Source: Minisyncoccota bacterium | GTDB lineage: Bacteria > Patescibacteriota > Minisyncoccia > Phycocordibacterales > Phycocordibacteraceae | Direction: 5' to 3' | Length of the DNA stretch: 64,000 nt | Assembly (NCBI GenBank): GCA_041666305.1 | Contig: JBAYHD010000001.1 | Location: forward strand, 18,149-82,148 | In this document: piece after piece, positions 1 through 64,000 of the stretch | Layout of the letters: each line of letters opens with the position of its first letter | Numbering within the stretch: the first letter of the stretch is position 1 | The notes under the pieces: generated by a model | Database searches by the model: none | Told to the model about the DNA's origin: nothing | The model's input: the letters and a program-made list of their open reading frames with translations, nothing else | Program-made: the position numbers and the translations under genes

Positions 1-1014
1 GGTTTCAGATACTCCGGCGTCCACTTCAAATCCGCCATCACCGATGAGAGAAACGAGCGGTGTGCCCGGAGATGCCTGTTGTCCGACCTTCGCGTCGAGT
101 TCAGTTATCACGCCGCTGATCGGTGCGACAATTCGCGTACCCTGGAGATTTGCTTCGGCGACCGCAATCCCGGCGGCGGCTTGTTCGACACTTGCATCCG
201 TGAGCAAAGTTGACCCAACGCTTTGTGTGCGGTAGGTCTCGCGCGCGCTTGAAAGCGTAGCGAGCAGAGCCGTTACGCTGGTACGTGCCGTAGCGAGCGC
301 GGCGATCTGTGTCGCGGTTGCGTTCGACACGCGGTCATTCGCCAGCACCGCAAGTTTGTCGAGAAAGTCCGAAATGTCCTGCGCGACTTGCGTTGCGTTT
401 GCAAGAAGCGTCATCGGATCAACACTGTCGGCCTTCGAGAGAGCACTCTGATATGCCTGCATCTCATAGGTGAGGGCCGTACGCTCTCTTGAGATCTGAC
501 CGTAGTCATTTGGTGCGGAAATAAGCAATTGCGGTCCAAAGATGGACGGATCGCCGAAGAATGTGTCGATGTCGTTCTGGAGCAAGGTATCGAGCGTGGT
601 GTACGCGGAGAGATACGCATTTCTCGCCTGAGTCTCAGCCTCGGGAAGAGAGGTGGACGAACGAGAAGCGACCGCGGAATTGTATGCCGCCTGTGCCTGT
701 TGCAACGCTGCGGAAAGGGCTGCGGTATTGAGTTCCGCAATGACCTCTCCTGCGCTCACATGCATGCCTAGATTTTTATACACATGAGCTATCGCGCCCG
801 CATTTTGGAATCCGAGCGAAACGCTTTTTACGGGCGTCGTGTTGCCGGTAACAGAAACTGTTTCAGTAATAGAGCCCTGCGTGACCGTTATGAATTGGTA
901 CGATGCGATGTTGCTCCGCATAAAGAACCAATACCATCCGGCGAGGACGACAATGAGCGCTGCGAGCGCATAGCGCCACCCCGGAAATGCAAGACGTTCA
1001 AGTGAGAATGTCAT
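1..1014 (-). CDS. periplasmic adaptor / membrane-fusion (HlyD-family) protein, partial (N-terminal part in window; gene continues past position 1)
   Basis: Manual minus-strand translation from ATG at 1014..1012: MTFSLERLAFPGWRYALAALIVVLAGWYWFF (TM anchor), long Ala/Gln coiled-coil, then ...IVAPISGVITELDAKVGQQASPGTPL (adaptor beta-barrel motif). No stop before window edge, so it is absent from the ORF track. Confidence 0.55.
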   Translation of the reverse strand, partial: MTFSLERLAFPGWRYALAALIVVLAGWYWFFMRSNIASYQFITVTQGSITETVSVTGNTTPVKSVSLGFQNAGAIAHVYKNLGMHVSAGEVIAELNTAALSAALQQAQAAYNSAVASRSSTSLPEAETQARNAYLSAYTTLDTLLQNDIDTFFGDPSIFGPQLLISAPNDYGQISRERTALTYEMQAYQSALSKADSVDPMTLLANATQVAQDISDFLDKLAVLANDRVSNATATQIAALATARTSVTALLATLSSARETYRTQSVGSTLLTDASVEQAAAGIAVAEANLQGTRIVAPISGVITELDAKVGQQASPGTPLVSLIGDGGFEVDAGVSET

Positions 1015-1053
1015 TATGAGGTGAGTGTACCACTCGGTTATACTGAGCGCACC

Positions 1054-1803
1054 ATGTTCCCCCCGGAATATATTCTTGCCGCCGCACTGGTCGTTCTATT
1101 CGTCATTTCCCGCATGCGGCCGCGGCGCTTCTATCTGGTGCGCCACGGCGAGACGCTCATGAATGCGCAGCATATCAAGCAAGGCGCCGACGGCGCCCTC
1201 TCCGAGCGCGGACGGCATCAGGCGGAGAAAGTCGGAATGTATTTGAAACGCTTCCCGATACAACGCATTCTTTCAAGCCCGTACCCGCGCGCGAAAGAAA
1301 CTGCGGAGATCATTAACGCCCACCTTACGGTTCCCGTTATGTATTCGCCGCTTCTCGTGGAACGAAGGAACCCGAGTGAGATAATTGGGAAAAACCGCGA
1401 CGACGCGGAGGTGAAGCGTATCGTGGACCAAATAGACCTCGCGTACCACAAAGACGATTACCGCTTCTCCGATGAGGAAAATTTCATGGATCTTAAAAAG
1501 CGTGCACGCAAATGCCTGAATCTCCTCGCGCGCCAGGGCGCGCGAGAAATGTGTATCGTCACACACCACGTGTTCCTCAAGGCACTCATCGCATATCTGC
1601 TCTACCGCGAACGGCTCAGCGCCGCCGACTTTGTGAAGCTTTCGTTCTTCAATATCTCGGATAACGCCGGCATTACCATATGCGAATATCATCCGTGGAA
1701 GATGTTCAACCGCACTCGCGGCTGGGAAATCATTTCTTACAATGAAAAAGCAGTGGACGAAAGTAGCAGCAACGCACCGATGATCCCGCAACTTTCTTTC
1801 TGA
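1054..1803 (+). CDS. histidine phosphatase (phosphoglycerate-mutase-like) family protein
   Basis: Has the LVRHGET catalytic RHG motif and ITHHVFLKAL. ORF track starts at GTG 1021; the in-frame ATG at 1054 is preferred. Divergent from the adaptor gene. Confidence 0.7.
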   Translation: MFPPEYILAAALVVLFVISRMRPRRFYLVRHGETLMNAQHIKQGADGALSERGRHQAEKVGMYLKRFPIQRILSSPYPRAKETAEIINAHLTVPVMYSPLLVERRNPSEIIGKNRDDAEVKRIVDQIDLAYHKDDYRFSDEENFMDLKKRARKCLNLLARQGAREMCIVTHHVFLKALIAYLLYRERLSAADFVKLSFFNISDNAGITICEYHPWKMFNRTRGWEIISYNEKAVDESSSNAPMIPQLSF

Positions 1804-1812
1804 ACAATACAC

Positions 1813-1850
1813 AAAACCGCTGCGCCTTTGGCGCCGCGGTGTTTTTGCTT
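1813..1850. terminator. GC hairpin plus T-tract (ccgctgcgcc-tttg-gcgccgcggt-gtttttg), likely bidirectional terminator between the phosphatase gene and groEL; a second perfect 11-bp hairpin (gttgttgaagt-cta-acttcaacaac) follows at 1859..1883
   Basis: Inverted repeats read directly from the sequence. Confidence 0.5.
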
Positions 1851-1882
1851 TTGTTGAAGTTGTTGAAGTCTAACTTCAACAA

Positions 1883-3825
<1,943 letters not shown>

Positions 3826-3919
3826 ACGTATCTATATAAATGAATAATCGCCCTGTGTTGAAGGAGTATAGAGAAACGCTCGTCCACAAGCAAGTTGCAT
3901 CTCTCTACTCATCCGTGCT

Positions 3920-4171
3920 ATGCTCATATCCAAGATGGAGGCACTCGTATCGGCACTGCCGTACGCGGAAATCGCCCTCGGAATACTCCTCATCGTCGGC
4001 ATCGTGCTGCAGCAGCGCGGCGCGACACTCGGCGGAGCTTTCGGCGGCGACAATTTCGCATCGACCTTTTACAAGCGCAGGGGCGCTGAGAAATTCCTAT
4101 TCAATGCGACAATCGCTATTGCAATTTTGCTCGTACTCGCAGCGATACTGAATTTTCTCTTAGTAGGATAG
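3920..4171 (+). CDS. secG: preprotein translocase subunit SecG
   Basis: 83 aa with two TM helices, LLIVGIVLQQRGATLGGAFGG (SecG Gly-rich loop signature) and a second TM. Possible alternative start at 3935. Confidence 0.6.
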   Translation: MLISKMEALVSALPYAEIALGILLIVGIVLQQRGATLGGAFGGDNFASTFYKRRGAEKFLFNATIAIAILLVLAAILNFLLVG

Positions 4172-4175
4172 GAAC

Positions 4176-5918
4176 ATGGACGACACCGGCAGTTCTCACG
4201 AACGCTTCGGGCTTTGGCGAGAACGGTTGATGCGTTCTCGGAGCGTGCAGTCACTCGATCGTTTGCGCGAACATGTACATTCGTTCTCGTCGGGCGACCG
4301 TGTTCTGTTCTATCTGTTCGCGATCCTCGTCGGCATCGCCTCCATCTCGGGTCTCTACGCGCTTGAACAATCGCTTCTCAAAGAAGTCCCCGCCTACGGC
4401 GGAAGCTTGGTGGAAGGAGAGGTTGGAAGTCCGCAATTCATCAATCCGCTCCTCGCCATCAGCGACGCCGACCGCGACCTGTCCGCGCTGGTCTACGCCG
4501 GACTCATGGGACTTTCGGGCAATGGAACACTCACACCGGTGCTTGCGGAAAGTTACACGCTTTCGCCCGACGGAAAGACGTACACATTCGTCCTGCGCAA
4601 GAATGCGAAATTCATCGACGGCTCGCCCGTGACGGCGCAAGACGTGGTCTTTACCGTTCGGAAAGCACAAGATTCCGGACTTAAGAGCCCCGAATTCGCA
4701 AACTGGTCGGGCGTGAGCGTCATCGCAGACGATGCGCGCACGGTGCGCTTCACGCTCGCAAAACCATACGCGCCGTTTTTGGGCCTCACCACGCTCGGCA
4801 TTCTTCCCTCTCGCCTCTGGCAGAACATCAGCAACGAAGAATTCCCGTTCTCAAATCTCGAGACGAATCCTATCGGTGCGGGCCCTTTCAAAGTCGTGGA
4901 TATTTCACGCGATGCGTCCGGACTTATCAAGAGCGTATCGCTCGCGGAAAACCCGCAGTATGCGCTCGGTCGCCCGTATCTTGATGCCATCCGTTTTGAT
5001 TTCTACTCGCGCACCGAAGACCTTGCGTCAGCGGTGCAGAACGGTGCGGTGGAAAGCGCGTATGATGTCGGGACGAAAGGAGCTTTGACCGCACCCTATG
5101 CTCGCGTGTTCGGTGTGTTCTTTAATCCGAGCGAGAAGCAGGTGTACGCACGCGCGGAAGTGCGCAAAGCACTCTCGCTCGCGCTCGATCGAACTCGCAT
5201 TGTGGAGACGGTCCTCGGCGGCTATGCGACCGCGGTCATGGGTCCTGTGCCACCGGGAGAAAGCGTGAAGCAAGTACCGGTACCGCAATCGTCCGATCCG
5301 ACCGCGGCTGCCGCACAAGTGCTCCAATCGGCAGGCTGGACCTACGACGGAACGGCACGATTGTGGAAAAACACGGGCGCGAAGCAGGCCCTGGACCGCG
5401 TCACCATCCGCACGAGCAATGTTCCTGAATTGAAAAATGTCGCGAGCGCAGTGAAGAACGATTGGGAGCAGCTTGGCATTCCGGTCGACATCGAACTCTA
5501 CGAACCGGGTGACCTTTCGCAGAATGTCATCCGTCCGCGAAAGTACGAAGCGCTTCTCTATGGCATGGTCATCGGCCGCGATCAGGATCTGTATGCCTTC
5601 TGGCATTCGCAGGAACGCAATGATCCGGGGCTTAATATTGCGCTCTATGCGAATAAGACGGTTGATGCGCTTCTTGAAGATGCGCGCAGTACCGGCAATC
5701 AGTCGACACGCATTGCTGACCTCCAAAAGATAGAGGACACGATCGCGGCGGATTATCCGGCGGCATTCATTTATGCGCCTGATTTCACGTATGCGGTGCC
5801 GGATGACCTTCGCGGCGTGGTCCTCCCGCAGATCATCACACCGGCCGATCGCTTTGCGACGGTTGCGTCGTGGTATCGCTCAACTGATTCCGTATGGCCA
5901 TTTTTTGCGCATCGTTAG
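4176..5918 (+). CDS. ABC transporter substrate-binding protein, family 5 (peptide/nickel-type), N-terminal membrane anchor
   Basis: 580 aa. Contains SLVEGEVGSPQFINPLL, TYTFVLRKNAKFIDGSPVTAQDVVFT, EYPFSNLETNPIGAGPFK. No cognate permease or ATPase genes in the window. Confidence 0.7.
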   Translation: MDDTGSSHERFGLWRERLMRSRSVQSLDRLREHVHSFSSGDRVLFYLFAILVGIASISGLYALEQSLLKEVPAYGGSLVEGEVGSPQFINPLLAISDADRDLSALVYAGLMGLSGNGTLTPVLAESYTLSPDGKTYTFVLRKNAKFIDGSPVTAQDVVFTVRKAQDSGLKSPEFANWSGVSVIADDARTVRFTLAKPYAPFLGLTTLGILPSRLWQNISNEEFPFSNLETNPIGAGPFKVVDISRDASGLIKSVSLAENPQYALGRPYLDAIRFDFYSRTEDLASAVQNGAVESAYDVGTKGALTAPYARVFGVFFNPSEKQVYARAEVRKALSLALDRTRIVETVLGGYATAVMGPVPPGESVKQVPVPQSSDPTAAAAQVLQSAGWTYDGTARLWKNTGAKQALDRVTIRTSNVPELKNVASAVKNDWEQLGIPVDIELYEPGDLSQNVIRPRKYEALLYGMVIGRDQDLYAFWHSQERNDPGLNIALYANKTVDALLEDARSTGNQSTRIADLQKIEDTIAADYPAAFIYAPDFTYAVPDDLRGVVLPQIITPADRFATVASWYRSTDSVWPFFAHR

Positions 5919-5987
5919 GTTCATTTATTTTCGTACGGGTTACGTGTAACACATTTAACAGCCCGATTAACTAATCAATCAATTGTT

Positions 5988-7934
5988 ATGAATCCCATAT
6001 CAGCACCAGCGCCGGCTCCGGCTCCGGGACGCCCTCCGGAATCACGGCCGAATCCTTCTCCCGATGCGCGACCGGGTTCCGCTCGGCCGCCGCGGCGATT
6101 TGAGCGCGGTAGTCGCGCACCCGGCCGCCCCGGCGGACGCGGCGGAGCCGCACGTCCGGGCTCTGCTACGCGCCGTATCCAACGGATACTCCGGCGTCCG
6201 GCATCCAATCCGTCGCGCGTAAGTCGCTCAGCGGATTATTATCCGGAACCTGCCGGACCGACCACGGTCCGTATCATTCCCCTAGGGGGCGTGGAGGAAG
6301 TGGGCCGCAACATGATCGCGGTCGAAGTCGGCGCTACCGGCGACATCATCGTTTTTGATGCGGGCTTCCAGTTCGTATCCGAGGACACCTCTCCGGGCGT
6401 TGATTACATCCTTCCGAACACCAAATATCTGGAAAAGAATGCCTCCCGCGTGAAGGGCGTCGTTATCACCCATGGCCACCTCGATCACATCGGCGGTATC
6501 CCCTTCATCCTCCCGCGCTTCGGTACACCGCCCATCTACACCCAAAATCTTACTTCGGTGATGATTGCGCGGCGCCAAGAAGAATATCCGGATGTGCCGA
6601 AGTCTGAAATGATCGTTGTCGAAGTCGGCCAATCAGTAGTCATCGGCTCTACGCGGGTAAAATTCTTCCCCGTCACGCATTCGATCCCTGATTCAATGGG
6701 TTGCTCGGTAGAAACACCGCAAGGCAACGTCGTTATTTCGGGCGACTTGAAACTCGATCACGAGGATGGCATTCCGAGCGAGCGCGAACAGAAAACGTGG
6801 GGCGACCTCGGTAAGGATAAGAACATCTTCCTTGTTGCCGACTCAACCAATGCCGAAAAAGACGGATTCTCGATCCCCGAAACGCGCGTCCTTCAAACAC
6901 TCGAAGATATCATCAAGACCGTCTCCGGCCGCCTTATCATCGGCACCTTCGCTTCACAGTTCGAGCGCATGATCCACATCATGGAGGCTTCGCAGAAGCA
7001 TAATAAGAAGATCGTCCTCGTCGGTCGTTCGATAAAAACGAACTTCGAGATCGCGGAGAAGACCGGACTCCTGAAGATCAGTAAGGATACGTTCATCCCG
7101 GAACAGGATCTCGATAAGTATCCGCCTGACAAGATTGTCGTTCTTTCCACCGGAGCACAAGGCGAAGAGTTCGGCGGACTGATGCGTATCTCAACGAAAC
7201 AGCACAAATACATCACGCTCAACGAGCGCGATACCATTGTGCTCTCCTCCTCGGTCATCCCGGGCAACGAGATCTCGGTACAGAAATTGAAGGACAATCT
7301 CTACCGCCATAATGTGACCCTCATCCACTACCGCTCTTCCGACGTGCACTCCACCGGCCACGGCAACACCGGCGAACTCGTCTGGATCAACAAGCAGGTG
7401 CATCCGAACTACTTTATGCCGGGCTACGGCTACCGCTCTATGACCACCTGCCACGCAAAAGCAGTTGAACAGTCCGGTTTCCCGCGCGGAAACATCATCG
7501 TCGCAGACAACGGCACGGTCATCGATATCGAAGACGGTGTGAAGCTTAATGTGCACAAGCAACGAGTACCGTCGTCTCCGATGGTCGTGGACGGCTTCAA
7601 CATCGGCGATATTCAGGAGGTGGTCATCCGCGACCGGCAATCGCTCGCCAAGGACGGTATGTTCGTCATCATTGCGAGCGTAAACCTGAAGACCGGCAAG
7701 CTCCGAAAGTCGCCGGACATCATCAGTCGCGGGTTCGTGTATCTGCGCGAGTCGCAAAATCTCCTGAACGAGGGACGCGTCCTCATCAAGAAGACCATTG
7801 AGGACTCAACGCGCAATATGAATCCTATTGACCTCGATTACGTGAAGAATAATCTCACGGATGTGATGGCGGGATTTCTCTTCGCACGAACGAACAAAGC
7901 GCCGATGGTCATTCCTGTCCTTATAGGCATGTGA
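5988..7934 (+). CDS. rnj: ribonuclease J (beta-CASP metallo-beta-lactamase) with a ~90-aa Pro/Arg/Gly-rich N-terminal extension
   Basis: IIPLGGVEEVGRNMIAVEVG...ITHGHLDHIGGIPFIL...beta-CASP...GHGNTGELVWINKQVHPNYFMPGYGY. The N-terminal segment 5988-6250 is extremely GC-rich low-complexity coding (PAPAPAPGRPPESRP...). Confidence 0.85.
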   Translation: MNPISAPAPAPAPGRPPESRPNPSPDARPGSARPPRRFERGSRAPGRPGGRGGAARPGSATRRIQRILRRPASNPSRVSRSADYYPEPAGPTTVRIIPLGGVEEVGRNMIAVEVGATGDIIVFDAGFQFVSEDTSPGVDYILPNTKYLEKNASRVKGVVITHGHLDHIGGIPFILPRFGTPPIYTQNLTSVMIARRQEEYPDVPKSEMIVVEVGQSVVIGSTRVKFFPVTHSIPDSMGCSVETPQGNVVISGDLKLDHEDGIPSEREQKTWGDLGKDKNIFLVADSTNAEKDGFSIPETRVLQTLEDIIKTVSGRLIIGTFASQFERMIHIMEASQKHNKKIVLVGRSIKTNFEIAEKTGLLKISKDTFIPEQDLDKYPPDKIVVLSTGAQGEEFGGLMRISTKQHKYITLNERDTIVLSSSVIPGNEISVQKLKDNLYRHNVTLIHYRSSDVHSTGHGNTGELVWINKQVHPNYFMPGYGYRSMTTCHAKAVEQSGFPRGNIIVADNGTVIDIEDGVKLNVHKQRVPSSPMVVDGFNIGDIQEVVIRDRQSLAKDGMFVIIASVNLKTGKLRKSPDIISRGFVYLRESQNLLNEGRVLIKKTIEDSTRNMNPIDLDYVKNNLTDVMAGFLFARTNKAPMVIPVLIGM

Positions 7935-7946
7935 AGTTTCTGAAAA

Positions 7947-7978
7947 ACACGGCTCGCCATGAGCGAGCCGTGTTTTTC
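7947..7978 (+). terminator. intrinsic terminator after rnj (cacggctcgc-catga-gcgagccgtg + tttttcg)
   Basis: Perfect 10-bp stem followed by a T-tract. It overlaps the ORF-track start of the next gene (7959), arguing for a later start at 7986. Confidence 0.55.
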
Positions 7979-7985
7979 GTATGCT

Positions 7986-9155
7986 ATGCTCGAACGAATG
8001 CAACCGCGCGTCATTCTCTATGTCGGGAATTTTTTCTTCTCGATGTTCGCCGCTCTTACGACCTACATTCTCCTCCCCTATCTCTCCCTCTTCATGCCGG
8101 CGGCGTACACCGGACTCGTCATCAGTGGCGGGGCGCTCGTCGCGCTCGCGCTCTTCCCGCTCCAGCCGCTCCTGGTCGCGCGCTACGGCGCGCAACAGCT
8201 CGCGCTCCTCTTTGCCATCGCAGAGATGATTACGATGTTCGCGCTCGCAATAGCGCCCGGTGCTATTGCGGCCGCACTGCTGGTCGCGCTCTCCATCTCG
8301 CTCCAGCCGTTCCTCTATTATGAAATGGACTTGCTCCTTGAAGCGACCGTCGCGGAGGAAGGTACGACCGGCCGCGTGCGCAACCTCTTCCTCACCGCGT
8401 GGAACATCGGCGCGCTCGCCGCGCCGCTTCTCATGGGCGCACTGCTTGCGGGCTCCAATAATGAGTACAGTCGCGTGTTCCTCGCCGCCGCGGCGACCAT
8501 GGTGCCGTTCGTCGTCTTGTTTGCCGCACGCCGCATCCCGAAAGGGCTCGCGCCGAAACTTTCACACATGCGCGACACGTTCTTCTGTATCATGCACGAC
8601 CGCGACCTCGCCGCGGTCACCGTCGGACATCTCATTCTCTACCTCTTCTACATCTGGGCGCCGCTGTATGTCCCATTTTATCTGCATACCGTACTCGGCG
8701 TCCCCTGGTCAAACCTCGGCTGGATGTTCTCAATCATGCTTATTCCATACACGGTTATCCAGTATCCGGCGGGGTGGGTCGCCGACAAGATACTCGGCGA
8801 TAAGGAGCTTATGTTCGGCGGCTTCCTGATTGCGGGCGGCGCGCTCGCTTCTTTCAGCCTGCTCACCTCCGCGTCCTCGCTCGGCCTCATCGTCGGCATC
8901 CTTGTCATTTCGCGCGTGGGCGCCGCGCTCATAGAAAGCATGACTGAAGGGCACTTCTTCCGCCGCGTTTCGGAAAAAGACATCAATTCCATAAGCATAT
9001 TCCGCGGCATCTGGCCCTTGGCTAACCTTATCGGCCCTGTCGTCGGGAGCGGCATTCTCCTTGTCGCCGGGTACCACACGTTCTTTGTACTCACCGGCGG
9101 ATTCATCATCATCGCCGGCGTCGCCGCGACGGCGCTTATAACAGATTTCCGCTAG
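7986..9155 (+). CDS. MFS-type transporter (12 predicted TM segments)
   Basis: Hydrophobic throughout, e.g. LLPYLSLFMPAAYTGLVISGGALVALALFPLQPL and GWVADKILGDKELMFGGFLIAGGA. ORF-track start 7959 lies inside the rnj terminator hairpin, so in-frame ATG 7986 (or 7998) is preferred. Confidence 0.6.
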   Translation: MLERMQPRVILYVGNFFFSMFAALTTYILLPYLSLFMPAAYTGLVISGGALVALALFPLQPLLVARYGAQQLALLFAIAEMITMFALAIAPGAIAAALLVALSISLQPFLYYEMDLLLEATVAEEGTTGRVRNLFLTAWNIGALAAPLLMGALLAGSNNEYSRVFLAAAATMVPFVVLFAARRIPKGLAPKLSHMRDTFFCIMHDRDLAAVTVGHLILYLFYIWAPLYVPFYLHTVLGVPWSNLGWMFSIMLIPYTVIQYPAGWVADKILGDKELMFGGFLIAGGALASFSLLTSASSLGLIVGILVISRVGAALIESMTEGHFFRRVSEKDINSISIFRGIWPLANLIGPVVGSGILLVAGYHTFFVLTGGFIIIAGVAATALITDFR

Positions 9156-9976
9156 GCACCGAGGGCAACCCGGCTCCCCCGTACGTGCACCAGCACCTCC
9201 GCCTGAAGGGCTTCCAGCGCCGCTTCGCATTGCGCACGCCGCTTCGTGCCGAGCAGATTCACGAGGCGGAGGCGCGCGGCCGCGCCCCGGGAGAGTTCGC
9301 GCAAGATGGCGCCGCGCGCTTCGCGGAGCGAGCCGGCAAACTTCGATTGTTTCGCGTACGTTTTGCTTTTTGCGTTATGCGAGATGCCGGAGTGTTTGAG
9401 GTGTGAGCCGTAATCCATGAGCGCGCTGTACCACTCCCTCGCCTTCCCTCTCGGTAACGCTTTCGCAAGTATTTCTTCGATCTGTGTATCAGAAACACTG
9501 CGATATATCGCAGTGTTTCTCTTTTGGTTGAAGAAGTGATGGATGATGGCAGTGCGGATGTTGGTTTCTACAAAAACAACATCTTCGTTCCATGCAAACG
9601 CCGCAATCGCACGAGCTGTATACGGACCGACCCCCGGCAGAGCCTCCAATTCGGGAACGGTGGATATTTTCCGTGACGCAAGTTCTTTTGCTGCTTGATG
9701 CAGCATTTTTGCGCGACGATTATAGCCCAGCCCCTGCCATGCCTTCAACACGTCAGAGAGCGGAGCGGCCGCAAGCTTCTTCGCCGTCGGGAACTGTTTT
9801 ATGAACTTTTTATAGAACGGGATCACTCGCTCGACTTGAGTTTGTTGAAGCATCACTTCCGAAACAAGGATTTTATATATATCCTTCGTCCTTCTCCACG
9901 GCAAATCATGCCGCCCATGCGCGCGGTAATACTTCCAGATCAGCCGACGAAACGCGATTACTTTGCTTTCGGCCAT
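9152..9976 (-). CDS. HhH-GPD DNA glycosylase, MutY-like N-terminal domain only (no NUDIX domain, no Fe-S cysteines)
   Basis: 274 aa. EVMLQQTQV (MutY Glu37 motif), LPGVGPYTARAIAAFAW (HhH-GPD). Catalytic Asp position reads VFVETNI (Glu). Only one Cys in the whole protein. Confidence 0.6.
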   Translation of the reverse strand: MAESKVIAFRRLIWKYYRAHGRHDLPWRRTKDIYKILVSEVMLQQTQVERVIPFYKKFIKQFPTAKKLAAAPLSDVLKAWQGLGYNRRAKMLHQAAKELASRKISTVPELEALPGVGPYTARAIAAFAWNEDVVFVETNIRTAIIHHFFNQKRNTAIYRSVSDTQIEEILAKALPRGKAREWYSALMDYGSHLKHSGISHNAKSKTYAKQSKFAGSLREARGAILRELSRGAAARLRLVNLLGTKRRAQCEAALEALQAEVLVHVRGSRVALGA

Positions 9977-10620
9977 CGATGTGAGGCAGGCGGCCAGAGC
10001 TTGGTCAAAGGATGCAGAGAGCAGTCATGCGGACGCGCCGGGCAGACGTAGCGGCCGTAGAGGACGAGGCCATTATTCACGTATTTCCAGTCTTTTTTCG
10101 GTATGAGCGCCTCCAAGTCTTTTGAGATTTTAGTAAGGTCGTTTTGGTTGGTGAGATCGAATTTCTTCGCGAAGCGCTTTACGTGCGTATCGGTCGCGAT
10201 GCCTTCCCAGATATCGTAGAGCTCGCCGAGAATGACGTGCGCGGTTTTGTAGCCCACGCCCGGCAATTCAATAAGTTCGTTCTCGGTCTTCGGGACCTTA
10301 CCGTTAAATTTTTCCTGCACCGCTCTCGCCGCACCAATAATGGCTTTTGCTTTGTTATTGAAAAAAGGGATGGATGAAATTTCTTTTGTGAATGTTGCCG
10401 GATCCGCCTCCGCAAAATCTTTCGGCGTCTTGTATTTCTTGAAAAGCGTCGCGGTCAATTTGTTCACCGCCTTATCGGTACATTGCGCGGAAAGCATCAC
10501 GGCAACGACGAATTGGAACGGCGTTTTATGTGTGAGTTCGCTTGATGGATTCGGGTACGTTTTTTTGAGATACGCGACTATCTTCTTCGCGCGCAACGCG
10601 CGCTCAGCACGGCTCGTCAT
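9958..10620 (-). CDS. nth: endonuclease III-like HhH-GPD glycosylase (Nth-like) with degenerate Fe-S motif
   Basis: 220 aa. VVAVMLSAQCTDKAVNKLT, LIELPGVGYKTAHVILGE, IATDTHVKRF. C-terminus reads C-x6-C-x2-H-x5-W instead of Cys4. Overlaps the MutY-like gene by 19 nt. Confidence 0.7.
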   Translation of the reverse strand: MTSRAERALRAKKIVAYLKKTYPNPSSELTHKTPFQFVVAVMLSAQCTDKAVNKLTATLFKKYKTPKDFAEADPATFTKEISSIPFFNNKAKAIIGAARAVQEKFNGKVPKTENELIELPGVGYKTAHVILGELYDIWEGIATDTHVKRFAKKFDLTNQNDLTKISKDLEALIPKKDWKYVNNGLVLYGRYVCPARPHDCSLHPLTKLWPPASHRWPKAK

Positions 10621-11783
10621 AACAGTTCAGGAGTAATTTCCTCGTGCGGAAAAGCAAAATGAAAGAATATTAAAAGTAGCGCGCCAGCGGCAAAGAGCGT
10701 AAGGATAAGCACTACAAAAACACCGATGTATGGCAGGAGCGCAACGAGCGAGAGCGCGAGCATGCCGAGCATGCCGTCGCGCCACAACACCGCTTCACGC
10801 TTTCTAAAACGACGTGCGAACATACTGCCGAGCAAAATGCCGGCGTACAAAAGCGAAAGCAGTACAAGGAGCGCGTATACAACGAAGAGAAGGAGCGAGA
10901 GACCGATGCCAACGAAGGTGAGTGCAAGCATGATAATGAGTACCGGCGTGGCCACGAGAATGCCGAAACCGAGCAACATCGTGAGCAGAATACTGCTCGG
11001 ACGTTCCGCATACGCACGCTCGGCAACCGCTTCCGCGAGTCGCGGGAAAAGGCCTGCGAGGAGTCCGGCAAGTATGAGTGCGCCGAGAATGCGGGCGAAG
11101 AGGAAGAACCCGATGCTCACGAGCGCCAGTATGCGCGAGGTCCCGGCATCCGGCAGATACGAAGCGTTGGTGTATTCGATGCCGTCCTCGATCGTTGCAG
11201 ACGCGGGAATGGTCGCTTCCTCCGGCGCTTCATAGAAAAGTTTCCCGTGGATAACGGTGCCTGCGGCGAGATACAGATGGCCGGTCGCAACAACTTTGAC
11301 ATTACCCGCGAAATCACCGGCGAGTGAGATGGTATTGCCGTATATGGTAACCGGTCCTCCGGCGCCGTTGCTGAGTGTCGCATTCACGGCAATGATGAAG
11401 GTACTTCCCTGTGTGCGCCCGGAACTGTTCACCGAATACCCGAAAGCGACAAGATCCCCCGACACCGGACTATCTACAGCAATGCTCCATCCGGCCGCGC
11501 GCAAGTCACCGGCTATCGGCGCACGCGAACTTATGGAACCGGCCGCCAATAGTTCATCGCCCGCCACGGGCGCCGCGGCAATGATCGAGCCGCCAATGGC
11601 CGAGAGGTCTCCCAGGACCGGCGCGGTACTGACAACCGAAATGCCGGCGAGATATGCGTTTCCCGGAGAGGAACTCGCCACGACGAGCGCGCGGCTGGCC
11701 AAAAATGATGCGGGACCGCGCGCAGCAAACGCGCTCGCCGGTATGAGAAGTGTGACGAGGAGCGTGAAGAGTATTTTTTTCAT
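10617..11783 (-). CDS. secreted/membrane protein with bactofilin-like (polymer-forming, beta-helical) repeats and a C-terminal polytopic TM domain
   Basis: 388 aa. Signal peptide MKKILFTLLVTLLIPASAFA, then repeated xxGDLxAxGxSIxxxxPV motifs (AGDELLAAGSISSRAPIAGDLRAAGWSIAVDSPVSGDLVAFG), then ~6 TM helices. Confidence 0.4.
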   Translation of the reverse strand: MKKILFTLLVTLLIPASAFAARGPASFLASRALVVASSSPGNAYLAGISVVSTAPVLGDLSAIGGSIIAAAPVAGDELLAAGSISSRAPIAGDLRAAGWSIAVDSPVSGDLVAFGYSVNSSGRTQGSTFIIAVNATLSNGAGGPVTIYGNTISLAGDFAGNVKVVATGHLYLAAGTVIHGKLFYEAPEEATIPASATIEDGIEYTNASYLPDAGTSRILALVSIGFFLFARILGALILAGLLAGLFPRLAEAVAERAYAERPSSILLTMLLGFGILVATPVLIIMLALTFVGIGLSLLLFVVYALLVLLSLLYAGILLGSMFARRFRKREAVLWRDGMLGMLALSLVALLPYIGVFVVLILTLFAAGALLLIFFHFAFPHEEITPELL

Positions 11784-11790
11784 GGATACG

Positions 11791-12273
11791 TCACGCTGTT
11801 GGAGGCATTCCGAGATTCGGCGGAGATACGGGTGGTGCCATAGTCTCTGTTCGTCTTCGCAGGGGTTCTAATAAGCTCGCGAAAATGAAGATGAAGAGCG
11901 TGGAAAGAGCCGAAGCAAAACAATAGATACAAAATGCACCTATGAGGAATATTTGGACGAAGGTGAAATAAAGCGACGAAAGAAGACCGACGAGCGAGAG
12001 CGCTTGCAACGCACGACGCAAAAGTTGGTCAAAGAGAACGATCTCAAGCGCGGCAAGAACGAACATAACGCTATAGAACAAGACGCCGAACTCGGCGAGC
12101 GGTATGCCGAAGATTTGGGAATATTGGCTCGAGGCAACGACGTTGCAGCCCGAAAGATTTCCGATATCGCACAAAAGCGGCGTGCCGGAGAGCTTGTGCT
12201 GGGTGAGATAGGCGGAGTCGGCAATGCCGAAAAAGGCAAAGAATAGGATGAATACGACGCCGACCCTTTTCAT
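11791..12273 (-). CDS. vitamin K epoxide reductase (VKOR) family protein
   Basis: 160 aa with 4-5 TM. Loop Cys pair LCDIGNLSGC plus in-membrane CxxC active site (FCIYC). Confidence 0.6.
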   Translation of the reverse strand: MKRVGVVFILFFAFFGIADSAYLTQHKLSGTPLLCDIGNLSGCNVVASSQYSQIFGIPLAEFGVLFYSVMFVLAALEIVLFDQLLRRALQALSLVGLLSSLYFTFVQIFLIGAFCIYCFASALSTLFIFIFASLLEPLRRRTETMAPPVSPPNLGMPPTA

Positions 12274-12344
12274 ATAGCGCCTAGGATACGCGTCCTGATG
12301 TTCTTGTGCAAATGGCCGCGGAATTCAATTCCCCACTGAGGGGG

Positions 12345-12746
12345 TTACGGTGTTGGGGGCGTGAAAGGCATTCCGGCATTCACCGTGTCTTTGCCGTATA
12401 TGCCAGCGGCGAAAATGACCACGCCGAATATGAGATGGAACCAGTCGGAACCGCCATTCGTGGCGGCAATACTAAGCAAGGAGCCGCCTGCAGATGGGAC
12501 GGTGAGGACGCCGATGAGACCGAGTAGGAAGGTTATTGCGCCGATGACCTTCAGCCAGAAGATGGAGTTACCGCTTGAGCGGAATGCAACGATGAGCAGA
12601 ATGCCACCGAGGAGAATGTGGATGACGTTATGCATCGCGTCAGCCACGAAATACGCATTTGCACCGATAAGCGCATTAGAAGTGAAACCCAAGAATCCAA
12701 GCACCACTAAAATGCTGCCGAACATGATTGTAAATGTTTTTGCCAT
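12345..12746 (-). CDS. small 4-TM membrane protein (DUF4383-like)
   Basis: 133 aa. Hydrophobic helices with HNVIHILLGGILLIVAF motif. Confidence 0.4.
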   Translation of the reverse strand: MAKTFTIMFGSILVVLGFLGFTSNALIGANAYFVADAMHNVIHILLGGILLIVAFRSSGNSIFWLKVIGAITFLLGLIGVLTVPSAGGSLLSIAATNGGSDWFHLIFGVVIFAAGIYGKDTVNAGMPFTPPTP

Positions 12747-12834
12747 ACGATTATGATACCGTCATACGTTCCCGTACGGAGAACCCACGAGGAATTCTGT
12801 GCATAAGAGAATCTGGTACACTGAAGCGGTTGAC

Positions 12835-13440
12835 ATGTCTCTCTTCATCTCAAACCTCATCGGCGGCGGCGCTGCAGGCAGTGTAGCGCTCCTCACGCTC
12901 ATCATCATTATCGGCGTGATATTGCTCGAAGACACGACGACGGTCATCGTCGGCATGCTCGCGGCCGACGGCGTTCTCGGAGTTCCCTTCGCCCTTTCTT
13001 CGCTCTACGCCGGCATCGTGATCGGCGATCTTGGACTCTATTTCCTCGGGTACCTCGCAAGCACCAACGCCCGACTCGCGCGCTACGTGGACCATGATTT
13101 TGTCGCACCTTTCCGGGCATGGCTTGAGAATCGTTTCGTGCTTACGGTCTTTTCTGCCAGGTTTATTCCCGGTTCGCGCCTCCCCACCTACACCGCAAGC
13201 GGGTTTTTTCGCTCCCCACTCTCTACTTTCATCATAACGGCAACTATCGCAACTTCCGTTTGGACGACGTTCCTTTTCACCGCTTCGTACTGGTTCGGCA
13301 ATTTGACCGCCGGATGGCTGGGGCACGCACGCTGGGGCATCGCAGGCGCATTTCTCATCGCACTATTCTTTATCGGACGGCACAATCTCCTCGCATACCG
13401 CGCTAAGAAGGACGAGATGCGTGATATCGTTCAAAAATGA
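12835..13440 (+). CDS. DedA / SNARE-associated (VTT domain) family membrane protein
   Basis: LYFLGY...FIPGSRLPTYTASGF (DedA signature region). ORF-track start 12799 is GTG; ATG at 12835 is preferred. Confidence 0.6.
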   Translation: MSLFISNLIGGGAAGSVALLTLIIIIGVILLEDTTTVIVGMLAADGVLGVPFALSSLYAGIVIGDLGLYFLGYLASTNARLARYVDHDFVAPFRAWLENRFVLTVFSARFIPGSRLPTYTASGFFRSPLSTFIITATIATSVWTTFLFTASYWFGNLTAGWLGHARWGIAGAFLIALFFIGRHNLLAYRAKKDEMRDIVQK

Positions 13441-14354
13441 GAACGAGAATAATCCGTGCGGGCGTAGCCTTGGTGCTTGCGCTTGCTGCAGGCGGTGTTG
13501 GATACACAGCTAGCAGTGGAGGAACGCAAGTCGCGAGTGTCAACGTTCCCGCACAGACAGTCTCGGCACCGGCCGCAAACTCCGTACGTGTCGTTTACAG
13601 TTTGGACCAAAAACAAAACGATAGAGAAATCATCGCGCTCATCGACGCGGCGAAGGACCATGTTTATTTCGCGATATACACCTTCACTCTTCCCTCTATT
13701 GCCGACGCGCTCGTCGCAGCGAAAAAACGCGGAGTGGATGTGCGCGGCATCGTCGATTCGGGGCAGAGCCGCGACAGCTACGGCAAACCGATTATCACGA
13801 AGCTCCTCGCCGCCGGCATCTCGGTCGTCACCGAGAAGCATGCGACCGGTAATGGCATCATGCATATCAAGACACTCGTCACCGAATCGGCGTATGCGAC
13901 CGGCAGTTATAACTGGACGAATTCTGCGACGACCATCAATGACGAAGTGCTCGAGATCGGCACCGATCCGGCACTCCGACAAGCGTATGAAAACATATTA
14001 AAGAAACTTTTGGACGCCTACGCAGGCAACACCGCGGCCGCTAACGCGGCCGCGCCTGTTTCCATCGGCACCATCGACTACACTGATGCCTCAGCGCACG
14101 TGGGCGACCTCGCATCCGTGCGCGGCACGCTCGTAAAAGCCTATACCTCGGCCTCCGGCACGGTCTTCCTCGACTTCTGCAAAAACTATAAGACCTGTCC
14201 CTTCTCGGGCGTCATCTTCGCCGACGATGCGAAGCAGTTCGACGACTTAGCAAAGCTCGCCGGCAAGACAATAACCCTCACCGGCAAGATCAGTTCGTAT
14301 CAAGGCAAGGCCGAAATCGTCCTCTCTGACCCGAGCCAACTTACTTCTCTTTAG
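13437..14354 (+). CDS. phospholipase D-like (HKD motif) domain protein, secreted/anchored
   Basis: 305 aa. N-terminal signal/anchor, HIKTLVTESAYATGSYNWTNSA (HxK(x)4D(x)6GSxN), then a C-terminal beta-rich domain ending ...KISSYQGKAEIVLSDPSQLTSL. Confidence 0.65.
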   Translation: MRTRIIRAGVALVLALAAGGVGYTASSGGTQVASVNVPAQTVSAPAANSVRVVYSLDQKQNDREIIALIDAAKDHVYFAIYTFTLPSIADALVAAKKRGVDVRGIVDSGQSRDSYGKPIITKLLAAGISVVTEKHATGNGIMHIKTLVTESAYATGSYNWTNSATTINDEVLEIGTDPALRQAYENILKKLLDAYAGNTAAANAAAPVSIGTIDYTDASAHVGDLASVRGTLVKAYTSASGTVFLDFCKNYKTCPFSGVIFADDAKQFDDLAKLAGKTITLTGKISSYQGKAEIVLSDPSQLTSL

Positions 14355-14665
14355 GCTTGTGCTTTTTCAAGATGCCGAATACGGCGCTCATGATTAACAA
14401 TCGCAACGGCATCCTTATCCGTTGCTCGAGCGATACCATCAAGAGTTTCTTTTATGTCCTCAACTCCGTTTTCAAGAGAGCCCGTTCGTTTTTCAAGTGC
14501 AGTCATTCGATACTCGACACCATCAAGTCGATTTTCAACGCCATCGAATCTGTCTTCGACTTTAGCAAACCCCGTTTGGACAGCGTCAGCCAAGTCTTGA
14601 ACGGCACTCATGACATTCGCGATGGTCGGTTCTTTAATTACTTTGGATTTCTCCACCTTTTTCAT
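14351..14665 (-). CDS. small coiled-coil protein (hypothetical), convergent cargo gene inserted at the PLD-like gene 3' end
   Basis: 104 aa. Internally repeated RFDGVENRLDGVEYRMTALEKRTGSLENGVEDIKE heptad-like motifs. Flanked by two copies of the PLD gene 3' end. Confidence 0.45.
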   Translation of the reverse strand: MKKVEKSKVIKEPTIANVMSAVQDLADAVQTGFAKVEDRFDGVENRLDGVEYRMTALEKRTGSLENGVEDIKETLDGIARATDKDAVAIVNHERRIRHLEKAQA

Positions 14666-14712
14666 GCGCTTACTTTATCACACCTCGAGAAGGATACGGG
14701 TGTGTAAAACTC

Positions 14713-14738
14713 GAAACCCCGCCTTTCGGCGGGGTTTC
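14713..14738. terminator. perfect 11-bp GC hairpin (gaaaccccgcc-tttc-ggcggggtttc) with T-tract on the minus strand, in the 5' region of the inserted coiled-coil gene
   Basis: Inverted repeat read directly. Function (terminator for convergent transcription or 5' structure) uncertain. Confidence 0.4.
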
Positions 14739-14814
14739 TCGGAGCCTTGCGGCACTTTGTGCGGTCAGTACAGCATGCACGCAGATGCGTGCAAGCATGC
14801 ATGTATGAATAGCT

Positions 14815-14888
14815 CTCACCGGCAAGATACCTCGTATCAAGGCAAGGCTGAAATCGTCCTCTCCGACCCAAGCCAGCTCTCGCATTGA
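14815..14888 (+). repeat. degenerate duplicate (~85% identity) of the PLD-like gene 3' end (14277..14354), including its own stop codon (SYQGKAEIVLSDPSQLSH*)
   Basis: Direct alignment of 14277-14354 against 14815-14888. Also preceded by a GCATGCACGC..GCGTGCAAGCATGC palindrome at 14773-14806. Confidence 0.8.
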
Positions 14889-14967
14889 CGCAACACGACT
14901 GTCGTGCTTTACTGTAGTTCGCAAGCAGTTCCCTCAATAATCGTTTCATCACCGCGAAGGAGGCATC

Positions 14968-15471
14968 ATGTCCGAAGTGAAATTGCTTCTCCCGAAATTC
15001 CTCACGAAAGAAATCGTACTTACGGCCATGCGTTCAGTCGGAAGTATTGCAGTGGGAGCGTTCCCGCTCAAACGAAACACATTCCACACTGTTCTGATTG
15101 CTCCAGCAATGGAGTACGAAGCCGACCGCTACCCGAATCATCCGATTCAGCCGGTCGTGATTGCAGAGCTCAGCCATGGCAACAAAAGCGAGTGGTCGCA
15201 CGATTACGCCAACATCGCGCAGTGCAAGACTCTTCAGCTCTGGCACGGCCGCAACGACGGCGGTACCGACGCGAAACCTCACCTCCTCATGGAGGGAGAC
15301 ACTCCCTTCTGGGGTGGTGTGTGGCGGGATGGCCTTGCGTCTGGCTGCTCGGGTGTGCAATCCCACTTTGATCGGATGATTGCCGGGATGGTCGTCGATG
15401 CGGCAGTCGCGCTAGCGTACGACGCCTGCATCGCTTGGTGCGTCCAAAACCCCGATGCCGATTTCGTCTGA
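14968..15471 (+). CDS. hypothetical protein (weak resemblance to GlcG/HbpS-like DUF336)
   Basis: 167 aa. Strong SD gaaggagg 5 nt upstream of the ATG. ...GGVWRDGLASGCSGVQSHFDRMIAGMVVDAAVALA. Confidence 0.35.
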   Translation: MSEVKLLLPKFLTKEIVLTAMRSVGSIAVGAFPLKRNTFHTVLIAPAMEYEADRYPNHPIQPVVIAELSHGNKSEWSHDYANIAQCKTLQLWHGRNDGGTDAKPHLLMEGDTPFWGGVWRDGLASGCSGVQSHFDRMIAGMVVDAAVALAYDACIAWCVQNPDADFV

Positions 15472-15485
15472 CTTCCGCCACATTG

Positions 15486-15530
15486 AGAAACCGCCGCACC
15501 GGCGTTTCTTGATGCGGCGGTTTCTTTTAT
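15486..15530 (+). terminator. intrinsic terminator (gaaaccgccgca...tgcggcggtttc + ttttat)
   Basis: 12-bp perfect stem followed by a T-run. Confidence 0.6.
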
Positions 15531-15557
15531 CCAAATTTGTGCTAGAGTTGCTGAAAA

Positions 15558-16124
15558 GTGGCTACTGAACGACTAAGAATAAATAATGAAATACGCGCGC
15601 AAGAATTGCGCGTTATAAGCCACGACGGCAGTAATTTGGGAGTTCTTTCCCTCGCCGATGCCCTCGCGGCGGCTAAGGCGGCGGGGTCCGACCTTATCGA
15701 GATTTCGCCCTCGGCCGTCCCGCCGATTGCGAAAATCATGGATTATGGTAAATTTGAATACGAACGTAGCAAGAAGGAAAAGGCAGTAAAAGCCAAAGTA
15801 AAAGTGTCTGAAACCAAGGAGGTTCAGATAAAAGTGGGCACCGGCGACCATGATATGGAGCTGAAGGCCCGCAAGGCCGCGCAGTGGCTAGAGGAAGGCC
15901 ATCGGGTCCGCGCCGAGCTTTTCCTGAAAGGGCGCTACAAGGGTATGGAGGAGAAATTCCTGAAGGATCGCCTTGAGAAATTTCTCCTGCGTATCCCCTA
16001 TGCCTACAAGGTCGCCGAGCCGATCACGAGGAGTCCGAAGGGCTTCGCCGGTGTTATCGAACGCGATCTCGTAGCCCAGGCGAAACGCGAAAAAGAATCG
16101 AAACCGAAAAATGAAAACCAATAA
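15558..16124 (+). CDS. infC: translation initiation factor IF-3
   Basis: INNEIRAQELRVISHDGSNLGV...DLIEISPSAVPPIAKIMDYGKFEYE...C-terminal domain. Start uncertain: GTG at 15558 (ORF track) or an in-frame ATA at 15579/15591, as IF-3 genes often use unusual starts. Confidence 0.85.
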   Translation: MATERLRINNEIRAQELRVISHDGSNLGVLSLADALAAAKAAGSDLIEISPSAVPPIAKIMDYGKFEYERSKKEKAVKAKVKVSETKEVQIKVGTGDHDMELKARKAAQWLEEGHRVRAELFLKGRYKGMEEKFLKDRLEKFLLRIPYAYKVAEPITRSPKGFAGVIERDLVAQAKREKESKPKNENQ

Positions 16125-16305
16125 ATCTTATACAAAACGAATACGGGTCACGCGCAACGGGAAGATGATGGTGCGCGTGAAAGGTCAGAACCATTTCAAC
16201 GCAAAGGCGAGCGGCTCCACGCGCTCGGCAAAGCGCCGCTCGGTTGCCATCAATCTGACCGCCAAGGTGCGTGCTCGATTCCTCCCGGGCTCCGGCGCGA
16301 AGTAA
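16111..16305 (+). CDS. rpmI: 50S ribosomal protein L35
   Basis: 64 aa. MKTNKSYTKRIRVTRNGKMMVRVKGQNHFNAK. Overlaps the infC end. Confidence 0.9.
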   Translation: MKTNKSYTKRIRVTRNGKMMVRVKGQNHFNAKASGSTRSAKRRSVAINLTAKVRARFLPGSGAK

Positions 16306-16332
16306 TTAATCTCATTTAGTACTCATTTTCGT

Positions 16333-16680
16333 ATGACAAGAATCAAAGGAGGCATCCATGCCAACAAGCGTCGCAAGAATATTCTCGAACGCGCCAAAGG
16401 TTACCGCGGCATCCGTTCTAAGAAGCTTCATGCCGCTCACGAAGCGCTCATGCGCGCCGGCCGCTACGCCTTCGCCCACCGCCGTGACAAGAAGACCGAC
16501 TTCCGCCAGCTCTGGATCGTTCGCCTTAACGCCGCCGTCCGTGAGAATGGCCACAAGTCATATTCCACATTTATCGCGAAGTTGAAAAAGAACGGTTTCG
16601 CCCTTGACCGCAAGGTCCTCGCCGAATTCGCCACGATGCATCCCGAGATATTCGAACGCATCTCCAAGCAAGTCGTCTAA
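16333..16680 (+). CDS. rplT: 50S ribosomal protein L20
   Basis: 115 aa. MTRIKGGIHANKRRKNILERAKGYRG... Confidence 0.92.
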   Translation: MTRIKGGIHANKRRKNILERAKGYRGIRSKKLHAAHEALMRAGRYAFAHRRDKKTDFRQLWIVRLNAAVRENGHKSYSTFIAKLKKNGFALDRKVLAEFATMHPEIFERISKQVV

Positions 16681-16686
16681 AACAAG

Positions 16687-16713
16687 AAAACCGCCCGAAA
16701 GGGCGGTTTTCTT
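16687..16713. terminator. bidirectional intrinsic terminator (aaaaccgccc-gaaa-gggcggtttt) between rplT (+) and the convergent MBL gene (-)
   Basis: Perfect 10-bp stem flanked by A- and T-runs. Confidence 0.7.
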
Positions 16714-18100
16714 AAATCTTCCGTATCGAGTTTCTTGAAATTTCCCACGTTTCGCCAAATTCGGGGACGATGGCGTTACCGCCGAGGTAGTCGTGGATGC
16801 GCTGGGCGAGGAATCGTTCGGAAGCGGGTTCACCATGGGCGGTGAAAATGACTTTTGTCCTTTTTTCTTTGAGAGCCGCCTCGGCAAATTGCATGAGCTG
16901 ATCGCGGTCGGCATGCGCTGACCATCCTTCGAGTTTTTCTACGGTCGCTTTAATTTTCACATCAGTACCGGCGATACGCACTGAAGAAGCTCTTTCCATC
17001 ATCCGCCGCCCTGGCGTCCCCGGCGCCTGGTAGCCGACCATAAAGAGCGTTGTGGCAGGATCGGGCAGATAGCGCGTCTCCCACCCCCCTATCCTGCCAC
17101 CATGGCTCATCCCTGCTCCGGCGATGATGATTTTCGGCTCCGGCACCTGCTCTATCGCCATCGAATCCTCGCGAGAGAGCGTCTGCTTCAGGAACGGGAA
17201 CTGGAATATGCTTCCTTCCCTTTTCATCTCGTCTTCAGCCTCTGATTTGAAATACGTCATCCCCCACTTCTCATATACGGCGGTGACATGAATGGCGAGT
17301 GGGGAGTCCAAGAAGACCGGTATCCTCGGCAAGTCGCCTGCCTCAAAAAAGTTCGAGAGCTCATGGAGCATGAGCTGAGTGCGCTCCATCGAGAAGGCGG
17401 GAATAAGAATCGTTCCGCCGCGCTTGATAGCACGCTGAAGACTCTCTTTAAGCAGGAGGTTGCGGTCTTCCTTCCCATGCAGTTTGTCGCCATAGGTGCT
17501 TTCCATCACAAGCGCATCGGCGTCCGGCACCGACTCCCAGTCGGGCAGAAGTGGCGAGGGAGAGTTGCCGATGTCGCCAGTGAGCGCGACGCTCGTTCCG
17601 TCTTCGTCTTTAATTCGCACACTCGCCGAACCGAGGATATGGCCCGTGTTACGGAAGTAGGCAGAGAGCCCAGGCGCAACTTCTTTTTCAGTGTGATAGT
17701 CGAGCGTCTCGACGAGCGCAAACGCCGCCTCAACGTCATTACTGTCATAGAGCGGCTGGCGCCCGAGACGCGCTGCTTCTTCGGATAGGATATGCGAAGA
17801 ATCGAGCAGGATAAGCGCCGCGAGGTCGCGCGTCGGCGGTGTCATGAATATCTTTCCCTTAAAGCCGTCTCGCACGAGTTTGGGTATTCTCCCCACGTGG
17901 TCGAGATGTGCGTGCGTGAGCACAAGCGCATCGATATTCTTTACGTCATACGGAAAAGGTCCGTACACCTCTTCCACTGCGAAGTCGTTACCTTGTTCGA
18001 TGCCGCAGTCGACAAGCACCTTACCGCGAGAACCTTCAACTAAAAAATTAGAGCCGGTCACCTTCCCTGCTCCGCCATAAAAACTGAGTTTTAAAGACAT
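16712..18100 (-). CDS. MBL-fold metallo-hydrolase, beta-CASP RNA-metabolising family (RNase J/CPSF-like paralog)
   Basis: 462 aa. LVLTHAHLDHVGRIP (HxHxDH), ...beta-CASP region..., TAHGEP C-terminus. Confidence 0.7.
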   Translation of the reverse strand: MSLKLSFYGGAGKVTGSNFLVEGSRGKVLVDCGIEQGNDFAVEEVYGPFPYDVKNIDALVLTHAHLDHVGRIPKLVRDGFKGKIFMTPPTRDLAALILLDSSHILSEEAARLGRQPLYDSNDVEAAFALVETLDYHTEKEVAPGLSAYFRNTGHILGSASVRIKDEDGTSVALTGDIGNSPSPLLPDWESVPDADALVMESTYGDKLHGKEDRNLLLKESLQRAIKRGGTILIPAFSMERTQLMLHELSNFFEAGDLPRIPVFLDSPLAIHVTAVYEKWGMTYFKSEAEDEMKREGSIFQFPFLKQTLSREDSMAIEQVPEPKIIIAGAGMSHGGRIGGWETRYLPDPATTLFMVGYQAPGTPGRRMMERASSVRIAGTDVKIKATVEKLEGWSAHADRDQLMQFAEAALKEKRTKVIFTAHGEPASERFLAQRIHDYLGGNAIVPEFGETWEISRNSIRKI

Positions 18101-18116
18101 GAGGAGTGGACGAATC

Positions 18117-19181
18117 TCATTTCGCGGTTGACACTAGTTCAATCGTAAATGTTGCGGACTGCCCACCCTTAATTGATGTGTCCCTATCAAGCCAGTATCC
18201 CATGCGAGTTTTAAAAGTGACTTTTCTCACGCCTCCGACCCTCATCCCTATGACTCCTAATCGGTACGAATAAAAGTCGTCGCCCTTAATAGTCTCGAGG
18301 CTTAATATTCCTTGAATGGGACGTGAAGGTGCACTGTCATCAGTCTTCCCGTCTACTGTGGAGCTCAAAATTGTGAATGTGGCATTATCGCCATATTTTG
18401 CTACTGCCCCATCTCCAATTTTCACATCGGAAATATTTCCCATTGGGAAGTAGGGATAGTTTTCATTTCCCGCAGGGAGATTCTGCCCGCTAACCAGATT
18501 AATATTTTGACTCAAGAACATTTCTTGATCGACTTTCTTACTTTCTGCTTCATGGACGATCTTGTCGCTTCTGCAGGCATTTCTGCGAGCGCTGTACAGA
18601 TAGGCATCACATTTATCGATAGACACAAACACGTAATCGTAACTGTTATTGATCCCGAACAAATGATCTCCCGTTAACAAGTCTTGTTTTACCAGTAGAT
18701 CGTTGGAATCTGCATACGCCACGCCAGTAGAGAGGATGAGCAATAACAGCCCCAAAGTCAGCAGCGACCCCCTACCAAGCATCGACAGCTTTTGAGTTAC
18801 TGCATATACTCCTGCCGCAAGAATAAACACTATCGTGATCTCAGTCATCTGTCCCCAAAAGAACATCCCAAGTGTGCCAAAACCAACAGGAATAAAGGTG
18901 AGTATTGCGACCACAGCTAAAATTAAAAGCTCTGTCTTCCAGATTATTTTCAGGAAATCTAGATGGGAGGACATAACGGCCAAAACGAGACACACTAGGA
19001 GGTAAAAGACATAGGCTCCTACTGTTAAGGTCGTGGGAGTAAATCCATCCAGTCCAAGGACTGGAGAAGCGCGATAGTCGAAAAGGAAAAACGAGACAGT
19101 AGAATACAATCCTACAAGACTGAGGGCTCTTATCGCTACCAGTAACAGATTTGCATCTTGAGGATCAGTTTGCGGTTCCAT
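18117..19181 (-). CDS. polytopic membrane protein with C-terminal soluble beta-rich domain (weakly FKBP-like)
   Basis: ~8 TM helices. C-terminus reads RLGVIGMRVGGVRKVTF...ATFTIELVSTAK. ORF-track start 19313 (TTG) would translate through a perfect hairpin, so ATG 19181 is preferred. Confidence 0.4.
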   Translation of the reverse strand: MEPQTDPQDANLLLVAIRALSLVGLYSTVSFFLFDYRASPVLGLDGFTPTTLTVGAYVFYLLVCLVLAVMSSHLDFLKIIWKTELLILAVVAILTFIPVGFGTLGMFFWGQMTEITIVFILAAGVYAVTQKLSMLGRGSLLTLGLLLLILSTGVAYADSNDLLVKQDLLTGDHLFGINNSYDYVFVSIDKCDAYLYSARRNACRSDKIVHEAESKKVDQEMFLSQNINLVSGQNLPAGNENYPYFPMGNISDVKIGDGAVAKYGDNATFTILSSTVDGKTDDSAPSRPIQGILSLETIKGDDFYSYRLGVIGMRVGGVRKVTFKTRMGYWLDRDTSIKGGQSATFTIELVSTAK

Positions 19182-19227
19182 ACCTACAGCGTAGCATGGG
19201 TTTGAACTATTCCTTGCGCTTAGGTAA

Positions 19228-19267
19228 CGCCAATCGCCCTGTTTCCGAAGAAACAGGGCGATTGGCG
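19228..19267. promoter_or_regulatory. perfect 18-bp stem / 4-nt loop hairpin (cgccaatcgccctgtttc-cgaa-gaaacagggcgattggcg) upstream of the membrane-protein gene
   Basis: Read directly. Far longer than typical terminators and no strong U-tract, so possibly a structured RNA element or protein-binding palindrome. Confidence 0.4.
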
Positions 19268-19450
19268 GAGCCGTCCTCTTAAGCAACTTTATCTTGCTAG
19301 GTGGGATGCGCAACGAAAGTTCTCGGATGTCCTTGCGGACTTCACCAAACAGTCTTAATGCAGCGCTCCCGTGAATACAGCAAGTTGCGTTTTTAAGAAC
19401 AGCTCCACTTACAAGTATACACGGGGTGTCAAACGGCGCTGTGGAAAACT

Positions 19451-19481
19451 AAAAAGCCCCGCGTATTGCGGAGCTTTTTCG
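19451..19481 (-). terminator. intrinsic terminator downstream of ndk (minus-strand RNA: aagcuccgc-aauac-gcggggcuu + UUUUU)
   Basis: Stem with one G-U pair followed by a T5 run on the minus strand. Confidence 0.55.
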
Positions 19482-19482
19482 A

Positions 19483-20067
19483 CTATTCGCCGTGGCGCTT
19501 GTAGCTGAATACGCCCTTTTCTCCGAACCAGTGCTTTATCTCGTGCGCGGCCTCTTCCATCGTTTCCGATGCGTGCAAAATATTCGCGACTGCGCGTTTT
19601 TCCGCATTTGCTACTGCCGGCGAATCAACCGAGTAGTCGCCGCGGATGGTGCCCATATCGGCCATGTTTGGAAGCGTCGGACCGCAGATCTTGCGCACCA
19701 TATCTACTGCATGACTGCCTTGAACGACCATTTTTACGAGCGGAGCCGATACCATGTAGTCAACGAGCCATTTCCGTATCTCGGGTCCGATTTTAGCAGC
19801 ATCCGTTGTACCGAAGTCCTCCATAGGGTCATAGCCATACTTTTCATATGTTGAGAGCGTTTTTCCTCCAAGCCGCGTTAGCCAAGCTTCATCCTTCGGA
19901 TAATGATTGTCTATCTCATCGCGAGTTGGCTGGAACATCTCGAGCGCAACTACCTTGAGGTCGCGTTGTTCAAAGCGTTTGATTATCTCGCCGATGAGAC
20001 CCTTCTTCACTCCGTCCGGCTTGATCATCACATACGTTCTTTCCTCTTTCGGATTTTTATTGGCCAT
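19483..20067 (-). CDS. ndk: nucleoside diphosphate kinase (long form, ~194 aa, with insertions)
   Basis: MANKNPKEERTYVMIKPDGVKKGLIGEIIKRFEQRDLKVVALE...NILHASETMEEAAHEIKHWF. The ORF-track N-terminal 83-aa extension has no support. Confidence 0.85.
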   Translation of the reverse strand: MANKNPKEERTYVMIKPDGVKKGLIGEIIKRFEQRDLKVVALEMFQPTRDEIDNHYPKDEAWLTRLGGKTLSTYEKYGYDPMEDFGTTDAAKIGPEIRKWLVDYMVSAPLVKMVVQGSHAVDMVRKICGPTLPNMADMGTIRGDYSVDSPAVANAEKRAVANILHASETMEEAAHEIKHWFGEKGVFSYKRHGE

Positions 20068-20122
20068 AGTTTGAAAAATAAATGCCCTGTCGGGGCGGAT
20101 ATGCAGACAGTATAGCGATGAA

Positions 20123-20644
20123 CTAGCTTTCAGCAAGTGTCTGCTCGGACAAAATTTCTTGTACGCGAACAGCTGCTTTTTCGAAGAAATAAATCCAGTG
20201 GCTGTAATCCTCATTCTGATTGCGCTCGCGCCAGCAAGCAAGAATCTCTTCTGCGGTCGCCCATGCAAGCAAGAACTTCTCATGCGCTTCGAGCTGCGTC
20301 GGCACGAGCGCTGCACTCTTTAAGATAATGAGAAAGCAGGTGGCGTGAGCAACTCGGTCCACATTTTTATTGCTGTTGTGATAGTGCGTAAGCGCCTCAC
20401 CGATCTTCTCCGTGTACTCAACATCATACAGGCCGCCCTCTTCTCTGACTTCGCGCAAGATACCTTCCCTAATGTCCTCATCAGGTTCTACACCACCTGA
20501 GAAAAGGAGTAGGAGTCCGTCTCGATCACGTTTCCCTACTGCATACCGCCGACGTATCGGGTCAAACACGACAGCACATCCGCCGTCGCGTCGTTCTTCA
20601 TTTTCTCTTTTAATACCAAATTCAGGTATCCTCTGCGTTTCCAT
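20123..20644 (-). CDS. NUDIX hydrolase
   Basis: Nudix box: SGGVEPDEDIREGILREVREEGG. Confidence 0.75.
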   Translation of the reverse strand: METQRIPEFGIKRENEERRDGGCAVVFDPIRRRYAVGKRDRDGLLLLFSGGVEPDEDIREGILREVREEGGLYDVEYTEKIGEALTHYHNSNKNVDRVAHATCFLIILKSAALVPTQLEAHEKFLLAWATAEEILACWRERNQNEDYSHWIYFFEKAAVRVQEILSEQTLAES

Positions 20645-20650
20645 GGAAAA

Positions 20651-21415
20651 TTATTTCGTCACGACGATTGCACCTCCCTTTTCTAGCAAAATGGTGTGTT
20701 CGAAGTGTGCGGAACGAGAGCCGTCTTTCGTGCGGAAGGTGTAACCGTCGGCGTCGAGTGTCACGGACGCCTTACCGGCAGCGGAGATGGGTTCGAGCGC
20801 GAGCACCATGCCTTCAGTTAGTAATTCGCCTGTGCCGGGTTTGCCGAAATTCGGAATGAAAGGTTCTTCGTGTACGTGCTCGCCCACACCATGCCCGCCG
20901 AGCTCCCGTACGACCTTGAATCCCGCATTTTCAATTTCTTTTTGTATCGCGCTCCCGATATCGCCTATGTGATTCCCGGGCACCGCCACTGCAATGCCCG
21001 CAGCGAGCGCTTTCTCTGTCGCGCGAAGAAGTTTTTCCGTCTGTTCATCCACAATGCCTACCGGCACGGTAATGGCTGCATCCACGACGACGCCATTGTG
21101 CGTGAGACCGAGGTCGAGCCCCGCGATATCGCCCTCTTTCAATACTTTTCGGGACTCGTTCGGTATGCCGTGCACCACTTCATCGTTTATGGACACGCAG
21201 AGCGTCGCCGGATAGGGCCGATTCGCGCCTTCGGGCGTATAGCCGAGGAAGCACGGTTCATCGCCGCCGTTGCGAATCATCTGTTCCGCGAGGTCATCAA
21301 GCTCCTCGGCCGTGACGCCCGGTGCCACTTTCGCGCGCAGCGCCTTGAGCACCTCCGCGAGCCGTTTCCCTCCCTCAATCAAGTCCGCACGCTGTGTGTC
21401 GCTGGAAATGGTCAT
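20651..21415 (-). CDS. map: type I methionine aminopeptidase
   Basis: 254 aa. Contains GYTPEGANRPYPATLCVSINDEVVHGIP, IAGLDLGLTHNGVVVDAAITV, HGVGEHVHEEPFIPNFG. Confidence 0.93.
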   Translation of the reverse strand: MTISSDTQRADLIEGGKRLAEVLKALRAKVAPGVTAEELDDLAEQMIRNGGDEPCFLGYTPEGANRPYPATLCVSINDEVVHGIPNESRKVLKEGDIAGLDLGLTHNGVVVDAAITVPVGIVDEQTEKLLRATEKALAAGIAVAVPGNHIGDIGSAIQKEIENAGFKVVRELGGHGVGEHVHEEPFIPNFGKPGTGELLTEGMVLALEPISAAGKASVTLDADGYTFRTKDGSRSAHFEHTILLEKGGAIVVTK

Positions 21416-21978
21416 TAGATGCCGAGCGCCGTATTGATATCGGCTGCAATTGGTTCTCGCGCTCGTTCGCCGTCAATTTCGATCAACATGCCCTTGCTCC
21501 GGAACATTTCAATGACCGGTTCAGTATATTCGCGATATTCCTTCAGGCGCTCATCAACCGCATTATCATCGACGCGCCCCTCGATATCTTTCCGCAACGC
21601 GAGACGATGTTTGATCTCTTCATCCGATACCTTCAAGTGTATGACCGAGAATACGCGGTCAAGCCACGCGAGCGATTCCACGGCGAGTTCCGCTTCGGGA
21701 AGTTTCCGGCTGAATCCGTCAAAAATGATGCTTTCATTTTCCGCGAGCGAAAAAAGATTCTTCAAAAAAAGATAGGTAGCAAACCAGTGCGGCGCGAGAA
21801 GCCCCGCATTTATTTCCGACTTCACCTTCCGCCCAACGGGCGTATCCTCGGTCGCAATCATGCGAAATCCATCCCCGCTTGAAAGGATTTCCCAGCCGGT
21901 CTTAGCGGAGAGAAGTTTTGTCTGATCGCCCTTCCCGCAGCCCGGCTTCCCTATGAAAAATATCGTGCGCGTTTCCAT
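21415..21978 (-). CDS. adk: adenylate kinase
   Basis: METRTIFFIGKPGCGKGDQTKLL (P-loop)...FDGFSRKLPEAE. ATG at 21978 preferred over the ORF-track start 22044. Shares 1 nt with the map start. Confidence 0.85.
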   Translation of the reverse strand: METRTIFFIGKPGCGKGDQTKLLSAKTGWEILSSGDGFRMIATEDTPVGRKVKSEINAGLLAPHWFATYLFLKNLFSLAENESIIFDGFSRKLPEAELAVESLAWLDRVFSVIHLKVSDEEIKHRLALRKDIEGRVDDNAVDERLKEYREYTEPVIEMFRSKGMLIEIDGERAREPIAADINTALGI

Positions 21979-22181
21979 TCCTATTACTTTACCATTCATT
22001 AAGAGTTCGTTCAAAAACTTTAGATGCGCGGCGCGGACGAGCACCGAACCGAGCCGTACTGAAGGGTACGGTGAGGGAGGAGCGGAGTCCGCACCACATA
22101 GAGTACTTCAGAAAACATAGTCGTGAGTACACTCCTTGTTTTCTTGGTCGCAACAAAGCAGATGAAGTTTTTGGACGGGCT

Positions 22182-23456
22182 CTAATATTCGCGGAGCGAA
22201 ACTTGAGCATCAATCTTGTGAGCAAGATCAAGTGCGACCTGCACGGCAATAAGAAGCGCTGTGCCGCCGAGCACCAGCGTGGTGACGCCCGTGAGTCCCT
22301 GAATGATTGATGGGGAGATGGCGATAAGACCGAGAAAACAAGCGCCGGGAAGCGTGACACGATTCACGACCTTGCCGATGTAGTCCTCCGTCTCGCGGCC
22401 GGGGCGAACTCCAGGAACGAAGGCACCGGTCTTCTGGAGATTCTCCGCAACACGATGCGGCTCAAAGGTAACGGCGGTGTAGAAGTAGGTGAAGAGCACC
22501 ACAAGAAGGAAATATGCCGCCCCGTATTGCCATGGATTGGAAAGGAATGAGGAGTACCAAAGCGCCGCACTTGAGGCAAAGGATATCTTCAGAGCACCGA
22601 GCATCGAGAGCGCCATCTGGGGCAAAAGCAGGAGCGACAATGCAAAGATGATCGGAATAACGCCTGCCTGCAAGAGACGTATCGGAAGATACGTCGCGGC
22701 ACCCTGCGACATCGCTGCGCCGCGCACCGCGCGCGCATACGCAATCGGGATGGAACGTTCCGCGTCCGACACGACGACGACCGCGTAGATCATTGCGAGT
22801 GCAAGTGCGATGAATGCGACGTATGCGGGGATGTTCGCAGCGGATGCGGCAAACAAAGTCTGCGAAATGCTCGAGGGCACGCTTGCGAGGATGCCCGCAA
22901 GAATGACGAGCGATACGCCGTTGCCGATACCGAACTCCGTCACGAGCTCGCCGAGCCACATAAGAAGCATGGAACCGGAGGCGATAATGGCAATATTTGC
23001 GATGAGAGCGATCGTGCTCAAGTGAGCAATGACACCCTGGCTCTCGAGAAGAAGCAAGAAACCGATGCCCTGCAATACGGCGATAGGAATGGTGAGCAGG
23101 CGGCTCCATTCGATGAATTTTGCGCGGCCGGCTTCGCCTTCTTCAAAATACGCCTGCTTGACCTGCGGAAAGATGATAGTACCGAGCTGCATGATGATGG
23201 ATGCGGTGATGTACGGGCCGACGCCGAGCATCACGATGGAAAGCGAAGAGAGCCCGCCGCCGGAGAAGATATTCAGAAGCCCGAAGAATTGATTATTCGA
23301 AAAAAACGCCGCAAGCGCGTTCTTATCAACACCCGGTATCGGGATAGAGGCAAGAAGACGGAACAACACGAGCGCACCAATGAGGAAGAGGATTCGGGAA
23401 CGTATCTCGGAAGCGCCGAAAGCAAGTTTGAGCTTGTGAATGAAGGAATTAAGCAT
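22182..23456 (-). CDS. secY: preprotein translocase subunit SecY
   Basis: 424 aa with 10 TM. MLNSFIHKLKLAFGASEIRSRILFLIGALVLFRLLASIPIPGVD. Confidence 0.95.
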   Translation of the reverse strand: MLNSFIHKLKLAFGASEIRSRILFLIGALVLFRLLASIPIPGVDKNALAAFFSNNQFFGLLNIFSGGGLSSLSIVMLGVGPYITASIIMQLGTIIFPQVKQAYFEEGEAGRAKFIEWSRLLTIPIAVLQGIGFLLLLESQGVIAHLSTIALIANIAIIASGSMLLMWLGELVTEFGIGNGVSLVILAGILASVPSSISQTLFAASAANIPAYVAFIALALAMIYAVVVVSDAERSIPIAYARAVRGAAMSQGAATYLPIRLLQAGVIPIIFALSLLLLPQMALSMLGALKISFASSAALWYSSFLSNPWQYGAAYFLLVVLFTYFYTAVTFEPHRVAENLQKTGAFVPGVRPGRETEDYIGKVVNRVTLPGACFLGLIAISPSIIQGLTGVTTLVLGGTALLIAVQVALDLAHKIDAQVSLREY

Positions 23457-23901
23457 GGATGGTCCCGCCGGCTGCAGTGATCGCAGCGCGTGCAGTAACG
23501 GAAAGTGTACAACCTTTTATAACAAGTGCTTTTGCAAGCGTGCCGGTGCCGAGTATCTTCACAATCGGTGCACGTCCTTTTGCGCGACGTACAAGACCTT
23601 TCGCGACCAGCGATGCAGGCGAGACGGTCTCGCCTGCCTTGTAGGCGGCTTCAAGCGCCGCGAGATTCACCGCGGAAACCGCGATGCGGTTGACCTTCAC
23701 GGAGCGAGCTCGGTTCTTGCCGTGTCCGCGGCGCTTTGGGAGCTTCTTGATAAGGTCGCGCACTTCCGGGCGGATGTGGTGACCCGCGCGTGCCGTCTGC
23801 CCCTTCCCTCCGCGACCGGAAGTCTTTCCGCGCTTGCCACCGCGACCGACTGGCGCGTTCTTTTTATTTTTAGTGCGTGGTGAAATGGTGTTGAGTTGCA
23901 T
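23449..23901 (-). CDS. rplO: 50S ribosomal protein L15
   Basis: MQLNTISPRTKNKKNAPVGRGGKRGKTSGRGGKGQ. Overlaps secY by 8 nt. Directly follows rpsE with no L30 gene between. Confidence 0.9.
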   Translation of the reverse strand: MQLNTISPRTKNKKNAPVGRGGKRGKTSGRGGKGQTARAGHHIRPEVRDLIKKLPKRRGHGKNRARSVKVNRIAVSAVNLAALEAAYKAGETVSPASLVAKGLVRRAKGRAPIVKILGTGTLAKALVIKGCTLSVTARAAITAAGGTIHA

Positions 23902-24003
23902 ACCCCGTATGATTATTTGCCGCAATTGCGGTCGCTGATAAATCGCACAAATTTTTGCTTACGAGAGATGTGTTGAGTAATCATACGGGGCATACAAAAA
24001 TGA

Positions 24004-24627
24004 TTATGCGCTACGAAGCTTCTTCAACGCCGTGATCGTTGCGCGCGCAATGGTGAGCTTATTCTTCGTGCGCGTGTGGATCTTCGTCACGACGTCGGTC
24101 ACGCCCGCGAGGTCGAGCACGGTGCGCATCGCCGAACCGGCGACGAGCCCGCGCCCCTTGGACGGAATGATTTCTACGATGGAAGAAGCGTACTTTGCTT
24201 TCACCTGATGCGGAATGGAACCTGACTTTGTTCGAGCAACGGTGAAGAGATGCTTCTTCGCATCCCGAGTCGCTTTATCGATTGCGAGCGCAGTGTCCGC
24301 AGCTTTGCCGAGGCCGACCCCCACACGACCCTTCTTATCGCCGATGACGACGACGAGGCTGAAATTGAAGCGGCGACCGCCGGCCATAACACGGGCCACG
24401 CGGCGCGCATCGATGGTCACCTGGTCGAACTCGCCGCGCTCACGCGGCGGCCGACCGCGGCCGCCGCCGCGCGGAGCGCGGCCGCGCATAGCACCACGGC
24501 CGCCGCCGCGCTGCGCGGCGGCGGGAGCTGCTGGAGCGACTTCTGCCGCAGCAACTTCAACAACCGCCTCGGGCGCGGTTACTTCCTCCACTTCCTGTAT
24601 GATCTCCGGCTTAAGGGGTGTAGTCAT
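24004..24627 (-). CDS. rpsE: 30S ribosomal protein S5 (with ~60-aa Ala/Pro/Arg/Gly-rich N-terminal extension)
   Basis: ARRVARVMAGGRRFNFSLVVVIGDKKGRVGVGLGKA...VKAKYASSIVEIIPSKGRGLVAG. Confidence 0.92.
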   Translation of the reverse strand: MTTPLKPEIIQEVEEVTAPEAVVEVAAAEVAPAAPAAAQRGGGRGAMRGRAPRGGGRGRPPRERGEFDQVTIDARRVARVMAGGRRFNFSLVVVIGDKKGRVGVGLGKAADTALAIDKATRDAKKHLFTVARTKSGSIPHQVKAKYASSIVEIIPSKGRGLVAGSAMRTVLDLAGVTDVVTKIHTRTKNKLTIARATITALKKLRSA

Positions 24628-24632
24628 AGTAT

Positions 24633-24983
24633 TTAAAAAGTAAGTCCTCCTTCGCGCGCGGCATCGGCAAGCGCTTTCACCTGGCCGGCGTAGCGATAGC
24701 CACCGCGATCAAACACGATTGTCGTGATGCCTTTCGCTTTTGCCGCCTTGGCGACCGCGCTACCCACCGCCTTTGCCTGCACCGACTGAGCGCCTTTGAA
24801 TTCGCGTCCGTGCGAAGCGGCGATGGTCTTCCCCGCCACGTCATCAATGAGTTGTGCGGAAACGAAACGGTTACTGCGAAAAACGGCGAGACGCGGGCGC
24901 TCCGCGGTACCCTTCACCGTCGCACGCACGCGCGCATGGCGGCGCTTGCGCAATTCACTGGTAGTAGTGGGTTTGTGATTCAT
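24633..24983 (-). CDS. rplR: 50S ribosomal protein L18
   Basis: [47 protein letters not shown]. Confidence 0.92.
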
Positions 24984-24989
24984 ATACGC

Positions 24990-25520
24990 TTAGACGGCCT
25001 TTTTGCCCTGCTTGCGGCGGATGACTTCGCCTTCATAGTGAATGCCTTTGCCGAGGTATGGCTCCGGTGGCTTGATGCGACGCACATTTGCGGCGAACTG
25101 CCCGACCGATTCCTTGTTCACGCTTTCGAGCGTCATCACGTTCTTCTCAACCTTTGCCGAAACATCTTCCGGTATCGTGAGCGGGACCGTGTGCGAGAAG
25201 CCGACCGTGAGCACGACCTCCTTTCCTCTCACTTCCATCTTGTAGCCGACGCCGTCCATGACGAGCTTTTTCACATAGGGCGTCTCGACACCCTGCACCA
25301 TATTCTTCACGTGCGATGCATAGGTGCCGGTAAGCGCTTTCGAAAGGCGGGAGCCGTCCTTCGGCGTGATTATGACACCCTCCGGAGAGACAGCGATATC
25401 CACGGTGGGATGCACACGCTTGGTAAGCGTGCCCTTAGTACCTTTCACGGTGAGCGTACCGCCCGCCACCGACACGGCGGTCTTTCCTACTGAAATCGGC
25501 TTTTTTGCGAGGCGTGACAT
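24990..25520 (-). CDS. rplF: 50S ribosomal protein L6
   Basis: MSRLAKKPISVGKTAVSVAGGTLTVKGTKG. ATG at 25520 preferred over the ORF-track extension. Confidence 0.92.
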   Translation of the reverse strand: MSRLAKKPISVGKTAVSVAGGTLTVKGTKGTLTKRVHPTVDIAVSPEGVIITPKDGSRLSKALTGTYASHVKNMVQGVETPYVKKLVMDGVGYKMEVRGKEVVLTVGFSHTVPLTIPEDVSAKVEKNVMTLESVNKESVGQFAANVRRIKPPEPYLGKGIHYEGEVIRRKQGKKAV

Positions 25521-25530
25521 ATAAAAATAA

Positions 25531-25935
25531 TTACCAGATCTCGAAGAGGTCCTCGCCGCCGACCCTATTCTTACGCGCCTCGGCATCCGTGATGATGCCG
25601 AGCGATGACGAAAGAATGCGCGCGCCGGTGCCGCCCTTCACTTTGTGTGCGGCAGTGTGCGGCGCGTACAGCCGGCGGCCCGGCTTACTGATGCGCTTCA
25701 CGCCGCGAAGCTTCGCTTCTCCGCGCTCGTTGTAGGCGAGTTCTACGATAATATTTTTCTTCACACTTCCCTCTTCTTTTTCTTTCACTTCAACACGAGA
25801 AACAAAACCCAGCTCGCGAAGTTTCTTCGCGATAGTGAGCAGATGTTCCGAATACGGTAGAGAAACTTCTTTCTTGCCGATCATCGCGGCATTCTGCAAA
25901 CGAATTATGAAATCTCCGACGCGGTCAGTTACCAT
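25531..25935 (-). CDS. rpsH: 30S ribosomal protein S8
   Basis: [24 protein letters not shown]...GGEDLFEIW. Confidence 0.93.
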
Positions 25936-26198
25936 GACGCTTTCTTTACGCCCGGTATCTTCCCCTCGCGTGCGAGCTCGCGGAACTGGATGCGCGAAAG
26001 ACCGAAAGTGCGCATATAACCGCGAGAGCGACCGCTGATGGCACAGCGATTTTTCAGCCGAACAGGAGACGAATTCCTCGGAAGGGCTTGAAGGCCAGCA
26101 GAGTCACCGGCGGCTTTGAGGGCCGCGCGCTTGACTGCATATTTCGCTACGAGTTTCGTCTTTTTGACGAGTCGCGCGAGCTGGGATTTCTTTGCCAT
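25929..26198 (-). CDS. rpsN: 30S ribosomal protein S14 (long, non-zinc type)
   Basis: [32 protein letters not shown]...[42 protein letters not shown] 26198 preferred. Confidence 0.9.
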
Positions 26199-26322
26199 GT
26201 AAAAAATAAAGCCCCGAAGAGCGTGCAAGTAATGTATCACCTAGCTCCTACCCCGTCAAACCGACTGCTTTAGAAAACGGAAATCGCTCGGGTGGAGCAG
26301 TTTCCGCCGAGCGACTTGCTTT

Positions 26323-26637
26323 TTAGCCATCTAGGTTTGACATGCACGCAGCCCAGCTCGCCTGTCGCCGAGCAGGTTCGCCCAGTTCGAGAACTTCGCT
26401 ACCTATCGTGGTTTCGTATTCGTAGCCAGCGAGCTGTTCAAGTTCAAGGAGTGGGATGACCTCCTCGTTGATCGCCTTCAAGATCTCTGCAGGAATGGGC
26501 TTCCCTACTCCCTGAAAAATTACTGTCTCTTTCCCGCAACTGATCGTGCGATGCATTGTTACAGTCATGGTTTCAAGCTCAGTCGAGATGCCATTCTGTT
26601 TCAGAATGGCAAAGAACTTTCGATTGCTTCCCAACAT
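26323..26637 (-). CDS. hypothetical protein (first gene of the rpsN-rplE insertion)
   Basis: 104 aa. Good SD (aaggagga) 7 nt upstream of the ATG. No recognisable motif. Confidence 0.4.
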   Translation of the reverse strand: MLGSNRKFFAILKQNGISTELETMTVTMHRTISCGKETVIFQGVGKPIPAEILKAINEEVIPLLELEQLAGYEYETTIGSEVLELGEPARRQASWAACMSNLDG

Positions 26638-26735
26638 GATTTCCTCCTTTTCAGGAAAAATATTGATACCGATTCACCATTGAATCCGAACCCAACCAAT
26701 AGTAGACCGATAGGCGAAAAAAGTAAAATTACCAT

Positions 26736-26774
26736 TATCCCCATTTTGACCCGGTCGGGTCATTATTGGGATAC
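26736..26774. repeat. 39-bp imperfect-palindromic element, copy 1 (TATCCCCATTTTGACCCGGTCGGGTCATTATTGGGATAC); perfect 16-bp inner palindrome TGACCCGGTCGGGTCA
   Basis: 100% identical to 27379..27417. Flanks the wHTH/PaaX-like gene. Confidence 0.9.
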
Positions 26775-26795
26775 GTGGTTTAGTATGATTAAGCG

Positions 26796-27377
26796 ATGGG
26801 GACAGTTGAAGTGGGGGCAAAAATAAAAAGAAGAAAGAGAGATCTGCGGAGTGCAGCGCTCATCACCATCGGTTTGGCCGGGACTATCGCCGTCGCCGCC
26901 GTTGCACCAAACATGTTCCAGCTCCTCGGAAAGACCGGTCTACTTACCCGTCTTAAGTATCGCAGTAAGGGAGTACTCGCTCGATTGAAGTACAAAGGCG
27001 AGATCGAATTTGTAGAAAAGAACGGGAAGAAATATGTACGACTAACCGACAAGGGTGAAAAAATGTTGGATCTCAATCGCGAGAAATTAAATCTAACGAA
27101 CAAGAAACCGAAAAGGTGGGATCGCCGATACCGGCTGGTCATGTTCGATATACCGGAGAAACGGAACAACATCCGCAAGCTCTTACGTTTTGAGATGCGG
27201 GAGATCGGTTTCTTGCGTATACAGGACAGCGTCTGGGTCTACCCTTTTGATTGCGAAGAGTTCATCACACTCCTTAAGGCGGACTTGCGGGTTGGTAAGG
27301 ATATTCTCTACGCAGTTGTAGAAGAAATAGAAAACGACAAGTGGATCCGCAAACACTTTAATCTACCCCTTAAATAA
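26796..27377 (+). CDS. PaaX-like winged-helix regulator family protein with Cas2-like beta-alpha-beta-beta motif (paralog 1)
   Basis: 193 aa. N-terminal hydrophobic helix, wHTH-like KYKGEIEFVEKNGKKYVRLTDKGEKML, then RWDRRYRLVMFDIPEKRNNIRKLLRFEMREIGFLRIQDSVWVYPFDCE. This pattern matches PaaX (WDGxWxLVxF...R..LRxxLxxxGFgxLQxSVWV) and the Cas2 YDV...KRR...G.RVQNSVF signature. Convergent with the r-protein genes. Confidence 0.55.
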   Translation: MGTVEVGAKIKRRKRDLRSAALITIGLAGTIAVAAVAPNMFQLLGKTGLLTRLKYRSKGVLARLKYKGEIEFVEKNGKKYVRLTDKGEKMLDLNREKLNLTNKKPKRWDRRYRLVMFDIPEKRNNIRKLLRFEMREIGFLRIQDSVWVYPFDCEEFITLLKADLRVGKDILYAVVEEIENDKWIRKHFNLPLK

Positions 27378-27378
27378 C

Positions 27379-27417
27379 TATCCCCATTTTGACCCGGTCG
27401 GGTCATTATTGGGATAC
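27379..27417. repeat. 39-bp palindromic element, copy 2 (identical to 26736..26774); similarity continues ~15 bp beyond (GTGGTTT(A)GTAT)
   Basis: Direct comparison. Confidence 0.9.
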
Positions 27418-27442
27418 ATTAGTGGTTTGTATTAAAATAAAA

Positions 27443-27991
27443 CTACTTTTTCGGAGCTTCGACGATAAGAGGGAGACCCAAGTGACGGAAGAAAGCCTCG
27501 GCCTCGGCCTTCGATTTTGCGGTCGTAACCACGGTCATAGCGAGCCCGAACACGTCCTTCAGGTCCTCGTCGGAAGTTTCCGGAAAGATGGTGTGTTCCT
27601 TGATGCCGATGGTGATATTGCCCATGTCATCAATGGCTTTTGCTGAGAGGCCGCGGAAGTCACGAGTGCGCGGGAGAGCGATGTGGATGAGTTTGTCGAG
27701 GAAGTCATACATCCGGGCGCCGCGGAGCGTCACCTGGAGCCCAACGGTATCGCCTTCGCGCACCTTGAAGGATGCGATGGATTGTTTCGCGGCGCGCGGT
27801 GCCGGTTTCTGCCCAGTGATCTTTCCAAGACGATTCTCAATAAGTTCGATCTGCTTCTTGTCGCGCTTCTTGCCGACGCCGGTGGAGACAACGACTTTCA
27901 TAATGCGCGGGCCCTGCATCGGGCTCGTGTAGCCGAAATCCTTCGCGAGGGCGAGGTAGGCGGTCTGTTGGCGTTCTTTGGTAATAGACAT
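27443..27991 (-). CDS. rplE: 50S ribosomal protein L5
   Basis: MSITKERQQTAYLALAKDFGYTSPMQGPRIMKVVVSTGVG...DFRGLS. ATG 27991 preferred. Confidence 0.92.
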   Translation of the reverse strand: MSITKERQQTAYLALAKDFGYTSPMQGPRIMKVVVSTGVGKKRDKKQIELIENRLGKITGQKPAPRAAKQSIASFKVREGDTVGLQVTLRGARMYDFLDKLIHIALPRTRDFRGLSAKAIDDMGNITIGIKEHTIFPETSDEDLKDVFGLAMTVVTTAKSKAEAEAFFRHLGLPLIVEAPKK

Positions 27992-28001
27992 AATTGCAAT
28001 A

Positions 28002-28295
28002 TTATTTTGCGCCTGCGGCTGGCTTAGCAGTCTTCTTCGCCTTTTTAACCGGCGCATCGAGTGCCGACTGTATCTTCACCGCTTCAACGCGAGCGACATT
28101 TGATGCATCAATGGCGCGCGGACGCTCCGCGATGCTGCCGACCTTCCCTTGGCCGCCCTTCAGGTGGCGCTTGTAGAGCGCAACGCCTTCGATGACGACT
28201 TTATTCTCGCGCGGTAGTGCGCGCAGAATGACGCCGGACTTACCTTTGTCCTTGCCTGCGATGACTTTCACTTTGTCTCCTTTTTTTACGTGCAT
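28002..28295 (-). CDS. rplX: 50S ribosomal protein L24
   Basis: MHVKKGDKVKVIAGKDKGKSGVILRALPRENKVVIEGVALYKRH (KOW motif). ATG 28295 preferred. Confidence 0.9.
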   Translation of the reverse strand: MHVKKGDKVKVIAGKDKGKSGVILRALPRENKVVIEGVALYKRHLKGGQGKVGSIAERPRAIDASNVARVEAVKIQSALDAPVKKAKKTAKPAAGAK

Positions 28296-28305
28296 ATGCA
28301 ATGTA

Positions 28306-28683
28306 TTAAACGACTTCAGGCGCCAAAGCGACAATGTTGTGCCAGCCCTTCTCGGAAAGCTCGCGCGGGACCGGACCGAAAATGCGGTTCCCCTTCGGGC
28401 CCATTTCCTTGCCCTGCTTCTCAATGAGTACGACCGCATTCTCATCGAAGCGAATATATGAACCGTCCTTGCGCGCGAACGGATTGACCTGGCGCACCAC
28501 GACCGCGCGGAAGATATCTTTCTTCTTCACCGCCTTTCGTGGAGCCGCCGTCTGAATAGAGACGACCACCGTGTCGCCGATACCCGCGTAGCGGCGCTTG
28601 CTGCCGCCGAGTATTTTGAAAATACGCGCGACTTGGCCGCCGGAATTATCTGCAACTGTAACGATGGATTGAGCCTGCAACAT
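28306..28683 (-). CDS. rplN: 50S ribosomal protein L14
   Basis: MLQAQSIVTVADNSGGQVARIFKILGGSKRRYAGIGDTVVVSIQ. Confidence 0.93.
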   Translation of the reverse strand: MLQAQSIVTVADNSGGQVARIFKILGGSKRRYAGIGDTVVVSIQTAAPRKAVKKKDIFRAVVVRQVNPFARKDGSYIRFDENAVVLIEKQGKEMGPKGNRIFGPVPRELSEKGWHNIVALAPEVV

Positions 28684-28684
28684 A

Positions 28685-29035
28685 TTATTCAGCCGAGGTA
28701 ACTCCTCGCTTCGAGGTGTTTCCTCGATCCTTATCAGTGACTCCTTGCTTCAAGGTGTCTCCTTGATCCTCATAATCAGCGGATACGGTCTTCGTCGGAT
28801 CAATGGCGAACCGCTTCAGTTTGGAAATAGGACGTGTCGCAACGATGGTCACCGTGTCGCCGACTTTCACGGTGTTGCCGGGATCATGCGCGAGATACTT
28901 CTTGGAGCGCACGAAATACTTCTTGTATTTCGCATTCTTCACGTAGCGGTCCACTTTGACCGTGGCCGTATCTTTCATCGCCGTCTTCACGACGGTGCCG
29001 ACGAACGTTTGGGGGCGGAGGGTTTTTGTTTCCAT
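28685..29035 (-). CDS. rpsQ: 30S ribosomal protein S17 (C-terminal extension)
   Basis: TFVGTVVKTAMKDTATVKVDRYVKNAKYKKYFVRSKKYLAHD. Confidence 0.9.
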   Translation of the reverse strand: METKTLRPQTFVGTVVKTAMKDTATVKVDRYVKNAKYKKYFVRSKKYLAHDPGNTVKVGDTVTIVATRPISKLKRFAIDPTKTVSADYEDQGDTLKQGVTDKDRGNTSKRGVTSAE

Positions 29036-29039
29036 AGTA

Positions 29040-29240
29040 TTATGCGGCCTTCAATTGGCGCGCACGCTGCTCAGTGAGCGCGCGGGCGATGACCTTGCGA
29101 AGCTTGCTCGGCGCATTGCTCTCCTTGGCGCGAGCGCCGGCAGCCGAAAAGCGCTCGGTGCGGAGCGTTTCGCGCGTCTCAATGAGAAGCTTCACGAGCT
29201 CCTGATCAGTCTTTGATGCCATTGTTTCTTTTTTTGTCAT
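29040..29240 (-). CDS. rpmC: 50S ribosomal protein L29
   Basis: 66 aa. KTDQELVKLLIETRETLRTERF. Confidence 0.85.
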   Translation of the reverse strand: MTKKETMASKTDQELVKLLIETRETLRTERFSAAGARAKESNAPSKLRKVIARALTEQRARQLKAA

Positions 29241-29263
29241 AGAAATGAAGGAAAAGCAAGGAA

Positions 29264-29686
29264 TTAGCTTCGAGTGACGATGGTCGTCTTCACCGGGAGC
29301 TTCATGCCCGCTTGTCGCATGTGAGCACGAGCGATCTTCTCGTCGACGCCGTCCATCTCGAAAAGAATGCGGCCCGGGCGCACCTGAAAGACGTAATGTT
29401 TCGGATCGCCCTTTCCGGAACCCATGCCCACTTCCGCCGGCTTTGCGGTCACCGGTCGGTCGGGGAAAATGCGGATCCAGAGCTTGCCGGTCTTCGCCGT
29501 TGCGCGCGTGAGCACCTTGCGAGCCGCTTCGATCTGGTTGCTCGTCACGCGAGCTGCAGTGAGCGCCTTGAGTCCGTACGAACCGAACGCCACAGTGATG
29601 CCGCGCGTATCAGGACGATTGAGATGCTTCTCGCTCATGCGCTGCGTCTGCCACTTGCGATGTTTTACTTTTTTGGGGAACAACAT
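29264..29686 (-). CDS. rplP: 50S ribosomal protein L16
   Basis: MLFPKKVKHRKWQTQRMSEKHLNRPDTRGITVAFGSYGLKAL. ATG 29686 preferred (ORF-track TTG at 29692). Confidence 0.92.
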   Translation of the reverse strand: MLFPKKVKHRKWQTQRMSEKHLNRPDTRGITVAFGSYGLKALTAARVTSNQIEAARKVLTRATAKTGKLWIRIFPDRPVTAKPAEVGMGSGKGDPKHYVFQVRPGRILFEMDGVDEKIARAHMRQAGMKLPVKTTIVTRS

Positions 29687-29696
29687 ATGCAACTAA

Positions 29697-30404
29697 TTAG
29701 CGAGCAGATGCCTCGGGCATGCGTACCGGTGCTTTCTTGTCCTGGTAGACATTGCCGCGGAAGATCCACACCTTGATGCCGATGACGCCGTACGGCAATT
29801 GCGCCTCGTCGTGCGCGAAGTCGATGTCGGCACGGAAGGTTTGGAGCGGAATACGACCTTTCTTTATCTCCTCTTTGCGGCTCATTTCTGCGCCGCCCAA
29901 GCGTCCCGCGAGCGCGATGCGCACACCCTCGACCTCGCGCACGGCGATGACCTTCTCGACGGTCGACTTCAGCACGCGGCGGAACGGCATGCGCTTCTCG
30001 AGCCCTTCCGCGATCATGTACGCAACGACTGCCGCATCCGTTTCCGGTTGGCGGACTTCATTGATATCAAATTTGACCTGTTTGCCGGCGGGAAGCGCAT
30101 TCGGGGAGGCCTTTCGCGCTACTTCAGTCAATTCCGCACGCAGTTTCGCGGCGTTCTCGCCGGAACGGCCGATGACGAGGCCTGGGCGCGCGGTGGAAAG
30201 AATGACGCGCAGTTCACCGGCGGAACGCTCTATCTCGACGCCGCTCGTGTAGGTCCCGCGCAAGCGCTTCTTGAGAAAGCGGCGAATGGTCTCGTCTACC
30301 TTGATGTTGTCGCGATAGACCTTTTTATCGCTGGCGAACCAACGGCTCTTCCAATCCCGGATGATGCCGAGACGATGTGCGTAAGGATGTACGATGTGTG
30401 TCAT
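29697..30404 (-). CDS. rpsC: 30S ribosomal protein S3
   Basis: MTHIVHPYAHRLGIIRDWKSRWFAS...KH domain...GVEISRS. Confidence 0.93.
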   Translation of the reverse strand: MTHIVHPYAHRLGIIRDWKSRWFASDKKVYRDNIKVDETIRRFLKKRLRGTYTSGVEIERSAGELRVILSTARPGLVIGRSGENAAKLRAELTEVARKASPNALPAGKQVKFDINEVRQPETDAAVVAYMIAEGLEKRMPFRRVLKSTVEKVIAVREVEGVRIALAGRLGGAEMSRKEEIKKGRIPLQTFRADIDFAHDEAQLPYGVIGIKVWIFRGNVYQDKKAPVRMPEASAR

Positions 30405-30410
30405 ATAAAT

Positions 30411-30779
30411 TTAATCGTCGAGGGTCTCTACGGTCTCTACGCTCTTTTTTGTCGAGCCTGAAGAAAGCTTCACGATCACTCGGCTCTTGCGGCGGCGTAT
30501 CATGGAAGCGCGACCGAACGCGCGCGGCATGTACTTCTTCAACATGCCGGCATTCTCCACGATGATGGACTGCACGACGAGGTCGTCCACGTTCTCCCCG
30601 CGATCTTTTGCATTTGCGGCCGCGCTCTTGATGAGCTTCGCGATGGTCTCCGAAGCGCGCTTCGGCAAAAATTCAAGCGCTGCGAGCGCAGCCGGCACCT
30701 TCTTGCCTTTCACAAGCTCGGTCACCAGACGGACCTTGCGCGGCGTTTGATTATGGCTCTTGAGTGTTGCGTTTGCCAT
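30411..30779 (-). CDS. rplV: 50S ribosomal protein L22
   Basis: MANATLKSHNQTPRKVRLVTELVKGKKVPAALAALEFLPKRASE. Confidence 0.92.
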   Translation of the reverse strand: MANATLKSHNQTPRKVRLVTELVKGKKVPAALAALEFLPKRASETIAKLIKSAAANAKDRGENVDDLVVQSIIVENAGMLKKYMPRAFGRASMIRRRKSRVIVKLSSGSTKKSVETVETLDD

Positions 30780-30782
30780 ATA

Positions 30783-31133
30783 TTATTTCTTTGCGGGCGC
30801 GGCGGCGGTAGACTCCTTCGCCGACTTCGCAGATGCGATCTCAGCTTCAGCCTTTTTCGCCTCCATCTCCTTCTGCATCTTGCCGCCGTGGCGGAGGAAC
30901 TTCTTGGTCGGGGAAAATTCGCCGAGACGGTGTCCGACCATATCCTCATTCACGAGGACTTCAATATGAGACTTGCCGTTATGTACACCGAAGGTGAAGC
31001 CGATCATTTCTGGGCTTATCTGGCTGCGACGCGCCCAGGTCTTCACCACGCCCGCAGTGGCGGGTTTGAGGTTTTGGACTTTCTTGAGGAGTTTGGCGTC
31101 CACGAAGGGTCCTTTCTTTATCGAGCGTGACAT
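30783..31133 (-). CDS. rpsS: 30S ribosomal protein S19 (Lys/Ala-rich C-terminal extension)
   Basis: [20 protein letters not shown]...[35 protein letters not shown]. Confidence 0.93.
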
Positions 31134-31144
31134 AAAAGTAATGA

Positions 31145-31198
31145 AAAGCCCGCACTGCGGGATAGCTCAAAGATACAGGAAGTCATTTGCAAAGTCAA
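31145..31198 (-). promoter_or_regulatory. putative sigma70-like promoter (TTGACT-N17-TATCTT, minus strand) plus 5'-leader hairpin CUAUCCCGCAGUGCGGGCUUUU 11 nt upstream of the rpsS start codon
   Basis: Hexamers and hairpin read from the minus strand. A near-identical hairpin precedes rpsL at 42604..42626. Confidence 0.35.
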
Positions 31199-31352
31199 AC
31201 GTACCGTTCCAAAACACCCGCATAAATCCTAATCCGTTCCAGAACCTTGACAATTTCCAAAATGTGCACGTATTTTGCATTTCGTCGCGTGTTTGTTTTT
31301 TCTGTGCAATGGAGTACCCTCTACCTCGGACCCATTTGAGGAGGAACCGCAG

Positions 31353-31565
31353 ATGAAAATGAAGTACAAATTGGTATATATGCAGCCCCTGCCGCTGGAA
31401 GACGGCCAGAAACAGCCCAAGTATGAACGGAAGCAGGAGATCTTTGAAGTTGAGCCTGAGGAAGCGGAGGAGAAAAAAAGAAAGTTTCTCGGGGAAGAGT
31501 CGGTGACGTTCGGCTTCGTTACGTTCAGCCGAGAACAAATTACCTTCATGCCCACGCTCGTGTAG
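31353..31565 (+). CDS. small acidic hypothetical protein inserted (convergently) between rpsS and rplB
   Basis: 70 aa, MKMKYKLVYMQPLPLEDGQKQPKYERKQEIFEVEPEEAEEKKRKF. Strong SD gaggagga 8 nt upstream. Own promoter-like TTGACA-N18-TATTTT at 31247-31276. Own terminator downstream. Confidence 0.5.
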   Translation: MKMKYKLVYMQPLPLEDGQKQPKYERKQEIFEVEPEEAEEKKRKFLGEESVTFGFVTFSREQITFMPTLV

Positions 31566-31587
31566 GCAACCCGCCCACCGATGAACG

Positions 31588-31628
31588 AAAAGCCCGCCAA
31601 AACTTAGGCGGGCTTTATTTATTTTCGC
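31588..31628. terminator. bidirectional intrinsic terminator (aagcccgcc-aaaactta-ggcgggctt with T-runs on both strands) between the inserted small gene and the rplB 3' end
   Basis: Inverted repeat with flanking A/T runs. Confidence 0.65.
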
Positions 31629-31634
31629 TAAACG

Positions 31635-32483
31635 TTAGCCCTTCCGCTTCTTGCCGACCTTGCGGCGGGAGACGATGAAGACGTTTGAGTATTTCTTGGG
31701 AGTCCTCGTCTTCTGACCCTTGCCGGTGGGCTTGCCCCATTTGCTCTTGGCGCGGCGCAGACCGCGGCCCTGCTTGCCTTCGCCGCCGCCGTGCGGATGG
31801 TCTACCGGATTCATGGCGGTGCCGCGGACCGTCGGACGAATGCCGAGCCAGCGCGAACGACCAGCCTTGCCGATGACGACAAGATTGTATTCTTCGTTGC
31901 CCACCGCACCAATGGAGGCGTAACAGAGATCGGACACCTTGCGGATCTCGGTCGAAGGAAGCTTGATCTGCGCATAGCCGGCATCATGCGCGACTACCTC
32001 GGCATAATTGCCTGCACTGCGAACGAGAATGGCGCCTGCGGCCGGCTGGAGCTCGATGTTGTACACAAACGTACCGACGGGAATTTTCCCAAGCGGCATG
32101 CGGTTGCCGACCGTGAGCGGTGCATCTTCTCCGACGACGAAGGTGGAGCCGACTTTCATTTCTTTCGGGACGATAACGTAGCGGCGTTCGCCGTCGCGAT
32201 AGAGCGCGAGGCCGATAAATGCCGATCGGAACGGATCATACTCTACCGTTTCTATCTTCGCGGGAATGTTCTTCTTGTTGTAGGAAAAATCCACTTCGCG
32301 GAAACGCTTCTTGTGTCCGCCTCCCTGATGGCGTGTGGTGATGCGGCCGAAGCCGTTTCGCCCACCCTGGCTCGACTTCTTCTTGAGCAAAGGCTTGTGC
32401 GGTGCGTCACCCGAAAGAAGCTCCTTGTACGGAAGCGTGGTCATGTGGCGACGGCTCTTGCTGGTAGGTTTGTAGGTTTTCAT
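31635..32483 (-). CDS. rplB: 50S ribosomal protein L2
   Basis: 282 aa. MKTYKPTSKSRRHMT...GRNGFGRITTRHQGGGHKKRFREVDF... Confidence 0.95.
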   Translation of the reverse strand: MKTYKPTSKSRRHMTTLPYKELLSGDAPHKPLLKKKSSQGGRNGFGRITTRHQGGGHKKRFREVDFSYNKKNIPAKIETVEYDPFRSAFIGLALYRDGERRYVIVPKEMKVGSTFVVGEDAPLTVGNRMPLGKIPVGTFVYNIELQPAAGAILVRSAGNYAEVVAHDAGYAQIKLPSTEIRKVSDLCYASIGAVGNEEYNLVVIGKAGRSRWLGIRPTVRGTAMNPVDHPHGGGEGKQGRGLRRAKSKWGKPTGKGQKTRTPKKYSNVFIVSRRKVGKKRKG

Positions 32484-32489
32484 ACTGGT

Positions 32490-32873
32490 TTATGAGAACT
32501 GGATGGTGTCGCCAGCATTGAGATACACGTACGCTTTTCGGCGCGATGCACGATGGCCGACACCGCGCTTGGTGCGCATCGTCTTCGGTTTGCCCGGAAG
32601 ATTCACGATACGTATCTTGCGAGGTTCCACTTTGTAGATCTCCTTAATGGCGCTCGCGATGGAAGCCTTCGTTGCGCGCTCGGATACGTCGAATGTGTAA
32701 ATGCCCTTCTCGGTCACGATAAGCGCCTTTTCGGAGAACCACGGTGCGCGGATGATCTCGTGTGCGACACCGTTTGCGGTGGCCGTGGAGCGCGTGCGAT
32801 GACGGACAACAACTTTGTCCCTCTTAGCTTTCGCTTTCGTGCTCGTATTCTTAGTGGTGCCGAAGAGTGCCAT
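32490..32873 (-). CDS. rplW: 50S ribosomal protein L23 (N-terminal extension)
   Basis: APWFSEKALIVTEKGIYTFDVSERATKASIASAIKEIYKVEPRKIRIVN. Confidence 0.88.
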   Translation of the reverse strand: MALFGTTKNTSTKAKAKRDKVVVRHRTRSTATANGVAHEIIRAPWFSEKALIVTEKGIYTFDVSERATKASIASAIKEIYKVEPRKIRIVNLPGKPKTMRTKRGVGHRASRRKAYVYLNAGDTIQFS

Positions 32874-32879
32874 AAATAA

Positions 32880-33614
32880 TTATTTAGATTTTGCGCGGGT
32901 AGCGAGCATTTTGAATGCCGCTTCCGGATTCTCTATGACGAGATACTTGTGACTCATCACTTCGACCGGATTCAAGCTCCGCATTTCCTCGGTCATCACG
33001 TTGCCGAAATTGTGGAAACTCTTTATCGCATTCACGTTGTACGAAGCGAGCGCGAAGAGCGCAGCGTTCTTTTTCTTCGTCACAAGCTGTCCCGCATCCG
33101 CACCCTTCGCAAGATTTGCGAGCGAAGTTTTTGCGATCGCTGTTTTCGGAGCGGCAAAACTGAATTGGTCGACAAAAATGATCTCGTCGTCTTTCGCTTT
33201 GCGCGAGAGCACCGAGAGCAAAGCACCGATGCGCATCTTCTTGTTGATTTTCTCGCTGTAGTCGCGCGTGGAACGCGGACCGAACGTGATGCCGCCGTGG
33301 CGCCAGATCGGCGAGCGTGTGGAGCTGTGGCGCGCCTGGCCGGTACCCTTCTGTGCCCACGGCTTCTTGCCGCCGCCCGAGACTTCCGAGCGGTCTTTGG
33401 TGTGTGCTCGGTTCTGGCGAAGGTTCGCCTGCATGCCGGTGGTCACCTGGTGCACGAGGTCAGATCGCCATGGCACGCCGAAGATGCTCTCCGGAAGAGA
33501 AATGGTCCCGACTTTCTTGCCGTCCATGGAGAAGATAGGCGCCTCGATAGCCACGTACGCTGCCTTTGCTTTCTTTGTTACTTTCTTCGCAACCTTTTTT
33601 TCAGGAGTAGTCAT
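32880..33614 (-). CDS. rplD: 50S ribosomal protein L4
   Basis: 244 aa. ...TKDRSEVSGGGKKPWAQKGTGQARHSSTRSPIWRHGGITFGP. Confidence 0.93.
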   Translation of the reverse strand: MTTPEKKVAKKVTKKAKAAYVAIEAPIFSMDGKKVGTISLPESIFGVPWRSDLVHQVTTGMQANLRQNRAHTKDRSEVSGGGKKPWAQKGTGQARHSSTRSPIWRHGGITFGPRSTRDYSEKINKKMRIGALLSVLSRKAKDDEIIFVDQFSFAAPKTAIAKTSLANLAKGADAGQLVTKKKNAALFALASYNVNAIKSFHNFGNVMTEEMRSLNPVEVMSHKYLVIENPEAAFKMLATRAKSK

Positions 33615-33624
33615 GGTATTAAAA

Positions 33625-34239
33625 TTATGCGGAGACTACTTCAAGCAATGTGCCGCGGCGACCCGGAACGGCGCCGCTGACGATGATCTTTCCCTCTTTC
33701 GCATCGACCACGAGCACCTTGAGGTTCGTCACCGTGACGCGATCAGAACCCATGCGACCGGCCATGCGGATGCCCTTTGCGACACGACCGCCCGCGCGAC
33801 CACCCGAACCGCCGATAGAGCCCGGAGAGCGCTCGGTGTGCTTCTGGCCGTGAGAACGCGGGCCGCCGTGGAAGCCATGGCGCTTCACCACGCCGGCGAA
33901 GCCCTTGCCTTTCGTGATGCCGGAAACTTGCACGACGTCGCCGACCGCAAAAATTGATGCATCGATCGTATCGCCAACGGCGGCAGCGTTGTCAGTGCGG
34001 AATTCGCGAATTGCTTCGTAGCCCTTGCCTTTCGTGTGTCCGAGGACTGGCTTAGAAATATTCTTCGTGCGGCGTTCGCCCTGGCCGACCTGAACCGCCG
34101 AATATTTATCCTTGCCGTCCGCCATCTTCACTTGCGTGACGGTAATCGGCTCGGCCAAGAGAACAGTCCCCGCATGCGCAAGGCCATCCGCCGTAAAGAT
34201 ACGGGTCATTTTTTCTTTCTTAGCGAGGATGAATTTCAT
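33625..34239 (-). CDS. rplC: 50S ribosomal protein L3
   Basis: MKFILAKKEKMTRIFTADG...GFAGVVKRHGFHGGPRSHGQKHTERSPGSIG. ATG 34239 preferred. Confidence 0.93.
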   Translation of the reverse strand: MKFILAKKEKMTRIFTADGLAHAGTVLLAEPITVTQVKMADGKDKYSAVQVGQGERRTKNISKPVLGHTKGKGYEAIREFRTDNAAAVGDTIDASIFAVGDVVQVSGITKGKGFAGVVKRHGFHGGPRSHGQKHTERSPGSIGGSGGRAGGRVAKGIRMAGRMGSDRVTVTNLKVLVVDAKEGKIIVSGAVPGRRGTLLEVVSA

Positions 34240-34367
34240 TGTGTATGCAAATCGCGCCACAGCAATCGCTGGGCGCGATTTGCTGGAGGTCCCGCGGGGG
34301 ACATAGCGATTTGAGCACTCTACACGAGCCTCTTAAAAGATGCAAATCACTATGCTAGGCTTACGTA

Positions 34368-34592
34368 ATGGAAGATGGCCCGGAAAACAGAGCCCTCAGA
34401 AGCAAAAATGCGATTGATTTAGAAATTATGGGCTTGAGAATCAAGCTACAGCAACTCGAAACCAAAACCGCAATTGGGGGGTCTACTGAAATAAAAGCTT
34501 TGATTGAATCTGCAGGCAAAGACCAAGAGGTTCAAAGAATAGAAACGAAAATAGAGGAATTACGGCAGGAAAAGTCATCCTCAAAAGCGTAA
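34368..34592 (+). CDS. small coiled-coil hypothetical protein (rplC-rpsJ insertion)
   Basis: 74 aa, heptad-like LEIMGLRIKLQQLETK...IETKIEELRQEK. No SD, so weak call. Confidence 0.3.
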   Translation: MEDGPENRALRSKNAIDLEIMGLRIKLQQLETKTAIGGSTEIKALIESAGKDQEVQRIETKIEELRQEKSSSKA

Positions 34593-34642
34593 GGTCGCGA
34601 GGTGTGGCTCGCGACCCGTAATTCTGTTGATATGGTGCGGTG

Positions 34643-34987
34643 CTACAAGTAGCCTTGCTGATGGCAGTGGACTGCGGCAGTGCTGTAAAGCGTCTGAAAA
34701 AACTGGGTGTACCACTCGTTCCCAAATCGCTTGGCAACGCGGAGGCCGTGCCGAGTACGCCGCCGAACAATCTTCCAGTCCTCAGGTGTAACACGAGTGC
34801 GCTCCGTAAAGCCGTTAACCTGCTCGTGCAATTCGCGCAGACGTAATTCCACCCGAGCCTCGATAGGAACAGTTCTCTCGGCTTGGCGCATGATCCACGC
34901 CATCTCCTGCGGACCAACCCGCCCCGTACATCCTGGTTTGCGCAGTGGCTTAATGCCAAGCGCCGCTAGATCCAAGTTTTTGCTCAT
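34643..34987 (-). CDS. hypothetical protein (rplC-rpsJ insertion)
   Basis: 114 aa from ATG 34987 (MSKNLDLAALGIKPLRKPGCTGRVGPQEMAWIMRQAERTVPIEARVELRLRELHEQ...). SD aggag 7 nt upstream. Confidence 0.45.
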   Translation of the reverse strand: MSKNLDLAALGIKPLRKPGCTGRVGPQEMAWIMRQAERTVPIEARVELRLRELHEQVNGFTERTRVTPEDWKIVRRRTRHGLRVAKRFGNEWYTQFFQTLYSTAAVHCHQQGYL

Positions 34988-35032
34988 TTCATACTCCTCG
35001 TTATGTAACCAGGCAGAGTAAAGCACATTCTC

Positions 35033-35072
35033 AAAAACACACAACCGCCTCTGCGGGCGGTTGTGTGTTTCT
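35033..35072 (-). terminator. intrinsic terminator, hairpin family ACACACAACCGCC-loop-GGCGGTTGTGTGT (minus strand followed by UUUUUGA); downstream of PaaX-like paralog 2
   Basis: Perfect 13-bp stem. A near-identical copy is at 36117..36156. Confidence 0.65.
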
Positions 35073-35088
35073 TGCTAATTACCATCGT

Positions 35089-35126
35089 GTTCGTTAATTC
35101 TAACGACCGTTGGAGATAACGAACAT
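35089..35126. repeat. 38-bp palindromic element GTTCGTTAATTCTAACGACCGTTGGAGATAACGAACAT (termini GTTCGTTA/TAACGAAC), copy A, 3'-flank of paralog 2
   Basis: Shares conserved termini and centre (28/38 identity) with copy B at 35745..35782. Confidence 0.75.
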
Positions 35127-35129
35127 TGG

Positions 35130-35744
35130 TTACTCTACTAGCGGGAGATTAAAATGCTTGCGGAGTTTTTCGTCGTGTTCTATCTCATCAGCGACTATAC
35201 AGAGAATACCGTGACCAAGTTTTAGATGCGTGCGCAAAAAGACAAGGAGTTTTTCACACGGATATGGATATGCCCATGCACTGTTCTGTACCTTAACGAA
35301 GCCGATTTCTCTGAGCGTCTCTCGTAATTCGTCACGCACTTCCCGTCGCCGCTCCCACACATCAAACATGATAATCCGCCACTTCTGATCCCATTTCTTC
35401 TGATTTTTAGGCCGCACTTCTTCGCGCTCTGCAAGTTCTTCGGCAATCTTCATCCCCTTCTCTGTTAGCTCTATATGAAAGCCGTTTTGCCCCTTCACTC
35501 GCCGAAATATACCCTGTTTAATCAGCTCAGAATATTTTTGACTCACGCGCCTCTTAAGACGAGGCGAAGGCCCAATGACTTTCTCTACATATTTGAGTAG
35601 TCTCACTGCGTTCGGCGCCATAACTATCAGACCTACTCCAATCGTGAGATACGCCGAGAGCAAAACAGCATTTTTAATTTTGGTGCGCTTTGTCCCGCGC
35701 TGAACCCTCTCCTCAATATTCAAGAGCCGTTTCTTTTTCTCCAT
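35130..35744 (-). CDS. PaaX-like wHTH regulator family protein with Cas2-like motif (paralog 2)
   Basis: 204 aa. GQNGFHIELTEKGMKIAEEL (wHTH wing), KKWDQKWRIIMFDVWERRREVRDELRETLREIGFVKVQNSAWAYPYPCE, C-terminal ...DEKLRKHFNLPL shared with paralog 1. Clearly homologous to 26796..27377. Confidence 0.55.
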   Translation of the reverse strand: MEKKKRLLNIEERVQRGTKRTKIKNAVLLSAYLTIGVGLIVMAPNAVRLLKYVEKVIGPSPRLKRRVSQKYSELIKQGIFRRVKGQNGFHIELTEKGMKIAEELAEREEVRPKNQKKWDQKWRIIMFDVWERRREVRDELRETLREIGFVKVQNSAWAYPYPCEKLLVFLRTHLKLGHGILCIVADEIEHDEKLRKHFNLPLVE

Positions 35745-35782
35745 GTTCGTTATTGTACACGGTCGTTGGACTTAACGAACAT
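35745..35782. repeat. 38-bp palindromic element copy B (GTTCGTTATTGTACACGGTCGTTGGACTTAACGAACAT), abutting the start codon of paralog 2
   Basis: Direct comparison with 35089..35126. Confidence 0.75.
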
Positions 35783-35890
35783 AGGATGTGTACAAATATG
35801 GGAGCGGAGCGTGGCCTCCTCTGCCCTACCCCGCCCAAAGATGCAAGAAAACAACCGGGGTCGCGAGTGATTTGCTCGCAACCCCGTATT

Positions 35891-36082
35891 TCAGCTGCAT
35901 CCGTGCGGCGAAGGCCGACCAATCGGATGTTTCTCGATTTCATCACCCATTTCTGCCCAGTAACAATCGGCATGCACCGCAACCTTTTGACCTTCGACGA
36001 CAATGTACTCCAACTCCCCTTCAATATGTGGTCCGTCGATTAAATCATGACATATGCCGCAATAAACCGAACTTAGATCCAT
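35891..36082 (-). CDS. small Cys/His-rich (zinc-ribbon-like) hypothetical protein
   Basis: 63 aa from ATG 36082: MDLSSVYCGICHDLIDGPHIEGELEYIVVEGQKVAVHADCYWAEM. SD aaggaggg upstream. Confidence 0.45.
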   Translation of the reverse strand: MDLSSVYCGICHDLIDGPHIEGELEYIVVEGQKVAVHADCYWAEMGDEIEKHPIGRPSPHGCS

Positions 36083-36116
36083 GATTAAGCCCTCCTTTCT
36101 GCAGGCGAGTCTAGCA

Positions 36117-36156
36117 TAAAACACACAACCGCCCGTGAGGGCGGTTGTGTGTTTCT
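36117..36156 (-). terminator. second copy of the ACACACAACCGCCC-gtga-GGGCGGTTGTGTGT hairpin terminator, ~140 nt downstream of rpsJ
   Basis: Near-identical to 35033..35072, including flanking TTCTTG(G/C). Confidence 0.65.
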
Positions 36157-36299
36157 TGGCTGTCTTTGGAATTCTAGCGGTTTCAAAACTACTGTAGATG
36201 CTAGGCGCGACGAGAGAATTTCTGGAGACGTACTCAAATGTACGGCGGAAGAAGTTCTCGAAGTCGCAACAACGCAGATGCAGTAGTTTTGGAAGCGCG

Positions 36300-36704
36300 C
36301 TACACCATTTTCACATCTATCGTCACTCCTGACGGAAGGTTGAGGTTCGTGAGGGCCTCGATGACCTTCGGCGAGGGGTTCATGATGTCGATGAGGCGCT
36401 TATGAATGCGCATCTCGAACTGTTCGCGTGCGTCTTTATGGACGAAGGTCGAACGGTTCACGGTCCAGCGCTTTATCTCGGTGGGAAGCGGAACCGGGCC
36501 CACGACGATCGCATCAAAGCGAGCGGCGGTGTCCATGATCTGCTTCACCGAGAGGTCCAATATCTTGTGCTCATAGGCACGGACGCGGATGCGGAGCTTG
36601 TGCTCCACCGGAGCCGACGCTACAGCTTTCTTCGCTGCGGCTTTCGCCCGCGGCGCTTTGGGCGCCGCGACTTTCTTTGCTTTAGGTTTCGCCGCTGTTG
36701 CCAT
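36300..36704 (-). CDS. rpsJ: 30S ribosomal protein S10 (with ~30-aa Ala/Lys-rich N-terminal extension)
   Basis: KLRIRVRAYEHKILDLSVKQIMDTAARFDAIVVGPVPLPTEIKRWTVNRSTFVHKDAREQFEMRIHKRLIDI. Confidence 0.92.
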   Translation of the reverse strand: MATAAKPKAKKVAAPKAPRAKAAAKKAVASAPVEHKLRIRVRAYEHKILDLSVKQIMDTAARFDAIVVGPVPLPTEIKRWTVNRSTFVHKDAREQFEMRIHKRLIDIMNPSPKVIEALTNLNLPSGVTIDVKMV

Positions 36705-36723
36705 ATGAGTAGTAGATGAGTGC

Positions 36724-37923
<1,200 letters not shown>

Positions 37924-37966
37924 AACGGATAATTTAGGTGATTAATTCACGAATAAATATCCGACG

Positions 37967-38009
37967 CCTGCCCCGTAGCCAAGCATTCCGATGCTTGTGG
38001 TACTGGGGT
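37967..38009. repeat. imperfect long hairpin element CCTGCCCCGTAGCCAAGCATTCCGATGCTTGTGGTACTGGGGT in the tuf 5' region; second copy (with a 72-bp internal insertion) at 61621..61738
   Basis: Direct sequence comparison. Contains AAGCAT-TCCG-ATGCTT inner hairpin. Confidence 0.6.
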
Positions 38010-38183
38010 GAGTCGGAACAAACTCCAAAGCTTGCCGACTCACAAAAGCAGACAAGCCAAAGAGCGACGCCAAGATGCGTTAGGTGAAAGATAGCACAAA
38101 TGCCAGAGAAAGGTCAAGAAATCATTAGGGAAAACAAAAACGGGAGACAGAGTCTCCCGTGGTGGTGCGGCGCCGGTATCGAC

Positions 38184-38417
38184 TTACGCTTTCTTCTCGG
38201 CTTTCTTCTCTTTGGCCTTCTTTGCCTTGTTTTTCTTGACCTTGGCTTTGGCGGTCTTAGCTTTGGCAGCCGGTTTGGCGGCATCGGGCTTGGCCTTGGT
38301 GTCGGCAGCGGCGAGCATCGTCTGGCCGGACTGGTTGGTCGGCGAGGCAGCAATGGCCGGCAGCGCGAGAGCGAAACACGCAATCATCGAACAGAACAAA
38401 AGGGCTATCTTTTTCAC
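38184..38417 (-). CDS. small secreted Lys/Ala-rich protein (hypothetical)
   Basis: 77 aa, GTG start with strong SD (gaaggagg). Signal peptide MKKIALLFCSMIACFALALPAIAA, then KAKPDAAKPAAKAKTAKAKVKKNKAKKAKEKKAEKKA. Confidence 0.5.
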   Translation of the reverse strand: MKKIALLFCSMIACFALALPAIAASPTNQSGQTMLAAADTKAKPDAAKPAAKAKTAKAKVKKNKAKKAKEKKAEKKA

Positions 38418-38496
38418 CTGAACCTCCTTCGGAAACCCAAGGATATGGGTGCTTCTGACACTACTCCCCTTTTATGTATTGTAAAGAACCCAACGT

Positions 38497-38565
38497 GCAC
38501 AACAGCCGCCCTCCGGGCGGCTGTTGTGCCGAAAGTTAGGACACCCGGTGTCCTAACTTTTTACT
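38497..38565. terminator. two tandem perfect hairpins (gcacaacagccgccc-tcc-gggcggctgttgtgc; aagttaggacac-ccgg-gtgtcctaactt+tttt)
   Basis: Inverted repeats read directly. The second has a + strand T-tract. Confidence 0.45.
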
Positions 38566-38602
38566 TGCGAGATGCGATGATGTCGGCGGCAACGTTGTTC
38601 GG

Positions 38603-38750
38603 TGGTGTGCAACACCAGGTGTTGAACAAAATTATTTGCGGGATGCGATGATGTCGGCCGCGACGTTGGTGGGGACCACGTCGTAGTGATTGAACTCCAT
38701 CGTCATACTGCCGCGGCCTTCGGTCATGGAGCGAAGCGTGGTGGCGTAGA
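38603..38750 (-). repeat. degenerate duplicate (~80% identity) of the fusA 3' end plus its terminator hairpin (original 39200..39350); includes an in-frame remnant of the last ~39 codons and stop; an additional nested partial copy at 38567..38602
   Basis: Direct alignment: ...gtgtgcaacaccaggtgttgaacaaaattatttgcggg(a/a)(t/g)gcgatgatgtc... occurs at both loci. Confidence 0.8.
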
Positions 38751-38785
38751 AAGTCCGCTTTCTTGACGTGATATTATAAAGTTCA

Positions 38786-39145
38786 ATGAATATCCTCATC
38801 GCAGTTCTCGGACTGTTTGCAATCGATTACTATGGGTTGCGTTCATATTTGAGTCAGCGTGGCAAACCTACGGAAGGTTTAACAAAAAATATCTTACTAG
38901 CCTATAAAGACACCGCCGCCTGCGGGATTGCAGTTTTGCTTATCTCACTACCATTCTTCCTCGTTGATACTGGTGCCCCACGACCCTATGCCGAGCTGCT
39001 TTCGATGGCTCTTTGGGGTGCGGGATTCGTCCTACCTCTACCCTTCTTCATAAAAAAGAGAGTTAATATTCCTTGGTTGACTGCGATTGGTTTTATCTTT
39101 GGTCCATTGGTTTTTATTTTGCCTGCACTGTACGCAACCTTTTAA
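38786..39145 (+). CDS. small 3-4-TM membrane protein (hypothetical), convergent cargo between fusA and its duplicated 3' end
   Basis: 119 aa. [26 protein letters not shown]...[37 protein letters not shown]. Confidence 0.45.
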
Positions 39146-39229
39146 ACAACTGCAGCAAACTCAAACGGAAAGCGGCCGCCCTCTCGGGTGGCCGTTGTAC
39201 TGGTGTGCAACACCAGGTGTTGAACAAAA

Positions 39230-41377
39230 TTATTTGCGGGAGGCGATGATGTCCGCGGCCACATTAGTAGGAACTACATCGTAGTGGTCAAACTCCATCG
39301 TCATCGAGCCGCGGCCTTCGGTCATGGAGCGGAGAGTGGTGGTGTAGCCGAACATTTCGGAAAGCGGAACTTTCGCCTTCACGACTTTGTTGAGACCTCG
39401 TTCTTCCATTCCCTCGATTTGTCCGCGTTTGCCGGAGAGATTACCCGTGATGTCGCCCATGAATTGGTCCGGAATAATGACTTCCACTCGCATAATCGGC
39501 TCAAGGATGACGGCCTTTGCTTTGCTTGCCGCTTCTTGAAATGCCATGGATGCCGCGATTTTGAAAGCGATTTCTGAGGAGTCCACATCGTGGTATGAGC
39601 CGTCGTAAAGGTCGACTGAGATATCCACCATCGGGAAGCCGGCGAGGAAGCCTCGCGCCATGGCCTCGCGGAGACCTTTCTCGATTGGCGAGATGAATTC
39701 CTGAGGAATGACGCCGCCTTTGATGTTATTGATGAATTCGAAATGGTCTTCGCGCGTAATATTTTTCGCGACCTTCTTCTCCGAATCTACCGGTTCCATC
39801 TTCTTCATCTTGATCTTCACATGACCGTACTGGCCGCGGCCGCCGGTCTGCTTGATGTACTTCCCTTCCGCTTCCGAAGAACCCATAATCGTTTCGCGAT
39901 ATGCCACCTGCGGCTTTCCCACATCCGCAACGACGTTGAACTCGCGCTTCATGCGGTCCACGAGGATTTCGAGGTGCAATTCGCCCATGCCGGAAATAAT
40001 CGTTTCATTCGTCTCTTCGTCGGTCTTGATGCGGAACGTCGGGTCTTCGTCGGAAAGTTTGCGGAGCGCAATGCCCATTTTCTCCTGGTCGGCTTTGGTC
40101 TTGGGCTCGATGCGGAGCGACACCACCGGTTCAGGGAATTTAATTTCCTCGAGCACGATAGGATTTGCCTCATCACAGAGCGTGTGCGAAGTTTTCGTAT
40201 CTTTGAGACCCACTGCGGCCGCGATTTCTCCGGTAAACACCTGTGCGACTTCTTCGCGCTTGTCGGCTTGCAAGCGAACGATGCGGCCGACGCGTTCCTT
40301 GGAACCCGTCGTTGAGTTGTATACATACGAGCCGGCGGTGAGTGTGCCTGAATACACACGGAAGAAAGTCAGCGCGCCGACAAACGGATCGGTCTGGAGT
40401 TTGAATGCCATCGCGCAAAACGGTTCATCATCTGACGCATGACGCTCAACCGGTTCATTCGTCTTCGGGTTTATGCCGGTGACGGGCTTGAGGTCCAAGG
40501 GCGACGGGAGATAATCCACGACCGCATCAAGTACGAGCTGTGCGCCTTTATTCTTAAGGGCAGAACCGGTGTACACCGGGAACACTTCGTTCGCGATGAC
40601 CGCCTTGCGCAAAATCGCCTTCAACTCATCGATGTTCGGCTCTTTGCCTTCGAGATACGCACCCATCGCCGCATCGTCTTGCTCCACAATGCGCTCAATG
40701 AGTTCGGCGCGGTACTTCTTCGCGTCTTCAAGGAGATTCGCGGGAATCTCGCCCTCTACCACCTCTTCGCCCATGTTGCCGGTAAAGGTGTATGCCTTCA
40801 TCGTGAGCAGATCCACGCAACCTTCATGCTGTGCCTCTTCTCCGATAGGAATTTGCATGCGAATGGCCTTCGGCGAGAGCCGGTCCAAAATGCTTGCATA
40901 GGAACGCTCAAATGACGCTCCTATGCGATCCAATTTATTGATGAAGCAAACACGCGGCACCGCGGCTTCGTCGGCATAACGCCAGTTTGTTTCGGACTGC
41001 GGTTCCACGCCGGCCACGCCGTCAAAGACGACAACCGCACCGTCGAGCACGCGCATGGAGCGCTTCACTTCTGCCGTGAAGTCGATGTGTCCGGGGGTGT
41101 CGATGATATTGAAACGATATTTCTTGGAGATATCCTTCTTGTCTTTCTCAATCGTTTTTGTCCAGAAGCAGGTAATGGCGGCGGCGGTGATGGTGATGCC
41201 GCGCTCGCGCTCTTGTTCCATCCAGTCGGTGGTCGTTTCTCCTTCGTGCACTTCACCGATCTTGTGTTGGGAACCTGTATAGAAAAGGATGCGCTCGCTG
41301 ACAGTGGTCTTGCCGGCGTCAATGTGCGCAATGATGCCGAAGTTCCTGACCTTCTCGAGTGGATAGTCTCTGTTCAT
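39230..41377 (-). CDS. fusA: elongation factor G
   Basis: 715 aa. NFGIIAHIDAGKTTVSERILFYTG... Confidence 0.97.
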   Translation of the reverse strand: MNRDYPLEKVRNFGIIAHIDAGKTTVSERILFYTGSQHKIGEVHEGETTTDWMEQERERGITITAAAITCFWTKTIEKDKKDISKKYRFNIIDTPGHIDFTAEVKRSMRVLDGAVVVFDGVAGVEPQSETNWRYADEAAVPRVCFINKLDRIGASFERSYASILDRLSPKAIRMQIPIGEEAQHEGCVDLLTMKAYTFTGNMGEEVVEGEIPANLLEDAKKYRAELIERIVEQDDAAMGAYLEGKEPNIDELKAILRKAVIANEVFPVYTGSALKNKGAQLVLDAVVDYLPSPLDLKPVTGINPKTNEPVERHASDDEPFCAMAFKLQTDPFVGALTFFRVYSGTLTAGSYVYNSTTGSKERVGRIVRLQADKREEVAQVFTGEIAAAVGLKDTKTSHTLCDEANPIVLEEIKFPEPVVSLRIEPKTKADQEKMGIALRKLSDEDPTFRIKTDEETNETIISGMGELHLEILVDRMKREFNVVADVGKPQVAYRETIMGSSEAEGKYIKQTGGRGQYGHVKIKMKKMEPVDSEKKVAKNITREDHFEFINNIKGGVIPQEFISPIEKGLREAMARGFLAGFPMVDISVDLYDGSYHDVDSSEIAFKIAASMAFQEAASKAKAVILEPIMRVEVIIPDQFMGDITGNLSGKRGQIEGMEERGLNKVVKAKVPLSEMFGYTTTLRSMTEGRGSMTMEFDHYDVVPTNVAADIIASRK

Positions 41378-41487
41378 ATGTTAGTAGTAAGCAGTTGCAG
41401 TGAGCAGGAGCAGTAAGTGGTAAAAAGAAAACGCGCGAGGGCGTTAAGTGAAGAATAGCTGAAATGCAGGAAAATGCAAAGAGGCAG

Positions 41488-41679
41488 CTAGCCCATTAAG
41501 AAACAAACTGCACCTACTACAAGTATAATCGGGATATAAAATACAATCTCTAACCCTCCGCCTAAACCTAAATCGTTGATAAAATAGCCACCACCTGGAA
41601 TTACAAAACCAATTAGGACGTAGAGAGAAACGATTAGCAACAGAAAAGCGCCGAATATTTTCAATCCTGACCATTTCAT
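41488..41679 (-). CDS. tiny 2-TM membrane protein (hypothetical) between rpsG and fusA
   Basis: 63 aa, MKWSGLKIFGAFLLLIVSLYVLIGFVIPGGGYFINDLGLGGGLEIVFYIPIILVVGAVCFLMG. Confidence 0.35.
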   Translation of the reverse strand: MKWSGLKIFGAFLLLIVSLYVLIGFVIPGGGYFINDLGLGGGLEIVFYIPIILVVGAVCFLMG

Positions 41680-41711
41680 ATACGTAATGCTAGCACACAG
41701 CTAGCGAAGAA

Positions 41712-42176
41712 CTACCACGCGAAGTGGGCGAAGGCCTTGTTGGCGTCGGCCATGCGATGCATCTCGTCCTTCTTTTTAATCGCGTCGCCCTCATTCTTTG
41801 AGGCGAGGAGGAGTTCGGCGGCGAGTTTCTCCGCCATCGGCTTTCCTTTCTTGTTGCGTGCGGCGTTAATGAGCCAGCGGAACGAGAGCGCGAGGCGGCG
41901 GTTCTGTGGAACTTCGCGAGGCACCTGATAGTTGGCACCGCCGACACGGCGAGAACGGACTTCCATCAAAGGCGACACGTTGCGGAGCGCGGATTCAAAT
42001 GTCTCCAGAGGATTTGCGCCTCCCTTCTCAATCTCAGCGAGAGCATCGTACACCACGGCGCGTGCGGTATCTTTCTTGCCGCTCCACATCACTGCATTGA
42101 TAAAACGCGTCAAAGTTTCCGAACCGTATTTGAGGTCGGGACGCCATTCGCGCTTCTTTTTAAGAGGTCGGCGCAT
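41712..42176 (-). CDS. rpsG: 30S ribosomal protein S7
   Basis: 154 aa. MRRPLKKKREWRPDLKYGSETLTRFINAVMWSGKKDTARAVVYDALAEI. Confidence 0.93.
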   Translation of the reverse strand: MRRPLKKKREWRPDLKYGSETLTRFINAVMWSGKKDTARAVVYDALAEIEKGGANPLETFESALRNVSPLMEVRSRRVGGANYQVPREVPQNRRLALSFRWLINAARNKKGKPMAEKLAAELLLASKNEGDAIKKKDEMHRMADANKAFAHFAW

Positions 42177-42178
42177 AC

Positions 42179-42595
42179 TTATTTAGCGGCAGACGGACGC
42201 TTCGCGCCGTAGCGAGAGCGCGCGGAGCGGCGCTTCTCCAATCCGCTCGTGTCGAGCTTGCCGCGTACTATCGTGTATTGCACGCCGATGTCCTTCACGC
42301 GGCCGCCGCGGAGCATCACCACCGAGTGTTCCTGGAGGTTGTGGCCTTCGCCCGGGATGTAGGCGGTGACTTCCATGCCGTTGGTGAGGCGGACGCGGGC
42401 GATCTTACGGATGGCGGAGTTCGGTTTGCGAGGGGTCTTCGTAGTCACCTTAGTGCAGACGCCGCGCTTGAAAGGCGACGGATAGAAGGTCGGACGATTT
42501 TTGAGCGCATTAAAACCGCGTGCCAGTGCCGGCACTTTTGATTTCGACGCTCTCGTCTTGCGTCCCTTCTTGGACAGCTGATTGATGGTGGACAT
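42179..42595 (-). CDS. rpsL: 30S ribosomal protein S12
   Basis: 138 aa. [36 protein letters not shown]...[10 protein letters not shown]. Confidence 0.95.
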
Positions 42596-42603
42596 TTAGT
42601 TAG

Positions 42604-42660
42604 AAAACCCGCGAACTGCGGGATAGGGACACTATATATAAGAGTGCGCTGGAATGCAAC
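42604..42660 (-). promoter_or_regulatory. putative promoter (TTGCAT-N15-TATATA on minus strand) and 5'-leader hairpin CUAUCCCGCAGUUCGCGGGUUUU 8 nt upstream of the rpsL start
   Basis: Same hairpin motif as upstream of rpsS (31145..31166). Confidence 0.35.
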
Positions 42661-42695
42661 TAGTATGATATATCATACCAGTTGCTGACGACGCA

Positions 42696-43742
42696 TTACT
42701 CAATCGGCTCGCGATAGGGGTCGGCGGAGTATGGCTTCACCGGAGCTTGAGGAACTTTTGGCGCGGAAGGAGCCGGTCGGGATGGAGGAATGATGTCCGG
42801 CGGAGGCATCGCGCCCGGAAGATTTCGCGGTGGAGGCAGCACCGTTCGCAATGCTTGCTGTAACGGAGTTTCTGCGGAAGAACTCGGCGTTTTGTTCTTA
42901 TTCAGCTCGATATGCGGTTCCTCATGATCTTCAAGCAATTTGCTGCCGTCCATCGGTTTCGAAAATGACTGCGCATTCGGTCGCAAATTGGCTCCGACCG
43001 CACTTGGAAGCACTACTTTGGGCGGAAGCGGGGCAATGTTGGAAACCGGCGGACGTGGCGGCACCGGTATTTGTTGCACAGGCTTCGGTTCTGTATGTAA
43101 CACATTAACGGAGCCCGGTTGCGCTCCGACCGGCGGCTGCGCCGGAATCGGTTTGATTGGTTGTTGCGACAATGCCGGAACCGGTGCATTCAAAGCCGAC
43201 GCCGCAACGGGCACTTGTGCAGACGGTCGTGGAGGAATGGGGCGCACCGCGGCACTTTCTGCAGATCGCGGAGATGGCGGCAATTTATTTTCCAAATGAA
43301 AATGGCTTGTGGACTGTCCCGCGCCGGCTGCCGGCGCGGGTATCGGTGCAACAACCGGCTGGCGGGCAGGCGCGGCTGGCGGGATCTGTGGCGGTTTCTT
43401 TCCGAGCGCTTCCACGCCTTTCCGCATTTCCTCCCGCAAGGGCGAAAAAACCTGCGCATTCACATCTTGCACGATACTGCTGACCGTTTGCTGATTGAGA
43501 TTCGCTTCGGTAACAAGCGCTTGATTGAATTCTTCAGGATTTTCGATGCCCATCAAGAGCAACATTATTTCTCGTTCGAGGACTCCTCCTTGGTCAACAC
43601 GAAGACCATATTTAGCCGTCAAACTTTGAGCAACTGCCGTGTACTTACCTTGCGCGAGATAACTCCGCACCGGCGGCGGCAAAATTTGCATCACTTGCTT
43701 GATGCTCTGTTCGAGTGTCGGTTCCGGTTTTGTTTGGTCCAT
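42696..43742 (-). CDS. proline-rich hypothetical protein (structured ~100-aa N-domain plus long Pro/Ala/Gln low-complexity tail)
   Basis: 348 aa. MDQTKPEPTLEQSIKQVMQILPPPVRSYLAQGKYTAVAQSLTAKYGL..., then PQIPPAAPARQPVVAPIPAPAAG... Last gene of a 4-gene minus-strand operon. Confidence 0.45.
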   Translation of the reverse strand: MDQTKPEPTLEQSIKQVMQILPPPVRSYLAQGKYTAVAQSLTAKYGLRVDQGGVLEREIMLLLMGIENPEEFNQALVTEANLNQQTVSSIVQDVNAQVFSPLREEMRKGVEALGKKPPQIPPAAPARQPVVAPIPAPAAGAGQSTSHFHLENKLPPSPRSAESAAVRPIPPRPSAQVPVAASALNAPVPALSQQPIKPIPAQPPVGAQPGSVNVLHTEPKPVQQIPVPPRPPVSNIAPLPPKVVLPSAVGANLRPNAQSFSKPMDGSKLLEDHEEPHIELNKNKTPSSSAETPLQQALRTVLPPPRNLPGAMPPPDIIPPSRPAPSAPKVPQAPVKPYSADPYREPIE

Positions 43743-43751
43743 ATGATCTCT

Positions 43752-45947
43752 CTATTGCTTCTCTGCTTCAGGTTTTGTTTCTGGTTTCGGTGCCTCTTCT
43801 GGCGGTTTTTCTTCTTCTTTTGCTAGATTTTTCATCAAATCAACCAATTTGTCCTTAGTCGGTTTTTCCTTCAAGGAACTTTTAATCTTTCGTGCTGCTG
43901 CTGCAGTATCCGGACCATATGCGACAAAGGTAATTGGGTTGAACGGATGATCAATGCCTTCGGCATATGCGATTTTACTTGCCTCTATATCCTTTTTCAT
44001 TCTTGTTTCTGCCGCTGCCTTTGCGTTCTTCTCTGCTTCTCCAAGATTCTTGACGATATCATCCAATTTACCGAGAGCGTCTTTCAAGTCCGTTTGCTTC
44101 TTGGTACTCGCATCAAGAGCACTGCGCGCGGCCGCAAGCCGAGCGTCTCTGTCAGGAGTCATAATCTTTTCTTCCTCAATCCGCTTAAGCTCTGCTTGGC
44201 GGTCTTTCACCTCCTGAATTGCCGCTTCATGTTCTTTTCTTGTAACATCTCGTCCGGACACCGCTCTGTCGTACGTAGCCTTCGCCTCCTTGGCCTTCTT
44301 CTTATCCTCTTCGGTGCCTCCTTTAAAGGCTTCCTTGTGCGCTTCTTCAATTCTCTTCGCCTCTTCCTCGTGCGCCTTGATATTCTGTTTGCGCGCTTCT
44401 GTAAAACCGCCCTTCTGTGCCTCTCCAAGAGCAATAGTTGAAGCAAATGGAACATTCTTCAAAGCTCCGCTTGCACGCAAATCGAAACTTCCTGTTGCGA
44501 CGCGATCGAGAGTTCCTGAGAGCGCGCGTCCAGTCATTGCATTTATTTTGTTAAACGTCGCGCTCTGTCGCAATCCTCGCGAGGCAAAGTACGCGCCTCG
44601 TCCGACCGTTCTATTCACTCCCCATGCGGTGACGCCGAATGTAAGTTTCCCTGCAGTTTTCGTCGCCCAATCACCGCCGAAGGCGGACCATCGTTTCGCA
44701 TACACCGTGACAGCGAGCAGAAGTCCCATCGCAACGAGGAACGAAAGCAGTATGCCCGCGAAACCGGGAAGATTGGCGTTGTTCACGAATCCTGTCCACC
44801 ATCCTCCGCTGACAGTATTTGCGCTATTCAAACCAAAACCGGTGAGGAATTGCACATCGGTGATGACCGCGAGCGCGATGTAGAGCATCAGAAGCAAAAT
44901 GGGCGCGGTAATGGTTTGGTGAAAGAGCGTCGTCCAATAATCTTTTGCCCGCGCGGCAAATCCAGGTATCGCCAAGCCCGCGAAACCGATGGGCGCGACA
45001 ATAATTAGAAAAACGAGCGCCACAAAACGCGCAATAAGCACGAACGCAAGCGAAAACATCACGAACGCCGTGACAATGAAAAGAATGATGCCCATGAAAC
45101 CGATAAGCCACGGGTTGCCGCCTTGAAATATTTGTGAATTCGCGACGCCATTACCGTAGATGGTCGGGAGCCCCAATTTGGACATGATCGCGTTTGAGAT
45201 GCCTTCATTTGCGGTAGTGAGCGTGGCACCCGACGCGGTAGTTAACAAGCCGGACGCTGATTGCGTCGGCAGGGTACCGCCGACGATTTGCTTATAAAAT
45301 TGTGTCGCGAAGAGATTGCCGGTATCGATGATGGCTTCGGATATGAAAAGAGAGAAATTGAGGAAGACGGCGGCAACGAGCATCATCGGAAGCATTTTTT
45401 TACCGCCGCCATACCAATCCACGTTCAAAATGGTCGTGATGCCGACCGCGAGAAAACCGAATATGAGCATGATGTTGCCGATGTCGCGCAAGATGCGCCA
45501 CGTGACGCCTATAGCGGAGAGATGGTTCACATAATTCCCCATCGTGACGACGGTGTAGTACGCCGCGTAATTGAGCGTGAGCGCGGCGACGCCCAGGAGC
45601 CACGCAAAAAGCTCCATGATCTTTATCATGATGAAGTTGTAGGGCGAGCTGGGGCTCGTATCACCTTTGTAGGTGGACGGCGTTTTGGCGGTTGCCGGAT
45701 CCGTTGGTGAAGCCGCAACCGCGCCGTTCGGAACACAGAGTCCTGCGGCATTCAGTGTCCCGGGATTGCCGTCGGCATCACAAGAAACTCCCGTCGAAGC
45801 GTTATTGGGAACGCATAGCCCGCTCGCTTGTATCGTTCCTGCATTTCCATCAGCGTCGCAAGGATCACCGACTGCGGCTTGTGCAGCACCCGCCGCGCCC
45901 ACAACGAGCGCGAGTAGTATAAGCAAAGATAAGGAAAAGCGTTTCAT
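43752..45947 (-). CDS. large polytopic membrane protein, VirB6/TrbL-like (tentative): signal peptide, Cys-containing CDADGN(A/P)GT repeats, ~8 TM core, long Lys/Glu-rich coiled-coil C-terminal tail
   Basis: Start MKRFSLSLLILLALVVGAAGAAQA at 45947, 5 nt after the upstream stop. Repeats GDPCDADGNAGTIQASGLCVPN / SCDADGNPGTLNAAGLCVPN. TM core ...FVALVFLIIVAPIGFAGLAIPGF. C-terminal EEAKRIEEAHKEAFKGGTEEDKKKAKEAK... Confidence 0.35.
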   Translation of the reverse strand: MKRFSLSLLILLALVVGAAGAAQAAVGDPCDADGNAGTIQASGLCVPNNASTGVSCDADGNPGTLNAAGLCVPNGAVAASPTDPATAKTPSTYKGDTSPSSPYNFIMIKIMELFAWLLGVAALTLNYAAYYTVVTMGNYVNHLSAIGVTWRILRDIGNIMLIFGFLAVGITTILNVDWYGGGKKMLPMMLVAAVFLNFSLFISEAIIDTGNLFATQFYKQIVGGTLPTQSASGLLTTASGATLTTANEGISNAIMSKLGLPTIYGNGVANSQIFQGGNPWLIGFMGIILFIVTAFVMFSLAFVLIARFVALVFLIIVAPIGFAGLAIPGFAARAKDYWTTLFHQTITAPILLLMLYIALAVITDVQFLTGFGLNSANTVSGGWWTGFVNNANLPGFAGILLSFLVAMGLLLAVTVYAKRWSAFGGDWATKTAGKLTFGVTAWGVNRTVGRGAYFASRGLRQSATFNKINAMTGRALSGTLDRVATGSFDLRASGALKNVPFASTIALGEAQKGGFTEARKQNIKAHEEEAKRIEEAHKEAFKGGTEEDKKKAKEAKATYDRAVSGRDVTRKEHEAAIQEVKDRQAELKRIEEEKIMTPDRDARLAAARSALDASTKKQTDLKDALGKLDDIVKNLGEAEKNAKAAAETRMKKDIEASKIAYAEGIDHPFNPITFVAYGPDTAAAARKIKSSLKEKPTKDKLVDLMKNLAKEEEKPPEEAPKPETKPEAEKQ

Positions 45948-45951
45948 ACCG

Positions 45952-47730
45952 TTAGCCGCCGGATGAATAGGTCGTGTCATACGTCACATACAAGGATGAG
46001 TTCGGATTGCAGACCGTGGTCTTGAGCGCCTCTGCATTGGTTTTGATGAGATTCATTCGGTCAACGATCGAGCTCCCTGCAACGGTGAGCGAACCGTCCG
46101 GGGTCGCCCTTGCTCCACCGAATGCTTGTGCATTTTCTTGTATCGTCGCAACATCGGCCGCCGTAGGAGGCATCGCTGAAAGCGTTTGCGTGTCGGCAGT
46201 GAGCGCATCTGTGGCGGCGGTGTTTACCGTGGTGAGAGAAGTTAACGCAAGCGCTTCCGACTCCACTTTGAGAGCGAACGCTTGTGTGGCGGAAACAGAA
46301 CCGGGTGCTGCCAATGCTTGTATGAGCACGGGATCTATCAAAGTTGTGATCGCTTCATGCGCAGCCACGGCTTGCGCGCGACTCGCGTCAATGAAGACGG
46401 AATGGGTGCTGGCGATGGCCGCTGGCGATGGAGTTATGAAGACCGCACCTTCGGCTGTGTTCCCGGAGTTTATGAGCGCTTCCGCGGCAGTGTCGGCGGC
46501 AGCGACGCAGAACGTCGCCAAACCGGCGGCAGTCGTGGAAGCCGTATCCGCTGCTATAGCGATGGTATTCCACGCATCGACATAGGAAGTAACCTGTGCG
46601 GCCTTTGATTGCGCGATGGATGCGGCGGATGCGGACGCAGACGCATTATCCGCTGCGTAGTTCTGCAATTGCGTTGTAATCGGAGCGGCTCCGCTACTTG
46701 ACGATTGCGACACGCCGAAAAGTCCCGTGCCACCAAGAACGTTCCTGATAAGAGTGGTCACGATTGCACCGAGCGCAGCGTCAAGATCTTGAGCATTCAC
46801 AAGCTGGTCGATGCCCGAACCAAGCGTCTTCTGCGTGTATCCGAGAATGACTGAACCGGGAGTCTGAACTTTACCTGGCGTGTTGTCTTTATTGATACAG
46901 GAAACTCCAGGACTAACACCTGCGGCACCCGATGAAGAGGTCGTGTTGTCGACGCCGCACCACGAGAGGAACCCTCCCGATTGCATCAAATCTTGCCGCC
47001 GGTTGGTCTGGGCTTGATTCACCTGACTGCCTAGCTGGCTCTGCGCTACTTGATACAACGTGTAAGGATTGTTCTGGTCCTGAGTCGTCAGCGCGAACCA
47101 CGCGGGGATACCACCCCCTTGCACCCAATTGCCGGTGAGAAAAGCCGTTTGATTCGGCGACGACTTCGCGAGTGTGGACTGATTTGCGGCAAAGAAGCCC
47201 GCCATGCTCGTCTGCTGGGAATAATTTTTCATCAGTGAGGAAGCGATAGCCGGCCCGAAAGGAGAATTGAAGCCGGCGGTGATCTGATTGATGAAAGGAA
47301 TAGCAACCGCATTGCCGACGCTCTGCAAATGCAGTCCGAGATTCAGCACGAATGAGGGCTGGCCGGTCCCGTTCCCGCCATTGATCCAATTTATGGTGCT
47401 TGCGGTGATCTGTTGCAGGATCATGCGCGCGAGCGCGCGAGCGAGCGGCATGATGATGCTGGTAGTAATGCAGTCGGTCGCATTCGAACTCGCGGAGACC
47501 GAGGTGTTGGATTGCATCAACAGGTTGGTCACGGGAACTCCCGCAAGCGCGGTGACCGTGGAGGTGAGAGCGGTGCTGCCAATGCCGAGAAGACCGCCGA
47601 CGCAACTCACCGCACCAAAGATGCCTCCTGCGGCACGTGCCTTTTGCGGTGCGGCAAAAAATGCGACAGGCACTATCAGTATGGTGATGAGTACTGTCGC
47701 AAGTGCACCAGCAAAAGGGTTTCTACTCAT
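45952..47730 (-). CDS. large secreted Ala/Ser/Thr/Gly-rich protein (hypothetical; surface/adhesin-like)
   Basis: 592 aa with N-terminal signal/anchor and low-complexity polar composition. Stop 5 nt before the VirB6-like start. Confidence 0.4.
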   Translation of the reverse strand: MSRNPFAGALATVLITILIVPVAFFAAPQKARAAGGIFGAVSCVGGLLGIGSTALTSTVTALAGVPVTNLLMQSNTSVSASSNATDCITTSIIMPLARALARMILQQITASTINWINGGNGTGQPSFVLNLGLHLQSVGNAVAIPFINQITAGFNSPFGPAIASSLMKNYSQQTSMAGFFAANQSTLAKSSPNQTAFLTGNWVQGGGIPAWFALTTQDQNNPYTLYQVAQSQLGSQVNQAQTNRRQDLMQSGGFLSWCGVDNTTSSSGAAGVSPGVSCINKDNTPGKVQTPGSVILGYTQKTLGSGIDQLVNAQDLDAALGAIVTTLIRNVLGGTGLFGVSQSSSSGAAPITTQLQNYAADNASASASAASIAQSKAAQVTSYVDAWNTIAIAADTASTTAAGLATFCVAAADTAAEALINSGNTAEGAVFITPSPAAIASTHSVFIDASRAQAVAAHEAITTLIDPVLIQALAAPGSVSATQAFALKVESEALALTSLTTVNTAATDALTADTQTLSAMPPTAADVATIQENAQAFGGARATPDGSLTVAGSSIVDRMNLIKTNAEALKTTVCNPNSSLYVTYDTTYSSGG

Positions 47731-48743
47731 AGCTTGTTGGCCGCTGTAAGGAACAATGCGCCCGGTGTTCCCGCGGGAAGCGTGACACCGGCGGCGGCAT
47801 ACATATCCCCAATGTCGGCGAATGCTTTCCCGAGAGCTTGCGACGCCGGCAGATATTGTTGGAGCGCCAGCATCGCGGTTAGCGGATCGGCATTCACATG
47901 AGCGAAATCATTTATGACTTCACTGATGCGCATGAGCGCATTCACGAGTGCGAGATTTTGTGCCGCAAGCTCGCGCGGCACTGTGAGCGCCGAAAGCCCC
48001 GCAGCGCCGTTCCGATATGCTTTCGCTATCGCGGCGAGGTGCGTAAGTGCTACGGTGTCGTTATTGTCGACCGCGTATTGAAGATACACAAGCTCACTCG
48101 TTGTTGCGGTCGTACTGTTCTTGAGGAAAATCGCCTCGGCATCAACAGCAAATGCTTTGAGCGCCTCCGCTCCTCCGCCTGAGATCGTAAGATCCCGTAG
48201 AGATTTAAAATCCGGTGCGGGAGCGACGGAAGTCGTAAGGGCTTTGAGCGCTTGATTCTCGACGTCCTGTATTTGAGCATCGGTGAGATCGGCGCCGCCA
48301 TTCGCTTGTTTCGCCGCAACGTAGAGCGAGAAGAAATTTTTAGAGAACGCGTCAGTGAGCGAGCCTTCGGTGGGTGCCGCGACCCCGTTCGCCGCGTAGT
48401 CAATGTTGCTACTGGTCGCTCCGGTCGATGTCACTGTCTGAATATCCGCGATCGCCTTCGGTACGATGAGGCCTTTCGCGACCGCTTCGCCGTCGGTCAT
48501 GCCGAGATGAAAAGTGTCCGTCGCGTGAGGGTCGGCGCCGTAGAGCGCCTCTTCCCAATCAGGTAGCCCGTCGCTGTCGGAATCTTTCGACGCGATGGCC
48601 TGAAGAAGCGCGGTCTCGGTAGACGCTTGCGCAAGCGATGGGGATTCGATGCCGCGCGCGAGGATATATGCGCCAACAACCAGTACTGCCGAAAAAAGCG
48701 TTGCAGCTAGAACTCGCCAATGTGGAAGTATCCTTTCCCCCAT
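47727..48743 (-). CDS. secreted protein with DxDxDGxxDxxE calcium-binding-like motif (hypothetical)
   Basis: 338 aa. Signal/anchor, ASKDSDSDGLPDWEEALYGADP. Overlaps the next gene by 4 nt. Confidence 0.4.
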   Translation of the reverse strand: MGERILPHWRVLAATLFSAVLVVGAYILARGIESPSLAQASTETALLQAIASKDSDSDGLPDWEEALYGADPHATDTFHLGMTDGEAVAKGLIVPKAIADIQTVTSTGATSSNIDYAANGVAAPTEGSLTDAFSKNFFSLYVAAKQANGGADLTDAQIQDVENQALKALTTSVAPAPDFKSLRDLTISGGGAEALKAFAVDAEAIFLKNSTTATTSELVYLQYAVDNNDTVALTHLAAIAKAYRNGAAGLSALTVPRELAAQNLALVNALMRISEVINDFAHVNADPLTAMLALQQYLPASQALGKAFADIGDMYAAAGVTLPAGTPGALFLTAANKL

Positions 48744-48843
48744 AGTATCGCTCTAAAGTATAGCAGTCACACCCAGAAAAAGGAGTGGCAGTATCTGTAT
48801 AAAGGTGCATTAGCAATGAATAGGTGCGTGGTACCCTGTATGC

Positions 48844-49857
48844 ATGCGCATCTTGCTTTCTTCTTTTGCGGTCGCGCTTCTCGTGCTCTCATACGGGGCA
48901 CTGGCCAGTGCGCAATCGAGTGTTCAAAACATGTTCACGACGAATCTCTCTCTGGGTTCTAGAGGAACACAGGTACTCCTGCTCCAACAAGTCCTCAATC
49001 GAGACCCGGATACGCGTATTGCAAATTCAGGCGTCGGCTCTCCGGGAAATGAAACAAGTTATTTCGGTTCGCTCACCAAAACAGCCGTCGTGCTGTTCCA
49101 GCAAAAATACGCACAGGATGTTTTGGCGCCCGCCGGACTCTTCCAAGGTAACGGATATGTCGGAGCGTATACGCGGGCAAAACTCAATGCACTTTCTTCA
49201 CCGACAACGAACTCGGTTGGCGCGAGTGCGCAACCTGCGACTACATCAACCCTTCCCTCTCTCCCTTCTTCGCCGTCTTCAGCTTCGACACCTGCCGCTC
49301 AAAATTCGAATTCGCAGAATCTCGACATATTCCTGGCCGCCATCGACAAAGTTGGAACAAAACAAGGACTTTCCGCATCTGAACTCGCGACTATTAAAAA
49401 ACAAATCGTGACAGAAGCCGCAACGACGACCGACCTGCGCGCCGAGTTCATGAAACAAGTAGGATATGCGCCTCGCCGATCAGCCACAAATGATTCGTTT
49501 GGCGGACAGGTGTTAGCGATCATCGAACACGCGTTCAGCAGTGTCTTCCTTCCGGAACATGCGCGCGCGGCTACAGGGGTCCCATTCGGCGGAGCTTTCG
49601 TCTATGCTTCTTATTGCACCTGCAGCCTCACGTGGATCCTTGGTATCACGCCTCTTCCTCCCACATTTGCCGTTCTTCTTACCTATGTTCCTTTTTCGCA
49701 GGCGTTCCTTTCTTACAATATCCCCGCTACTAAATGGCTCCTCGGTAACTACATACCCGGAGCGGGCGCATGTTCATATGTCATACCTTCCGGTTGCACA
49801 CCGCCAATACCGAATGAAGGAATGATTACGCCAGTGGTCGGTTCCTCTCCGTTGTAA
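48844..49857 (+). CDS. peptidoglycan-binding (PG_binding_1) domain protein with hydrophobic Cys-containing C-terminal domain
   Basis: Signal peptide. LSLGSRGTQVLLLQQVLN...GSPGNETSYFGSLTKTAVVLFQQKYA (PGBD-like). C-terminal AFVYASYCTCSLTWILGITPLPP. Confidence 0.5.
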   Translation: MRILLSSFAVALLVLSYGALASAQSSVQNMFTTNLSLGSRGTQVLLLQQVLNRDPDTRIANSGVGSPGNETSYFGSLTKTAVVLFQQKYAQDVLAPAGLFQGNGYVGAYTRAKLNALSSPTTNSVGASAQPATTSTLPSLPSSPSSASTPAAQNSNSQNLDIFLAAIDKVGTKQGLSASELATIKKQIVTEAATTTDLRAEFMKQVGYAPRRSATNDSFGGQVLAIIEHAFSSVFLPEHARAATGVPFGGAFVYASYCTCSLTWILGITPLPPTFAVLLTYVPFSQAFLSYNIPATKWLLGNYIPGAGACSYVIPSGCTPPIPNEGMITPVVGSSPL

Positions 49858-50590
49858 TTTCGAGCCACGTTGAGAGCGAAAGGTCTTCCGCTCTCGCTTT
49901 TTCCGGAATATCACCGCTTGGAAGCTTCGCTTCCAAGAGATTTTTCCGGACGAATTTACGCTTATGCGCAAATCCGGCATGAATGAGTTCAAAAAATAGT
50001 TTTTCCTCTTTTTTCGTTGCAAAATTCTTCCGAGAAATATCGCGGATAGTGAGCACAGCGGAATCCACATTCGGTGCGGGATTGAATGCCCCGCGCGGTA
50101 CATTGAATTCGCGTTTCGGCGTGCCGTACGCCTTCACTGAAAGCGAGAGGATGCTTTCCTTATCCCGAGCAACAACGCGTTCGGCCACTTCTTTCTGCAC
50201 GAGAAGCGTCATCGCACTCGGCTGATTATCCGCCGTAAGAAACATTTTGAAAATTTCGCCGGTCAGGTAGTACGGAATATTCGCAACGAGCGCGTATCCC
50301 TTCGGAAGCGATGCGATATTGAATGAGCGAATGTCGCCGTGCACGAGCTTAAGATGTCCCGACAAAATCTCATCCGCAAAATCGTTTTGCAGTTTCTCAA
50401 ATAATTCCGCATCGGCTTCAATGGCGATGACTTTCTTCGCGAGTTTCAATAACTCTCGTGTGAGCATTCCCGTTCCAGGGCCTATCTCAAACACCACAGA
50501 CCTCGGCGTAAGCCCTGCGACAAGCGCGATGCGCTCCGCGATGCGCGCGTGCATGAGGAAGTTCTGTCCGAGGGATTTTTTTGCCTGCAT
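49826..50590 (-). CDS. rsmA: 16S rRNA (adenine1518/1519-N6)-dimethyltransferase RsmA/KsgA
   Basis: 254 aa. KKSLGQNFLMHARIAERI...VFEIGPGTGMLT... Confidence 0.9.
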   Translation of the reverse strand: MQAKKSLGQNFLMHARIAERIALVAGLTPRSVVFEIGPGTGMLTRELLKLAKKVIAIEADAELFEKLQNDFADEILSGHLKLVHGDIRSFNIASLPKGYALVANIPYYLTGEIFKMFLTADNQPSAMTLLVQKEVAERVVARDKESILSLSVKAYGTPKREFNVPRGAFNPAPNVDSAVLTIRDISRKNFATKKEEKLFFELIHAGFAHKRKFVRKNLLEAKLPSGDIPEKARAEDLSLSTWLEITTERNRPLA

Positions 50591-50616
50591 ACGTATAGGT
50601 GTACAATACTCGGTAT

Positions 50617-51069
50617 ATGACTGACCGTAAAATCACTGAAGGTGCTTTTAATAAAGGGCCGCTCCGCAAAATATTAAATAAGCAGGAGTACAATGCTCAC
50701 CTCACCGCCGCAGGTAAGGAACGTGTTGAAGCTGCGATCAAGGCAGGCGTCCAAGCTGAAGCGAAGAAATTCCATCTACAATACGGTGTCGCCGGTACCC
50801 ATGCTGATGCCATTGCAAAATTCTCAACGTCAAAAAAATACGGGCAAGAAGATCGACGTGCCTTAATGCGAAAACCGAAAGAACAGGAGGTTATTAAGGA
50901 TTCTCTCGACATATTCTTCAAACGAAAGCCGGCTGCGCCCGTGATCGAGGAAAAAGTTGAGGCGCCGGCACCAAGAGTTGAACTTAAATCATTTGAGATC
51001 AAACCATCAAACCCGATGCCCGATGCGGCGAATGACGCTCATGACGGGGAACACGAAAAAGCGGCTTAA
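50617..51069 (+). CDS. hypothetical protein
   Basis: ATG 50617 (ORF track uses GTG 50599). Lys/Ala-rich, no motif recognised. Confidence 0.35.
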   Translation: MTDRKITEGAFNKGPLRKILNKQEYNAHLTAAGKERVEAAIKAGVQAEAKKFHLQYGVAGTHADAIAKFSTSKKYGQEDRRALMRKPKEQEVIKDSLDIFFKRKPAAPVIEEKVEAPAPRVELKSFEIKPSNPMPDAANDAHDGEHEKAA

Positions 51070-52994
51070 GCTTCAATAACAAATTCACCATCGGTCTCGT
51101 CGTAGAGCATTAGTGAGCCGTCGATATCGGCGAGAAATGACGATGGCTCCGATGCGAAATCGTTGCCGTATATCTTACGGACGCGCGCGAGCGTGAGAAA
51201 AAGCCGATTTTTTGCGCGCGTCATCGCCACATAAAAAAGACGTCGTTCTTCTTCCTCGTCGCGGTCGGTCTCATTCCCCATGCCCTGGTGCGGGAATAGT
51301 CCTTCTTCCATGCCGGTCACAAAAACCGTATCGAATTCAAGACCCTTTGCCGCGTGCACGGTCATGAGCGTCACTCCTCGCTTTTCTCCTTGATCCATCT
51401 CGTCCTGGTCGCTCGCAAGCGCCGCCTCGGCGAGGAATGTCGCAATGCCCTCCTTCCCCGGCATGGCATCATGCCGCGCGGCAACTGACGCAAGCTCTTC
51501 CACATTTTCAAATCGTTCGCGGTCCTCCGCACTTCCTTCGTCGAAAAGCGCGCGACGCATGCCACTCTTCTCGACGACGAGTCGCACGAACTCCGAAGGC
51601 ATGAGTGCTTCTGCTGCGCGCGAAAGTTCATCGATAATCGCTTCAAATGCTTCCACTTTCACGAGTTCACCGGCGCGAAGCGCGGCGCGTTGCCCTGCGG
51701 CGAGTTTGCCGAGCGTCACTTTTCCGATGCCGCGCGACGGATTTGCCGCCGCGCGGAGCTTATCCACCTCGCGCGAAGAGTCCATCGCGAGACGCATCCA
51801 CGCGAGAGCGTCCTTCACTTCTTTCCGCGCAAAGAATTTCGTACCGATGAGTTTGTACGGCACGCCCGCACGGAGGAGCCCTTCTTCAAGCGCACGTGAT
51901 TGGAAATTGGTGCGGAAAAGTATTGCGACTTCTTCCGGCTTTTCTCCATTCCTCATTAATTCGCGTATTTTGAGCGCCACCCAGCGCGCTTCGTCCTCCG
52001 CACTCCGCGCCATGTGCACGACGATAGGAGCGCCGGCTAGTTTTTCGGTCGTAGAATATTTTTCTTTACGATTTTTATTTTTCTCAATGACGGCATTTGC
52101 GGCGTCCACCAGATTTTTCGTCGCCCGATAGTTCTGAGAAAGGATGATCGTCTGCGCCTCCGGATACGTTTTGTCGAATTCGAGCAGATTCTCTATCGTC
52201 GCCCCGCGCCACGTATAAATAGTCTGATCGATGTCGCCGACGACGAAGAGATTCCGATGTTTTGCGGCAAGCATATTCGCAAGGCGCCCCTGAAGTGCGT
52301 TGGTGTCCTGATATTCGTCGATGTGAATGTACTTCCAGCGGTCTTGCGCGAGCGCGCGGACGTCTTCGTGCTCTTCCAGGAGCTTCACCGGGAGCGCAAT
52401 GAGGTCGTCGAAATCCAAAGACTTCTCTTCTTTCAATGTTTTTTCATAGCGGAGCCATGCTTCGGCGGCAATGCGGTTGCCGAAACCGGACCGGCCGTGC
52501 TTTTCATAAAATTCATGCGCTTGCATGCCTTCCCCTTTCGCTCGTGAGATGCGACCGAGGATTGCGCGCGGGGAAAACTCCTTTGCGCCGACATCGAGCG
52601 CCTTCAGTGCCGCGCCAATCGCTTTTTCGGAGTCGTCGCGGTCATACACACTGAAGAAACGCTGAATGCCGATCGCCTTCCCGTAGCTTTCAAGCAGTTC
52701 TCGACCGAGTCCGTGGAATGTGGCGATGAACGGGAGCCCCGAGGGGGCCCCTTCGGGGCGGCCGTCCTCGCCCAGCTGCCTCCGCACCCGCTCGCGCATC
52801 TCGCGGGCAGCTTTATTGGTGAAGGTGACGGCGAGTATCTCGCCCGCGGGCACGCCCGAGCGGACCAAATGAGAGATGCGCGTCGTGAGGACACGCGTTT
52901 TCCCGCTTCCGGCACCGGCCAAAACTGAAATCGGGCCGTCGGTAGCGAGCACCGCCTTTTTTTGGGCGTCATTCAATCCTTCGAGGTATTTCAC
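51066..52994 (-). CDS. UvrD/PcrA/Rep-family ATP-dependent DNA helicase
   Basis: 642 aa. AGAGSGKTRVLTTRISHLV (motif I)...GTKFFARKEVKDALAWMRLA...VHAAKGLEFDTVFV (motif VI). Carries a GC-palindrome insertion at 52737..52758 (GRPEGAPSGLP). Confidence 0.9.
   Translation of the reverse strand: MKYLEGLNDAQKKAVLATDGPISVLAGAGSGKTRVLTTRISHLVRSGVPAGEILAVTFTNKAAREMRERVRRQLGEDGRPEGAPSGLPFIATFHGLGRELLESYGKAIGIQRFFSVYDRDDSEKAIGAALKALDVGAKEFSPRAILGRISRAKGEGMQAHEFYEKHGRSGFGNRIAAEAWLRYEKTLKEEKSLDFDDLIALPVKLLEEHEDVRALAQDRWKYIHIDEYQDTNALQGRLANMLAAKHRNLFVVGDIDQTIYTWRGATIENLLEFDKTYPEAQTIILSQNYRATKNLVDAANAVIEKNKNRKEKYSTTEKLAGAPIVVHMARSAEDEARWVALKIRELMRNGEKPEEVAILFRTNFQSRALEEGLLRAGVPYKLIGTKFFARKEVKDALAWMRLAMDSSREVDKLRAAANPSRGIGKVTLGKLAAGQRAALRAGELVKVEAFEAIIDELSRAAEALMPSEFVRLVVEKSGMRRALFDEGSAEDRERFENVEELASVAARHDAMPGKEGIATFLAEAALASDQDEMDQGEKRGVTLMTVHAAKGLEFDTVFVTGMEEGLFPHQGMGNETDRDEEEERRLFYVAMTRAKNRLFLTLARVRKIYGNDFASEPSSFLADIDGSLMLYDETDGEFVIEA
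52737..52758. repeat. GC-rich palindromic element copy (CCCCGAGGGGGCCCCTTCGGGG) embedded in-frame in the helicase gene
   Basis: Same motif as 53079..53102 and 60880..60901. Confidence 0.7.
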
Positions 52995-53078
52995 TTACGA
53001 AATATACCCCATAAGATAACATTTATCCTAAACACAACATCAAGGGAGTACTTTATCTCACGGGGTATACCTTAAAAC

Positions 53079-53102
53079 GCCCCGAAGGGGCCCCTTCGGG
53101 GC
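53079..53102. repeat. perfect 24-bp GC palindrome GCCCCGAAGGGGCCCCTTCGGGGC (intergenic copy)
   Basis: Read directly. Reverse complement is identical. Confidence 0.85.
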
Positions 53103-53206
53103 TCTCCACAGGTCACTTTTGGGGTGATTGACTCCCAAATCTGGGGGGCTATACTCCCAATATCGACTGATACGGATGAAATCAAGGAATGGCTTATATA
53201 CGGCGT

Positions 53207-54301
53207 ATGTAAGCCATTCTTGTATTAAGAAAGACCAACCGAACCCCCAAGTTTCCCATTAAATCCAACCAACAATTTCTCATACTCGGGCTCGTGGCTG
53301 TTCTGTCTGCCACGGCGCTCCTGCCGGACCACGCAAGTGCGTTCTGGCCTTTTTCTACAAATGCAGACGCCGCAACATCGGCTCTCATACCGAGCTCCTC
53401 GACGCCGACCCTTCGCGCCCCGCTCAACAGCAATCCGAACTCATCTGCGCCGATAGCGCTCGCCACCTCCGGCGGTTCAGCGCTCGTCTCATATAACGGA
53501 CCGGACGGTACCGTGGCGGACGTCGCCGGTTCGGTCCAAACTGACCGAATCTCGGTGTATGTGGTGCGTAACGGCGATACCCTTTCCGAGATTTCTGATA
53601 TGTTCGGCGTTTCAATAAATACCATCTTGTGGGCAAACAACTTGAAGAGTTCCCGTGATGTCCACCCAGGTGATATGCTCGTTATTCTTCCTATTTCAGG
53701 AGTTGAGCGCACGGTTATAAAGGGCGATACGCTCAAATCTCTGGCAAAGAAATACTCTGCAGATGCGGAAGAAATTGCGCAGTACAATGGTCTCGATCTG
53801 GAAGCGCCACTCGCAATCGGCACCACAATCATTATCCCGGGCGGAGAAATAGCTGCGCCTGCGCCGCGTCCGCAATCCTCCCCCGCCATCGTGAACAGCG
53901 GAGGTGGAACATTTATAGCCGGTTATTTCAGTAATCCAGTGCCCGGTGCCAGAGTCACACAAGGCATTCATGGCAAGAACGGCATTGACCTCGGCGGAGC
54001 GCGCGGCACGCCAGTACACGCCGCGGCGGACGGTATGATCATCATCGCGCGCGGCGGCGGCGCATGGAACGGAGGCTATGGCAATTATATCGTCATTACG
54101 CACAACAACGGTACTCAAACTCTCTATTCCCACTTGAAATCCGTGATTGTTTCCTCCGGACAACAAGTCTCTTCCGGACAAGTTATCGGGTACATGGGCT
54201 CAACCGGCAAGGTCACGGGCGTCCATCTCCACTTTGAAGTTCGCGGTGCGGCAAATCCTTTTCGTAATTGCTCGGTCGGTTCGGTTTGTTCTCCTCAATA
54301 A
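53207..54301 (+). CDS. secreted LysM (x2) plus M23-family peptidase (peptidoglycan endopeptidase)
   Basis: Upstream in-frame ATG 53207 adds a signal peptide (MLSHSVLRKTNRTPKFPIKSNQQFLILGLVAVLSATALLPDHASA). LysM: YVVRNGDTLSEISDMFGVSINTILWAN, VIKGDTLKSLAKKYSADAEEIAQYN. M23: GIDLGGARGTPVHAAADGMII...YGNYIVITHNNGTQTLYSHL...GSTGKVTGVHLHFEV. Confidence 0.85.
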
Positions 54302-54310
54302 CTTCTCATA

Positions 54311-54700
54311 TTATTTAAGAGAGGGTTTCTTGTTCGCCAAGATTAACTTCTTGAGTCGAGCGTCCATGTCGCTGTGCAGGCTCAAGTGGCGAGGGAACAG
54401 GCCGTCATTTTCTATATCGTCGCTGTCACCGGGCAACACGTATACCATTCCGCTTTGCGGATTTTTGCCAAGAACTATTTTCATTCCGTGCAACTGTAGT
54501 CTCGCGACGCGTGCGTCAATTGGTGTCGTTGTATCTGGATAGTCCGGGTCCACTTCCTCTTCTCCCTTTTTCATCGTTTGGTAAGCTCCCTCATCGATGC
54601 CGAAAAATGGAAGTGCTTCGACTTGCTCACTCAACTCAACTGCAAGTCGTAGATATTCCGACTTCGTCATCCCCTCCTGATTTGGAATTCCTTCTGACAT
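54311..54700 (-). CDS. acidic hypothetical protein, downstream neighbour of the TIR-like gene
   Basis: 129 aa, no motif. 162-nt gap to the TIR-like gene on the same strand. Confidence 0.4.
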   Translation of the reverse strand: MSEGIPNQEGMTKSEYLRLAVELSEQVEALPFFGIDEGAYQTMKKGEEEVDPDYPDTTTPIDARVARLQLHGMKIVLGKNPQSGMVYVLPGDSDDIENDGLFPRHLSLHSDMDARLKKLILANKKPSLK

Positions 54701-54862
54701 ATGGCGACTATAGCACTCTGCTACTTCTCCTCAATGCATCAGTATCTTTTGCAGAACATCCCTCAGGATGGTTGGTATGCAAAAACAAAGAAATATCCTT
54801 ATATTTATTACTTTCTGCGACTAAAAGCGACTCACTGTTATCAAAATACGTTTCTGCATATC

Positions 54863-56275
54863 CTACTGAATAATTGCCCCTCCGCCCTCACTTCCTATTT
54901 TTTGGACTTCTATATCCGTGAAGGGTGCATGTCTGTCGTACATAAGACTTTTAGAGGAAGGGGTGAGTCGTTTTTTTAGTTCATCTATATCAGAAATGCC
55001 GAGGACATGACACATGCGCATCGCGTAAGGATAGTCTTTTGCCTCATAAATAAAAGTTGGGGTATGGTCGAGGAACAATACACTTCGCGGATACCAGTCT
55101 CCACCATACTGCCCCCTCTCCCCTGGTCCGTATAGATGTAGGAAAAAATCAATATCGAGGAAGTCCCTGAATGGAAGTTCTCTTGAAAGTGGACCAACTT
55201 CATGTCTACCTCTCAGCAAGTCGGCATGCAGAGATTTCCGCTGTTTCTTCGGACTCTCATCTGCAAGGAGTGGGAGATGTTCGGAGAGTTCGGTCCAGCT
55301 TTGCTTAGAGGGTTCGTGCCGATTTCTAGACGGTCCTATTATTAAGGTTCCCTTCAGAAGTTCTTGTAGTGCATCCCACTTCTCCTCCTTGAAGAACGGC
55401 GCAATAAACGTAGTAAACATTTCGTGCCCAACAAACTTGTAGAAATCCCCATCGGCGTTCGTTCCTCGACCTTGCTCATTATGCGGAGGATTATATCGTT
55501 GTAGCAATTTACCGAACCACTGAAATATCTCCCTTGCCGATTCCATATCGTTCATTACAGCAACTGTTTCAGTGAGTCTTCCGAAGTCGGCTACGATATC
55601 GGCTGTTTTGGAGATTGCCGTCATTAGCTCCTCAGCACTCCCGCCATCAACTGCTTTTCGGGGCTCCAGTGTTTCAAGTTCGGTCAGTACCCCAGTAAGA
55701 TGTTTCCTCAAGTGGATAATCTTAGCCGCTGGATTTTGTTCAATAATGTCGGTTATGGAGATGCGAGGTGTAGAGGGTTTTATTCCAGCGAAGCCGTCTA
55801 GCAGAGCTGCCTTTAAATCCTTTGTTAGGGAGGATTTTATAGTTGATTTATCCATTTCTACTTCCTTTGCTGTGTAGGTCAGGATACGCCGCATCTTCAA
55901 ATCAAATGGGAGATCCGTTAGTTTTCCGTATGCTTCGTTGAAAATGAGTACCAGACCCTCATGCCCTTTTGCTTTAAGCGCGTACCCAAGCTCAATGAGT
56001 ACATTCGGATTGGGAAATGCGCGTTTCTTTGTATTCGCGACGAATGAGATGTCCGCCACAAACAAGTCTGCACTGGCAATCTTTCCGAAAATTGTTGTGG
56101 CGATATCAGGTGCGCCAGCTGCCCCTTTCGTATCTCGATCAATGACAGGTTCAATGTCAATATTCTCGTCGCTCGCTATTGCTTTGGCTGCGTCCTGCAA
56201 AGCCGTCTCTATGAGAGTACGGTTAGTTGAGTTCGGGAGGTCGGACTGCCACGAGTAAAAAACTGTTCTTTTCAT
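54863..56275 (-). CDS. TIR-like (DUF1863/ThsB-like) N-terminal domain protein with ~320-aa uncharacterised C-terminal domain; candidate defence/NAD-processing effector
   Basis: 470 aa. N-terminal MKRTVFYSWQSDLPNS...IFGKIASADLFVADISFVANTKKRAFPNPNVLIELGYALKAKGHEGLVLIFN matches the TIR-like pattern (F-S-x-x-x-D near the N-terminus, hydrophobic-D-hydrophobic-S core strand, ELGYAL Glu helix). No recognisable motif in the C-terminal domain. Confidence 0.5.
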   Translation of the reverse strand: MKRTVFYSWQSDLPNSTNRTLIETALQDAAKAIASDENIDIEPVIDRDTKGAAGAPDIATTIFGKIASADLFVADISFVANTKKRAFPNPNVLIELGYALKAKGHEGLVLIFNEAYGKLTDLPFDLKMRRILTYTAKEVEMDKSTIKSSLTKDLKAALLDGFAGIKPSTPRISITDIIEQNPAAKIIHLRKHLTGVLTELETLEPRKAVDGGSAEELMTAISKTADIVADFGRLTETVAVMNDMESAREIFQWFGKLLQRYNPPHNEQGRGTNADGDFYKFVGHEMFTTFIAPFFKEEKWDALQELLKGTLIIGPSRNRHEPSKQSWTELSEHLPLLADESPKKQRKSLHADLLRGRHEVGPLSRELPFRDFLDIDFFLHLYGPGERGQYGGDWYPRSVLFLDHTPTFIYEAKDYPYAMRMCHVLGISDIDELKKRLTPSSKSLMYDRHAPFTDIEVQKIGSEGGGAIIQ

Positions 56276-56458
56276 ATATGGGTATTCTGCACGAGATTAA
56301 GATTTTATGCACTAAGGGGCATTTATATCAGTAGCGACTGAATTATATACTCACACTAATGCTTTCGGTAGATACATCCCTGGATTCGCTTTCATAATAG
56401 ACGCCCTACGGTCTTTCTCTGAAACAGGGTGGGTGAGCAAGGGCTACCCTTGCTCAGA

Positions 56459-58021
56459 TTATTCAAATCCGAAGAGGCCGCGGGGGCGGTATTGGAGGGC
56501 TTCGTGGACAAATGCGGGCGTGACGGCTTCAGTGCCGGCAAGGTCGGCGATGGTGCGTGCGACGCGCATCGTGCGGTGATAACTGCGCGGCGAGAGATTG
56601 AGGCGCGCGGCAGATCGGGTGAGTGTTTCTTTTGCTTCGGGCGTGAATCCGCTTTTTTCATCCAACTCGCGGCCGGTGAGCGCGGCGTTTGTCGCGTTTT
56701 TCTTGCCGGTGCGCTTCGTGGCGCGCGCACGCGCGGCAACCACGCGCTCGCGCACTCTTTCTGACGGTTCGCCGCTAGAAAGTTTCGCAAGCGTGCTATG
56801 CGGCACAAGCGGTACTTCTATCCAAAGATCAAGGCGGTCCACAATGGGCCGAGAGATCCTGCGTGCTTGCTTCTGTGCCGCGCGTATCGCCACGCGCGAA
56901 TCATCAGAAAGCGTGTCGGCAGGATTCATTGCGGCAACTATCATGCAATCGGCCGGAAAAGTAACACTCGCGCGTGCGCGCGAGACGGTGACCACGCGAT
57001 CTTCAAGCGGTTGGCGTAACGCCTCCAGTGTTCTTGAATCGAATTCCGGAAATTCGTCCAGAAACAAAACGCCTTTGTGCGCGAGCGTCACTTCTCCCGC
57101 TTTCGGAAACGCTCCGCCGCCCACCATCGCGACATGCGAGAGAGAATGGTGAGGCGAACGAAAGGGCGGCCAGTACACCGCCTCACCTTCGGAGAGCAAT
57201 CCGGCCGTTGAATGTATCGCCGTCACTTCGAGCATATCGTCGTCGGTGAGTGGAGGCAGAATGCCGGCAAGCGCACGGGCGAGCATTGTTTTCCCGGTGC
57301 CGGGAGGTCCATAAAAAACGATATTATGCCTCCCCGCGGCGGCTATCTCCAAGGCGCGCTTCGCACTTTCCTGCCCTTTTACGTCAGAGAGGTCGAGCGC
57401 CGGCGGAGGTGTCGGCGCGCGCCTGTCGCGCACTTGTATAGGCAACGGTTTCTCTCCTTTCAAATGTTGTAAAAGTTCCGTAAGCGATGTTGGTGCATAC
57501 ACGGCGACGCCATCGGCGAGAAGCGCTTCGCGCGCATTTCCCTGTGGTACGAAAATCGTCTTTACTCCGCGGCGTTTCGCCGCAAGCACTTGCGGAAGCA
57601 CTCCTCGCACTGCACGAAGTGTCCCATCGAGCGCAAGTTCTCCCGCAAAAAGCATTTCTTCGGTGAGTTCGGCAAGCTCTTCCGCAGCGATGAGATACGC
57701 GAGCGCAAGTGCGAGGTCGTAATGCGAGCCTTCTTTTTTCAGATCCGCAGGCGAAAGCGAAAGCACAATGAGCTTGTTCTGCTTCTTTGGCGACTTGATG
57801 CCGGAATGTCGAATTGCCGCACTCAAGCGATCTCGAGCCTCTTCAACTGCTTTATCCGCAAGACCAACAATGGAAAATGCATGGAGCCCACGTGTAATGT
57901 CTGCCTCAACGCTTACCATTTCCGCGGCAGAGCCGACCGGTTGTGCGGCAAATGTTTTCGCGTAGCCCTTTTTTTGTGCGACGCGTTTGGGAGAAGCAGG
58001 TTTTAAGCGTGCCACTGCCAT
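56459..58021 (-). CDS. comM: YifB/ComM-family Mg-chelatase-like AAA+ ATPase
   Basis: 520 aa. Lon-like N-domain, Walker [16 protein letters not shown], ...Mg-chelatase C-terminal domain. Start may be slightly different (alignment suggests the N-terminus begins near KTFAAQPV). Confidence 0.88.
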
Positions 58022-58024
58022 GAA

Positions 58025-58372
58025 TTACAAATCTTTCTTGCAGGTCGTTGCGGCCGGATCGGCCTCGAGCCGTTCTTCCTCCATCTTTTCGCCGCAGACT
58101 TCGCATATCCCGTACGTCTTCTTTTCGATACGAGAAAGCGCCGAAATGATAGAGTCATATCGAGCTTCGAGATCGGCAAGGATGGCGGTATTTGTCTCGC
58201 GACTTGTAACGGCGTCCGCCTGATCTATGAGGTCGGCTTCATTCCCGGTCTCGGACGGAATGGCTTCCCAGTCTCCGGGAACCGAAAGATTGGGGCGGCC
58301 GACGCTTCCCATTTCTGCTTCTAGTTTCGCCTTTTCGGCCTCAAGTTTTTTCCTAAAGTGTTCAGTCTTCAT
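58025..58372 (-). CDS. DksA/TraR-family C4-type zinc-finger protein
   Basis: 115 aa. Coiled-coil N-terminus plus YGICEVCGEKMEEERLEADPAATTCKKDL. Confidence 0.7.
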   Translation of the reverse strand: MKTEHFRKKLEAEKAKLEAEMGSVGRPNLSVPGDWEAIPSETGNEADLIDQADAVTSRETNTAILADLEARYDSIISALSRIEKKTYGICEVCGEKMEEERLEADPAATTCKKDL

Positions 58373-58395
58373 GCAAGGATAATAGCAGACTGGCG

Positions 58396-59628
58396 TCAGG
58401 GCGTACGGGAAGTCGCAAGACGCGCGATTATTTCGGAAAACGCCGCGGCGTCGCGCGCAATGATGAGCGTCGTTTGGTTCCAGTATCCGTAGAGCATCAC
58501 CGTGCGACTATTACTGTCACGATAGACGCGCACATCATGATTTGCGACAGTGGCATCAAAAAACGACGGCACAGTCGTTGGTGCAGGCGACACAGGTTTG
58601 CCCGCCGGTACGCTCGGCGTTGTGACTCGAGGTGAACTGGTCGACACCGCTGAAGTGGTTGAGGCTATCGCAACCGTAGAGGTTGCCAGAGGTTGCACAA
58701 TAACCGGTGACGGATAGGGTGGATACAATTTGGCAAGATCGCGCGGCATCGATTTTTCCCACAACAGCATACCAGCGAACGTATTGCTGTATGACGAGAC
58801 GGAAAGTATGAAAAACGGGCTCTGCACGCCGCCCACATTCACAACACCGGCCATGCTTTGCGAAGCGTTGATGTTGCGCAACAGAGCGCCGGGCGCCGGC
58901 AATTGCAATGCGGAAAAGACGCTTGTGGAAGTCGCGTTTTCCAGATACAGAAGTCGCACATTCCCCACCGCAAGCTGGCTTGCAACCGATTGTTGTACGG
59001 CTTGCATGAGCGCCGTACCGGTGCCGGCCACCGGTTTTCTATCATCAACGAATATCGGAGCAATTGCGCCGGAAATCAGTACCACGGGTACGGATGAAGC
59101 GATGTATTGCGTATAGGCAAAGTATGCCCCCACCCCGCTCGCAATGATAAGTATTGCCCCGCCGATGCTGTACAGAATATTGCTGCGCGAAAATTTCGAC
59201 GGCTGTACCTGCACAAGCATTGGGGCCGAATCTTGTTCGGCCGCAAGCACAGTCGCCGTCGAAGCCTGCATGGTATTCATGCGCTCGGTGAAGTCGCTCG
59301 CGTATGTTTGTATCGGCGACGCCTTCGGTTCCTCAACTGCAGGATGTTGTAGAACGAAACGTTCACCCGGAGCTATCGCGACGGTTCCCAAGGGAGTCGA
59401 AACAGGAAGGGGTTGTTCTGTGGGCGGTGAAACCGGTGCTTCCGGAACCACTGGTGCCGGGACCGGCGCTGATACAGGCGCGGAGACAGGGGCCGGTACC
59501 GGTTGTGCGGGCGCACCGCCTTTCTTTAAAAGTTCCAGATCGCCATGAAACGTGCGGATGTGCTGCTTCGGTTTTTCCGCATCAGCCGGCGCATTTAGTG
59601 GTGTGGGTAGTGTCGGCGGCATATCCAT
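58396..59628 (-). CDS. proline-rich, single-TM anchored hypothetical protein
   Basis: 410 aa. PAQPVPAPVSAPVSAPVPAPVVPEAPVSPP, TM ILYSIGGAILIIASGVGAYFAY, beta-rich C-domain. Confidence 0.45.
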   Translation of the reverse strand: MDMPPTLPTPLNAPADAEKPKQHIRTFHGDLELLKKGGAPAQPVPAPVSAPVSAPVPAPVVPEAPVSPPTEQPLPVSTPLGTVAIAPGERFVLQHPAVEEPKASPIQTYASDFTERMNTMQASTATVLAAEQDSAPMLVQVQPSKFSRSNILYSIGGAILIIASGVGAYFAYTQYIASSVPVVLISGAIAPIFVDDRKPVAGTGTALMQAVQQSVASQLAVGNVRLLYLENATSTSVFSALQLPAPGALLRNINASQSMAGVVNVGGVQSPFFILSVSSYSNTFAGMLLWEKSMPRDLAKLYPPYPSPVIVQPLATSTVAIASTTSAVSTSSPRVTTPSVPAGKPVSPAPTTVPSFFDATVANHDVRVYRDSNSRTVMLYGYWNQTTLIIARDAAAFSEIIARLATSRTP

Positions 59629-59713
59629 TCACCTCCAATTCTAGCAGGCTCTAGGCACTAGGCCCTAGGCACTAGCGGGGGAATAGCTAAAGCCTAGCGC
59701 CTGCTTCGCTGGC

Positions 59714-60223
59714 CTAACGGCTAGTTATGGTGAACTTCCGTGGATCGATGTCCATATCGGTAAATGCGTGCGCCGCTTCTTTCAATTTCGCGGACGAAGA
59801 TTTGCCGAAAGAAATAACCTCCACCTGCATGCCGTGCATATCGAGATATTCGATGAGCGGCACGAAATCGCCATCGCCGGACGCGATGATGACGGTGTCG
59901 AGCTTGTCTGCGAGCTTTATCGCGTCTACCGCGAGTCCGACGTCCCAGTCGGCTTTCTTTGCGCCGTCGGCGAAGACCTGGAGGTCTTTCACTTTTGTTT
60001 CAATGCCGATCTTAGTGAGCGCCTCAAAGAAGTTCGTCTCTTCCCCGCTCTCCGTGGAGATGACGTAGGCGATGGCGCGCACGAGTATGCGGCCGCCGAC
60101 TGCCTCTTCAAGGACTTTTGCGAAGTTCACGCGCGCTTTGTAGAGATGCTTGGCGCTGTGATAGAGATTTTGCGTGTCGATGAATACGCCCACACGCTGA
60201 GCTGGATGTTTGATAACTGCCAT
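59714..60223 (-). CDS. NYN (LabA-like, PIN-related) domain protein
   Basis: 169 aa. RVGVFIDTQNLY...DWDVGLAVDAI...TVIIASGDGDFVPLIEYL. Confidence 0.7.
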   Translation of the reverse strand: MAVIKHPAQRVGVFIDTQNLYHSAKHLYKARVNFAKVLEEAVGGRILVRAIAYVISTESGEETNFFEALTKIGIETKVKDLQVFADGAKKADWDVGLAVDAIKLADKLDTVIIASGDGDFVPLIEYLDMHGMQVEVISFGKSSSAKLKEAAHAFTDMDIDPRKFTITSR

Positions 60224-60330
60224 ATAAACTAGTTAGTTAGGCGCTAGGCTCTAGGAACCTAGCAATTCATGTAAATGCGGCACTTGCCACTTCTTCATAC
60301 TACCACTCTTTTTCTAGCGCCTAAGGCCTG

Positions 60331-60597
60331 TTATTTTTTCAAGCCTAGTTTCTTGATAAGCGCGTTGTAGCGGCGCTTGTCGTTGGTTTCGAGATAACGG
60401 AGGTGCGAGCGGCGATCGGCAACCATCTGCAAGAGACCCCGGCGAGAATGGAAATCCTTCGGGTTCTTCTTCAAATGCTTCGCGAGTTCGTCGATCTGCT
60501 TGGAAAGAAGCGCGACCTGCACATCCGGCGAGCCGGTGTCAGTATCGTGCCGGGCAGTGCTTTTCATCACTGCCGCCTTTTTCTTAGTAGTAAGCAT
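60331..60597 (-). CDS. rpsO: 30S ribosomal protein S15
   Basis: 88 aa. TGSPDVQVALLSKQIDELAKHLKKNPKDFHSRRGLLQMVADRRSHLRYL. Confidence 0.92.
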   Translation of the reverse strand: MLTTKKKAAVMKSTARHDTDTGSPDVQVALLSKQIDELAKHLKKNPKDFHSRRGLLQMVADRRSHLRYLETNDKRRYNALIKKLGLKK

Positions 60598-60679
60598 GAG
60601 TAGGACTACCTTACCACGCCTTGCTTAAACGCGCAAGTGTCGCAGAATGAAGTGCGCACAATATTGTTATACTTTCCCT

Positions 60680-61615
60680 ATGAATGCTGAGGCCGCAAAA
60701 CGCCAATTCCTTGAATACATAGAGATAGAGCGCGGGCGCGCGGTGAAGACTATCGAGAATTACGACCGCTACCTCACTCGCTTTTTCGAACAGATGAAAA
60801 TCAAGAATGTCGGGGACATCACCGAACAGAACGTCCGCGAATTCCGCCTCTGGCTCAACCGTCAGAAAGGCACGACGCACCCCAAAGGGGCCCCTTCGGG
60901 GATGAAGCGTCGCACCCAGAACTACTACATGATTGCGCTTCGCGCATTTCTCAAATTCCTCCGCAAACGCGATATCGAAGCCATTTCACCGGAAAAGATA
61001 GAGCTCGCGAAGCTCCCCGAACGCCAACTTGATCTCATCACGCCCGCGGAACTGGAACGGCTTATGAAAGCGCCCGGCGAAGCCTACAAGAAAGAGCCCG
61101 ACGAGGATAAAAAGCTCCATTACCTGCGCGACAGCGCCATTCTTGAACTACTCTTCTCCACTGGCCTGCGCGTGTCCGAGCTCTGTGCGCTTAACTCTGA
61201 TATGGACCTATCGCGCGATGAATTATCAGTACGAGGAAAAGGCGAGAAAGTGCGCGTTGTATTCCTCTCCCCTGCCGCGAAAGAAGCCGTGCGCGATTAT
61301 TTGAAAGTCCGCAAAGATATGGAGGAAGCATTATTCGTGGACGGCCGGCCGAACGCGCCTCATCGCATAACTCCGCGCGACATCCAGCGACACTTAAAGG
61401 GCTACGTCGCCCGCGCCGGCATCACGAACGTCGTGACGCCTCACACGCTCCGCCACGCCTTCGCCACCGACTTGTTATCGAATGGTGCGGACATCCGCAG
61501 TGTCCAACAGCTCCTCGGCCACGCCTCCATCAACACCACGCAAATTTACACGCACATTACGGATAGTCATTTGCGAGAAATACACAAGAAGTTCCATGGT
61601 CGGAATCGTAGTTAG
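60680..61615 (+). CDS. xerC: tyrosine recombinase XerC/XerD-like
   Basis: Core-binding N-domain, then C-terminal HTLRHAFATDLLSNGADIRSVQQLLGHASINTTQIYTHI (R..H.R..Y catalytic residues). ATG 60680 preferred over 60647. Carries a GC-palindrome insertion at 60880..60901 (HPKGAPSGMK). Confidence 0.85.
   Translation: MNAEAAKRQFLEYIEIERGRAVKTIENYDRYLTRFFEQMKIKNVGDITEQNVREFRLWLNRQKGTTHPKGAPSGMKRRTQNYYMIALRAFLKFLRKRDIEAISPEKIELAKLPERQLDLITPAELERLMKAPGEAYKKEPDEDKKLHYLRDSAILELLFSTGLRVSELCALNSDMDLSRDELSVRGKGEKVRVVFLSPAAKEAVRDYLKVRKDMEEALFVDGRPNAPHRITPRDIQRHLKGYVARAGITNVVTPHTLRHAFATDLLSNGADIRSVQQLLGHASINTTQIYTHITDSHLREIHKKFHGRNRS
60880..60901. repeat. GC-rich palindromic element copy (CCCCAAAGGGGCCCCTTCGGGG) embedded in-frame in xerC-like gene
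   Basis: Same motif as 52737..52758 and 53079..53102. Confidence 0.7.
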
Positions 61616-61620
61616 CGAGA

Positions 61621-61738
61621 CCTGCCCCGTAAGCAAAGCTTTCTCTCTGCGCTCATTCGGGAATATTGAAGTCAGACTTCAATTTCTCCTCATTCGCTTG
61701 ATAGTAGCCAAGCATTCTGATGCTTGTGGTACCGGGGT
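61621..61738. repeat. second copy of the CCTGCCCCGTA...GTAGCCAAGCATTCTGATGCTTGTGGTACCGGGGT element (see 37967..38009) split by a 72-bp insert containing a TTGAAGTC-A-GACTTCAA palindrome
   Basis: Direct comparison. Confidence 0.55.
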
Positions 61739-61817
61739 CCACAAAAAATTCCACGGGAAACATCGTGGCTGAATAAAAAGAACGCGGCGCTCTCGTGAGC
61801 GCCGCAGGTGGTTTGGG

Positions 61818-62237
61818 TTAATTCGCACTTTGTACCTTCGCTACCATCTCTTGAAGTTCTTCTCTATTGAGCACGCACCACCGAAATATCTCGTTTTTGT
61901 CGCGGCCCACGAGTAGAAAAGTTTCTTTGTCTTCCCACTCTGGGTATTCCTCGTCCTTTTTATCAAACACTTCGAGAAGCGAGACCCGCAGAATGTTCTC
62001 TCCGGCGATGAAGGCCTTGTTCCCCACCCAAAAATTGCATCCGTATTCGCATATTCCCCATTCGTCCCAGTTCACTTCTTTCGCTGGCCTCTTCAGATGA
62101 TGTATGGGGTAGAAAACTGAAGATCCGGGGCTGGCATGTGTTGCAGGTATCGTAATGGTTCCATTCTTCTTAGCCACATCTTTCTCCTCATAAAGGGCAA
62201 CCGTCAGGGAGTATAAACCCACATTCCACAAAAACAA
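61818..62237 (-). CDS. hypothetical protein
   Basis: 139 aa, TTG start in the ORF track. Trp/Glu-rich, no motif. Confidence 0.35.
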   Translation of the reverse strand: MFLWNVGLYSLTVALYEEKDVAKKNGTITIPATHASPGSSVFYPIHHLKRPAKEVNWDEWGICEYGCNFWVGNKAFIAGENILRVSLLEVFDKKDEEYPEWEDKETFLLVGRDKNEIFRWCVLNREELQEMVAKVQSAN

Positions 62238-62258
62238 AAGGCGACCGCGGTCGCCTTT

Positions 62259-62498
62259 TTACTTCATTGCGTGAAGTTTTGCTTTCACGTTGATCTGCCT
62301 CTGGCACCAGCGGATCACTTCCGGCGGGCAAGTCGACACATCGTGCAAGAACTTCAGGAATGCATCGCGTCTTTCTTGCGTATCGCCAAGCACCTCCGCA
62401 AAGATCTGGTACTCGCGAAAATTTGGCTTGCCTGACTTCTTAAAGTGCGCGATGGTTTCGTCAAACAAAAGATTTACTGCATTATGCTGTGTGTACAT
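62259..62498 (-). CDS. hypothetical small protein
   Basis: 79 aa, no motif. Confidence 0.35.
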   Translation of the reverse strand: MYTQHNAVNLLFDETIAHFKKSGKPNFREYQIFAEVLGDTQERRDAFLKFLHDVSTCPPEVIRWCQRQINVKAKLHAMK

Positions 62499-62588
62499 GG
62501 TCCGTCTCCCCTTTTCAATTACCCATCTCCTACAACTGCCGAGAAATAGTTTTTGTTGCAGTACCCTGCAAAATGATATTCTTGGGGA

Positions 62589-63398
62589 ATGAACCCCATT
62601 AGAAAGCTCGATGACTCGCGTTCAAACGGGGCAAGAATAGTGTCGTGGAACGTGAACGGATTGCGATCGCTCGCCAATAATGGGTACTGGGAATCATTTT
62701 TGAACAGCGTTAAGCCCGACATCTTCTGTCTCCAAGAAACCAAGGCGAATCCCGACCAACTTACCGAGCAGTTCCTCTCCCCTGCCGGATATTCTGCCTT
62801 CTTTTCTTCCTGCCAAGTACGTAAGGGCTACAGTGGTGTCGCATTGTATTCGAAAACTGAACCCCTGAAAGTGATTTATGGCATGGGCATCCCGGAATTC
62901 GACCAGGAGGGCCGCCTCATCGGCGCAGAATATGACGACTTCTGGCTCATTAATGCCTACTTCCCCAATGGCGGTCAGGGTCCCGAGCGGCTCGACTACA
63001 AAATGCGTTTTTACGATGCCTTCCTCGCTTTTGCAGAAAAACTGCGCAAGCAAAAACCCGTTATTTTCTGCGGCGACGTAAACACCGCCCACGAAGAAAT
63101 CGATCTCGCTCAGCCGAAGAAATATGAGAACAGTACCGGCTTTTTGCCCGATGAGCGGGCATGGATAGATGAAGTCGTGAGTGCCGGTTATATAGATTCA
63201 TACCGTCATTTTCATCCGCATACCAAAGACGCCTATTCCTACTGGGACCTTTTCACCCGCGCGCGAGATCGTAATGATGGCTGGCGCATCGACTACTTCT
63301 TTGTCGCTAACGAATTCATGAAGCGCGTCAAAAGTGCCGAGATCCATCCCGATATTTACGGCTCCGACCACTGTCCTATCTCAGTAACTCTGAGATAG
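62589..63398 (+). CDS. xth: exodeoxyribonuclease III (AP endonuclease, EEP family)
   Basis: 269 aa. IVSWNVNGLRS...DIFCLQETK...FCGDVNTAHEEIDL...GYIDSYRHFHP...WDLFTRARDRNDGWRIDYFFV...GSDHCPISV. Confidence 0.92.
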   Translation: MNPIRKLDDSRSNGARIVSWNVNGLRSLANNGYWESFLNSVKPDIFCLQETKANPDQLTEQFLSPAGYSAFFSSCQVRKGYSGVALYSKTEPLKVIYGMGIPEFDQEGRLIGAEYDDFWLINAYFPNGGQGPERLDYKMRFYDAFLAFAEKLRKQKPVIFCGDVNTAHEEIDLAQPKKYENSTGFLPDERAWIDEVVSAGYIDSYRHFHPHTKDAYSYWDLFTRARDRNDGWRIDYFFVANEFMKRVKSAEIHPDIYGSDHCPISVTLR

Positions 63399-64000
63399 GA
63401 ACTGTTCTCAGCCTCGAGTCTTCGAGAGGACTGATGCCCCGTAGCAAGTACTCCTGCGAAGTGGGTATCATTACTCTCTCATAATCTATAAAGGACACTT
63501 ATCCACAGGGTGTCCTTTACAATGTCCTTTAGTAGACTATCCTCTACTCCAGAGGCAGCGGCTCGTTACTTCGGTGAGGAGTTGCTTCCTGCGGGTGTTC
63601 TTTCTTGGTCTTTCCATCGGCGCTCTGCCTTCTGTGCGAGGCGTCTGCCTGCGCTGCGGCGATCCGCTACACAAGCCATTCGGCATGACTTCCTTGTTTT
63701 CGGAAGTGCCAGTGTGCAAAATATCATCAATCGAAACAAGCCGCCCTCATTTCTCCGGCTCGAGCACCATTTACGCCCCTGCTCCTTTTACGCTCTAGCC
63801 ACCATTGGGTGGCTTCGTTGTTTGTATTATATGAAAAGTGTTCCACGTGGAACACATGCTGTGTCAGCAAACGTGGTGGCGTTCCATTATCTGGCGTACT
63901 TCCTCATCTTCTGCCGCCTCTCGACGCTCTTTTCCTGATTCTCCAAGCTTTTTGAGCTCATCTTCAGTCATTTTGAGGAGTTCCTCGGTCCTTTTATCAA

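Follow-up and report, generated by a model that had tools for sequence, protein, structure and literature searches.

The window, which is the whole stretch of 64,000 nt analysed here from a Minisyncoccota bacterium, contains the genes fusA (39230..41377, minus strand) and tuf (36724..37923, minus strand) at a distance of 1306 nt from each other. The fusA gene is intact and encodes an EF-G of 715 amino acids, with Pfam matches to GTP_EFTU, EFG_IV and EFG_C on the called gene. Its last 38 codons and stop (39230-39346, minus strand), the end currently in use, are referred to here as tail A, and codons are numbered backwards from the stop. Directly 3' of the live stop codon lies a 29-nt hairpin motif (39201..39229, minus strand; sense TTTTGTTCAACACCTGGTGTTGCACACCA), followed by a G+C-rich terminator-like hairpin (39173..39194, minus strand; GGCCACCCGAGAGGGCGGCC) that stands between fusA and the convergent ORF119 (38786..39145, plus strand), which encodes a predicted membrane protein of 119 amino acids. 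An A+T-rich spacer with no assigned strand (38750..38785; G+C 0.33) connects the start of ORF119 to tail B (38632..38749, minus strand), a displaced copy of fusA from codon -38 to the stop that received a Pfam EFG_C match in the ENA gene calling. A small minus-strand hairpin in this spacer, GAAAGCGGACTTTC, touches the left boundary of tail B. A second, identical occurrence of the 29-nt motif (38603..38631, minus strand) separates tail B from tail C (38561..38602, minus strand), a displaced copy of fusA from codon -13 to the stop with a native-type end. Tail C leads into two tandem perfect hairpins (38532-38560 and 38497-38529, minus strand) representing the original fusA terminator region, which together (38497..38560) fold at -50.8 kcal/mol with z = -7.6. 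The remainder of the spacer holds ORF77 (38184..38417, minus strand), whose small product has a signal peptide and is otherwise Lys/Ala-rich, the ORF77 terminator (38140-38160) and the tuf 5' leader (37924..38100, minus strand), in which a conserved block (38010-38082) adjoins an optional 35-nt hairpin insert (37975-38009). ARAGORN found no tRNA in the 64 kb, and Rfam searches at E <= 1 found no known RNA in 36500-41600. The coordinates and geometry given for this spacer in a first-pass annotation stand, with the corrections described below.

The array is a real feature of this Kaiserbacteria genome and not an assembly artefact, as two assemblies of different origin agree. A 56.9-kb JGI contig is 100% identical through the region, and a 159-kb ENA MEGAHIT contig carries 3 SNPs in 8148 nt, none of them within the array.

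Tails A and B, each with its adjacent motif, form a direct repeat of 147 nt (38603-38749 and 39201-39347) with 87% identity, a value higher than the ~80% first assigned to the duplicate. The first 41 nt of this repeat, comprising the 29 nt past the stop, the stop codon and the last three codons, are 100% identical, and the 29-nt motif occurs exactly twice in the 64 kb, with 0 occurrences expected. The nested partial copy described in the first-pass annotation also exists, though its extent is revised from 36 bp at 38567..38602 to 42 nt at 38561-38602 (tail C), with 86% identity to copy 1 and 79% to the live fusA end. Tails A and B differ at 19 nucleotides, 15 of which are third codon positions, and 14 of the 16 changed codons are synonymous, leaving 2 non-synonymous changes. 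When the mutations were placed at random, none of 20,000 sets gave two or fewer amino acid changes, and 36% of same-size random sets created a stop codon. All three tails retain EF-G residues, with synonymous differences that include TCG versus AGT for serine. Because the differences are almost exclusively synonymous, a pattern never matched by random mutation, the tails must have diverged as parts of working genes. All three derive from functional fusA genes, with the copies coming from other lineages. A duplicate of the fusA 3' end is therefore present as first reported, but it is not a decayed local duplicate.

Both tails A and B have a Kaiserbacteria-like GC3. No donor was found among the relatives compared: sliding-window identity across the whole of fusA was flat at 80-87%, as was that of tails A and B against 55 relatives, so that these comparisons point neither to a donor nor to which tail was resident. 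The proposal that aligning the remnant with the fusA ends of related organisms might point to a donor lineage thus yielded no such indication, both tails being 80-87% identical to every relative.

Comparison with relatives also allowed the native state of the locus to be reconstructed. In three of them with ~94% EF-G identity (L105, L107 and L109), fusA ends directly in the hairpin that follows tail C in the window, which is why tail C is taken to be the native fusA end. The region upstream of ORF77, its 5' region, is shared with L102, L111 and L090, together with a positional ORF77 homologue; a tblastn search with ORF77 itself gave no match. Because this 5' region is conserved, ORF77 is probably a resident gene of the clade and not cargo. 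The uninterrupted, native order is fusA, two terminator hairpins, ORF77, the tuf leader and tuf, so that ORF77 and the tandem hairpins, which had initially been counted with the insert, are both assigned to the native locus. The premise that fusA and tuf are normally adjacent is likewise untrue for this clade, with fusA-tuf spacings across Patescibacteria ranging from 114 nt to >6 kb. Flanked by two highly conserved genes, this spacer is a hotspot of exchange in general.

Against this native background, the additional DNA resolves into two inserts. The younger insert is 598 nt long with ORF119 as its sole gene, and the older insert is 71 nt long with no gene. ORF119 is compositionally foreign, with a G+C of 0.444 and a GC3 of 0.425 compared to GC3 values of 0.67-0.73 in fusA, tuf and ORF77. 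Its product contains approximately four hydrophobic segments, matched no Pfam family and retrieved only itself from a search of 5.8 billion proteins.

The same type of scar is found well beyond this locus. Displaced fusA tails lie downstream of fusA in ~16 other Kaiserbacteria/Paceibacteria contigs (L002, L003, L010, L025, L091, L102, L108, L113, L117, L125, L147, L155, L161 and L162, with a weak case in L140), and the cargo is unrelated among these loci, consisting of a TA module, PG_binding proteins, TrmB regulators, a methyltransferase, orphan membrane proteins or nothing at all. A scan of the window for such scars identified 3 of 73 genes, with scores of 184, 80 and 49 against a control maximum of 37; in addition to fusA, these were a PLDc_2 gene and a gene for an Xer-like tyrosine recombinase (60647..61615). 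In relatives the scar was also present at rpsG (L111), rplB (L131) and a 128-aa gene (L164), so that the target is not limited to one gene and includes five besides fusA. Several inserts are free of genes, including those of ~60 nt in L003 and L025, the 71-nt insert at fusA in the window and one of ~125 nt at the window's Xer-like gene. A full-text literature search returned no description of fusA-end cassettes, nor of such scars in Patescibacteria.

Recombinase genes were sought at several levels. In the loci examined, no cassette enclosed by copies of the fusA end contained a recognisable one, and most of these cassettes are too small to do so; between the repeats of ~16 independent fusA loci, neither integrase nor phage genes survive. 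A motif-based screen of the Patescibacteria loci detected neither tyrosine nor serine recombinases within 6-8 kb of fusA, and Pfam searches of the cargo proteins of other fusA loci revealed no integrase. More weakly, no integrase was present among the top 25 families listed for 143 ORFs in the gaps. In the two contigs that do have an integrase, it lies beyond tuf, and the contigs are not from Patescibacteria.

We consider homology-anchored recombination with DNA from relatives, in two successive insertions at the fusA end of a native locus, to be the best account of this array, with a probability of roughly 0.55. The arrangement recognised in the first-pass annotation, in which the host 3' end is followed by cargo and then by displaced copies of that 3' end, is supported, as two successive events instead of one. 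Of the two mechanisms it offered, recombination on fusA homology with foreign DNA is favoured and a self-contained integrating element is disfavoured, because no recombinase was recognised in the cassettes of the loci examined, some inserts are gene-free at ~60-125 nt, the left boundaries vary and the scars also occur at unrelated genes. Remnants begin at codons -10, -11, -13, -17, -19, -26, -29, -31 and -37/-38, and the inserts examined start within or right after the conserved fusA tail, which provides the homologous anchor. The three best-documented junction classes (left after -38, left after -17 and right-hand -4) coincide with the 3' borders of the nucleotide blocks that are most conserved, ATGTTCGGCTAC, TTCGACCACTAC and GACATCATCGC.

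Under homology-anchored recombination, DNA from a related Kaiserbacteria lineage, presumably taken up by the cell, would bring its own fusA 3' end together with downstream sequence and would pair with the resident fusA through the conserved 3' coding sequence, after which its far end would be rejoined inside the resident tail. The incoming end would then serve as the functional end of fusA, and the part of the resident gene between the junction and its stop would be moved downstream as a dead copy. A first such event would have left tail C (13 codons) and added a new gene end with the 29-nt hairpin, 71 nt in total; a second would account for tail B (38 codons) and for a further 598 nt, in which the A+T-rich orphan membrane gene ORF119 lies, with the roles of resident and incoming end assigned to tails B and A by inference. 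The cell's own homologous-recombination machinery would probably act on the incoming DNA, with the other end closed by an illegitimate or short-homology join, and the insert is thought not to carry an integrase of its own. The process may correspond to homology-facilitated illegitimate recombination or to Campbell-type insertion-duplication.

Homology-facilitated illegitimate recombination and insertion-duplication occur during natural transformation in Acinetobacter, Streptococcus pneumoniae and Pseudomonas stutzeri. As at the fusA end, a single homologous anchor brings in adjacent foreign DNA, and the other join is variable, without long homology or a dedicated recombinase. Those events are known from laboratory selections and usually entail a deletion in the recipient, whereas the scars described here are natural, recurrent and keep the duplicated gene end. 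Two further features are not predicted by this process, namely the 41-nt identity block and the sharp, recurrent breakpoint at codon -4. Between tails A and B, the 41 nt from codon -3 to +29 show no difference, whereas the 102 nt upstream differ by 16%, and the probability of such a block under uniform divergence is ~0.001. The block has the appearance of a conserved site or of a recombination core, and it counts against recombination by the host machinery.

These two features speak for a different explanation, which we regard as possible but doubtful, that the arrays consist of non-autonomous cassettes moved by a site-specific recombinase encoded elsewhere, with the fusA end and the next hairpin serving as the attachment site. 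Each cassette would carry a mimic of that site, and successive integrations would stack into an array. In addition to the perfect 41-nt identity inside otherwise diverged repeats, which gives the two stacked cassettes of the window the same left end, this explanation draws on the recurrence of certain breakpoints. In L010, L091, L108, L117, L125 and L161, the live tail is almost the same as its displaced counterpart up to codon -5 and the last four codons are completely recoded, and a right-hand breakpoint at codon -4 is found in at least seven loci. A left boundary at -37/-38 is common to the window, L010 and L091, whose cargoes are unrelated, and remnant boundaries are often abutted by hairpins. 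Unless the interior was made uniform afterwards by gene conversion, a crossover or cut at a specific site accounts more readily for so sharp and recurrent a breakpoint at codon -4. The exact 29-nt motif also follows the fusA stop of L111, with different last codons and without a fusA remnant, which could represent an empty site, and the window encodes an Xer-like recombinase, although nothing ties it to the site. Codon usage at the very end of fusA was considered separately. Switches between codon families are far more frequent at Ser -3 and Arg -2 than at other Ser and Arg codons, but the hypervariability of the last four codons was dropped as proof of recombination, because relaxed C-terminal constraint could contribute.

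Several observations weigh against a recombinase acting in trans. The cassette ends differ between loci and are unrelated outside the window, the left boundaries spread over 28 codons, and the scar at the five other genes involves unrelated sequences. The screen around fusA in Patescibacteria revealed no candidate enzyme nearby, the 29-nt motif is absent from IMG/VR, and no IMG/VR phage contig carries the fusA tail alone. The identification of the motif, an imperfect palindrome, as a dif/Xer site was also rejected, since the GC skew has no turning point at the locus and the arms are unlike the usual dif core. An integron consists of intI next to attI, with cassettes ending in attC sites of ~57-141 nt with R''/R' core sites. 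Here there is no adjacent integrase, the hairpin is ~21-29 nt, and the cassettes bear gene-end copies and not attC sites; integron, IS200/IS605 and MITE assignments were all discarded for cassettes without common conserved ends, TIRs or attC-sized hairpins.

The closest precedents for movement in trans are the recombinase-less SCC-like cassettes at rlmH, CIMEs at fda and IMEX elements at dif. SCCmec and SCC-like cassettes occupy rlmH (orfX), and CIME/ICE accretion takes place at the 3' end of fda in Streptococcus thermophilus. Like the fusA arrays, these are tandem cassettes at a conserved gene's 3' end, every one of them bounded by a gene-end repeat, and some lack a recombinase and depend on one in trans. 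Unlike the fusA arrays, they use short fixed sites for a known Ccr or Int; here no enzyme has been identified and the repeats span 10 to 38 codons.

A less probable variant is that Kaiserbacteria, and perhaps Patescibacteria more widely, possess a dedicated and undescribed cassette-insertion system, in which a trans factor inserts small recombinase-less cassettes at codon -4 of fusA. Such a system may act on the last codons of genes beside terminator hairpins, with fusA as its main hotspot, and each cassette may combine a recoded gene end with a duplicate of the preceding target sequence. A speculative candidate for the trans factor is provided by palindrome-flanked single-gene units encoding PaaX_M/Cas2-like proteins, which are placed differently across genomes and, in L111 and L164, have displaced gene tails at their own borders.

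It is very unlikely that the array is the remnant of an integrase-bearing element or prophage, of the type of e14 or phage 21 in icd, that deletions later stripped of its integrase and most of its cargo. In Escherichia coli, e14 and phage 21 insert at the 3' end of icd by means of an integrase of their own and at a single fixed crossover site. The geometry and synonymous divergence seen here are those that these elements yield at icd: an incoming replacement 3' end with mainly synonymous differences, the original end displaced beyond the insert, direct repeats of the gene end flanking the insert, and a target gene reconstituted intact (715 amino acids for fusA). The fusA arrays differ in having no integrase between the repeats (0 of ~16 independent loci), inserts of ~60-600 nt, reaching down to ~60-70 nt, boundaries that vary from codon -10 to -38, with recurrence at -37/-38 and at the right-hand codon -4, and several stacked generations. 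A scan of IMG/VR with the fusA tail recovered only whole host fusA genes and no contig with the tail alone, and a phage or viral origin was rejected. Partial tRNA repeats that mark hypervariable islands, as in Prochlorococcus islands and tycheposons, offer another likeness, in that stacked partial 3'-end copies show where a streamlined genome has gained genes repeatedly at one hotspot. They differ in that the target here is protein-coding, so that each new end must hold the reading frame, and in that no integrase-bearing element is seen.

Finally, local tandem duplication by slippage or unequal exchange with neutral decay, or an assembly artefact, has a negligible probability, for although slippage might in principle generate direct repeats with periods as short as these (71 and 598 nt), the divergence is almost wholly synonymous, compositionally foreign cargo lies between the repeats, the two assemblies agree even though one has 3 SNPs elsewhere, and analogous arrays exist in many other assemblies.

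Patescibacteria have tiny genomes with few recognisable mobile elements. The scars described here are a direct, datable record of gene gain in these bacteria, in which every displaced tail preserves, as a fossil, either a former gene end or incoming DNA, and because they record gene gain, gene flow in uncultured lineages can be followed with the fusA-tuf spacer as a natural reporter locus. A concrete, testable site for recombination activity is provided by the recurrent codon -4 breakpoint. For annotation, small EFG_C ORFs downstream of fusA should be recognised as dead gene ends and not as genes. In total, these arrays indicate that foreign genes enter Patescibacteria genomes at the ends of the most conserved genes, where the last codons of an essential gene are replaced and the gene is left unbroken.

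The closest fusA loci to that of the window are those of Kaiserbacteria MAGs, and its source is a Candidatus Kaiserbacteria/Paceibacterota MAG. On the minus strand the genes run rpsL, rpsG, a small ORF, fusA (39230..41377), a 1306-nt spacer, tuf (36724..37923) and rpsJ. Along the direction of fusA transcription, the stop codon in use (39230-39232, minus) is followed by a 29-nt motif able to form a short hairpin (39201-39229, minus), a G+C-rich hairpin (39173-39194, minus), an oppositely oriented gene for a 119-aa predicted membrane protein (ORF119; NCBI locus WCT41_00400, 38786..39145), an A+T-rich spacer of 36 nt, and a repeat of the fusA end from codon -38 through the stop (tail B, 38632-38749, minus; codons are counted back from the fusA end, and the live end is tail A). 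An identical second copy of the motif comes next (38603-38631, minus), then a shorter repeat of that end, from codon -13 through the stop (tail C, 38561-38602, minus), two tandem perfect hairpins (38532-38560 and 38497-38529, minus), a gene for a Lys-rich 77-aa protein (ORF77, 38184..38417, minus) with its own terminator, and the tuf leader. All features described here by the first-pass annotation were found to be present, including the copied fusA end with its terminator, for which the proposed identity of about 80% becomes 87% over a direct repeat of 147 nt. The 29-nt motif has exactly two occurrences in 64 kb, with none expected. As a JGI contig of another length carries the array unchanged and an ENA MEGAHIT contig carries it with 3 SNPs relative to the window, all outside the array, an assembly artefact is very unlikely as its source. 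Tail B is a dead gene end, and the small ORFs called over it (38632-38799, minus; 31 aa in JGI, 55 aa with a Pfam EFG_C match in ENA) are therefore an annotation trap.

Of the 114 nt compared between tails A and B, 19 differ, and 15 of these are third codon positions, giving 14 synonymous codon differences (including TCG vs AGT for serine) and only two changed residues. In 20,000 simulations with 19 changes placed at random, no run had as few altered residues and 36% introduced a stop codon, which rules out local duplication followed by decay. The same synonymous pattern separates tail C from each of the other tails (P = 0.0001 and 0.006). Judged from these codons, each tail was under selection as a functional fusA end before arriving at its present place. 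The suggested comparison of the remnant with the fusA ends of other lineages points to no particular donor: each of 55 relatives shares 80-87% identity with tail A and with tail B, and either tail may have been the resident one. Both have a high, Kaiserbacteria-like GC3, and sliding-window identity to relatives is flat across the whole of fusA. ORF119 is compositionally foreign, with a G+C content of 0.444 (lowest 3% of 360-nt windows) and a GC3 of 0.425 vs 0.67-0.73 in its neighbours.

In three close relatives (L105, L107 and L109; EF-G identity ~94%), AAAGTTAGGACACTGGGTGTCCTAACTT, the hairpin found after tail C in the window, lies directly 3' of the fusA stop. The stretch upstream of ORF77 is kept in L111, L090 and L102, the last of which has a positional homologue of ORF77, and the tandem hairpins after tail C reach -50.8 kcal/mol (z = -7.6). 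Based on these three fusA ends and the conserved region upstream of ORF77, the original locus would have comprised tail C, the two strong hairpins, ORF77 and the tuf leader, so that the 77-aa gene and tandem hairpins, previously read as part of the inserted stretch, would predate it. Compared with that locus, the window first gained 71 nt, made up of altered last codons, the motif and a second set of codons -13 to -5, and later 598 nt with a new gene end, the motif, the G+C hairpin, ORF119 and the spacer. Adjacency of fusA and tuf, assumed at first, is not the rule in this clade, whose spacers between the two genes span 114 nt to over 6 kb. The tuf leader (37924-38100, minus), aligned with tuf upstream regions of L001-L161, opens with TAACGCATCTTGGCGTCGCTCTTTGGCTTGTCTGC, near-invariant in all loci aligned and placed after a promoter-like TTGCRT...TATAGT and before a GAGTCGG...CCGACTC hairpin. 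This block, which has no Rfam match and no compensatory changes among 15 sequences, could be a conserved regulatory leader.

The survey covered 80 genome and 79 metagenome fusA loci, and displaced fusA tails were detected downstream of the live gene at L002, L003, L010, L025, L091 (three remnants), L102, L108, L113, L117, L125, L147, L155, L161 and L162 (two remnants), with a weak signal at L140; loci with remnants make up only about 10-15%. The cargo differs from locus to locus and is mutually unrelated: a MNT/HepT toxin-antitoxin pair (L002), a secreted PG_binding protein of 827 aa (L010), TrmB-type regulators (L091), a methyltransferase (L155), orphan membrane or secreted proteins elsewhere, and none in L003 and L025, where the insert is about 60 nt. 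In none of the cassettes that lie between fusA end copies was a recombinase recognised, and a motif screen near fusA yielded none at any Patescibacteria locus. The same screen gave tyrosine-recombinase-like ORFs just 3' of tuf in two IMG/VR contigs that are not Patescibacteria (L084 1877-3016, L085 2237-3439); these probably belong to prophages inserted past tuf and seem to have no connection with the fusA scars.

Within the window, the C-terminal 40 residues encoded by every one of the 73 genes were compared with the 2 kb downstream, and a score higher than 37, the opposite-strand control maximum, was reached by three genes only: fusA (184), a PLDc_2 gene (80) and an Xer-like recombinase gene (49). 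The PLDc_2 gene (13437..14354, plus) shows a geometry like that of fusA, with a convergent 104-aa coiled-coil ORF (14351..14665, minus), a bidirectional terminator (14716-14740) and a displaced tail of the last ~20 codons, SYQGKAEIVLSDPSQLSH and stop (14808-14878), which carries five exclusively synonymous differences from the live end and has another C-terminus. The Xer-like tyrosine recombinase gene (60647..61615; Phage_integrase, E = 1.3e-41) is followed, about 125 nt past its live stop and after an insert with no ORF, by the displaced tail HKKFHGKHRG and stop (61739-61771) and then the real terminator. A 35-nt hairpin element, GTAGCCAAGCATTCYGATGCTTGTGGTACYGGGGT, directly adjoins this tail (61704-61738) and recurs at 94% identity as an optional insert in the tuf leader (37975-38009), where only the window, L159 and L144 have it among 15 relatives; it may be a small repeated, mobile element. 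In other contigs, a 61-nt repeat of 90% identity at rpsG (L111, 3934-5523) surrounds 1.5 kb with a gene for a 220-aa secreted protein and a PaaX_M gene, rplB (L131, 5553-5800) has a remnant, TSAPKKYSNVFIISRRKVGKSRKD and stop, 171 nt downstream, and a 128-aa gene (L164) has a 50-nt repeat on both sides of a PaaX_M gene. As scars lie at all these genes, the process forming them is not specific to fusA, which is by far the commonest site in data that were gathered around fusA. Single PaaX_M (Cas2-like) genes with an N-terminal membrane segment occur in the window (26736-27432 and 35094-35785, one of them between rplE and rpsN, within the ribosomal-protein operon), in L111 between rpsG and fusA (4775-5455) and in L164 (4552-5232), the latter two bounded by displaced gene tails. 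A ~40-nt palindrome, TGTTCnnT..ACGRYCGT..AnnGAACA, always flanks them on both sides, with outer arms that vary between units; they may constitute a mobile unit or, alternatively, an autoregulated gene often carried as cargo.

In six loci (L010, L091, L108, L117, L125 and L161), the live tail matches the displaced one perfectly or almost so between the remnant's left end and codon -5 (...GAC ATC ATC GC), the last four codons are fully recoded (in L161, AGC AGA AAG TGA vs TCC CGT AAA TAA), and the sequence past them is unrelated. The window is the mirror image, in that tails A and B diverge over -38 to -4 and agree completely over -3 to +29; L111, too, has the exact motif after fusA, where the last codons differ. 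Left boundaries are scattered (-10, -11, -13, -17, -19, -26, -29, -31 and -37/-38, the last in three loci with unrelated cargo), and the junction classes with the best documentation (after -38, after -17, at -4) lie where the most strongly conserved nucleotide blocks end on their 3' side. Small hairpins often adjoin junctions. Members of the -17 class are related by descent: in five metagenome contigs (L091 8613-8823, L102 4247-4433, L162 114-297, L125 9246-9322, L155 3091-3251) a conserved non-coding element of about 100-120 nt, holding a terminator hairpin and the hairpin GAAACC..GCGAAGC..GTTTC, splits the remnant tail between codons -17 and -16, with a Tyr (or His) codon on each side wherever both flanks are visible. 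Codon-family switching is far commoner in the last codons than in the rest of fusA; among 75 distinct Kaiserbacteria-like tails, Ser -3 is AGY in 33 and TCN in 37 and Arg -2 is AGR in 22, with Ser -43 and -32 only TCN and Arg -33 and -27 only CGN.

The scars were probably made by ordinary recombination. The cell's own machinery recombining a resident gene end with incoming DNA from relatives fits best, because no recombinase is encoded in cis, gene-less inserts of about 60-125 nt occur, left boundaries are scattered, unrelated genes carry scars and all tails are of Kaiserbacteria-like origin. Of the two origins first proposed, recombination with foreign DNA anchored on homology is thus favoured, and a self-contained integrating element, given cassettes with no recognised integrase, is not. 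Incoming DNA would bring a homologous gene end and the DNA beside it, one side held by homology and the other joined within the resident tail, by homology-facilitated illegitimate recombination or Campbell-type insertion-duplication, and selection for an intact essential gene explains the complete reading frame found in every surviving product. A join past the resident stop would merely replace the spacer and leave no remnant, which would explain a spacer that is hypervariable everywhere with remnants at so few loci. Recombination by the cell's own machinery does not explain well the 41-nt identity block or the sharp recurrent breakpoint at codon -4, and a site-specific activity acting in trans is a serious, though less likely, rival; there is a non-negligible chance of a dedicated insertion system behind the scars. 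Repeat interiors may have been homogenised by gene conversion, which would predict the diverged edges and identical interior seen in L091, and the 29-nt motif may be conserved for some other function.

Among known systems, an integron was rejected as the identity of the fusA array. SCC and CIME arrays resemble the scars in stacking and in lacking recombinases, and differ in that the fusA scars appear to have neither an integration-site sequence conserved across loci nor an identified enzyme. Insertion of e14 or phage 21 at icd likewise gives the gene a new 3' end that differs synonymously and pushes the original end aside, although its defining feature, an element-borne integrase, is absent from the window's locus. 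A literature search found no earlier description of such scars. Closest by mechanism are homology-facilitated illegitimate recombination and insertion-duplication, known from transformation experiments; in this uncultured lineage with its reduced genome they would have left scars that recur in nature. The scars themselves are real, carry information and are not confined to the window.

Follow-up and report, generated by a model that had tools for sequence, protein, structure and literature searches.

Solo copies of a 22-24-bp double mini-hairpin in and between genes of a CPR bacterium, and their possible relation to a tRNA-gene cassette with a GIY-YIG nuclease

Three copies in one neighbourhood of a CPR genome

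The stretch of DNA analysed here (64 kb, hereafter the window) encodes proteins whose orthologues carry the names Kaiserbacteria/Paceibacterota (CPR). It contains a PcrA/UvrD helicase gene and a XerC/XerD-type tyrosine recombinase gene, each of which includes a copy of the same short sequence, and a third copy lies in the divergent promoter region between the uvrD and LysM/M23 peptidase genes (Table 1). As a 22-mer of the form CCCC-NNN-GGGGCCCC-TTC-GGGG the sequence is found three times and nowhere else in the 64 kb, where chance would produce none (0 matches in 100 dinucleotide-preserving shuffles). The first-pass annotation described three palindromic copies with an identical core, one of them an intergenic perfect 24-mer. 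The three positions and the perfect 24-mer are real, but each genic copy is off by one loop base (CCCCGAGGGGG... in copy 1, CCCCAAAGGGG... in copy 3).

Table 1. Positions in the window of the three copies, their host genes and the insertion upstream of uvrD
Feature	Position	Strand	Remarks
PcrA/UvrD helicase, host gene of copy 1	51066..52994	-	match to PcrA 1pjr, E = 2.8e-142
Copy 1, solo double mini-hairpin GCCCCGAGGGGGCCCCTTCGGGGC	52736..52759 (22-mer 52737-52758)	.	inside uvrD/pcrA
Insertion of ~88 nt upstream of uvrD	53011..53102 (approximate)	.	MAFFT against L118 and L119; copy 2 is its outer end
Copy 2, solo double mini-hairpin, perfect 24-mer GCCCCGAAGGGGCCCCTTCGGGGC	53079..53102 (22-mer 53080-53101)	.	
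XerC/XerD-type tyrosine recombinase, host gene of copy 3	60647..61615	+	PF00589, PF02899
Copy 3, solo double mini-hairpin CCCCAAAGGGGCCCCTTCGGGG	60880..60901	.	inside xerC

Copies 1 and 3 share a reading frame that gives P-(E/K)-G-A-P-S-G, and encode R79-P-E-G-A-P-S-G86 of UvrD (on the minus strand) and P79-K-G-A-P-S-G85 of XerC. The UvrD insert had been placed ahead of helicase motif Ia, which is wrong, as it follows that motif (FTNKAA, residues 58-63) and precedes the TFH motif (residues 92-94). It lies in the coil between helix 60-74 and strand 89-92 in an AlphaFold model of moderate quality (mean pLDDT 62.8), used for secondary structure only, and the XerC insert is in a loop of the N-terminal SAM-like domain.

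In the nearest relatives (70-93% protein identity) the motif is absent at all three sites. L118, the closest orthologue, has an empty uvrD site (GGT CCT CTT CCG), and the window gene is a net 21 nt longer; in L119, where UvrD is 86% identical, the site is filled and the copy has decayed by point changes. Only two of 120 UvrD orthologues carry the insert. At the xerC site 15 relatives at 70-89% identity are without the motif, and copy 3 takes the place of a variable 4-residue loop for a net gain of 15 nt. The frame is thus kept in both genes, as first proposed, with a net gain over the nearest orthologues of 7 residues in UvrD and 5 in XerC rather than the 8-10 once estimated, and the aligned orthologues do not share these residues in the absence of the palindrome. 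KsgA provides a third in-frame insertion with an empty-site control: in a relative (L129) the perfect 24-mer is cleanly inserted (+24 nt) at a site that is empty in the window. Copy 2 is absent from L118 and L119. The ~88-nt insertion that it bounds is made up of the double hairpin, part of the right flank in a second copy (cgttttaagGTATA) and ~56 nt of unassigned sequence, after which comes the original flank GGGGTATAtttcgtaaGTG (uvrD coding strand). The three copies are recent insertions, all within one 8-kb neighbourhood.

Structure, ends and distribution of the element

The element had been read as a single 22-24-bp palindrome or stem-loop. Covariation in related copies instead resolves it into two adjacent mini-hairpins, each with a 4-bp stem and a 3-nt loop, which a flanking G...C usually closes to give 24 bp. 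Across seven independently sampled cassettes (described below) the two-hairpin model is 100% paired with three pairs changed on both sides, a covariation score reached by 0 of 500 shuffles, whereas the score of the single-palindrome model is at shuffle level. Since the stems co-vary, the unit is two independent 4-bp hairpins and not one palindrome, and one long 22-nt hairpin or cruciform is ruled out as the conserved structure. The loops are the most variable part.

The flanking base is G at 58% of solo-copy ends. Solo copies tend to have symmetric G...C flanks, whereas cassette copies have AG before and TGG after the element, and on that account the solo copies may form a lineage that propagates separately. 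No longer inverted repeats extend beyond the 24-mer, as flank complementarity is at background after 1-3 nt. The unit is self-complementary throughout; the window has no lone half-sites that could delimit a larger element, and no parent IS came to light. Target-site duplications are lacking, with direct repeats of 1-8 nt at the ends at chance level, so the element is not a classical MITE. The sole excess of direct repeats, at 3 nt (11 where 2.6 were expected, after padding of the ends by 2 nt), probably comes from a single within-genome family. Copies of the flank across the element occur at 26 of 117 sites against ~10 expected (local duplications), and the empty/filled pairs give differing net lengths (+21, +15 and +24). 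When the flanks are rejoined, their folding energy equals that of controls (z = -0.1), so insertion into hairpin loops already present is ruled out as a general pattern, and the tRNA loops are a special case.

Beyond the three copies first noticed, the motif occurs at no fewer than 117 loci in public bacterial and archaeal genomes taken at one genome per species. Most are in low-GC CPR/Patescibacteria, with several other bacterial phyla also represented, and three genomes carry at least 8-10 copies. Further in-frame copies lie in Pfam-verified genes for an RlmI-like methyltransferase, UvrA, CCA/polyA polymerase, DnaX, PheT, QueA, DnaG and a DUF520 protein. Copies are translated in all three reading frames and non-coding contexts are also used, with no orientation bias relative to genes (15 vs 11 inside ORFs, 65 vs 62 nearby). 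Within-genome families are embedded in 7-8-nt tandem repeats with no nuclease nearby. A scan of IMG/VR viral contigs returned 0 matches, and a phage origin is ruled out on that ground.

That chance, convergent coding of a GAPSG loop, or errors of assembly or sequencing account for the copies is scarcely credible. Several matches do lie near contig ends, as repeats often do, but the motif is present in assemblies of different projects and assemblers, on contigs of up to 2.6 Mb; frames are kept in the verified genes, and L119 has the UvrD copy too, with its point changes. The shuffles speak against chance, and convergent coding would not explain the same DNA being read in three frames and in non-coding DNA.

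A tRNA-gene cassette that carries the same module

A link to tRNA-gene fragments and GIY-YIG nucleases was missed by the first-pass annotation. Twenty of 121 copies (~17%) split a tRNA-gene fragment, with the element in the D-loop of the 5' fragment. The fragment mostly covers positions 1-25, and an intact tRNA lying 45-675 nt downstream usually matches it at 100% identity. Even with the 22-mer deleted, ARAGORN calls no tRNA where the element had been, so whole tRNA genes carrying an insert are excluded and the split sequences are fragments. The order within a cassette is a promoter-proximal 5' tRNA fragment (1 to ~28) with the double hairpin in its D-loop, a GIY-YIG ORF, and the intact tRNA. 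The ORF (81-90 aa) encodes a catalytic domain only, with no DNA-binding domain; it begins 5-32 nt past the element and usually ends inside the intact tRNA or no more than ~25 nt from its start. In one cassette (L201) a putative near-consensus sigma-70-like promoter (TTGATA, 17 nt, TATAAT) lies directly upstream of the leader fragment.

Within 843 kb of motif loci, 9 of 10 GIY-YIG motifs are at most 600 nt from the element and 7 at most 35 nt, and tblastn detects GIY-YIG homologues at 17 of 117 motif-selected loci, compared with 1 of 82 loci from relatives; these loci were chosen by the motif itself, and only eight cassette families sampled via the protein are unbiased. For the latter, GIY-YIG homologues (PF01541) were taken irrespective of the motif, and in 7 of the 8 families the corresponding position is occupied by a 22-nt double hairpin, which in two families (L210 and L211) has the exact form of the window copies. 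PF01541 is recorded for 115 of 117 homologues in other genomes (motif YVYIL...YIG.T..L..R). The GIY-YIG gene of a relative (L162) falls in another subfamily, and neither a tRNA nor a hairpin adjoins it.

Five genomes carry cassette-type copies together with genic solo copies. The 64-kb window contains no tRNA genes and no GIY-YIG homologues (tblastn), i.e. its three copies are solo, and the ~88-nt insertion at copy 2 is its only feature with a flank-copy layout similar to the cassette. Rfam gives no match in the window and matches the cassette loci to tRNA only. A group I intron was rejected as an explanation, as those described in tRNA genes of Patescibacteria (10.1101/2025.07.03.662931) sit at positions 35/36 and are unrelated. 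As far as the searchable literature indicates, such a compact tRNA-embedded cassette appears not to have been described.

Origin of the solo copies and comparison with known systems

We consider it somewhat probable that the window copies are solo copies of the cassette module, which spread non-autonomously and are tolerated in surface loops. The home of the element would be the widespread cassette built around tRNA genes, and the hairpin module a non-autonomous derivative of a homing-type element. We infer that the module is copied from a cassette or an existing solo copy into other sites where DNA is broken or stalled, by repair or template switching and possibly following cuts by the putative cassette nuclease. 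Such a process would leave no target duplication, often remove a few target bases and sometimes add local duplications. Genic copies would survive because they landed in surface loops and their net length change is a multiple of three.

A distinctly less probable account is that of an independent miniature mobile element with its own trans-acting enzyme, which inserts widely, hitch-hikes between phyla on the cassette and accumulates in the redundant tRNA fragments that the cassette makes because these are safe havens. One array (L027) looks like repeated invasion of redundant copies: in its pseudo-tRNAs the element occupies the anticodon loop and a variant of it the T-loop, and further units of the array have different or single hairpins. 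The symmetric G...C ends of solo copies, unlike those in cassettes, and the families in tandem repeats away from any nuclease also fit an independent element. The fixed D-loop position in 7 of 8 cassette families, with stems that have diverged by compensatory changes, nevertheless indicates an old, integral part of the cassette and not repeated recent invasions, and no candidate enzyme, target-site duplication or REP-type tag was found.

It is improbable that the copies are instead cis-acting sites (for protein binding, recombination, a cruciform, or RNA stabilisation or regulation) selected in place rather than selfish. Stem covariation does show that structure is under selection, in the cassette leader if not elsewhere, copy 2 occupies a divergent promoter region, and with the putative promoter of L201 upstream of the leader the module would be transcribed. 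Against this, the nearest relatives have the same genes and synteny without the copies, genes are entered without orientation bias, three frames and non-coding contexts are all used, and the copies have no Rfam match. No T-run follows any window copy, so they are not intrinsic terminators; copies 1 and 3 are in any case inside ORFs, and copy 2 has the start of a divergent gene on either side. The covariation could reflect an RNA function in the cassette leader, which alone would not account for DNA mobility.

A bolder extension of the cassette origin, which we regard as quite unlikely, gives the leader (the tRNA 5' fragment split by the double hairpin) a role as guide-plus-scaffold RNA, or as a branched-DNA handle, for the 85-aa catalytic-domain-only nuclease. 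The cassette would then amount to a minimal homing nuclease that is guided by nucleic acid and targets tRNA genes, and the 24-bp solo copies in uvrD and xerC would be its by-products. In a weaker version that nuclease would move the 24-bp unit in trans, making it the smallest mobile DNA known.

Membership of a known repeat family (RPE, REP/RAYT or classical MITE) is very improbable. Rickettsia palindromic elements (RPEs) are repeats of ~150 bp found in-frame in unrelated housekeeping genes at tolerated positions, where they add a peptide segment, and no transposase of their own is known (PMC10969869). The likeness to RPEs that was first suggested holds for polymorphic in-frame insertion into many unrelated housekeeping genes (UvrD, XerC, KsgA and the eight Pfam-verified ones) and fails for size, host and architecture. 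RPEs, at ~100-150 bp, have a family-specific conserved peptide and are confined to Rickettsia, whereas the element here is 22-24 bp, is read in three frames, and occurs in a CPR host and many phyla with ties to the tRNA/GIY-YIG cassette. With REP/RAYT and PATE (IS200/IS605) elements it shares the form of a short GC-rich hairpin repeat without target-site duplication. REP elements are defined by a conserved GTAG or CGTC tetranucleotide at one end (PMC3733652); of 244 ends here, 2 have GTAG and none has CGTC, and a REP-type element is ruled out by these missing tags. REPs are moreover extragenic and species-specific in sequence, whereas two window copies out of three, like many elsewhere, are genic, the sequence is the same across phyla, and no Y1 transposase was seen, 64 kb of this genome being covered. 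The lack of target-site duplication also tells against a known family, as does the absence of the exact sequence from published text; neither the DNA strings nor the peptide strings, searched for as exact text, led to any relevant literature.

Two further systems offer partial parallels. Yeast mitochondrial GC clusters are short GC-rich palindromes in AT-rich genomes, with optional in-frame insertions in var1; they are mobile by a mechanism still unknown, their loops change fastest, they merge and shuffle, and they are recombination hot spots linked to nearby AT-rich sequence (PMC8811140). The element here likewise has its greatest variation in the loops, adjacent AT-rich short tandem repeats and AG/TAG flank enrichment. 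GC clusters, however, are organellar and longer, with AG/TAG direct terminal repeats read as target duplications, whereas here there is no direct duplication and the flanks are inverted (AG on one side, CT on the other). In phage T4, free-standing GIY-YIG homing endonuclease genes of the SegB type sit in the tRNA gene region and are thought to spread by break repair (PMC2988022, PMC13096335). The cassettes, as known from their sequence, likewise have a GIY-YIG gene lodged at a tRNA gene. They differ from SegB in their short ORFs confined to the catalytic domain, in being chromosomal, with the motif absent from the viral collection, and in three features of layout: a duplicated 5' part of the tRNA, an overlap with the intact tRNA and a conserved leader with the double hairpin.

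If the link between solo copies and cassette holds, a 24-bp sequence would suffice as a spreading element that remodels essential proteins (among them UvrD, XerC, UvrA, DnaG and DnaX), a bacterial counterpart to RPEs and yeast mitochondrial GC clusters across CPR and several other phyla. The cassette, with its catalytic-domain-only nuclease, structured leader and ORF stopping in a tRNA, would be a testable candidate for the movement of such mini-elements. Inserts and tRNA fragments would break assemblies and mislead the annotation of both tRNAs and genes in metagenome-assembled genomes, and lineage-specific loops would arise in proteins used as phylogenetic markers.

Insertions in the window

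Copies of a motif of the form CCCC-NNN-GGGGCCCC-TTC-GGGG lie at three places in the window: two are within genes, and the other is in the spacer from which uvrD and a LysM/M23 peptidase gene diverge. The names of its UvrD orthologues place the host in Kaiserbacteria/Paceibacterota (CPR). No further copy was found in the 64 kb with up to three mismatches tolerated, and the motif had 0 matches in 100 dinucleotide-preserving shuffles. Copies 1 and 3 are read in one shared frame, as P-(E/K)-G-A-P-S-G. The first-pass annotation described identical cores, a UvrD insert before helicase motif Ia and 8-10 extra residues; in fact the copies are set apart from one another by single loop bases, motif Ia (FTNKAA) precedes the UvrD insert and the TFH motif follows it, and the net gain is 7 residues in UvrD and 5 in XerC. 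The UvrD insert falls in the coil separating helix 60-74 from strand 89-92 (PcrA alignment and a moderate AlphaFold model, mean pLDDT 62.8), and that of XerC in an N-terminal-domain loop.

Positions of the features in the window
Feature	Position	Strand	Sequence	Remarks
Copy 1	52737-52758		CCCCGAGGGGGCCCCTTCGGGG	within the PcrA/UvrD gene
Copy 2	53080-53101		CCCCGAAGGGGCCCCTTCGGGG	intergenic; with flanking G and C, a perfect 24-mer
Copy 3	60880-60901		CCCCAAAGGGGCCCCTTCGGGG	within the XerC/XerD-type recombinase gene
PcrA/UvrD gene	51066-52994	minus		host of copy 1; E = 2.8e-142 to PcrA 1pjr
XerC/XerD-type recombinase gene	60647-61615			host of copy 3
UvrD loop, motif Ia to TFH	52740-52790			residues 75-88
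Low-GC patch	54000-56300			GC 0.469, against ~0.54 elsewhere
ORF in patch	54311-54700	minus		no Pfam match
ORF in patch	54863-56275	minus		no Pfam match
GC-rich quasi-palindromes	24435-24506		based on GCGGCCGC	overlapping, clustered; unrelated in sequence to the motif

Among the best 120 UvrD orthologues (79-100% identity), the insert is present only in the window's own protein and in P0004, from the close relative's locus L119, where it is shared with two point changes. The window's ...GEDGRPEGAPSGLPF... corresponds to ...GEDGPLPF... in many orthologues, among them the closest, P0002 (93%); the empty-site DNA is GGT CCT CTT CCG and the filled site GGC CGC CCC GAA GGG GCC CCC TCG GGG CTC CCG, which adds 21 nt net. 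Copy 2 is the outer end of an ~88-nt insertion (hairpins, a partial copy of the right flank, ~56 nt of unassigned sequence, then the original flank) that is absent from both close relatives (L118 and L119). In XerC, 15/15 relatives (70-89% identity) have NRQPGT-xxxS-MKRR and the window NRQKGTTHPKGAPSGMKRR, copy 3 taking the place of a variable 4-residue loop (net +15 nt). The KsgA gene of another relative, at L129, carries the perfect 24-mer as a clean insertion of 24 nt, read in a different frame as PRRGPFGA, and the window's KsgA is empty. Empty and filled sites at all four places establish the motif as a presence/absence-polymorphic insertion and show that the window copies are recent insertions. 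Convergent coding, the alternative raised by the first-pass annotation, is excluded. That the window copies act as a selected cis-element is unlikely, since syntenic relatives do not have them and copies among the matches listed show no orientation bias relative to genes.

In Kaiserbacteria relatives (L120-L199) the part of UvrD that loops between motif Ia and TFH is a hot spot for insertion, with 29 to 51 residues measured between FTNKAA and TFH. Recurrent insert types are PSTDSGQA..., APHEATQNK..., LDLTTPYNPPPTTS... and LEASSEQRA..., and their DNA consists of GC hairpins (e.g. CCCGCGCCGC-AGA-GCGGCGCGGG in L126) and 7-14-nt tandem repeats. Some Parcubacteria UvrD orthologues of ~1010 aa (P0069, P0118 and P0119; L069, L118 and L119) contain an intein domain (PF14890), which is another kind of in-frame mobile insert in this gene. 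In place of the low-GC patch, L118 (the closest relative) carries HicA/HicB-type genes and further ORFs past its peptidase gene; the patch is probably a variable island adjoining the insert cluster.

A repeat shared across phyla

When single genomes representing each species were scanned for the motif, one loop being left free, at least 117 loci were found. The motif thus extends well beyond the window's three copies, contrary to the refuting case named at first pass. The majority of listed loci belong to CPR classes of 30-50% GC (Saccharibacteria, Peribacteria, Berkelbacteria, Falkowbacteria, Kazan, Abawacabacteria, Doudnabacteria, Gracilibacteria and Paceibacterota); non-CPR hosts among the matches listed include Bacteroidota, Gamma- and Deltaproteobacteria, Verrucomicrobiota and others, with contigs of 0.6-2.6 Mb among them. 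The scan of IMG/VR viral contigs for the motif gave 0. Some genomes hold at least 8-10 copies. The window's own relatives have only ~3 in ~910 kb, and the window's three within 8.2 kb are therefore a local cluster.

The commonest form among the 120 copies listed is asymmetric, with loops AAA/TTC (57/120), followed by AAC/TTC (17/120) and the perfect GAA/TTC (16/120). G adjoins the ends of solo copies, those outside a cassette, in 58% of cases among the matches listed, and hence the usual unit is a 24-mer, GCCCC...GGGGC. Neither target-site duplications nor REP-type tags were found at the copies listed. Pfam-confirmed genes with in-frame copies encode an RlmI-like methyltransferase, UvrA, CCA/polyA polymerase, DnaX, PheT, QueA, DnaG, a protein kinase and DUF520. 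All three reading frames are represented (22, 19 and 13 of 54 long open frames among the matches listed). The window sequence is thus shown to be a multi-copy, cross-phylum repeat that is tolerated in protein loops.

Variant double hairpins, CTCCTAAGGAG-CCCCTTTGGGG and CCCCCAAGGGG-TCCCTTTGGGGA, occur in the window's relatives (L127:10, L168:116, L176:5488; L129:2997). In some genomes the 22-mer sits in genome-specific 7-8-nt tandem-repeat arrays (CTTACCAG/CTTACTAG; CGTGAAA; GAATTCA) at L012, L015, L046, L073 and L090 (Berkelbacteria), L021, L081 and L097, and L009 and L039, which suggests slippage at hairpins or a larger within-genome repeat family. At L018:1033-1062, L071:1715-1790 and L006:120-200 it adjoins or interrupts GC-rich repeats of other kinds that are common in many uncultivated bacteria, namely cccttcgacaggctcaggacaag ('PFDRLRTS'-type) and the gtcattgcgagcgaagcaatc type, the latter being split at L071.

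tRNA fragments and GIY-YIG cassettes

Among the matches listed, 20 of 121 copies (17%) split a tRNA-gene fragment. With the 22-mer removed, the flanks match a tRNA across the junction, usually an intact one of the same locus and with 100% identity over 21-36 nt. This intact tRNA has the same orientation and begins 45-675 nt further downstream. In nearly all cases the fragment is the tRNA 5' part (positions 1 to ~25) with the element in its D-loop, and ARAGORN found no whole tRNA at the insertion points, even with the element deleted. Gaps of ~300 nt are occupied by an 81-90-aa ORF with a GIY-YIG motif, which starts 5-32 nt past the element and, in most of ten cases, ends within the first bases of the intact tRNA (at most ~25 nt before it in the rest). 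Its stop is frequently the D-loop TAG (...GGA GGC GTC GCA TAG = GGVA*), and its final codons and TAG often coincide with the tRNA's first 10-15 nt, so that the mRNA would lose its stop codon once RNase P processes the tRNA. In 843 kb of motif-selected loci, 9/10 GIY-YIG motifs lie within 600 nt of an element and 7/10 within 35 nt; homologues of the nuclease were found by tblastn in 17/117 motif-selected loci (listed) vs 1/82 loci of relatives and none in the window.

Compact cassettes run in the order promoter, tRNA 5' fragment with the double hairpin, GIY-YIG ORF and intact tRNA (Ser, Tyr, Ala, Asn or Val); cassette loci are L010, L013, L014, L035, L044, L067, L087, L105, L106 and L200-L215. 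At L027:6780-7925 (minus strand; Roseivirgaceae, Bacteroidota), three tandem units of 375 nt, in which a GIY-YIG ORF is paired with a pseudo-tRNA-Ser, come after an intact tRNA-Ser. The anticodon loop of the pseudo-tRNAs bears the element, and their T-loop a double hairpin of variant sequence (TGCCCAAGGCA-TCCCTTTGGGA); in a fourth unit the anticodon loop bears only one hairpin (TGCCTTTGGCA). Fragments lacking the canonical motif lie upstream of intact tRNA-Met (L078, where the 5' half is repeated in tandem as three 50-nt copies, ~100-150 nt upstream), tRNA-Ala (L008) and tRNA-Gln (L113), the last two with different GC-rich hairpin inserts in their D-loops.

Since motif-selected loci are biased by the way they were found, a search was started instead from one nuclease ORF, giving 117 homologues, mostly on ~1-kb contigs, of which 115 have PF01541 GIY-YIG on record. 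The surroundings of nine, taken regardless of motif, comprised eight cassette families and a Bacteroidota locus (L209) of unlike arrangement. Seven of the eight families share the architecture, with a 22-nt insert at one D-loop position: ACCCAAAGGGT-GCCCTTAGGGC in a Kaiserbacteria genome; CCCCGAAGGGG-GCCCTTCGGGC, CCCCGAAGGGG-ACCCTTCGGGT and CCCCGAAGGGG-TCCCCTTGGGA in three further families; ACCCAATGGGT-AGCCTTCGGCT upstream of tRNA-Tyr; and, ahead of tRNA-Ala in one family and tRNA-Ser in another, the window's own form. Across the seven, a two-hairpin structure is 100% paired, with its score reached in 0/500 shuffles and three pairs changed on both sides (one with four pair types), and the score of a single 22-nt hairpin is at the level of shuffles. 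The 'palindrome' therefore arises as a special case, where the stems of both hairpins happen to be C4/G4, and the window sequence is shown to belong, as one variant, to a conserved structured module of the tRNA-associated GIY-YIG cassette. A near-consensus promoter (TTGATA, 17 nt, TATAAT) ahead of the fragment at L201 indicates that the module is probably the 5' leader of a leader-ORF-tRNA transcript.

Origin of solo copies and related systems

We infer that solo copies derive from the cassette module, which would be copied into breaks or stalled forks; the cassette's putative nuclease may assist. Consistent with such copying are the absence of target duplications, the varying net lengths (+15, +21, +24), of which only multiples of three survive in genes, an excess of local flank duplications (26/117 listed sites vs ~10 expected, the ~88-nt insertion at copy 2 being one) and the presence of cassette-type and genic solo copies together in five genomes. 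The main competing explanation has the hairpin as an element in its own right, simply building up in redundant tRNA copies. Counting against a cassette origin are the difference between solo ends (G...C) and cassette flanks (AG|...|TGG) and the window itself, which has neither a tRNA nor a GIY-YIG gene in its 64 kb.

The cassette recalls the free-standing GIY-YIG genes of the T4 tRNA region (PMC2988022, PMC13096335), but differs in its minimal size, chromosomal location, partial tRNA duplication, ORF-tRNA overlap and conserved leader. Its reading as a guided nuclease has low probability and high value. No description of the motif sequence or of the cassette's combination of features was found in the searchable full-text literature. 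The element lacks the target duplication of classical MITEs and the tag of tagged REPs. Rickettsia palindromic elements (RPEs) insert in-frame into housekeeping genes (PMC10969869), as does the present element; the likeness to RPEs drawn at first pass holds for this in-frame spread and fails on their defining size, and the element is not assigned to them. The GC clusters of yeast mitochondria are optional in-frame GC palindromes with AT-rich repeats associated, whose loops evolve fastest and whose mechanism of movement is open (PMC8811140), and the element resembles them as an optional in-frame GC palindrome. By behaviour, RPEs and these GC clusters are the nearest known systems.
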